From a virus (taxonomy: Duplodnaviria > Caudoviricetes), in the IMG/VR virus record IMGVR_UViG_3300034102_003688, positions 1 through 26,909 of that record: a stretch of 26,909 nucleotides of DNA. The stretch is one strand, 5' to 3'. The notes below the pieces were generated by a model that was not told the DNA's origin, did no database searches, and worked only from the letters and a program-made list of their open reading frames with translations. Below are positions 1-26,909 of this stretch, one piece after another (the first letter of the stretch is position 1; every line of letters begins with the position of its first letter). A program made the translations under genes and the position numbers.

Positions 1-409
1 AGGGCAAAAACTGCACGTTTCCCGATGGCTGCGGGATCGACTGCGGCACAGGCTGCGCCGCTACGGGCTGCCCCATGTTGACTAACGGCTGTGTGCTCAC
101 GGGCAATGGGCGCCACTCAAACCGCATCCCCGGATGCAGCGGCGGGATGGATACCCACGTCTCTCCTGTCCAGCGGTCGAGCCGATGCAACGCCCCCGCA
201 AAATCCCCGGTTAGCGTCACGATCTGGTACCTCTGGAGCCCCTGCCCTGCTCCACCTACCGCAACCCCGAGCGCAAAAACCGCGCAGACCGCCACCAAAA
301 CAGCGCAAAAACGGATCGCTCGCATGGTTTTAAATGCGCAAACCATCGCCCGCAAATCAAGCTCCAATCAGCATTCGCGGGTTTTCCGCTGCAAAGCGTA
401 TCTTTTTCA

Positions 410-437
410 TTGCAACATACGCCGCAGAGCGTAGAGT
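410..437 (+). promoter_or_regulatory. Putative sigma70-type promoter for the early cluster
   Basis: TTGCAA (410-415), 16-nt spacer, TAGAGT (432-437), about 100 nt upstream of ATG 538. Confidence 0.5.
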
Positions 438-537
438 GTGCCCTGTCGATAGCAAGTCCGCTTTGCAAAACCTCTCCGCTCCGGCGGGAGACACTAGCCA
501 AAAGCGACCGACAAAAAACCAAAACCAAACGCAAACC

Positions 538-1035
538 ATGAGCAACACCCTCAAATCCAAAATCGTCGACCTCATCGAATCCTCCGCAAACACCAACCAA
601 ACAGGCCTAACCCTGAGCCCCGAGTCTGGATGGGGGCTGACATTCCAAACCTCTGACCTCCAGGACGGCGAAATCATGGTGATCTCAAAAGAGGGTCTCC
701 AGGAGTGGGCGGACGGCCACGAATGGACCGACGAACAGTATGACCAGGCCGCCGAATACATCACCGACAACCTCGGCGACTGGCTGTACGACCTCGACAA
801 AACCGAGCGCGACGCGCTGCTCACCCACATCGCCACCAAACGCACAGGAGTAGTCGCTCTAAACTATCACGGCGACGAGACGACATTCCGCATCGGCGAC
901 CCAGTCAAACACGTAACCGACGACGGCAACATCGTCGACGGCCGCGTGGTCGCGTTAGACGCAGCCCGGATGGAAATCGAATTCGCAGACGGAGACCAAG
1001 GTTGGGAACTCCCAGCCACCCTGTTCAAGGAATAA
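538..1035 (+). CDS. Hypothetical phage protein (acidic; possible SH3-like C-terminus)
   Basis: ATG 538 follows an A/C-rich leader (ACAAAAAACCAAAACCAAACGCAAACC); protein-like composition; C-terminal FRIGDPVKH...GRVV segment resembles an SH3/KOW beta-barrel. Confidence 0.75.
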   Translation: MSNTLKSKIVDLIESSANTNQTGLTLSPESGWGLTFQTSDLQDGEIMVISKEGLQEWADGHEWTDEQYDQAAEYITDNLGDWLYDLDKTERDALLTHIATKRTGVVALNYHGDETTFRIGDPVKHVTDDGNIVDGRVVALDAARMEIEFADGDQGWELPATLFKE

Positions 1036-1043
1036 ACAACCCG

Positions 1044-1135
1044 CCCCGGGTTCGATCCCCGGGGAACAAAAAACCCCCGGCCAGCCGCTCGAACGGCCAA
1101 CCGGGGGACGCAAACCCAAGGCGAAACGCCGAGGG
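1044..1135 (+). other. Intergenic cluster of three GC-rich hairpins, the first with a tRNA T-loop-like loop
   Basis: CCCCGGG-TTCGATC-CCCGGGG (1044-1064); CCCCCGG...CCGGGGG (1074-1107); CCC-AA-GGCG-AAA-CGCC-GA-GGG (1115-1135). Confidence 0.65.
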
Positions 1136-1178
1136 AATGCACAAAACCAAAACCAAACCCAAAAAAACGCAAATCCAA

Positions 1179-1604
1179 ATGAACGCACAAATTGACCACA
1201 CCCCGATTTTCTCCGACGCCGACCTACTCCACAGCTACAGCCGCGCCCAGGCCATCGCGGACGGCGTGCTCGTAGACGTAAGCGATCCGGCCAGGGAAGC
1301 CGGGTTCACCGTCCCCGTAGCCATCACCCGCGCCGTCTGGGCGGACTGCGTGGAATGGACCGAGGAGACAGACAGCCGGAAAAACACAATCCAAGACGAA
1401 GACGGCCGCCTCTGGGACGTCGTTTTCATGGCCCGGCTCGCCTGCCGGGCCCGGGGTGACAGTCCGCGGCGCCTGTTTGAACTCTACCGGGTGCCGGTCG
1501 AAGGCCGAGGCGTTCGCCCTCGGCGTGTGACTCTGGCCATCCACATCGGCCCCGGAGATTCCGGCGAACCGGTCGTCACAATCATGCTCCCAAACGAGGA
1601 CTAG
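1179..1604 (+). CDS. DUF6573 family protein
   Basis: Characteristic motifs YSRAQAIADGVLVDVS, AGFTVPVAITRAVW, QDEDGRLWDV and C-terminal GPGDSGEPVVTIMLPNED; ATG 1179 follows an A/C-rich leader. Confidence 0.85.
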   Translation: MNAQIDHTPIFSDADLLHSYSRAQAIADGVLVDVSDPAREAGFTVPVAITRAVWADCVEWTEETDSRKNTIQDEDGRLWDVVFMARLACRARGDSPRRLFELYRVPVEGRGVRPRRVTLAIHIGPGDSGEPVVTIMLPNED

Positions 1605-1608
1605 CAGT

Positions 1609-1646
1609 TCCCACACTGCTCCCGGGATTCCCGGGGGCAGTAGGGA
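1609..1646 (+). other. Intergenic GC-rich hairpin (terminator or processing site)
   Basis: ACTGCTCCCGGG-ATT-CCCGGGGGCAGT stem, extended by TCCC/GGGA, immediately after the stop at 1604. Confidence 0.55.
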
Positions 1647-1676
1647 GCCGCTCCGGCATCCGAAAAACCTCAAAAC

Positions 1677-1958
1677 ATGAACCCAAAATACATACTCATA
1701 TTCCGTCGGAAATTTCGGCGAATGCACAGCACTGACCAAGAAAGCGACGACGTCGGGGAATTCGACACTCTGGAGGCGGCAGTTTCCGCCGCAAACGAGC
1801 AGTTTACAAACTGGCGAGACCACCCGGATTTCACGCTCTCGCAATGGTCGGTGGAGAAAATGACATTCGAGGCCGGGCACACTGCGAGGGAATACGCGCG
1901 CGGGGAAGGCGTCTCGTACGAGGACGTTTTCGAAACCCAATGGACGACCGCGGAATGA
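1677..1958 (+). CDS. Hypothetical phage protein
   Basis: 93-aa ORF after an A-rich leader; GEFDTLEAAV motif; ATGA overlap with the next gene. Confidence 0.7.
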   Translation: MNPKYILIFRRKFRRMHSTDQESDDVGEFDTLEAAVSAANEQFTNWRDHPDFTLSQWSVEKMTFEAGHTAREYARGEGVSYEDVFETQWTTAE

Positions 1959-2422
1959 TTCACTTAACCCTCAACACAAACCACTCCACCCGGCAACGGG
2001 CGGACGACATCAGCCCCGAGGTCCTGGCCGCCTGCCGCCCGCTCGTCGAGTCGGGCGGCGGGCCAATCCCGGGGTTTGCCCCGTGGCGGGTGAGGATCAC
2101 CCAGGGCCCCGGCGGGGCCGTCTGGAGCATCCATCGCGGCACGCAACCCGACGTAGTGTTCTCCGGCCTCGCGTGGACCTCGGAGGGCGCCGCTCAGGTG
2201 TGGCCAGAGTTGGAGCAGCTCCTGCACAACACGGGCGACGCCATGGCCCGCGCTGGCGTGCTCGCTGAGTCCGTGGCGCACTCCCCGGAGATGCCTTCGG
2301 AATTACCCTGGCTTGGCGTCGTCATCCTCCCCGGGCTGGCGCTCTCGGCACAAACTGACGTCTCATGGCTGGGCGATTTTGAGCGGTGCCTGGCGTTTAC
2401 CATTCTCGACTCGCAAAAATGA
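1955..2422 (+). CDS. Hypothetical phage protein
   Basis: ATG 1955 overlaps the upstream TGA (ATGA); its own stop overlaps the next start (ATGA at 2419). Confidence 0.7.
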   Translation: MIHLTLNTNHSTRQRADDISPEVLAACRPLVESGGGPIPGFAPWRVRITQGPGGAVWSIHRGTQPDVVFSGLAWTSEGAAQVWPELEQLLHNTGDAMARAGVLAESVAHSPEMPSELPWLGVVILPGLALSAQTDVSWLGDFERCLAFTILDSQK

Positions 2423-2715
2423 AAGTCACCCTTTACCACCCCGCCTCAAGATTTGGCCTCCCGGTCATCCTGGACGATGCGGGCGCCGTCATGGATTACC
2501 CGGACGGATTCCGGGCGATCCGGGCCCGGCTCGGGCTCTCCGTTCGCGACGTCGGCGAGCTCTGCGACTGCTCCCCGCGCACGGTCGAAAACTGGGAGCA
2601 AGGGCGGGCGCCGTCGGCGGCTGCCCTGAACGCTCTCGGCCTGCTCCTGGAGCGGGAGCAAAACGGCGGAAAACCGCCAAAACCCGCGAAAACGGCCCGG
2701 CGGTCCACGGCTTGA
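2419..2715 (+). CDS. XRE/Cro-type helix-turn-helix DNA-binding protein
   Basis: FRAIRARLGLSVRDVGELCDCSPRTVENWEQGRAPS is a canonical XRE HTH pattern; coupled ATGA start. Confidence 0.85.
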   Translation: MKVTLYHPASRFGLPVILDDAGAVMDYPDGFRAIRARLGLSVRDVGELCDCSPRTVENWEQGRAPSAAALNALGLLLEREQNGGKPPKPAKTARRSTA

Positions 2716-2770
2716 CTTAATTACCGCCGACCCACAAACCGCGTTGGACCGCCCGGGGGTTGAAAACGCA

Positions 2771-3007
2771 AGTCGTATCATAAAGCGTATCTAAGCCCAT
2801 CTCTACTCTGTTGGGGGCTTGGATTACAAATCAGCTGCTCTACCAACTGAGCTATACCGGCATTTTCTCTGTGAGCGCCTGCTTTTTGGTCAGTTTACAG
2901 AGTAGAATCCGCTGATTGATACGCTTTCCCTTGCGCACCTTGTCGGGCGCTGTAGGGTGCCTTTGGACATCAAGTGACACACGCAAGGTGTATCAAAAAG
3001 CGTATCA
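2771..3007. mobile_element. Putative attP with arm-type repeats and a tRNA-derived core
   Basis: AAAGCGTATCA-like repeats on both sides of the core (2770-2780, 2782-2792, inverted 2917-2927, 2985-2995, 2997-3007); 10-bp inverted repeat TCTACTCTGT (2802-2811) / ACAGAGTAGA (2897-2906); adjacent integrase. Confidence 0.75.
2822..2861 (-). tRNA. 5' half (positions 1-40) of tRNA-Thr(UGU); truncated, att-site fragment
   Basis: Minus strand reads GCCGGTA TA GCTC AGTTGGTA GAGC A GCTGA TTTGTAA TC, then diverges; no T-arm or 3' acceptor strand follows. Confidence 0.9.
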
Positions 3008-3016
3008 GCTAAAACA

Positions 3017-4189
3017 ATGAACTCTCTCGAAACCGACTCAAAGAACAGTGTGACGCCTGAAACCGAGGACGCGGATGGTTTCCAGGTCACGGTTGAGGGC
3101 CTCACATACCGGGTATTCAATCCCCCGGAACGGTCTTGTTACTATCTGAGGTTCAAGCTTAAGGGCAAGGCCTACCTGCGCAGCCTGCGCACCACGGTGC
3201 GGGCCATCGCCACCAGCCGGGCCAAGGTCATCGTGCGCAATATCCTGTCGGGGGATCATCAGGCGGATGCGGCGTCTAAAAGCCGGTCGGAATACGGGAC
3301 GGTGGGGCAACTCCTCGAGATCTACGCCAAACACGGCGGGCCCACACGGACCCCGCGAGAGAACGCGGCGGCGTTGCGGTCGGTGGTGTCGGTCAAGGGC
3401 GGGGATCCAGACAAACAACGGCTCACGGTCCTGACGGGGTCGCTCGTCCGGGAATGGGTCCGGGAGCGCAAGGATCAGATCAGCGCGCACAGCCTGGCGT
3501 CGAACTGGGTGAAGGCGAAGTGTGTGCTGGGGAAGAAATTTTTCCCCCACTATGAGGATGCGGGGCTGAAGATCCCGGATCTGAAGAGTTTCCTCGGGGC
3601 GCAGGTGGAGCAACCCGACCGCCGGTTGCCTCGGGCCTTGGATGAGGGCGTGATTCGCTCGATCATGGCGGCGGCGCCGGAGCTCAAGCGGGAAGATCCC
3701 GCGTGTTACGTGGCGTTCCTCCTGTTCTCCAGGCTGGGCATGCGCAATGTGGAGATCGAAGCGGCCCGGTGGGACTGGATCGAACGCACCGAACGCGGCG
3801 CGGTGATGGCGATCATCGAACGGCCCGAGGAAGATTTCTCTCCCAAGGGCAATGAGGGCCGGGTGCCTATCTCTGCCGATACCCTGGCGGAGCTTGAGGA
3901 GTTCCGGGCGTTGAGCACGGACGGGCACATCGTCCCGGCCCGGCACAAGTCGGAGCGGGCCGAGATCGTGGACCGGCGGCACTCCGCTTGGATCGGTCGC
4001 TGGATCAAGGACCGCTCCAAGACGTCCTATGAACTGCGCCGATACGCGGGAAGCCTCATCCTCAAGCTGACCAACGGGGATATCATGGCGGTTCGGGATT
4101 TCCTCCGGCACGCGGACGTCATGACAACGCAAAAGTGGTATGCGTACCGGCTCCGGGAACTGCCCTCCATCAGCGCGGCGGACCTGTGA
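3017..4189 (+). CDS. int: Tyrosine recombinase / phage integrase
   Basis: Catalytic motifs GMRNVE (R), SPKG (K), YELRR (HxxR variant), LRH...TTQKWY (H, Y); N-terminal arm-binding-like YYLRFKLKGKAYLRSLRT; next to the att-like site. Confidence 0.92.
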   Translation: MNSLETDSKNSVTPETEDADGFQVTVEGLTYRVFNPPERSCYYLRFKLKGKAYLRSLRTTVRAIATSRAKVIVRNILSGDHQADAASKSRSEYGTVGQLLEIYAKHGGPTRTPRENAAALRSVVSVKGGDPDKQRLTVLTGSLVREWVRERKDQISAHSLASNWVKAKCVLGKKFFPHYEDAGLKIPDLKSFLGAQVEQPDRRLPRALDEGVIRSIMAAAPELKREDPACYVAFLLFSRLGMRNVEIEAARWDWIERTERGAVMAIIERPEEDFSPKGNEGRVPISADTLAELEEFRALSTDGHIVPARHKSERAEIVDRRHSAWIGRWIKDRSKTSYELRRYAGSLILKLTNGDIMAVRDFLRHADVMTTQKWYAYRLRELPSISAADL

Positions 4190-4203
4190 CGGCCACAGCG
4201 AAA

Positions 4204-4229
4204 GGCCCCGGTGAAACTCACCGAGGCCG
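4204..4229. terminator. Hairpin between the convergent int and virion genes
   Basis: GGCC-CCGGTGA-AAC-TCACCG-AGGCC in the 4190-4271 convergent gap; on the - strand it is followed by TTT. Confidence 0.5.
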
Positions 4230-4271
4230 TGACGCCGACCGGGCTCTCCCGATCCATTTGGAATCGTTGAA

Positions 4272-7200
4272 TTACCGCCTAGGCACGAGCCCTCGGGACC
4301 GACCCAGGAGCACCATAAAGAGCGTGCCATCGTCCGGGCGGGACACGTTGCCTGTGTAGCGGTCCACCTTCACCGGCTGTTGCCCGAGCAACTCGATCTT
4401 CGCGGCGCTCTGAATATCTTCGAGCACCCCTGTAATCACCTTGGCTTTGTATTCATCGGGCAGCGCCGCGAACTGCGGGCTACTCATCAGCCGGATCATC
4501 GATTCACTGGCGAGTTTCCCCGTGTAGTTCTGCATTTGCACGATCTGCTCGTTCGTGAGTGTCAACGGTTGACCGTTGACCTGCACCGTCGGCTGCTGAA
4601 TCGGTGCCACGACAGCCTTTTTCCCGGTGGCATCATAGAGCCGCATCATCTCGGTCGCGGCCGGGTTGCGCTTGGCTTCGGCGATTGTGAACGGGTTAAG
4701 CCACACGTTCAGGAACCCGTTTCCGCCGTAGTTGTAACGCTCCACCGCTTGCCCGAACGCATCGAGCTTGGCGGGGAATTTGTCCCCGAGGAACGGGATC
4801 TTGGCTTGCAGCTTGTTCAATTCCTGGTCCACAAACGAACCTCCACGGGTCTCTGCGACGGTCTCATTCATGGTTTGCTGGGTCTGACGCACCACAGCGG
4901 GCACAAAGTTGCCCGGGATCTGGATCAGCTTCCGCATCACCGCCTCGCCCCCACCGTAAGCCGCCGTGTCACGAATCAACTGGTTGACCCCAGACATCAT
5001 GGGTTGGCGAGTCACGGAGTCGGAAATGGTCTTGGCGTAAGCCAGAACCACGCTTTCTCCCTTGGCTTTTATCCCTGCGATTTTCTCCTCCTTTTTCGCC
5101 CACTCCGCCCCAAACATGACCGACAACGCGGCCGGCTGGAACCAATCGTAAGTGAACATGACATCCCCGTCTTGATACGCTTCGTGGAGCTTCGCCGGGG
5201 TGGTAAAATCTCCCGACAACATGCGGCGTTTAAACTCTGAAAAGTTGAACGAATACCCGCCGATGCCCATGTTTCGGCGCATCGCTTCCACGTCTTTGTC
5301 CTCATCGGGCGCGCCGGAAATAATCCCGAGCTTCAAGAGCATTGCTCCCAGAATGAATGTCCCCGTGCCCACGAAAACCTTTGAAGCGGCCTCCACAAAC
5401 CGGCGTTGCGAAATCATCTTTGCGTCAGGCCCGGCCTTGTCGCTGTGGAGAACATTGTAGAGATCGTGCATCTTTCTCACGGCATTGACCACGCCTAACG
5501 GGGACGCCTCAAGCCCCTGCATCAGGATCGATCCTGGCACTTGAGAGAACGCAATCGTTGCGGTTCCAAATCCGTATTTACGATCCAACTTCAAATTTCC
5601 GTCGGCATCCACCCGCGGGAGATTGAGCAGCTTCTCCAACTTTTTGAAGGTGAAGCTGACCATGTTTTCATTCTGGAAGATGGCGCGTTGCGCGTCCCAG
5701 AGGGCCTGTTCCACCATCGCCTCCGTGGGTGCGATTTGCGGCTGACCGTTGGCCTTCGCCGCCGCCATGCTCCGGGCGATGCTGGCCTGGTAGGCGCTCC
5801 CCCAGAAAGCCAAGTCGGCGGGGCCCAGTCCAATCGCCAGCCCGTCCTCCAGCATCCGGCCGAACCGGGAGGAAAACGTGTGCCGGAACTGCTGGGTGAG
5901 TTGCTTTGGATCGGTCACCTGGGAACTGAGCATCCGGCTGGTATCGATCACCGTGCGGAGCGCCTCGGACAACCGTTGTCGCACGGGCAACCCTTGGTCT
6001 GCGGCCCATTGCCACCCGGCTTTGCCTACCCGGATGGGTTCCCCGAGTCCGCGAATCCTGGCAAGCAACTGCGGGGAGGTGGTGGAGCGGCGGCCCGTAA
6101 AGATTCTTGTCGCCGGGTCCACGATCACTGCGCCCACGGCATCGGCCGTGGAGTTGAGCAGGAACATCCCGAGGTTGCCGATCGGGTTGCGCAGGAACGT
6201 CTTGCCCGAGAACAACATCGCGATGTTCTGGATCGCCCGGACTTTGCTCGCCAACTCACTCGGCACCAGCTCGTGCACGGCTTCGAGCATCTGCGCGCCC
6301 TTGACCATCTTCATCGTGCCCTCGGGCGCGGACTCGTAATCTTTCTGGAGCTTGGCGACTTTGTCCGCCGCTTCCTTCGTGAACACCGGCACGCCCAGCG
6401 CCTTGGCGATCTGCGCGTGCAGGGTCTCATCGGTGAGCTTGCCCTCGTTGTTGAGGAGCATCAGCTTCTCCAGCACGCTCTTGGGCACCCGTTCCTTGCG
6501 GGCTTTGACCCCGGCCAACATCTTCTTGATGAGGCTCTCGCGCACTTTCTTGGCCTTGGCGGTGAACTGCCGGATCGCCTGTTCGGCCAGCTTGGTGGCC
6601 TGCTTGTTCTCCATCCCGAAGTTGACCAGCATGCCCACGATCTTGTTCCGGGCGGTCCCGGGGTTCTCCGGGCTGAGCACCAGCGCGTCGCGAAGTTTGG
6701 TGTTCAGTTCGGTGAGCCGTTCCGGGGTGAGCTTGAGGGATCGGAGGTAGTCTTGAATTTCCAGCACCGTCTCCGCGCCGAGCTTGCGCTTGACCTTGGC
6801 CAGCTCGGCCTGGAGCGCGGCGATGTTCTCGTAAGCGGCCTTGAGTTCCGGGCCCATGTCGGCAGCGCCTTTTGCCGTCAGCTTCTCCGCGTATCGGCGG
6901 ATGCCCTCCGGGCTGGTCTTGGCGATGGTGGAGATATACCACAGCATACGGCCGGGGGACGTCAGGCTTTCCGCCATCTTGATCCGCACCTGGGTGGCTT
7001 CGGCGTGGCGGTCCATGGCTTGGAGCCGGAGCGCGACGTGATGCCCCAACGCGAGCGTGTCCACGTCGTCCTTTTTGCTGTCCATGAACTGATCCCTGGC
7101 CTCGTCCACACCGACGGTGTCGATCGTCTTGTTGGCCTTGGCGTTGACTTCCGGGGCGGTGGTTGCCCGGTAGAAACTCTCCACGTTGTCGGAGACGGAT

Positions 7201-10160
7201 GGCGTCACATCCAGCATGCGGCGCACCGTCTCCACATGGCCCCGGCGTTTCTCCGGGGACGCGGCGGCGGCTTCGGCCTGCTCCTGGGTGGGCACCTTTG
7301 AAAACCGGATCGGCTCGGCGGTGCCGGCAGGCTGCGAACGTTGGGCGACCCGGCGGCGGGCGGCGTTGAGCAACGCGACAATGTCGCCGTCCGTCATGCG
7401 GAGCTTGGGGAACACCTCGCGCAGGAGCTCGCGGATCTTGGCAATGGCGCGGGCGACTACCCCTTGTCGCGGGGTGTCTTGCTCGGTTTGGCGTGCGAGA
7501 TATTCGGTGACCACGTCGGCACGGCCTTGCGGGGTGGCAAGGTTGGCTTGGTAGTCGCGGGCGATCTGGGAAAGCTCGGCTTTGGGGATCCGGGTGTAAA
7601 CGCCATCCACGATCGAGTTGAAAACGCGGCGGCTTTTGGCGGCGAGCACGGCCCCGAGTCCGGCGTGGCCCACGGTTTCGTGAAGCGCCACCTGTTGGGC
7701 CCGGGTTTCAAACGGGATGCCAAACTGGGCGGCACCCTGGGCGATGCCGGACGCCACGAGATGCACGCGGCCACCGAGGAAGAAGCCTTCCACGGCGCGA
7801 CCGGCGGCGGCTTCGGCGCGGACCAGGTCGCCGCCCACCCCGGCGGGAATGGCGTCGGGGCTGGCGTGCCAGACGGTCGAGGGGTTCATGCCCGCCCGGG
7901 AAAAGAGGGTTTTGACTGCGGCCTTGGCTTGGGTGAGCACGCCGGGCGGGAGCGCCGGGGTGTCGGCCGTGCCGGTCTGTTTGGAGAAGGGCATCCCGGC
8001 CATGGATTCCTCGGCGCCGATGTTGGTGAGGGCTGCTCGGGGTTCTTTGTTGGTCCGCATCCACTGATCCACTAGGCGGAACACGTCGTCGGCCCCGGCC
8101 ACGTCGAAGCCTTCTTCGCGCAGGCCCTCGGCGACAGTGTCCATGGAACGGGCTTCGTCGTCGAAGAGGTTCTCGAAGAGGCGTTTGTTGCCGAAGCGTT
8201 TGCGTGCGCCTTGGCGTTCCTCGATGAGCATGGCGAGTTCGCCGGACCATTCGCCGAAGTGGCGGCTTTTCTTGGAGGGGAGACCGCCGATGCGGCGCAG
8301 GGCGTCGGCGAGGCCGACGGTGTGCTCTTCGTTGACGGCGTCGAGCTCGGCTTGGAGCTCGGCACGGTAGGCGGCCTCGGCCAGCTCGGCTTGGGTGGGT
8401 TTGCGCGGTGGGGGCGGGGGTGCGGGTTGCGGCGCGGGTGCCGGGGCGCTGGAAAGATCGGTCGGATCGGTCGGATCTGACCGATCGGTCGGATCTTGAT
8501 CAACCGCCGCCACCGGGGGGGGCGTTGCCACCGGAGCGGGCGTTGCCACCGGGGCGGGCGTTGCCACCGGGGCGGGCGTTGCCACCGGGGCGGGCGTTGC
8601 CACCGGAGCGGGCGTTGCCACCGGAGCAGGCGCCGCCACCGGGGCGGCCTGCGCTGCGGGCGCCGCCTGCGCTGCGGGTGCCGCGGCAAAGAGCGCGGCT
8701 TCCTCGGGCGTGAGCTCCGTGGCACCCACCGAAAGCGAAGCGAGGTTTGCGGTCGCGGGCGCGGCGGCTTGGTCGCCTGGCTGCGGCGTGGCAAACCGTT
8801 GCGCCACCCTGCCCACACCGGCGGCCCCGCCCGTCATCATCAAACCGCCGAGAAACTCCAGGGCCCCGGCCTTCGCGATCTGCGCCGGGTCGAGCTGCTC
8901 CCGGTTGATCACCTGCGAAGCCGTCTCCTGCAACGAACCCGTCACCCCTTCGCCAGCCGAGCCTTGCACGATCGCCCGGCCCACCCCTTGCGCGGCCTTT
9001 CCAGCGGCGAGCTTCTTCATCGCACCCGCCACAATCCCGCCGCCGATCGGCTCCAGGCCACCGGACACAATCCCGTTGAGCAACCCTCTCCGGATCGCCT
9101 CCTCCTCATCCACACCTTTGGCTCGGTTCTTCTCGTAAGTGTCTTGGTAAGTCTGCGCGAACATCTGCGCAGTCCCGAGCGCGGGGCCCACCCCGGGCAC
9201 AAGGAACGGCGCGACCGACTGCACCGCGCTCCCGGCCACTTGCGGCACCGTCTCCGCGAAAAACTCCCCTGCATAAGCCGGGTTGGGCGTGAACCGATCC
9301 TCCGCATCGGCCACCACCGCACGGCCTGCGGACCGGATCGCATCCGGCACCTGGAGAATGTCTTTGGAAGAACCGAGCGTGGCCAGCCGTTGCTCCAGTT
9401 CAGCGAGCCGGGCGTCTTTCTGGGGAAAGTCCGGCGCGGCCTTCGCCTTGGCGATGATCTGGCGCAAACTGCGCTCCTCCGCCGCCGCCTCCTGCGGCGT
9501 GCCCGTGCCTTGCACAGCCGACACCACCTGAGCGCCCAGCGTCCCGAGCCCTTCCACCGCCTTGCCCAGCCCGGCCTCGGCCGTCTGCGCGAAAGTCGAG
9601 AGGCCCGATCGGATCCGGCCCGTGCCCGTGTCCCCGTCGAGTTTCTGAGCGGGCGCCGGGTCGAGCAACTCAAAGTCCAAATTTCCTGAGCCGTTGCTCA
9701 TCTGCGCGATCGCGGAATCCAGCGCCGCCATGCGGGCATTCGCCTCTGGGCGGTTCTGCCCGGCCACATACACATCGATCACCGGCTCCTTCCCGCCGGA
9801 CGCCTTGCGGCTCTTCACCGCGCCGCCCGTGTCATGGGCGATGAACACCCCGTCCTTGTTCGCGCTCATCTCGGCCAGCGCCGGGATCTTCACCCGGCTC
9901 CCGTAGGGAATGACCTTGGGATCGACCGCGATCGTCACGCCTTCCTGCGACTGCCGCTTGCCGGTGAGCGGGTTCTTCCGGGCGGACTCCGAGCCGTATT
10001 GATCTTCGTGGTTGTTGTAAACCGTCACCCGTGCCTGGCCACCGCCGAACGTCGTCGGTTGGCTGGGATCAAACGGCGGCTTGTCCGATGTAGGCAGGCT
10101 TGGATCGAACGGCGGTTTCTCGTCAAACGGCCGACTCGGATCGTAGGGAGGCTTTGACAT
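4272..10160 (-). CDS. Large internal virion / DNA-ejection polyvalent protein with N-terminal 3D (MltA-like) lytic domain and HExxxH motif
   Basis: 1962 aa; 3D motifs TIAVDPKVIPYGS, AHDTGGAVK, IDVYV; HETVGH...EYLA zincin-like motif; Gly/Ala-rich helical regions; last gene of the virion module. Confidence 0.8.
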   Translation of the reverse strand: MSKPPYDPSRPFDEKPPFDPSLPTSDKPPFDPSQPTTFGGGQARVTVYNNHEDQYGSESARKNPLTGKRQSQEGVTIAVDPKVIPYGSRVKIPALAEMSANKDGVFIAHDTGGAVKSRKASGGKEPVIDVYVAGQNRPEANARMAALDSAIAQMSNGSGNLDFELLDPAPAQKLDGDTGTGRIRSGLSTFAQTAEAGLGKAVEGLGTLGAQVVSAVQGTGTPQEAAAEERSLRQIIAKAKAAPDFPQKDARLAELEQRLATLGSSKDILQVPDAIRSAGRAVVADAEDRFTPNPAYAGEFFAETVPQVAGSAVQSVAPFLVPGVGPALGTAQMFAQTYQDTYEKNRAKGVDEEEAIRRGLLNGIVSGGLEPIGGGIVAGAMKKLAAGKAAQGVGRAIVQGSAGEGVTGSLQETASQVINREQLDPAQIAKAGALEFLGGLMMTGGAAGVGRVAQRFATPQPGDQAAAPATANLASLSVGATELTPEEAALFAAAPAAQAAPAAQAAPVAAPAPVATPAPVATPAPVATPAPVATPAPVATPAPVATPPPVAAVDQDPTDRSDPTDPTDLSSAPAPAPQPAPPPPPRKPTQAELAEAAYRAELQAELDAVNEEHTVGLADALRRIGGLPSKKSRHFGEWSGELAMLIEERQGARKRFGNKRLFENLFDDEARSMDTVAEGLREEGFDVAGADDVFRLVDQWMRTNKEPRAALTNIGAEESMAGMPFSKQTGTADTPALPPGVLTQAKAAVKTLFSRAGMNPSTVWHASPDAIPAGVGGDLVRAEAAAGRAVEGFFLGGRVHLVASGIAQGAAQFGIPFETRAQQVALHETVGHAGLGAVLAAKSRRVFNSIVDGVYTRIPKAELSQIARDYQANLATPQGRADVVTEYLARQTEQDTPRQGVVARAIAKIRELLREVFPKLRMTDGDIVALLNAARRRVAQRSQPAGTAEPIRFSKVPTQEQAEAAAASPEKRRGHVETVRRMLDVTPSVSDNVESFYRATTAPEVNAKANKTIDTVGVDEARDQFMDSKKDDVDTLALGHHVALRLQAMDRHAEATQVRIKMAESLTSPGRMLWYISTIAKTSPEGIRRYAEKLTAKGAADMGPELKAAYENIAALQAELAKVKRKLGAETVLEIQDYLRSLKLTPERLTELNTKLRDALVLSPENPGTARNKIVGMLVNFGMENKQATKLAEQAIRQFTAKAKKVRESLIKKMLAGVKARKERVPKSVLEKLMLLNNEGKLTDETLHAQIAKALGVPVFTKEAADKVAKLQKDYESAPEGTMKMVKGAQMLEAVHELVPSELASKVRAIQNIAMLFSGKTFLRNPIGNLGMFLLNSTADAVGAVIVDPATRIFTGRRSTTSPQLLARIRGLGEPIRVGKAGWQWAADQGLPVRQRLSEALRTVIDTSRMLSSQVTDPKQLTQQFRHTFSSRFGRMLEDGLAIGLGPADLAFWGSAYQASIARSMAAAKANGQPQIAPTEAMVEQALWDAQRAIFQNENMVSFTFKKLEKLLNLPRVDADGNLKLDRKYGFGTATIAFSQVPGSILMQGLEASPLGVVNAVRKMHDLYNVLHSDKAGPDAKMISQRRFVEAASKVFVGTGTFILGAMLLKLGIISGAPDEDKDVEAMRRNMGIGGYSFNFSEFKRRMLSGDFTTPAKLHEAYQDGDVMFTYDWFQPAALSVMFGAEWAKKEEKIAGIKAKGESVVLAYAKTISDSVTRQPMMSGVNQLIRDTAAYGGGEAVMRKLIQIPGNFVPAVVRQTQQTMNETVAETRGGSFVDQELNKLQAKIPFLGDKFPAKLDAFGQAVERYNYGGNGFLNVWLNPFTIAEAKRNPAATEMMRLYDATGKKAVVAPIQQPTVQVNGQPLTLTNEQIVQMQNYTGKLASESMIRLMSSPQFAALPDEYKAKVITGVLEDIQSAAKIELLGQQPVKVDRYTGNVSRPDDGTLFMVLLGRSRGLVPRR
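8454..8501. repeat. GATCGGTCG-type repeat with internal palindrome (encodes DQDPTDRSDPTDPTDL)
   Basis: AAGATCGGTCGGATCGGTCGGATCTGACCGATCGGTCGGATCTTGATC; contains GATCGGTC-N6-GACCGATC. Confidence 0.85.
8503..8682. repeat. 18-bp tandem repeat encoding (APVATP)x6 plus degenerate and AAPAAQ copies
   Basis: GGCGTTGCCACCGG[A/G]GCG units in tandem, in frame within the large ORF. Confidence 0.9.
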
Positions 10161-10163
10161 GGT

Positions 10164-10931
10164 TTACTCCCAGGTGCCGGTGTTCGCGTTGTAAACGTAA
10201 CGGTGACCGCCTTGGTATTGCACCTGCCCGTGCGTTGGCTTGCCCTTTGCTGTGGGTGCCGGAGTCGCGGACCCGGGCGCAGTCGTTCCTGAACCTGTAG
10301 TGCCGGGAAATGCCTGACCCCACAAGCCTCCCTGCGGCGCGTTCGTGTTCACCAATCGGTTCCCCATCTTCAACCACCCGGCCATGGGTTTCCCCGTAGT
10401 CGGATCAATGACAGGTTCAGGCATCGCCGGTTCATCGAGCACCCGCACCGACCCTTGGAACGGGCTGGTCTGCTGCATCACCACAGTCGCCCCATTCTTT
10501 TGCATGATCTTCGCCGTTGGCTCCCACCCCGCCGGATGATTCACATCAAACTGCCGGATATCCTCATTCAGTTTCCGCTCCTGCAACCCCTGATTCTGCC
10601 GTTGCACCTGATCTAAATAAATCGCATCCGCCTGGGAAAGGATCTCCCTCTTCTTCGCCAGATTCCCCTTGGCCATCGCCGCGTAATCCGCATCCGATAG
10701 CACCCCCATCTGCGCGTAAGCCCGGGTCTTCCCGTCGATGAGCGCCGACTCCTTCTCCAGCCGATCCCGCTCCTGACCGTACCCCATAATCCCCCCGGCC
10801 ACCGACCGCCCCGCTTGGGAGATCCCGTCGGCCATGGATTGGTACCCGGCCAAAGTCGTGCGGGCGACGTTGTCGGCGGAATTGGCGATGATGTTCCCGC
10901 GGTTGTCGTTGACAGAAGGGTTGTATTGCAT
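10164..10931 (-). CDS. Putative internal virion / ejection protein
   Basis: 255 aa; Gly/Ala-rich N-terminus, Gln-rich coiled coil, C-terminal GQVQYQGGHRYVYNANTGTWE; 3 nt upstream of the large ejection gene. Confidence 0.65.
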   Translation of the reverse strand: MQYNPSVNDNRGNIIANSADNVARTTLAGYQSMADGISQAGRSVAGGIMGYGQERDRLEKESALIDGKTRAYAQMGVLSDADYAAMAKGNLAKKREILSQADAIYLDQVQRQNQGLQERKLNEDIRQFDVNHPAGWEPTAKIMQKNGATVVMQQTSPFQGSVRVLDEPAMPEPVIDPTTGKPMAGWLKMGNRLVNTNAPQGGLWGQAFPGTTGSGTTAPGSATPAPTAKGKPTHGQVQYQGGHRYVYNANTGTWE

Positions 10932-10937
10932 GGCGTG

Positions 10938-11336
10938 TTATCGGTGAGAAAGTTTTCGGGCCGCGTCGGCATCGGTCTCCAGCCCCACAGTGAGCTCTTC
11001 CCCGGCCGCAATCGGGCGGGCGGCCACGAGCACACTTTCCCGGTCGTGCCGGGGCGGCGCGTCCTCGATCGCGTTGGGGTCGGCGGCGAAATTCCAGAAC
11101 CGTGCGTCATCCCCGCACAGCACCAGGGCGCCGGGCCGGGCCGGGTTCACATAGCAGTAATGCCGGATCCGCCGTTGCACATGGAGCGGGAACCGGCCGA
11201 CGTCCTCGAACTCAAACCGCGTATCGATCCCCCGGGTGAACTCCCAGAGCGGTTCCCCCCGGGCAATGTCGCGGGCGGCAAAGAGCCCGATCCCGTGAAT
11301 CGTGGAGGCCGCGATGAACGTGGGCACTAAGAGCAT
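10938..11336 (-). CDS. SET-domain protein with degenerate catalytic motifs
   Basis: STIHGIGLFAARDIARGE, DDARFWNFAADPN (canonical RFxNHSxxPN) and AARPIAAGEELTVGL (canonical EELTxDY); GGAGG precedes ATG 11336; alternative GTG start at 11363. Confidence 0.85.
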   Translation of the reverse strand: MLLVPTFIAASTIHGIGLFAARDIARGEPLWEFTRGIDTRFEFEDVGRFPLHVQRRIRHYCYVNPARPGALVLCGDDARFWNFAADPNAIEDAPPRHDRESVLVAARPIAAGEELTVGLETDADAARKLSHR

Positions 11337-12190
11337 GTGGCCTCCCCGAAATTCGAGGAGCACGTCGGCGCCTCCTCCCCGAAATACGATGCCCGGAGTT
11401 CAATATGCGCCACCGTCCCGGACACATTGCGCACCTGCCGGTTCAGCTTCGGGCAATGGACCGTCGGCCCGTTGCGCCGGTCGATACACGCCATGCAGGC
11501 CGTCCAATAATCCGAGTTGGCCGTCTTGTCCGGCAACTCATCCCAGCCGAGATCATCCAGATAATACCGATCCGTCTGCACCGGCACGGCAAACCGGTCC
11601 GTGTAGTCCCAGATGTCATCGTCCGTCCAGTGCCGGAGCGGGAACGCCCCGGTCGGCCCGTGGTCCACCCGGACAAGGTCCGTGTGCAACGGCACCCGCC
11701 CCGCGATCTGATCTTGGTCGCTGGACTTGTGCCCGATGAACGCCATGTCCCAAGGATATTGGAACGTGCCCGTCGGCCGGTGCATGAGATCCGCCAACCC
11801 GCACAGGTAAGGTTTCCCCTCCACGGGCGGCAAAATGTTCTTCGGCACCGAGCATGTCACCGGTTCACCCGTGGGCTTCTGGCCGATCTGGTAATGGTTC
11901 GTGAACGCCACGATGCCTTTCCCGTGCCAGAGGCTCACCGCCACCGGCTGCCAATCCCAAACGGTGAGGTTCCATTCCCGGATCATCCGATCCGCGAACG
12001 CGTATTTGTGGGGAAACCACGGGTCGCGATGGAACACAACGGGCAGGTCCAGCCCCATCGAGCGCAGGAGATGGAGCAGCACCATCGAGTCCTTGCCAAA
12101 CGAGCAGAGCAAAACGGGGGCGGTGGACTGTTCCAACGCCTCGCGGATCTGCGCCCGGCTGGCCTCAATCAAATCGTCGAGTCGCGGCAT
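11327..12190 (-). CDS. PAPS reductase-family (PP-loop adenine nucleotide alpha hydrolase) protein
   Basis: PVLLCSFGKDSMVLLHL PP-loop; FIGHK; FPLRHWTDDDIWDY; C-terminal CMAC...CPK cysteines. Confidence 0.85.
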   Translation of the reverse strand: MPRLDDLIEASRAQIREALEQSTAPVLLCSFGKDSMVLLHLLRSMGLDLPVVFHRDPWFPHKYAFADRMIREWNLTVWDWQPVAVSLWHGKGIVAFTNHYQIGQKPTGEPVTCSVPKNILPPVEGKPYLCGLADLMHRPTGTFQYPWDMAFIGHKSSDQDQIAGRVPLHTDLVRVDHGPTGAFPLRHWTDDDIWDYTDRFAVPVQTDRYYLDDLGWDELPDKTANSDYWTACMACIDRRNGPTVHCPKLNRQVRNVSGTVAHIELRASYFGEEAPTCSSNFGEATCS

Positions 12191-12192
12191 GG

Positions 12193-13281
12193 CTAGAAAA
12201 CGATGAGCCCGCCCGCGATTGCGCCACCGGCCCCGATGAGCGAACCTTTCATGGCGCTTTGCCCGGCGGACCGGGCCGCCCCGGCCTGCTGCCGGGCCGC
12301 GTCCTGCGCCGTGGCCGCGTTGAGCGCCGCGTTGTATCGGCTTTCGTCCCGGTTGAGGAACGCCCCGTAAGCCTGATCTTGCAGCCCCGTGAGCATCGTC
12401 GGCGTGCTCTGGCTCATGTTGAGCAGACTGAGCCCGCTCTGCGTGGCGCCGCCTGCGTTGGTCGGCCCGGCCAGAATCTGCTGCGCCGGATCGATCGCCT
12501 GGTTGATCGTCACCGCGTTGGAAAGCAGCCCGGCCCGTTGGGTTTGGAACCCGGCCCGTTGCGCCGCGTCGGCTCGGTTGAGCTGTTCCACGTTCGTCCC
12601 AAAGTCCCGGTTCTGCGCCTGTTCCCCGAGCAACTGCTGATTCACCGATCCCGCAAACCCCTGGCGTTCCCGCATCCGGGCGCGTTGCGCTGCGTCGCGG
12701 TTCATCACCTCGGCCACGATGGCCGGGTTGGACCGGACCAACCCGCGATCCGCAAACGCGGCTCGGCTGGTCTGATCCACGTTGCGCGCTTCATCCGCCG
12801 AGAGCCTGCCGCCGAGGGAGAGTTCATCGAGCGCATTTTGCTGGAGCGCTTGGGAGATCGCGCTCGGCCCCGCGGCCAGCGCGTCCTCGTTCAGCGCAGC
12901 GAGCAACGCACTGCGGCCCGTGGCGGCATCGCCCAGCGCATCGGCGGCGTCGGTCGTGCCCGAGTTGTAACGGTCCAGCGCACTGCGCAGCTCCGGGTTG
13001 GCCTTGAACGCAGCGGCCCGGGCGCGTGGCCCGAACTCCTCCAGGAACCCGATCCGGTTCGTGCGCGAGGTTCTATCGGCCTTCTCCATCGCGTCGGCCG
13101 TGGCGGCGATCGTCTTGGGCGTCTGCTTGATCGCGGAGCTCAGCGTTTGTTCCTGCCGTTGCTGGAACGAGTCGAGCAGGTTGTTGGCGTAATCCTGCGC
13201 GCTCTGCTGGTTGCGCCTGTCTTTGTAAGAGGGCGCACTTTTCTTCTTCTTCTTGGGCGAAAGCGTGTAGGAGCGCGACAT
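12193..13281 (-). CDS. Putative DNA pilot / ejection protein
   Basis: Start MSRSYTLSPKKKKK (ATG 13281, just after the upstream stop); Ala/Gln-rich helical body; C-terminal glycine-zipper-like GSLIGAGGAIAGGLIVF. Confidence 0.7.
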   Translation of the reverse strand: MSRSYTLSPKKKKKSAPSYKDRRNQQSAQDYANNLLDSFQQRQEQTLSSAIKQTPKTIAATADAMEKADRTSRTNRIGFLEEFGPRARAAAFKANPELRSALDRYNSGTTDAADALGDAATGRSALLAALNEDALAAGPSAISQALQQNALDELSLGGRLSADEARNVDQTSRAAFADRGLVRSNPAIVAEVMNRDAAQRARMRERQGFAGSVNQQLLGEQAQNRDFGTNVEQLNRADAAQRAGFQTQRAGLLSNAVTINQAIDPAQQILAGPTNAGGATQSGLSLLNMSQSTPTMLTGLQDQAYGAFLNRDESRYNAALNAATAQDAARQQAGAARSAGQSAMKGSLIGAGGAIAGGLIVF

Positions 13282-13285
13282 AAAG

Positions 13286-13750
13286 TTAGAGGCCGAGTTT
13301 GGCGCGGCGTTCGAGGATCTCGGCCTCCAGGGCGCGGATCTTCTCGGCTTCCTCCGCCCGGCGTTTATCGGCGAGCGGTTTGGCGGCGAACGCGAGCAGA
13401 TCCAGCACGGGCTGGAACTTGCCGGACTCCACCGCCTCGGGCACGACCGTCGCCGCCTTCTCCAGCACCTGGGCTTGATAAGCGAGATTCGCGTCGAGCT
13501 CGGCCTGGAGCCCGGCCTGTTCGGCCTTGAGCGCTGCGGCTTTGTCGGCCTCCACGGCGAGCGCGTCGGCGTGGGTTTGTTTGAGCGCGGCGATCTGCGC
13601 GGCGTGTTCGGCCCGGAGCGCTTCGTCGTAGGCGACCAGCGCCCGCTGGATGTCTGAGGCAAGCTGCGGGTTGTTGGCGATGGTGTCGCAAACGGCGCCG
13701 TAATGGCTGCCGTTGACCAGGACGCTGTGCGGGGATTCGATGTTGATCAT
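13286..13750 (-). CDS. Hypothetical coiled-coil protein (possible fibre-associated protein or chaperone)
   Basis: 154 aa; ATGA-coupled to the tail fibre gene; Ala/Glu/Lys-rich heptads. Confidence 0.7.
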   Translation of the reverse strand: MINIESPHSVLVNGSHYGAVCDTIANNPQLASDIQRALVAYDEALRAEHAAQIAALKQTHADALAVEADKAAALKAEQAGLQAELDANLAYQAQVLEKAATVVPEAVESGKFQPVLDLLAFAAKPLADKRRAEEAEKIRALEAEILERRAKLGL

Positions 13751-14919
13751 GTGTTGAAGACTAAGAGGTCATGGACCACCGTTCCGATGTTGTACGAAGA
13801 AGTGCCTGCGTTGAGGTAGTAGACGGTCACCGTGTCAGCCGTGAAGCAATCCGCGGCGATTTGAATGTTCGGCCGATTTGCGCTCTGTGGAACGATAATT
13901 GTCGCCCCGGGCAACGCCCCGGTAACAGTGGATGCCACGTTATAAAGGACGCCCGGGTTCAGCAGCCCCCCGTTAGGCGTCTGCGTGACGGTCGACTTGA
14001 GCACGCTTTTTAACGGAACACCCGACGCGCCGATCTTCAGCGGCACGTTGACCTGGAGCGGAGAAGTGTCGCTGCGCATCGCGCAGTTCCAAACAGGGCG
14101 CGCAGCACCGGCTGCTGTAGTAGAATAAAACCAAAACTGACCGTCCGCTTGAGCTTGTAGGTAAGGCGTCGTTCCTGATTGATCCGTGAACAGAATAGCG
14201 TTGGTGTTATTCAACAGCCGCACATCCCCAGCCACGGTGAGCTTGTGCGTGGTGGAGGGCGTCCCGATTCCCACGTTATTCCCGCCTGCTGATCCTGTAA
14301 GGAAAAGCATTGGCGCGTTGACGTTGCTTCCGTTTGTTGCGCCCAGCGCCACGCCGTAATTCAGCCCCGCCGGGTTGAACTCGATAAACCCTTGGGGCGT
14401 TGCGTCGGTGAACTGCTGCAAGCGCGTGGTGGTGGTTTCCCAGTTTGTCCCCGTGGAGTTCCGCACCTGTAAAAGGCGGAGCGTCGAGTTGTTCCCGTTG
14501 CTCCACTCTGCGCGGAAAATCTCAGCGGTGGAAAAGGCTGGAGAAGCGACCACACCGCCGCCGACGTGAAGCTTGGCCTGCGGCAAGCCCGTTCCGATCC
14601 CGCAATTGTTGTTAACGTCCCACGCGATGAGGTTGGTCCCGACGGTCTCCGCGTCGTTGAGCCGCGAAAACTCGACCTTGCCGCCAAGCTCGACATAGCC
14701 GCGCACTATCTTTTTATCGGTCGGCGCGCCCGTGTTGGTGAGCTGCAAATACGGGTAAACGCCGTCCGTGATCCGCAGCGAACTGAAATTCGTATCCGAC
14801 GCCACCACGCTCCCCGGCGAAAGCGCCACCGTGGGCTGCCCCAGTTGGTTGAGCTGCGCCTTGCTGATAGGCCCGGAGACGCTCGAAAGATTGATGCCTG
14901 GTGTGACTGTGAGAATCAT
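13747..14919 (-). CDS. Tail fibre protein
   Basis: Repeated NxGIGTxxPxxKLxVxG fibre motifs (NNCGIGTGLPQAKLHVGG, NNVGIGTPSTTHKLTVAG); Thr/Asn/Gly-rich; follows the tail tube gene. Confidence 0.8.
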   Translation of the reverse strand: MILTVTPGINLSSVSGPISKAQLNQLGQPTVALSPGSVVASDTNFSSLRITDGVYPYLQLTNTGAPTDKKIVRGYVELGGKVEFSRLNDAETVGTNLIAWDVNNNCGIGTGLPQAKLHVGGGVVASPAFSTAEIFRAEWSNGNNSTLRLLQVRNSTGTNWETTTTRLQQFTDATPQGFIEFNPAGLNYGVALGATNGSNVNAPMLFLTGSAGGNNVGIGTPSTTHKLTVAGDVRLLNNTNAILFTDQSGTTPYLQAQADGQFWFYSTTAAGAARPVWNCAMRSDTSPLQVNVPLKIGASGVPLKSVLKSTVTQTPNGGLLNPGVLYNVASTVTGALPGATIIVPQSANRPNIQIAADCFTADTVTVYYLNAGTSSYNIGTVVHDLLVFNT

Positions 14920-16634
14920 GCGAGTGGTTTCAGGGTGCGCTGCGGGTTGGTGGCCTCCACCGTGGTGGCCGTCACCGCGCAGACGCCTTGCGTGTTGCTG
15001 ATCCGCATCGACACGGACCGCGCCGTGGCCGACACCGCCCGTTTCTCAAGGAGCGTTTGCCGGGCGTCGAAATCCACCCCGGGCGGGTCGAGCAGAATCG
15101 GCACGGCCAGATCCACGGAGTAATCCTCCCGGCGCGGCGTGGCGTGATCGAGCGCGGCGTTGCTCGGGTTCCAGTCGGGCACCCCGTGCGTGTAGTAGCG
15201 GGTCCGGCTTTTGGTGATGGCCGGGCCCGTGCTCGTCGTCTCGTTGTAACCGTCCGTGAGCAGATCCACCGTCACACTCGGCGCCCATGTCTCCAGGTTG
15301 AAACTGATCCGGCGCAACACCTTCGGCTGATGATCCTTGAACGTGTAACCCCGGGTCTCGATCTGGTCCGCCACGGGATACTCCACCCCGTTCCATTGAT
15401 CCGTCACCCCGTCGTAAAGCAGGAACGCCCCGGACTGCGCATTGTCCGACCCCCCGGCCGGTCCGTGATACATCCCGTAAAGCCGTTTCTCCCCGCCCCA
15501 ATCCGAGATCAGCAGGTTATCGAAGAACAACCCGGCGTCCGTGGCCGACTGCGGCACGGGCCCTTTGTGGATGCCCTGCCAGGCGTCCGTCACGGTGTCG
15601 TACACTAGGAGCGCATTGGGCCGGGTCGCCGTGTCGAGCGGCACCGCAAGGTAGTAGTAGCGCCCCAACACCGCCCCCGTGCACAGGCCCCGGGCGTTCT
15701 CGTTGATCCGCCGGATCAACGGGGTGATGGGGTCGGACACCGGAGTGGCCCCCGTTTGCAACCGGCCCTGGATGATCTGTTGCACCCGATACACCCCGTC
15801 CGACGCCAGAAAGAAAACGTCCCCGCCCACCATCGCCACCGAACGCCGGGCCGCGCACCCGATCTCCGCGTTGATCTGGTCCAGCCGCACCTCGGAGAGG
15901 TCGCCGTAAATGTTGGAAATGAGATGCGTGCTCTGGTCCTTGAACACCAAGAGCGAATTGTTCGTGAACGGGAACACGCGCACAATCGCGTCGTCGCTCC
16001 CGGAGTTCACGTTGAAATCATTGAGCGCCGCGTCGTAAGCCGTGTAGTCGAGCAGGTCGGAAACGGCGATTTGGTCCCGGCTGTAGGGGATGAAAAGCCG
16101 GTTCGCCATGAGCTCCGCCGTCGTCGCGCCCGGGATCGGGCTGAGCCCGGCGCCCGGGTCCACCTGAGATGCCTGCACAAACGTCGTGTTGATGTCGCCA
16201 TCCCACACCCAAGGCACCTTGCCCGGACCCCGGAACAGGAGCACCTGGTTGAACGCCTGCACCACCTCGATGGGGTCGGCGGTCGAGAGTCCCGTGTAAG
16301 CGATGCTGAACCCCGAGCTGTTTTCCCGGGTGAAATACGCCCGGTCGCTGGCCGCGTGAACGATGTATTCCACGCCGTCCGGGTCGGAGTAAACCCCCGA
16401 GCCGCGAATGAACGTGTTGGCCGGGAGCGCCGCCGTTTCGATCCGGTGACTCACCGGCATCCGGAACCCGGGCCGTGTGTCGGCTGCGCCCGTGGCGAAC
16501 ACCTTGTTTGTCGCCCCCGCGCACCAGCCCGGTTCCAGCAATTCCCTGCGGAGCTTTGTGTTCACGCCGAGGAACACAGAATCGCCGTCCACGCGGCTCT
16601 CGGCATCGTTCTGTGTGGCTCGTTCGTAACGCAC
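14916..16634 (-). CDS. Tail tubular / nozzle (head stabilization) protein, P22 gp10 / T7 gp12-like
   Basis: About 572 aa from GTG 16634; beta-propeller-like motifs (NRLFI, LLVFKDQS, IGCAARRSV...DVFFLASDGVY, PVSDPI, YYLAVP..LLVYD); position downstream of portal. Confidence 0.75.
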   Translation of the reverse strand: MRYERATQNDAESRVDGDSVFLGVNTKLRRELLEPGWCAGATNKVFATGAADTRPGFRMPVSHRIETAALPANTFIRGSGVYSDPDGVEYIVHAASDRAYFTRENSSGFSIAYTGLSTADPIEVVQAFNQVLLFRGPGKVPWVWDGDINTTFVQASQVDPGAGLSPIPGATTAELMANRLFIPYSRDQIAVSDLLDYTAYDAALNDFNVNSGSDDAIVRVFPFTNNSLLVFKDQSTHLISNIYGDLSEVRLDQINAEIGCAARRSVAMVGGDVFFLASDGVYRVQQIIQGRLQTGATPVSDPITPLIRRINENARGLCTGAVLGRYYYLAVPLDTATRPNALLVYDTVTDAWQGIHKGPVPQSATDAGLFFDNLLISDWGGEKRLYGMYHGPAGGSDNAQSGAFLLYDGVTDQWNGVEYPVADQIETRGYTFKDHQPKVLRRISFNLETWAPSVTVDLLTDGYNETTSTGPAITKSRTRYYTHGVPDWNPSNAALDHATPRREDYSVDLAVPILLDPPGVDFDARQTLLEKRAVSATARSVSMRISNTQGVCAVTATTVEATNPQRTLKPLA

Positions 16635-16641
16635 GGGAAAG

Positions 16642-16705
16642 ACAGTGAAAGCGGGGCGGCACCGCTGGCAAAGCTGCGGTGCGGAAACCACGGAAAAGCG
16701 GGAAA
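16642..16705 (-). promoter_or_regulatory. Putative late promoter with upstream conserved box
   Basis: TTTCCCGCTTTTCCGT-N18-TTGCCA-N18-CACTGT-N7-GTG; same architecture upstream of the scaffold gene. Confidence 0.5.
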
Positions 16706-16715
16706 TGAAGGCTCG

Positions 16716-18833
16716 TCAGGCGGTCGGCTCCATGAGCGGCTCCGCCCCGGTGCGTCCCGTGTTGGCGTTGGTCTGCTGCTGGATCATGAACTGGAGATGT
16801 TTCACCCGGTTCTCGAACAGCGCCTTGCGATCCGCCCGCATTTCCAGGCTCTGCGCGGCTTCCGGGTTCTGCTGGACGATGCCCAAGAGGGTCTGCAACC
16901 GGAGCTGATAGTTCTGGCCCGAGGCCCGCATGGGCGGTTCCACGCCGCTGGTGATGAGCGCGAAGTTCTTCTGCTCGTCCTCGGTCTCGTTGGCGGCCAC
17001 CGCCTGGGGATCGCCCACGAGCTGCTGCGCAAGCAGCGGATCGAACGAACCCATCGCCCAGTTGACCGCCCCGGCCCGGTCCACCTGCCCGGTTTGATCC
17101 ATGCCCATGACCCCCTGGAGAAACTCCAGCTTTTGCTTGAGCAATTCCCGGTCGAGGTTGGCCACGTCGAACGCGATCCGGATATCGAACTGCCCTTGGA
17201 TCTCGTCCCGGCTCACGGTGAACGGCACCCGTTGCCCGCCCGTGATGCGTTCCACGGTGGTTTCCGGCAGATACTGCTGGGCAAGCTGCACGGTCTGGGT
17301 CGCCATCTCCTGCACCTCGCTCAGGAACTTGTTCACCAAGCGGGTTTGCAAAAGCTGCGAGAGCACCGGGTTCACCGTCTGGGTGTTCCGTCCGAAATAC
17401 CGGTCGAGCCGTTCCTGGCTGCTGCGTTCCACCTCCACCGACGCCCCGAGGTTGCCCGGCGGAGGGGCCATCCAGCGCAGTTCCCCCGAGCGGCGTTCGG
17501 TGTGTTGCACCCCGGGCCCGAACTCCAGCCGGGTTTTGCCCCGGTTGGGAGGGACGATCACGGGCGGGATGGTGGCGATGCTGGTGTAGTCCGTCCGCGC
17601 ATCGCTCTGGGCTTTGATGCTGTCCTGGAGGGATTTCCCCAGCTCCGGCACGCTCCGGCTTTCGCTCATGGAGCGGCCCACGTATTCGCGCACCCCGGCC
17701 ACGAACGGGAACCGGCCGTGTTTGTAGGGGAGCAACTCATGTTTGGCCGCCAGCTTGGGCACATGCGGCGAGATGACCGTGCAATAAATCGCGGGCACAC
17801 CCGTGTCGGTGTCCGTGCCCCGGCGGTAAACGTGAAAGATTTGGATGAGATCCTCCACATCCTCAAGGAACGGGCTGGTGGACCCCCGGCGGGCCCGGGT
17901 CCAGTCGGTGGCGGTCTGGAGGATGTTGCCCTCCCAATCTTTGCCCTTGGTTTTGAGCGCGGCGTCGATGAACTCCTCGTCGTAATCGTCCGTGGTGGCG
18001 CGGTCGGCCAGTTCGGTGGCGGTCACCCATTCGATCTTCGCGATCCAGCGGGCCGCCTGCATGCTCTTGGTGGCCACGGGAAAGAACACGTCCACAAACG
18101 GGCGGAGCGCCTCCCAGCACGGGAGCGAGGAAAGCATTGTCTCGCGGGGCACCAGGCTGCGGCCGGTCTCGCGCAGTTCGTTGAGGATCACCCGGGCCTG
18201 TTTCTTCGAGATGCTCTCGGAATATCCCCGGATGAACGCCAGCATTTCCTCCTCGGCCAGCGGGTCTTGGAGTTTCTCCACGAGCAGGGCGAGGCTGGTG
18301 AGTTTCTCGGGATCTTCCTGGGCGTCCGCATAGGTCTTCTCCAGGTCGATCTCCTCGTTCTCCAGTTGGCGGCGTTGCTCCCACCACACGCCCATCACGG
18401 CCATGCCGTATTGCTGGCGGTAATTGGCATAGAGCTCCAGCTCGCGTTCCAGGTCGCTCCGGAGATGGACCTTGAACAGCCATGTGAGGATATGGTTCAC
18501 GAGCTGGGACGCGCCCATGCTATCGCCCCGGCTGGAAGTGACCTGCACCATGGAACGCGAGAACGCCTCCAGCATGAGGGCGACCTGTTCGTTAATCACC
18601 TCGTCCACGGCGCGCACCCTCTGATCGCTCGCGCCGTTCCACGGCATGGGGTCCACCCCGAGGCGATCCTTCCATTTCCTCCCATCGTCGCTCTGCCCGG
18701 ACCATAGGCACATCCGGGTCCGCCAGTCGGCCTCCTGCTGATTGGTCAACCCGCTGGAGTTGGTGAGGCAATCCTGGAGTTCCTTCAAAATGTCGGACAC
18801 TGCGGGATCGGCGGAGGTCAGGAAATCGTTCAT
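16716..18833 (-). CDS. Portal (head-tail connector) protein, podovirus type
   Basis: About 705 aa from ATG 18833 (MNDFLTS); PMPWNGASD, YGMAVMGVWW, LLPYKHGRFPFV and IQGQFDIRI motifs typical of P22-like portals. Confidence 0.8.
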   Translation of the reverse strand: MNDFLTSADPAVSDILKELQDCLTNSSGLTNQQEADWRTRMCLWSGQSDDGRKWKDRLGVDPMPWNGASDQRVRAVDEVINEQVALMLEAFSRSMVQVTSSRGDSMGASQLVNHILTWLFKVHLRSDLERELELYANYRQQYGMAVMGVWWEQRRQLENEEIDLEKTYADAQEDPEKLTSLALLVEKLQDPLAEEEMLAFIRGYSESISKKQARVILNELRETGRSLVPRETMLSSLPCWEALRPFVDVFFPVATKSMQAARWIAKIEWVTATELADRATTDDYDEEFIDAALKTKGKDWEGNILQTATDWTRARRGSTSPFLEDVEDLIQIFHVYRRGTDTDTGVPAIYCTVISPHVPKLAAKHELLPYKHGRFPFVAGVREYVGRSMSESRSVPELGKSLQDSIKAQSDARTDYTSIATIPPVIVPPNRGKTRLEFGPGVQHTERRSGELRWMAPPPGNLGASVEVERSSQERLDRYFGRNTQTVNPVLSQLLQTRLVNKFLSEVQEMATQTVQLAQQYLPETTVERITGGQRVPFTVSRDEIQGQFDIRIAFDVANLDRELLKQKLEFLQGVMGMDQTGQVDRAGAVNWAMGSFDPLLAQQLVGDPQAVAANETEDEQKNFALITSGVEPPMRASGQNYQLRLQTLLGIVQQNPEAAQSLEMRADRKALFENRVKHLQFMIQQQTNANTGRTGAEPLMEPTA

Positions 18834-18861
18834 GCGACGGGGATCGTGTGCTGATTGTTGC

Positions 18862-19362
18862 TCAGAGCGTAGGAATGCGAATGAATGAGCCGCAGAAGGA
18901 GAGACTGCGGAATTTCTCGTAACAGCCGTCGCCCTCGCGGGAGCCTGCGGCGTTGGTGTTTCCCTCGATGGTTGCCACGATGCCGCGCCCAGCGATACCG
19001 GAGACAACGCCGATGTGCGAGAGGCGCGGGAGGAACACCACGATGTCACCGCGCTCTGGTGTGTAGGTCGTCGAACTGCTGGGAAACACGATGCACCCGG
19101 CCTTCCTCGCCCACGGGAGCCAGTCGCGAACGGCGGCAAACCGGGGCGGGACCCGCAAACGGATCTCGGCGCTTTGGCGGTCGGCCTCCTGGACGCAGTA
19201 ACTTGCGAACGCAGAACACCACGGTTCGCGGTTTTTGCCGCCGTCGGGGTAGGTGGTGGCAGCCCAGAATTGATCGATCCCCTCGAAACGGTTGGGCGTG
19301 GTCTCCCGAAGCCCGATGTGTTTCGCTGCGATGTCGGCGATGAGAGAACGCGGGTTGCTCAT
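18862..19362 (-). CDS. CHAP-domain endolysin
   Basis: EPWCSAFAS (catalytic Cys), PERGDIVVF, SHIGVV (His), TIEGNT. Confidence 0.88.
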   Translation of the reverse strand: MSNPRSLIADIAAKHIGLRETTPNRFEGIDQFWAATTYPDGGKNREPWCSAFASYCVQEADRQSAEIRLRVPPRFAAVRDWLPWARKAGCIVFPSSSTTYTPERGDIVVFLPRLSHIGVVSGIAGRGIVATIEGNTNAAGSREGDGCYEKFRSLSFCGSFIRIPTL

Positions 19363-19364
19363 TA

Positions 19365-19829
19365 TCAGGTGAAAATGAGTTTCTTGGTGTCGTCCCGGTC
19401 CCAAGCGGATTTCCCCCCGGCCCGAACGGCGGCATACACGAGGGCGGTTTTCCACGCGGGTGCGCCGATGGCGAGCATCAGCTCGCGCAGGGTCTCGTCG
19501 CATTGTTGCCGGGTGAGCGTGAGCCCGTTGGGGATCTTGCCCCAAACGGCGTACAGGTAATCGTGCGCAAACGCCGGGTAGAGAATATCGGGGTCCGAGC
19601 TGGCCAACACGGCCCACACGGCCCGGGGCACGCTGGCGCCGTCGGTCATGAACCCCGCCGGAATCACAAACCCGGCGGCTGCCACGGTGTAAACGGGGAG
19701 ATCCTGCTGGAACTCGCTCCACCACTTGAGAGAGAGCCCACGGTCGAGGATCTCCCGGCGTGCGAGTTGCCGGGTGAACGCGCTTCCCGAGAACCGGGTT
19801 ATCCGCCGCAAAGGTTGCATGGTTTGCAT
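19365..19829 (-). CDS. DUF1353 domain protein
   Basis: FVIPAGFMTDGASVPR...AFAHDYLY...RQQCD...YAAVRAGG; start is 19829 or 19820. Confidence 0.85.
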   Translation of the reverse strand: MQTMQPLRRITRFSGSAFTRQLARREILDRGLSLKWWSEFQQDLPVYTVAAAGFVIPAGFMTDGASVPRAVWAVLASSDPDILYPAFAHDYLYAVWGKIPNGLTLTRQQCDETLRELMLAIGAPAWKTALVYAAVRAGGKSAWDRDDTKKLIFT

Positions 19830-20011
19830 TCGTTGGATGGACCGAGTCGGCCCCGGCAGTTTTTGAAATAACGGCACTCTTTGTTGTGTCGGATCCCGCT
19901 GCTGGAAATCCAATGGGTGCCGGTGAGCTCGCGGTAACATTGCCGACCGGCCCGGGCGCCGGGGATTGCGAGGGCCGCAGCCACGAGCCACGGCACCAGC
20001 CACCGGTTCAT
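19799..20011 (-). CDS. Small exported Cys/His-rich protein (putative Zn-binding)
   Basis: Signal-peptide-like N-terminus (WLVPWLVAAALAIPGARA) followed by HW..SSGIRHNKECRY...CxxCxxCGG; ATGA-coupled to the upstream gene. Confidence 0.7.
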   Translation of the reverse strand: MNRWLVPWLVAAALAIPGARAGRQCYRELTGTHWISSSGIRHNKECRYFKNCRGRLGPSNECKPCNLCGG

Positions 20012-20277
20012 CCCAGCTTTTGGAGCACCTTCTCCATGACGTGTTTGGTTTCCGACACCACATCGGCCATGCGCTCGGCCAGCTCCCGGTATTGGGAAGC
20101 GTGCAGATCCTGCTTGGCCTCCAGCGCCGAGATGCGTTCATCGCGCCGGGTGCCGATCTCCAAGCGTTCCTTGTCGCGTTTCTCGTCCCGTTTCCAGAGG
20201 GCCAGCACCGCCACGGCCAAGAGCACCGTGGGGCCCGCTTCCGGGAGGAGCGTGAGGAGATCCGGGTCGGCGGACAT
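20008..20277 (-). CDS. Putative holin / single-TM coiled-coil membrane protein
   Basis: Hydrophobic GPTVLLAVAVLALW followed by a charged coiled coil; upstream of the endolysin; TAATG coupling. Confidence 0.6.
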   Translation of the reverse strand: MSADPDLLTLLPEAGPTVLLAVAVLALWKRDEKRDKERLEIGTRRDERISALEAKQDLHASQYRELAERMADVVSETKHVMEKVLQKLG

Positions 20278-20489
20278 TAGAGGCTGATGGGTTGACCGAC
20301 GATGTGCGAACCCACGAGGCACACGTCTTCGTTTTCCCATGTGTCTGCCCCGCGCGCGGCGGCGGCTTCGTAAAGCGCCGACTCGGCCACGGTGAACGGG
20401 ACCACAACCGGGTTGTCTTGGACCAGGAGCATACACTGGCAGGTGACGGTTCCGGCGGGATACGAAATGGCGATGGAGATGAGTTTCAT
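20277..20489 (-). CDS. Hypothetical protein
   Basis: 70 aa (MKLISIAIS...); fills the gap exactly between neighbours and has a coupled stop/start. Confidence 0.65.
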   Translation of the reverse strand: MKLISIAISYPAGTVTCQCMLLVQDNPVVVPFTVAESALYEAAAARGADTWENEDVCLVGSHIVGQPISL

Positions 20490-20497
20490 AATGAATG

Positions 20498-22657
20498 TTA
20501 GGGAGCGGTGTAGCCTTGGAAGTTCGCACGCACGGTTCCGGCTGCGGAAAGGTTGGCGTTGAGAGCGGTGGCGGCCGTGACCGGGATGTGAATGGGCCAT
20601 TCAAGGTCCAGCGGCACGTTGACCGGCAAAGGCAACCTCCACCGTTCGGTGGCCCCGTCGAGAATGATGAGATCCACCGTGGCGGCTCCGGTATTGATGA
20701 CCTGCCCGGCGACAAGGTGGCGTTTGAGCCCAGCGCCCGCAGCCGCCGCGATGGGCGCGGCCGTGGTGGTCGTGAGCGCGAGCGATGCGTCGAACGTCGC
20801 TTCTGCCAATGCGTAAGGCTTCACGACTCCCGCGCCGATCATCGTGCCCATCCAGCCCACGCTGTCACCAGCGGCCGACATGGCGGCGATGTTCGCGTTG
20901 GATGCCCGCAGACCGGCTGTGACGGGGTTACCGATCGCGGCGTCCACCGCCACGGTGCCCGCTGCGGCGACGGTGCCGCTGGTCAGAGCGCCGCCTTGGA
21001 GCACGACGGGCACGGCGTTCGCAATGTCTCCCGTGGGGCGCGTCATCATCTCCACTCGCTCGCGTTCAAAGTCGAACACGCGCAGAAGCGAAACGCGGTA
21101 GTCCGTGCGCTTGATCACACCGCCGCCGCAGTTGGTGGTGGCCAGCGTGGAAGGCACCGGGACGTTCTCGATGGATTCGAGCAACAGGTTGGTGGTGGCC
21201 ACTTCGCGCACTTTCCATGCGCCGTCAATGCCGAGGCTGGCTCCGGTGGCTATGTCGCGCACGCCCACAAGCTCCACGAAATCGCCGTTGAGCAAGCCGG
21301 CCCACGCCACACTCCCCACAAGCGTGAGCACGCCGGATGCAATGGTGGCGGATTGTACGGCCATGGTCAGCGCGCCGAGCGCCGACATCAGGTTGCCGCC
21401 TTGGACCTTGGCCACGTATCCCCCGTAACTGGTCACGGTGGAGGCCGTGCCAATCACGATTGTGAACGTGTTGGACGTGGGCACTGTGGCAACCGCCGTG
21501 GCCGTCACAAGGTTCGGGAAGCTCGCTGCCGCCTGATCGCGGATGCCGTAAACGACCACAACGTCGCCGGCCACAAGACCGTGGTCGGTCGCCGTGGTAA
21601 TGGTGGCCGTGGTCGTCCCGCTTTTTACTGCCGAAACAATCTGCGCGCTCGGGACCGTGAGCGACTTGTTGTTGGCCGCTCGGATCCGGAACTTGTAGGG
21701 CTTCGAGTTGTTCGGCACCACTTGGGTGCGGTTCACGAACGCGGTCAAAGCGGCGGTGGAGTCTACCGGAGTCGAAGCCCACTGGACGCGGTCGGCCATG
21801 AGGGTGAGCCGATATTCGTTGGTCGGCTGGAAAGCGTAGGTTCCGGGCGTGTTGATCGCCTGGACACTGGCCGTGGTGAGGATCGTCGCCGAGTGGTTGC
21901 CCGCTGCGGTGCCGCTGGGCAGCGAGTCGCCTGCGTCACTGCGAATGTAGGCGCTGGCGTTGGTCGCCGTGGCGTTCTCGAAAATGAGGCTGGTTCCGTC
22001 CTTCGCGTATCCCAGCGCGGGGCGGAAATACACCAAGCCTTTTGCGCCCGCCGGGTTGGCGATTGTTTGCGAAGGGATCGTCCCGCCGGGGCCAGCCGTG
22101 GCGGTGAAACTGGTGGGCGTCGGAATCGTGGCGACAACAAGCGCGGGATAATTGGCGAGCGGGTTTGAGCAGCCCGTGATTCCGATGCGTTTCCCGGGAA
22201 CAAGTCCGTGCGGAGTTGTGGTGACAACGGTGAGCGTGGTGGTCGCCTGCGAAATGCTGGAGATTTCAATGTCGGGTTGTGCGGGCAACGCGTCGAGCGA
22301 CACGATCTCCACCGCGAACTCCTGCCCGAGCGTCCGCTGCGACATATGCGCGCCGATCGACACCTCGAGCGGCATCGCAAACCGTTCCAGGTTTTCAATG
22401 ACCGTCTCGGTCCCCGCAAAAAGCGGGCTTTTGGAAATGGTCAGGTGGCTGCACGCCAGCGCGTTTCCTTCGGCTCGGGCGATGTCGCCGTTTCCGAGGA
22501 CTTGGATCCAGGGCGAGTCGGGCGTGTTCGGGGCCCACGTCTCGAAGCTTTCCCGGTACCGCGTGGTGACGTTGGACGTGGCCACGGCCCCGTTGTCGCC
22601 GAGTTTGATGGGAAGGGCTTTGCCCTCGGAGGTGTGACCGTAACAGAGGCTTTTCAT
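20498..22657 (-). CDS. Virion structural protein with FCCH-like beta repeats (fibre or appendage)
   Basis: 719 aa, Thr/Ala-rich; repeats TLTVVTTTPHGLVPGKRIGITG, TATITTATDHGLVAGDVVVVYG, VLTLVGSVAWAGLLNGDFVELVG. Confidence 0.7.
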   Translation of the reverse strand: MKSLCYGHTSEGKALPIKLGDNGAVATSNVTTRYRESFETWAPNTPDSPWIQVLGNGDIARAEGNALACSHLTISKSPLFAGTETVIENLERFAMPLEVSIGAHMSQRTLGQEFAVEIVSLDALPAQPDIEISSISQATTTLTVVTTTPHGLVPGKRIGITGCSNPLANYPALVVATIPTPTSFTATAGPGGTIPSQTIANPAGAKGLVYFRPALGYAKDGTSLIFENATATNASAYIRSDAGDSLPSGTAAGNHSATILTTASVQAINTPGTYAFQPTNEYRLTLMADRVQWASTPVDSTAALTAFVNRTQVVPNNSKPYKFRIRAANNKSLTVPSAQIVSAVKSGTTTATITTATDHGLVAGDVVVVYGIRDQAAASFPNLVTATAVATVPTSNTFTIVIGTASTVTSYGGYVAKVQGGNLMSALGALTMAVQSATIASGVLTLVGSVAWAGLLNGDFVELVGVRDIATGASLGIDGAWKVREVATTNLLLESIENVPVPSTLATTNCGGGVIKRTDYRVSLLRVFDFERERVEMMTRPTGDIANAVPVVLQGGALTSGTVAAAGTVAVDAAIGNPVTAGLRASNANIAAMSAAGDSVGWMGTMIGAGVVKPYALAEATFDASLALTTTTAAPIAAAAGAGLKRHLVAGQVINTGAATVDLIILDGATERWRLPLPVNVPLDLEWPIHIPVTAATALNANLSAAGTVRANFQGYTAP

Positions 22658-22669
22658 AAAATGGGTGGC

Positions 22670-23503
22670 TCAGGCCAGACGCGCAAATGCGCGGGCGGTT
22701 TGACGTTGCTGCTGGTTTACTTTGTCCATCTCATCGTCGAGCAGGCTCTCGGCCTCGCTGCGTTCGATGCGGGCTTTGTCGTGTTGCCCGTCCTCGCGCA
22801 GGGCGTCGGCATACGCGGCGTGCGTCACATGCGGGGCGAGCACATACGGGAAAGGTTCCACCGCCCAGAAAGTCGGCGCGACGTTCGGCACCTGGTTGGT
22901 GTTGGTCGCAAGAGCCCTGTATGTCTGGCCCGTGGCGGCGAGATACACACGATCCCCGGCGGCATACGTGGTAAGCGTGGAATGCGTGGTGGCGCTCATC
23001 TCACTGGGGCGGATCCGATATTCCACCCACACGGAAACCAGCCCGAGATCGATCGTCACGGCGTCGTCGACGATCCGGAACGGGATGGGTTGGCCGGTCT
23101 TGGCGGGGTTGCCCGTGAACACGTTGAACACCTCGCCCATCACCGTCTTGCCGGTTTGTTCCAGCGGGATCGACCGATCAAGATCCGTCAGCGGCGTCCA
23201 CCAGGCGGTTTCGGTGAGGGCGTGGTTGAGGTTCGCCGCCTGGAGGCTCTGGTAATAGCCGCCGTTCCCATACACCTCTGCGCCGAGCGCGTAGGTGGTC
23301 GCGGCCGAGTAAGCGTCCCGGAAGAAGCGTTGTTCGCTCCGGCTCAGATCCGGCCACGGATAAATCTCCCAAGCCCGGCGCAGATGTTTGTTGATATACC
23401 GGGTGAGACCCTCGGCTTGGGCCGAGGTGAAATTGGTTGCGGGATCCAGCCCCAGCGAACTGGCGACCCCGTGCAGCACACTCTTGAACGTGACGGTCCT
23501 CAT
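22670..23503 (-). CDS. Head-tail adaptor (tail tubular protein A-like) with two CBM5/12-like inserts
   Basis: N-terminal YINKHLRRAWEIYPWP and C-terminal AYADALREDGQHDKA adaptor motifs; inserts YSAATTYALGAEVY...YQSL...WW and TTYAAGDRVY...YRAL...P...FW. Confidence 0.7.
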   Translation of the reverse strand: MRTVTFKSVLHGVASSLGLDPATNFTSAQAEGLTRYINKHLRRAWEIYPWPDLSRSEQRFFRDAYSAATTYALGAEVYGNGGYYQSLQAANLNHALTETAWWTPLTDLDRSIPLEQTGKTVMGEVFNVFTGNPAKTGQPIPFRIVDDAVTIDLGLVSVWVEYRIRPSEMSATTHSTLTTYAAGDRVYLAATGQTYRALATNTNQVPNVAPTFWAVEPFPYVLAPHVTHAAYADALREDGQHDKARIERSEAESLLDDEMDKVNQQQRQTARAFARLA

Positions 23504-23688
23504 CGGCGCAGGGCTTTCTCGCGTTTGAGCAGTTCGGCCACGATGTGCCGGAGCCTCGGCTCGGCGTCGGGTTCGAGCTCAATGATGTGCCCTTCGAGTT
23601 CCCACGCGCATTTGCCTTCGGGCGCGGGCACCTGGAGGAACCCGAGCACGCTCATGGCTTTGCATTGTTGGGGACTCGGCGACGTCAT
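23500..23688 (-). CDS. Hypothetical protein
   Basis: 62 aa; ATGA-coupled at both ends (23685-23688 and 23500-23503). Confidence 0.6.
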   Translation of the reverse strand: MTSPSPQQCKAMSVLGFLQVPAPEGKCAWELEGHIIELEPDAEPRLRHIVAELLKREKALRR

Positions 23689-24014
23689 GCTCGGAGTCCG
23701 TTCACCCGCAGCGTGGTTTTTGCCGACTGGCTCTTCACCCGCAGATGCGGGTTGTCGCGCAGATACCGTTTGCGGAAATCTTTGTCCGCCCAGCACCCTT
23801 TGCCGTGCAGCGCTTCGAGCCCGAAATAAATGTCCGGATGCACGGAGAGCGTGCATTGACCCAACCCCTCGACGTGTGCCCGCTGGAGCCGTTCGTTGGC
23901 GGCGGCGATCTGCGCCTGTTGCACCTCGGCCATGGCGGCCCGTGCGTTCCAGCCAGCGCGAAACTCCGCCGCAAGCGGGGCAAGCTCCTCGTTCCAGTCG
24001 ATCTGTTGGATCAT
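23685..24014 (-). CDS. Hypothetical phage protein downstream of the capsid genes
   Basis: 109 aa; GCWADKDFRKRYLRDNP motif typical of small post-capsid proteins. Confidence 0.75.
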   Translation of the reverse strand: MIQQIDWNEELAPLAAEFRAGWNARAAMAEVQQAQIAAANERLQRAHVEGLGQCTLSVHPDIYFGLEALHGKGCWADKDFRKRYLRDNPHLRVKSQSAKTTLRVNGLRA

Positions 24015-24022
24015 AAAGAGGG

Positions 24023-24053
24023 GCCGCCCGGGGTGGATCTCACCCCGGACGGC
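24023..24053 (-). terminator. Hairpin/terminator after the capsid and decoration genes
   Basis: GCCG-CCCGGGGTG-GATCT-CACCCCGG-A-CGGC stem, followed by CCCTCTTT on the - strand. Confidence 0.6.
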
Positions 24054-24071
24054 TTTGGGTCGCGGAAGCGG

Positions 24072-24524
24072 TTAGGACGCCTTGTTGAGGTTGATGAGCT
24101 GCACGAACAGGTGCACCTCGCCCTCATTGAGTGCCGCGAGGTTCTTTGCGGACATGGACCCGAACGTGAGCTTGAACGTGTCGGCCGCCGTGTAGGCTTT
24201 GCCGGTCGTCGCGGTGAACACGCCGAAATCCACTTTGCTCCCGTTGGCGTTGAGCTCGGCCGCAGTCCGCCAGGTCGTGGCCGATGCGTTGTCGCCGATG
24301 CTCAGCGTGGTGGTGTTGTGGGCCGCGTCCGCGCTGTTGCGGAACGGGGTCTTGAGCTTGAACAGGCCCAAGTCGCCCACGGCATACCCGGCGGCCAGGG
24401 GGATGTTGATCGCCTGCGCGGTGTTTGCGGTGGTCTCGGTCAGGTCGGTGTGGTCCACCTTGATGAGGTGACTGCACCCGGTGGACACTTTCTCTTCGAT
24501 GGGAAGTTCGATGACTTGGCTCAT
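24072..24524 (-). CDS. Putative capsid decoration / cement protein
   Basis: 150 aa, beta-rich, Thr/Ala-rich; immediately downstream of the major capsid gene and before a terminator. Confidence 0.6.
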   Translation of the reverse strand: MSQVIELPIEEKVSTGCSHLIKVDHTDLTETTANTAQAINIPLAAGYAVGDLGLFKLKTPFRNSADAAHNTTTLSIGDNASATTWRTAAELNANGSKVDFGVFTATTGKAYTAADTFKLTFGSMSAKNLAALNEGEVHLFVQLINLNKAS

Positions 24525-24527
24525 AAC

Positions 24528-25529
24528 TTAGGAAGCGGCGATTTTACCGTGGGCAAGAGGGCTGGTGACGCAGAGGGACACGATGGCGTCGATGACGCCG
24601 CGAGGGCCGCCGCCAGCGTCGGGCAAGGGCCGGAAGTAAGGCGCGGTGTGGGTGCGCAGCTCGATGAACTCCATGTCCACCAGGGCCGCGTGTTTCATGT
24701 TGGGCGTGCCGCCCCCCGTGGTGGCGCCGACGAACAGGTCGGGGATGATTTCAACCACCCCGTAGTCGCCTTCGTAGAGGTCGATCGCCGTCACAAAGGC
24801 GCGGTCCTTGAGCTCGCCGTTGAATTGGCGGATCACGGTGTTGCTCGCCTTGTTCGGCGCATACCGACCGAAGTCGGTGATGGCGTTTTTGACCTGGGTG
24901 CCCGCGAACAACACGAGTTCCTTGGCAACGCCGGTCTTCTCGTAACGGCTCTGGAGAATGGCGCGGAAATCGTCCTCGTCGAAGTCCGTCATTGCGCCGC
25001 TGTAGATGCTCGCCGCCGGGGTGCGATAAGCCTCGTCGGTGATGGGCAGATCGGTCTGCACGGCGGACTGCACCCATTTCTGGAAGCCGCGCTGTTTGCT
25101 GCCGTCCTGCCCGTTGTCCTCGGCGGACTCCTGGTTGGAGAGCATCGCAATCTCCATGTTGCGCTTGATCTCGTACATGCTCTTGCGCTTGGCTCGGGCA
25201 AACTCGCGCTCGGGAACTCCCGCGACGGTCTGCACGTTCTCGGCGATGAAGCCCACCATGGGCGCTTCACGGTACACCTCGCACCGGGCGCTGAGACGGG
25301 CCCGGCGTTCGGCGGCGTTGGAGAAGGTGTCGACGTCTTTGCCGTCGGGCACCCCGCCCGCCTTCGGGTCCGCGTAGCGGTCCACCTGGAAGGAGTAGAT
25401 GATGTTGGTCGGAGTGTCGCCTTTCGGCAGCTTCGACATGAAAGGCATTTGCTTGGCATCGGCCACGGCGAGGATGTCGGAGAGATCCTCGCGTGCGCCG
25501 ACTTGGGCGACTTGGTTGGTGTAAGGCAT
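24528..25529 (-). CDS. Major capsid protein (SU10/DUF5309-like HK97 fold)
   Basis: 333 aa; GAREDLSDIL, PFMS, EIKRNMEIAMLSN, IDLYEGDYGVVEIIP, C-terminal PLAHGKI. Confidence 0.88.
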   Translation of the reverse strand: MPYTNQVAQVGAREDLSDILAVADAKQMPFMSKLPKGDTPTNIIYSFQVDRYADPKAGGVPDGKDVDTFSNAAERRARLSARCEVYREAPMVGFIAENVQTVAGVPEREFARAKRKSMYEIKRNMEIAMLSNQESAEDNGQDGSKQRGFQKWVQSAVQTDLPITDEAYRTPAASIYSGAMTDFDEDDFRAILQSRYEKTGVAKELVLFAGTQVKNAITDFGRYAPNKASNTVIRQFNGELKDRAFVTAIDLYEGDYGVVEIIPDLFVGATTGGGTPNMKHAALVDMEFIELRTHTAPYFRPLPDAGGGPRGVIDAIVSLCVTSPLAHGKIAAS

Positions 25530-25544
25530 AGAAACAGGGTCTGG

Positions 25545-26633
25545 TTATGCCCGGCTCGCTGTGGCCATGAAGAACCGCTCGATCGCGTCGGCGCTGCCGC
25601 CGCTCTGGAACACTTCTTCAAGGGCCTTGGTCCTCACCAGTTTGTCGGTGGCGACTTTGGGCACGGGCGTTTTGGTGACCGGCGCAGCAGGTGCGCGCTC
25701 GGGTTGTTTGATGGGTGTGGGCTTGGGCGTTTCGCCGCGCTGCATCCGGGCCCGGTGACCTTCGAGCCATTCGCCCACGAACACCTCGGGATCGGCGAAG
25801 CGCCGAATCTCGGGCAACGCCTGGAGCACTTGCTGGAAGAGCCGGTGTTCGTCGCTCTTCGTGTCGAAGAGCGCCGGATACTCCGTGCGCGCCAGCTCGA
25901 TTTGTTCGGTGCGTTGCCGGAGAAACTCCGCTCGCGCCGGGGCGTGTTCGCTGAGCACCTCGTCGCACCGCGAGAAATGGCTGCGGATCTCCGCCGCCGT
26001 GGCTACTCGGGTGCCGCCGTTGCCGTCGGGCACTTCCACGGGATCGCCCGTTTCCGGGTCGACACCGTCCCAGTGCGTGATGGCCCAGGCGCGGATGCGT
26101 TTGGCTCGGGCGATTTCTTCCTGGAGTTGCGCGGCGTTCTCGACGTGGGCCAGCGGGGTTTCCGCAGACGTCGGCACGGGCGCCTCGGCAGGAGAGGCCG
26201 GGGTGGTTTGGGTGAGCTTGGCTTCCAGCTCGGCGATGCGGGCCTCGCGTTCCGCCACCGCATCGGACACCGCTTTCGCGGAGGTCTCCTCGGCAGTCTT
26301 AGCGCGGGCCGTGAGTTTGTTGATCCGCTTGAGCATCTTGGCGATGGCGCGCGGATCGTTCTCGGCGATTTCGTCTTCCTCCTCGGGCTGGGCCTTCTGT
26401 TCTGGCTCGGCTTCCGGGGTTTGGTCCTGAAGATCGGTCGGATCGGGCTGCTCCGTCGGATCGGTCGGATCTTGAAGATCAGTCGGATCGGTCGGATCGG
26501 TCGGATCGGTCGGATCGGTCGGATCGGTCGGATCGGTCGGATCAGTCGGATCAGTCGGATTTGCTGCGGTGGTTTGCTGGCCGAGAAACTCGCGTTCCTG
26601 CGGGTCGAGCAAAGCGATGAGATCGTTGGTCAT
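25545..26633 (-). CDS. Capsid scaffolding protein
   Basis: Acidic disordered N-terminus, KRINKLTARAK coiled-coil motif, Pro-rich C-terminus; directly upstream of the major capsid gene. Confidence 0.78.
   Translation of the reverse strand: MTNDLIALLDPQEREFLGQQTTAANPTDPTDPTDPTDPTDPTDPTDPTDPTDLQDPTDPTEQPDPTDLQDQTPEAEPEQKAQPEEEDEIAENDPRAIAKMLKRINKLTARAKTAEETSAKAVSDAVAEREARIAELEAKLTQTTPASPAEAPVPTSAETPLAHVENAAQLQEEIARAKRIRAWAITHWDGVDPETGDPVEVPDGNGGTRVATAAEIRSHFSRCDEVLSEHAPARAEFLRQRTEQIELARTEYPALFDTKSDEHRLFQQVLQALPEIRRFADPEVFVGEWLEGHRARMQRGETPKPTPIKQPERAPAAPVTKTPVPKVATDKLVRTKALEEVFQSGGSADAIERFFMATASRA
26430..26560. repeat. 9-bp tandem repeat GATC(G/A)GTCG encoding (PTD)n
   Basis: Nine contiguous units at 26477-26557 plus partial copies at 26432-26470. 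Confidence 0.92.
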
Positions 26634-26738
26634 GGAGAAACCCTCCAAGGGGTTGAGTGGGTCAACGCGCTTGGGGCGACCCGGCCGTGAAGGCGGGAAG
26701 CAATGGGAAGTGCGCGCAGAAACTTCGGCATGAGGGGA

Positions 26739-26802
26739 GCAATGGGGGATTGCCCGAGGCCCCTTCAAGCCGCCGCCCTGAGAACAACGGAAAACCGGGA
26801 AA
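26739..26802 (-). promoter_or_regulatory. Putative late promoter with upstream conserved box
   Basis: TTTCCCGGTTTTCCGT-N18-TTGAAG-N18-CATTGC upstream of the scaffold gene. Confidence 0.5.
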
Positions 26803-26830
26803 ACAATGCTCGTTAGCCCCTGGAACGACA

Positions 26831-26862
26831 AAAGGCGCAGAGCATCAAAGCCCTGCGCCTTT
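26831..26862 (-). terminator. Intrinsic terminator-like hairpin upstream of the scaffold promoter
   Basis: AAAGGCGCAG (26831-26840) / CTGCGCCTTT (26853-26862); ends in TTTT on the - strand. Confidence 0.55.
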
Positions 26863-26909
26863 GGCGGGAATGGTCAGTTGTAAAGGAATCCTTGTCAGCT
26901 CATGGCGGC

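Follow-up and report, generated by a model that had tools for sequence, protein, structure and literature searches.

A PP-loop enzyme and an altered SET-fold protein among the ejection genes of a temperate short-tailed phage: candidate modifiers of an ejection-protein C-terminus

Gene content around the PP-loop and SET genes

The window, that is, the whole stretch of DNA that was analysed (26.9 kb; 26,909 nucleotides), comes from a viral record that is about 68% complete. By gene content it belongs to a temperate short-tailed phage, with an integrase, an SU10-type capsid protein, a portal-like protein and a tail nozzle/head-closure protein (Table 1). A PP-loop gene and a SET gene, both on the minus strand, are located between the tail genes and the gene of a 1962-residue protein with a 3D domain; their open reading frames share 10 nt. 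Two nucleotides separate the pair from the upstream gene and six from the downstream one, both of which are predicted, from synteny and composition, to encode ejection proteins. The first-pass annotation had described two overlapping, tightly packed genes with these gaps, an SFGKDS loop and a CxxC...C cluster; all of this was confirmed, while a further cysteine, C130, had been missed. It had also stated that the window holds no sulfur-assimilation or dnd partner, which is the case for the 22 window open reading frames scanned.

When the homologues of the upstream gene were compared with PHROG, 1/33 found a match, to a family of unknown function, and no functional name was gained. The 154-residue product encoded just upstream of the predicted small ejection protein had no family match, and in many relatives small conserved genes, with no GNAT match, fill the slot before that protein. 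Three of these genes (L016:4035-4373, L020:7924-8310 and L046:6943-7341), also with no family match, occupy the position of T7 gp13/IVP-A; the ejection proteins behind them often begin with Met-Gly, and that of the window with Met-Ser. Low-complexity repeats were observed at 8408-8600 (VATPAP units, in the large protein) and at 26430-26570 (DPT units, also in a gene, 25545-26636).

Table 1. Features of the window, and partner genes in related loci (positions refer to the window unless a locus is given).
Feature	Position	Strand	Remark
Integrase	3017-4189		
Predicted large ejection protein, 1962 aa, N-terminal 3D domain	4272..10160	-	Pfam 3D E 1.7e-8; synteny
Predicted second ejection protein, 255 aa	10164..10931	-	Family match in identical copy L367
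Altered SET-fold protein, 132 aa	10938..11336	-	
PP-loop (adenine-nucleotide alpha-hydrolase) enzyme, phage-specific CysD/FAD-synthetase-like family, 287 aa	11327..12190	-	
Predicted small ejection/internal virion protein, 362 aa	12193..13281	-	Putative substrate
Tail nozzle/head-closure protein	14916..16634	-	phrog_578 head closure E 2.8e-9; enzyme-independent anchor for controls
Portal-like protein	16716-18830		
SU10-type capsid protein	24528-25529		
CxxCxxCC proteins before or after the enzyme	L016:6184-6369, L065:4913-5194, L273:700-1011, L276:7669-7971		
YcaO-(ThiS)-TfuA in the PP-loop slot	L166:6676-8864, L176:5730-7897, L186:5415-7874, L319-L366		

Sequence, fold and distribution of the two proteins

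The two genes are real and intact, and purifying selection acts on both, with dN/dS of about 0.09: against the relative L001, dN and dS were 0.0097 and 0.105 for the PP-loop gene and 0.0075 and 0.080 for the SET gene, all from small counts. The PP-loop comparison with L369 was out of frame and was left out.

The PP-loop enzyme matches the Pfam family PAPS_reduct (E 1e-10). Its SFGKDS loop occupies residues 30-35, and C232xxC235...C246 is present together with C130. Across 49 aligned enzymes S30, G32, K33, D34, S35, C130, K155, D158, R208, Y209, D227, C232, C235, C246 and P247 are invariant. The S-x-G-K-D-S motif is found in 132/132 complete members, which were chosen by that motif, and is invariant as well in 45 rows that were not selected in this way. 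The full CxxC...CP pattern is missing in 6/132 complete members; judging from the sequence, the cysteine set may possibly hold zinc or an iron-sulfur cluster. Since inteins are expected at essential active sites, the intein inserted within the PP-loop of one relative (P0280) points to the loop as such a site.

The AlphaFold model of the enzyme (mean pLDDT 93.8) is closest to CysD (Z 15.8, rmsd 2.5 over 159 residues), followed by FAD synthase (Z 14.9) and APS reductase (14.3), with lower matches to NcsA (10.3), TilS, LarE (9.6) and Cap9 (7.5), and it has an inserted beta-hairpin region at residues 84-120. Profile scores reached neither the cut-off for PAPS/APS reductase (CysH; 19-33 bits against 154-254) nor that for the ATP sulfurylase CysD (36-44 bits against 195-413), and the matches to both models cover the N-terminal PP-loop only. 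The motif ECG(L/I)H, which is the C-terminal catalytic motif of CysH-type PAPS/APS reductases, or a CC pair was found in 0/132 complete members. Since the scores lie far under the cut-offs, the match is N-terminal only and the reductase motif is absent from these members, the enzyme is, as judged by sequence and model, an adenylating-type PP-loop protein of the PF01507 branch and neither a PAPS reductase nor an ATP sulfurylase. No CysN or CysC gene was seen among the scanned window open reading frames and neighbour families. The window enzyme matched neither DndC nor the PADLOC models; 21/49 relatives matched the DndC model weakly (best E 7e-6). Among 72 neighbour families scanned there was no dnd, ParB or DNA-methylase partner, save one weak, sub-cut-off match to MT-A70.

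The fold and the PP-loop are shared with CysD, FAD synthetase and APS-PAPS reductase, with LarE, which thiolates a carboxylate, with NcsA/TtuA and YcfA, and with Cap9, which modifies a protein terminus. Unlike these known families, the window enzyme lies under all cut-offs, has its own cysteine set and the inserted hairpin, and is found almost only in phages. One search returned 269 homologues, and another 222 clusters at E up to 1e-30; about 5,600 viral stretches fit the family patterns, of which only a fraction are confirmed relatives, and the family is thus common among viral sequences. The nearest ESM Atlas clusters are 80-100% viral. A scan of genome contigs gave two true members (L080 and L081), the other 77 loci being distant and mostly CysD-like, and tblastn of the window enzyme in cultured phages returned 12 records at 24-27% identity, with distant proteins of Bacillus phages and one of an archaeal virus. 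An apparent second PP-loop gene in L022, L034, L054 and L081 was discarded as a clustering artefact from a fused reading frame in L021. In P0352, P0369 and P0379 the enzyme carries an extra C-terminal domain of about 130 residues, GNAT-like by eye and with no Pfam match; it is fused to a TPR and GT9-like part in P0338 and to an S74-like part in P0284.

The SET gene matches Pfam SET (E 2e-9), and its AlphaFold model (mean pLDDT 95.1) matches SET domains (vSET E 2.7e-7). An alternative GTG start at 11363 would give 141 residues, while homologues align from the ATG at 11336 (132 residues). Two similar purine-rich stretches lie at 11336-11380, each with GGAGG before one of the possible SET starts (GTG 11363, ATG 11336); the repeat lengthens the C-terminus of the enzyme and is kept in P0002.

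With SET lysine methyltransferases (vSET, MLL, small bacterial SETs) the protein shares the fold, the HGxG motif, the motif-III Asn (N82) and GEEL, and E114 is retained as well. It differs from them in that F83 replaces His (NF instead of NH), the Tyr of ELxF/YDY is gone after GEELT, and D122 and K128 are newly invariant. NF was found in 25/25 aligned SET members, with no DY after GEEL. SET signatures are given as NHS/CxxPN and ELxF/YDY in the available text of PMC3178901. Because the signature His and Tyr are lost, ordinary lysine methylation by the window protein is doubtful on sequence grounds; of the lysine-methylating SET domain proposed at first pass, the fold was confirmed and the activity gained no support. 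A SET-anchored scan gave 41 viral loci, 26 of NF type and 15 of NH type. All NF-type proteins lie beside the PP-loop enzyme (25 loci) or at a contig end (one), whereas 0/15 of the NH type lie beside it. Among the 120 closest SET proteins listed, 99 are NH, 9 NF and 12 unparsed or other, and bacterial look-alikes keep NH and DY/NY. A different SET-like gene, with GEEITL(H/N)YG and the Tyr kept, was seen between the nozzle and ejection genes of L322, L324, L332, L340, L348, L358 and others, and occurs upstream in several YcaO-type phages.

SET genes are present in 20/120 unique PP-loop loci, a set that was enriched by the SET-anchored scan, before the enzyme in 11 and after it in 9, and SET-enzyme fusions occur in P0068, P0263 and P0281. 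SET is thus an optional, clade-restricted partner and not a fixed half of a module. The upstream protein ends in Phe in 19/20 unique SET loci versus 8/87 unique loci with no SET; this association was dropped as independent evidence, since SET forms one clade with a single change on a quick enzyme tree. In place of SET, a small CxxCxxCC protein (PF03692) occurs in at least 35 unique loci and never alongside SET; the count is a lower bound, the profile having missed divergent members in L273, L276 and L277.

The tip of the upstream protein and its exchange

The small ejection protein of the window has an uncharged, Gly/Ala-rich tip ending in L-I-V-F, two bases before the start of the enzyme, and in relatives the upstream stop often overlaps the enzyme start. 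Loci were collected by enzyme-anchored scans (7/64 and 6/64 parts, best 80 kept) and by nozzle- and SET-anchored scans. They comprised 143 readable PP-loop loci, with some contigs found twice, and four more with the motif cut off. Five of the 143 were left out, two with no upstream open reading frame and three (L241, L244, L276) with a wrong one. In 137/138 of the remaining loci (119/120 unique) the last ten residues of the upstream protein contain no D, E, K, R, H, N or Q, versus an uncharged tip in 3/18 relatives with a free end and no enzyme. The last residue is Ile in 75 of the 138, Phe in 43, Leu in 9, Ala and Val in 4 each, and Thr, Tyr and Ser in one each. This blunt tip was seen in at least two upstream families and in several unclassified proteins. 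The enzyme has a constant gene neighbourhood.

The nozzle gene was chosen as control anchor, the alignment of the upstream protein having no conserved stretches suitable for scanning; its profile was built from enzyme-bearing phages, and the control thus covers their relatives and not all podophages. Of 80 nozzle-anchored loci, 43 were usable (complete upstream gene and enough downstream DNA), the 37 truncated ones being left out. These 43 carry the PP-loop enzyme in 8 cases, YcaO-TfuA in 7 and neither in 28. By a hydropathy rule, the tip is blunt in 7/8 PP-loop loci, the eighth ending in GVSF, versus 0/35 of those with no PP-loop gene. The 28 enzyme-less loci have a Cys-starting CWVAR domain (9), an S74 domain (1) or a free tail (18) that is usually charged or Gly-ending. 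Among 78 PP-loop loci there were five misses, all with GVSF or GASF ends that fall below the hydropathy threshold only.

On a nozzle tree (FastTree, 93 dereplicated rows) there are 20 changes in the PP-loop state. The blunt tip follows the enzyme 15.8 times on average among 17 independent pairs and never shows the opposite (sign test p ~3e-5). Part of this co-variation is linkage, since tip and enzyme are adjacent and are exchanged together in one cassette; this is the chief caveat, and linkage alone may account for the pattern. Only the persistence of the tip over enzymes of 29-57% identity and unrelated upstream families argues for selection.

Near-identical phages swap a block of tip, PP-loop gene and partner for one of tip and CWVAR domain, with or without YcaO-ThiS-TfuA. 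The exchanged block begins 17-40 codons ahead of the upstream stop, and its far border lies at or within the following ejection gene, as seen in the sister pairs L178/L177, L017/L319, L245/L340 and L191/L344 (84-96% DNA identity around the locus); in L002/L224 the larger part of the ejection gene is exchanged. The CWVAR Cys aligns with the stop-codon column in L178/L177 and falls within about two residues of it in the YcaO pairs, the other pairs being less exact. A free, hydrophobic C-terminus is the constant neighbour of the enzyme, which replaces tail domains that start at the same position: a CWVAR or S74 domain was found in 0/78 PP-loop loci versus 64/82 others. The cassette is best read as an optional, exchangeable maturation unit for the ejection-protein C-terminus. 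The modification step would be dispensable or host-dependent, since 18 relatives lack both the enzyme and a tail domain.

The alternative allele matches YcaO (E 6e-64), TfuA (1e-30) and, in some phages, ThiS (3e-8). A YcaO-anchored scan gave 50 loci, 48 of them new; in 48/48 of the new loci the CWVAR-bearing upstream gene precedes YcaO, and the PP-loop enzyme is present in 0/48. TfuA comes after YcaO in every contig that reaches far enough, and some of these loci have ThiS in between. In YcaO-type loci the preceding ejection gene always encodes a CWVAR tail, with an Ala run ahead of the Cys. The phage YcaO had no match in cultured phages. Since YcaO is paired with the CWVAR domain in 54/54 cases and forms one tight clade (67-100% identity), it need not share the job of the PP-loop enzyme. 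Both systems would be ATP-dependent protein modifiers and occupy the same slot in sister phages, but YcaO-TfuA has an unrelated fold and is found with a CWVAR tail instead of a free blunt end. As far as the accessible portions of the reports go, YcaO-TfuA thioamidates McrA (PMC5589413), the YcaO-TfuA(-ThiS) system introduces backbone thioamides in McrA and uL16 (PMC5589413, PMC13063428) and ThiS and TfuA supply the sulfide (PMC13063428). This known thioamidation places protein-modifying chemistry in the other allele of the slot.

The CWVAR domain forms the C-terminal ~70 residues of the upstream gene product in L164, L170, L179, L224 and others. Against the CFI-box-CTERM model NF041770 (threshold >40 bits) the best of four tested sequences, the only one to match, reached 15.3 bits (E 0.012), a resemblance only, and no Pfam name was attached to the domain in the ESM Atlas. 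Its structural neighbours there include a Nif11-family cluster and a polysaccharide-export cluster, each with a similar part, and hint at a general processing or sorting domain.

The same arrangement is already annotated in Bcep22-like phages, with a function that is only assumed to be sulfur metabolism, although the first-pass annotation knew of no characterised system of this kind. In the Lessievirus JC1 (OM283127) the order is gp61 head closure, gp63 N-acetyltransferase, gp64, gp65 'PAPS reductase' and the further virion genes gp67/68/69. It corresponds to that of the window, where the 154-residue gene with no family match stands in the slot of gp63. In both, the enzyme lies between the nozzle and large ejection genes and behind a blunt-ended small protein, a virion protein in JC1 and a predicted one in the window. 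The tip of gp64 is uncharged and has a terminal Phe, like that of the window protein. JC1 gp65 is homologous to the window enzyme (HH probability 97.3, 24% identity) but represents a separate subfamily which tblastn of the window enzyme does not reach; its cysteines are arranged as CC...CxxC and not as C...CxxC...C and, unlike in the window, no SET partner is annotated. Relatives of gp65 were found in 43 cultured-phage records. In the accessible text of the JC1 paper, gp64 is a virion protein by mass spectrometry, and gp63 and gp65 are outside the virion list (PMC9144972); by analogy, this is weak evidence for a non-virion enzyme. As worded in the available parts of the JC1 (PMC9144972) and CSP3 (PMC10269572) papers, genes of the gp65 type are assumed to be sulfate-reducing or sulfur morons. 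In a literature search that mostly covered papers available with no subscription, none assigned the enzyme to virion-protein modification or reported a phage YcaO-TfuA.

In the ejection operon of T7, gp13/IVP-A is described, in the part of the source available, as a non-structural assembly factor with an acetyltransferase fold beside the small ejection protein (PMC4819975), and is by analogy a precedent for a non-structural enzyme fold at such a site. The T7 protein has a GNAT fold and lies upstream of gp14-like genes, whereas the PP-loop enzyme lies downstream and tracks the C-terminus.

Proposed function and alternatives

With confidence somewhat above even, the PP-loop protein is proposed to be a maturation enzyme, itself not part of the virion, which activates the free C-terminus of the predicted ejection protein with ATP, the SET protein likely acting in a second step on the same tip. 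The part of this proposal held most firmly, as probable, is that the tip of the upstream protein would be the substrate; the first-pass suggestion of a module modifying ejection proteins is thereby supported and narrowed to one C-terminal tip. In the PP-loop superfamily the substrate is adenylated and then attacked by a nucleophile, which would also be the simplest chemistry for the window enzyme on the terminal carboxylate. An acyl-adenylate on the terminal carboxylate, which has a little less than an even chance, would explain why nothing may follow the last Ile, Phe or Leu. Counting against protein adenylation by analogy, CysD and FAD synthetase, which have the closest folds of known structure, act on small molecules in their adenylation reactions.

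What would resolve the adenylate is more speculative. Sulfur, giving a thiocarboxylate for S-methylation by SET at tips with a terminal Phe, is a tentative choice and overall rather unlikely; it is favoured over other nucleophiles by the YcaO-TfuA-ThiS allele, the cysteine set and a SET protein deprived of its residues for lysine use, and a thioacid would readily accept a methyl group. PP-loop enzymes form thioamides via adenylation, according to the accessible part of one report (PMC12494993). Transfer of sulfur from a cluster is weakened by the six complete members with an incomplete CxxC...CP pattern, and no sulfur-donor gene was seen in the PP-loop cassettes examined. Ammonia, a lipid amine or a protein amine could act in place of sulfur, giving an amide, a lipidated tip or a protein cross-link. 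Such a cap would make the end uncharged or give it an activated acyl group, and so would ease insertion of the tip into the outer membrane of the host, or its coupling to a partner, while DNA is ejected. The outer membrane is where small ejection proteins are thought to insert, as stated in the available text of PMC8954989. If true, a covalent tip cap would be a new step in the conversion of a soluble packaged ejection protein into a membrane channel.

The first alternative, a rather improbable one, is that the enzyme binds ATP as a chaperone or loading factor, which holds the greasy tip until head packing and leaves no lasting mark. The enzyme never accompanies the CWVAR or S74 domains, which may act so in cis, S74 being by its Pfam name a known intramolecular chaperone domain, and the non-structural T7 assembly factor with an enzyme fold (PMC4819975, as far as its accessible text goes) is a parallel. 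Full conservation of the PP-loop, together with the intein site, speaks against a purely holding role, and so do partners of methyltransferase fold or with Cys clusters and an exchange allele of covalent chemistry.

Slightly less likely is a DNA- or small-molecule-modifying enzyme of the DndC/IbrA type, for instance in anti-restriction, with the tip match reflecting linkage within a mobile cassette. Tip and enzyme are indeed swapped together, the nearest folds act on nucleotides and the weak DndC matches of the relatives fit; but the window enzyme itself has no DndC or PADLOC match, the neighbour families scanned supplied no DNA-related partner beyond the MT-A70 hit, and the same tip recurs across upstream families that are unrelated to one another and in JC1, whose enzyme is 24% identical, where drift under mere linkage would have eroded it.

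It is very unlikely that both proteins are packaged and injected as counter-defence effectors, with SET methylating host lysines. This idea, also raised at first pass, draws on their position within the ejection operon and on the passenger enzymes that ejection proteins can carry (PMC4819975, available text), but gp65 is outside the JC1 virion list in the accessible text while its neighbour gp64 is inside, the signature His and Tyr of SET are lost and the tip co-variation would be left unexplained. Least probable is an auxiliary metabolic PAPS/APS reductase or ATP sulfurylase feeding host sulfur assimilation, which has the Pfam and PHROG names and the assumption made for homologues (PMC9144972, PMC10269572, accessible text) in its favour and, against it, 19-44 bits versus cut-offs of 154-413 over the N-terminal PP-loop only, ECG(L/I)H in 0/132 members and no CysN/CysC among scanned neighbours.

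Returning to C-terminal activation by the PP-loop enzyme, a broader formulation, against which the odds clearly stand, would join all alleles as a polymorphic activation system on the first ejection protein of short-tailed phages. The carbonyl of a membrane-seeking tip would be joined to sulfur, either by a self-processing CWVAR Cys domain or as a PP-loop thiocarboxylate; a repurposed SET protein would S-methylate the thiocarboxylate, and the YcaO-TfuA-ThiS allele would thioamidate the same tip. Host selection would drive the trade of cassettes among near-identical phages, and one class of 'cysH' auxiliary metabolic genes in phages would in fact encode enzymes that modify virion proteins. If C-terminal modification is true, phage 'PAPS reductase' genes described as sulfur-metabolism morons would be reread, and a SET fold would have a non-lysine acceptor.

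As to hosts, one of the two family members in genome contigs (L081) sits in an archaeal MAG yet matches the viral contig L034 gene for gene, and its binning is doubtful. The other (L080, a Chthoniobacter MAG contig), together with P0106 (Chthoniobacterales), is a weak indication that Verrucomicrobiota are hosts of some of these phages.
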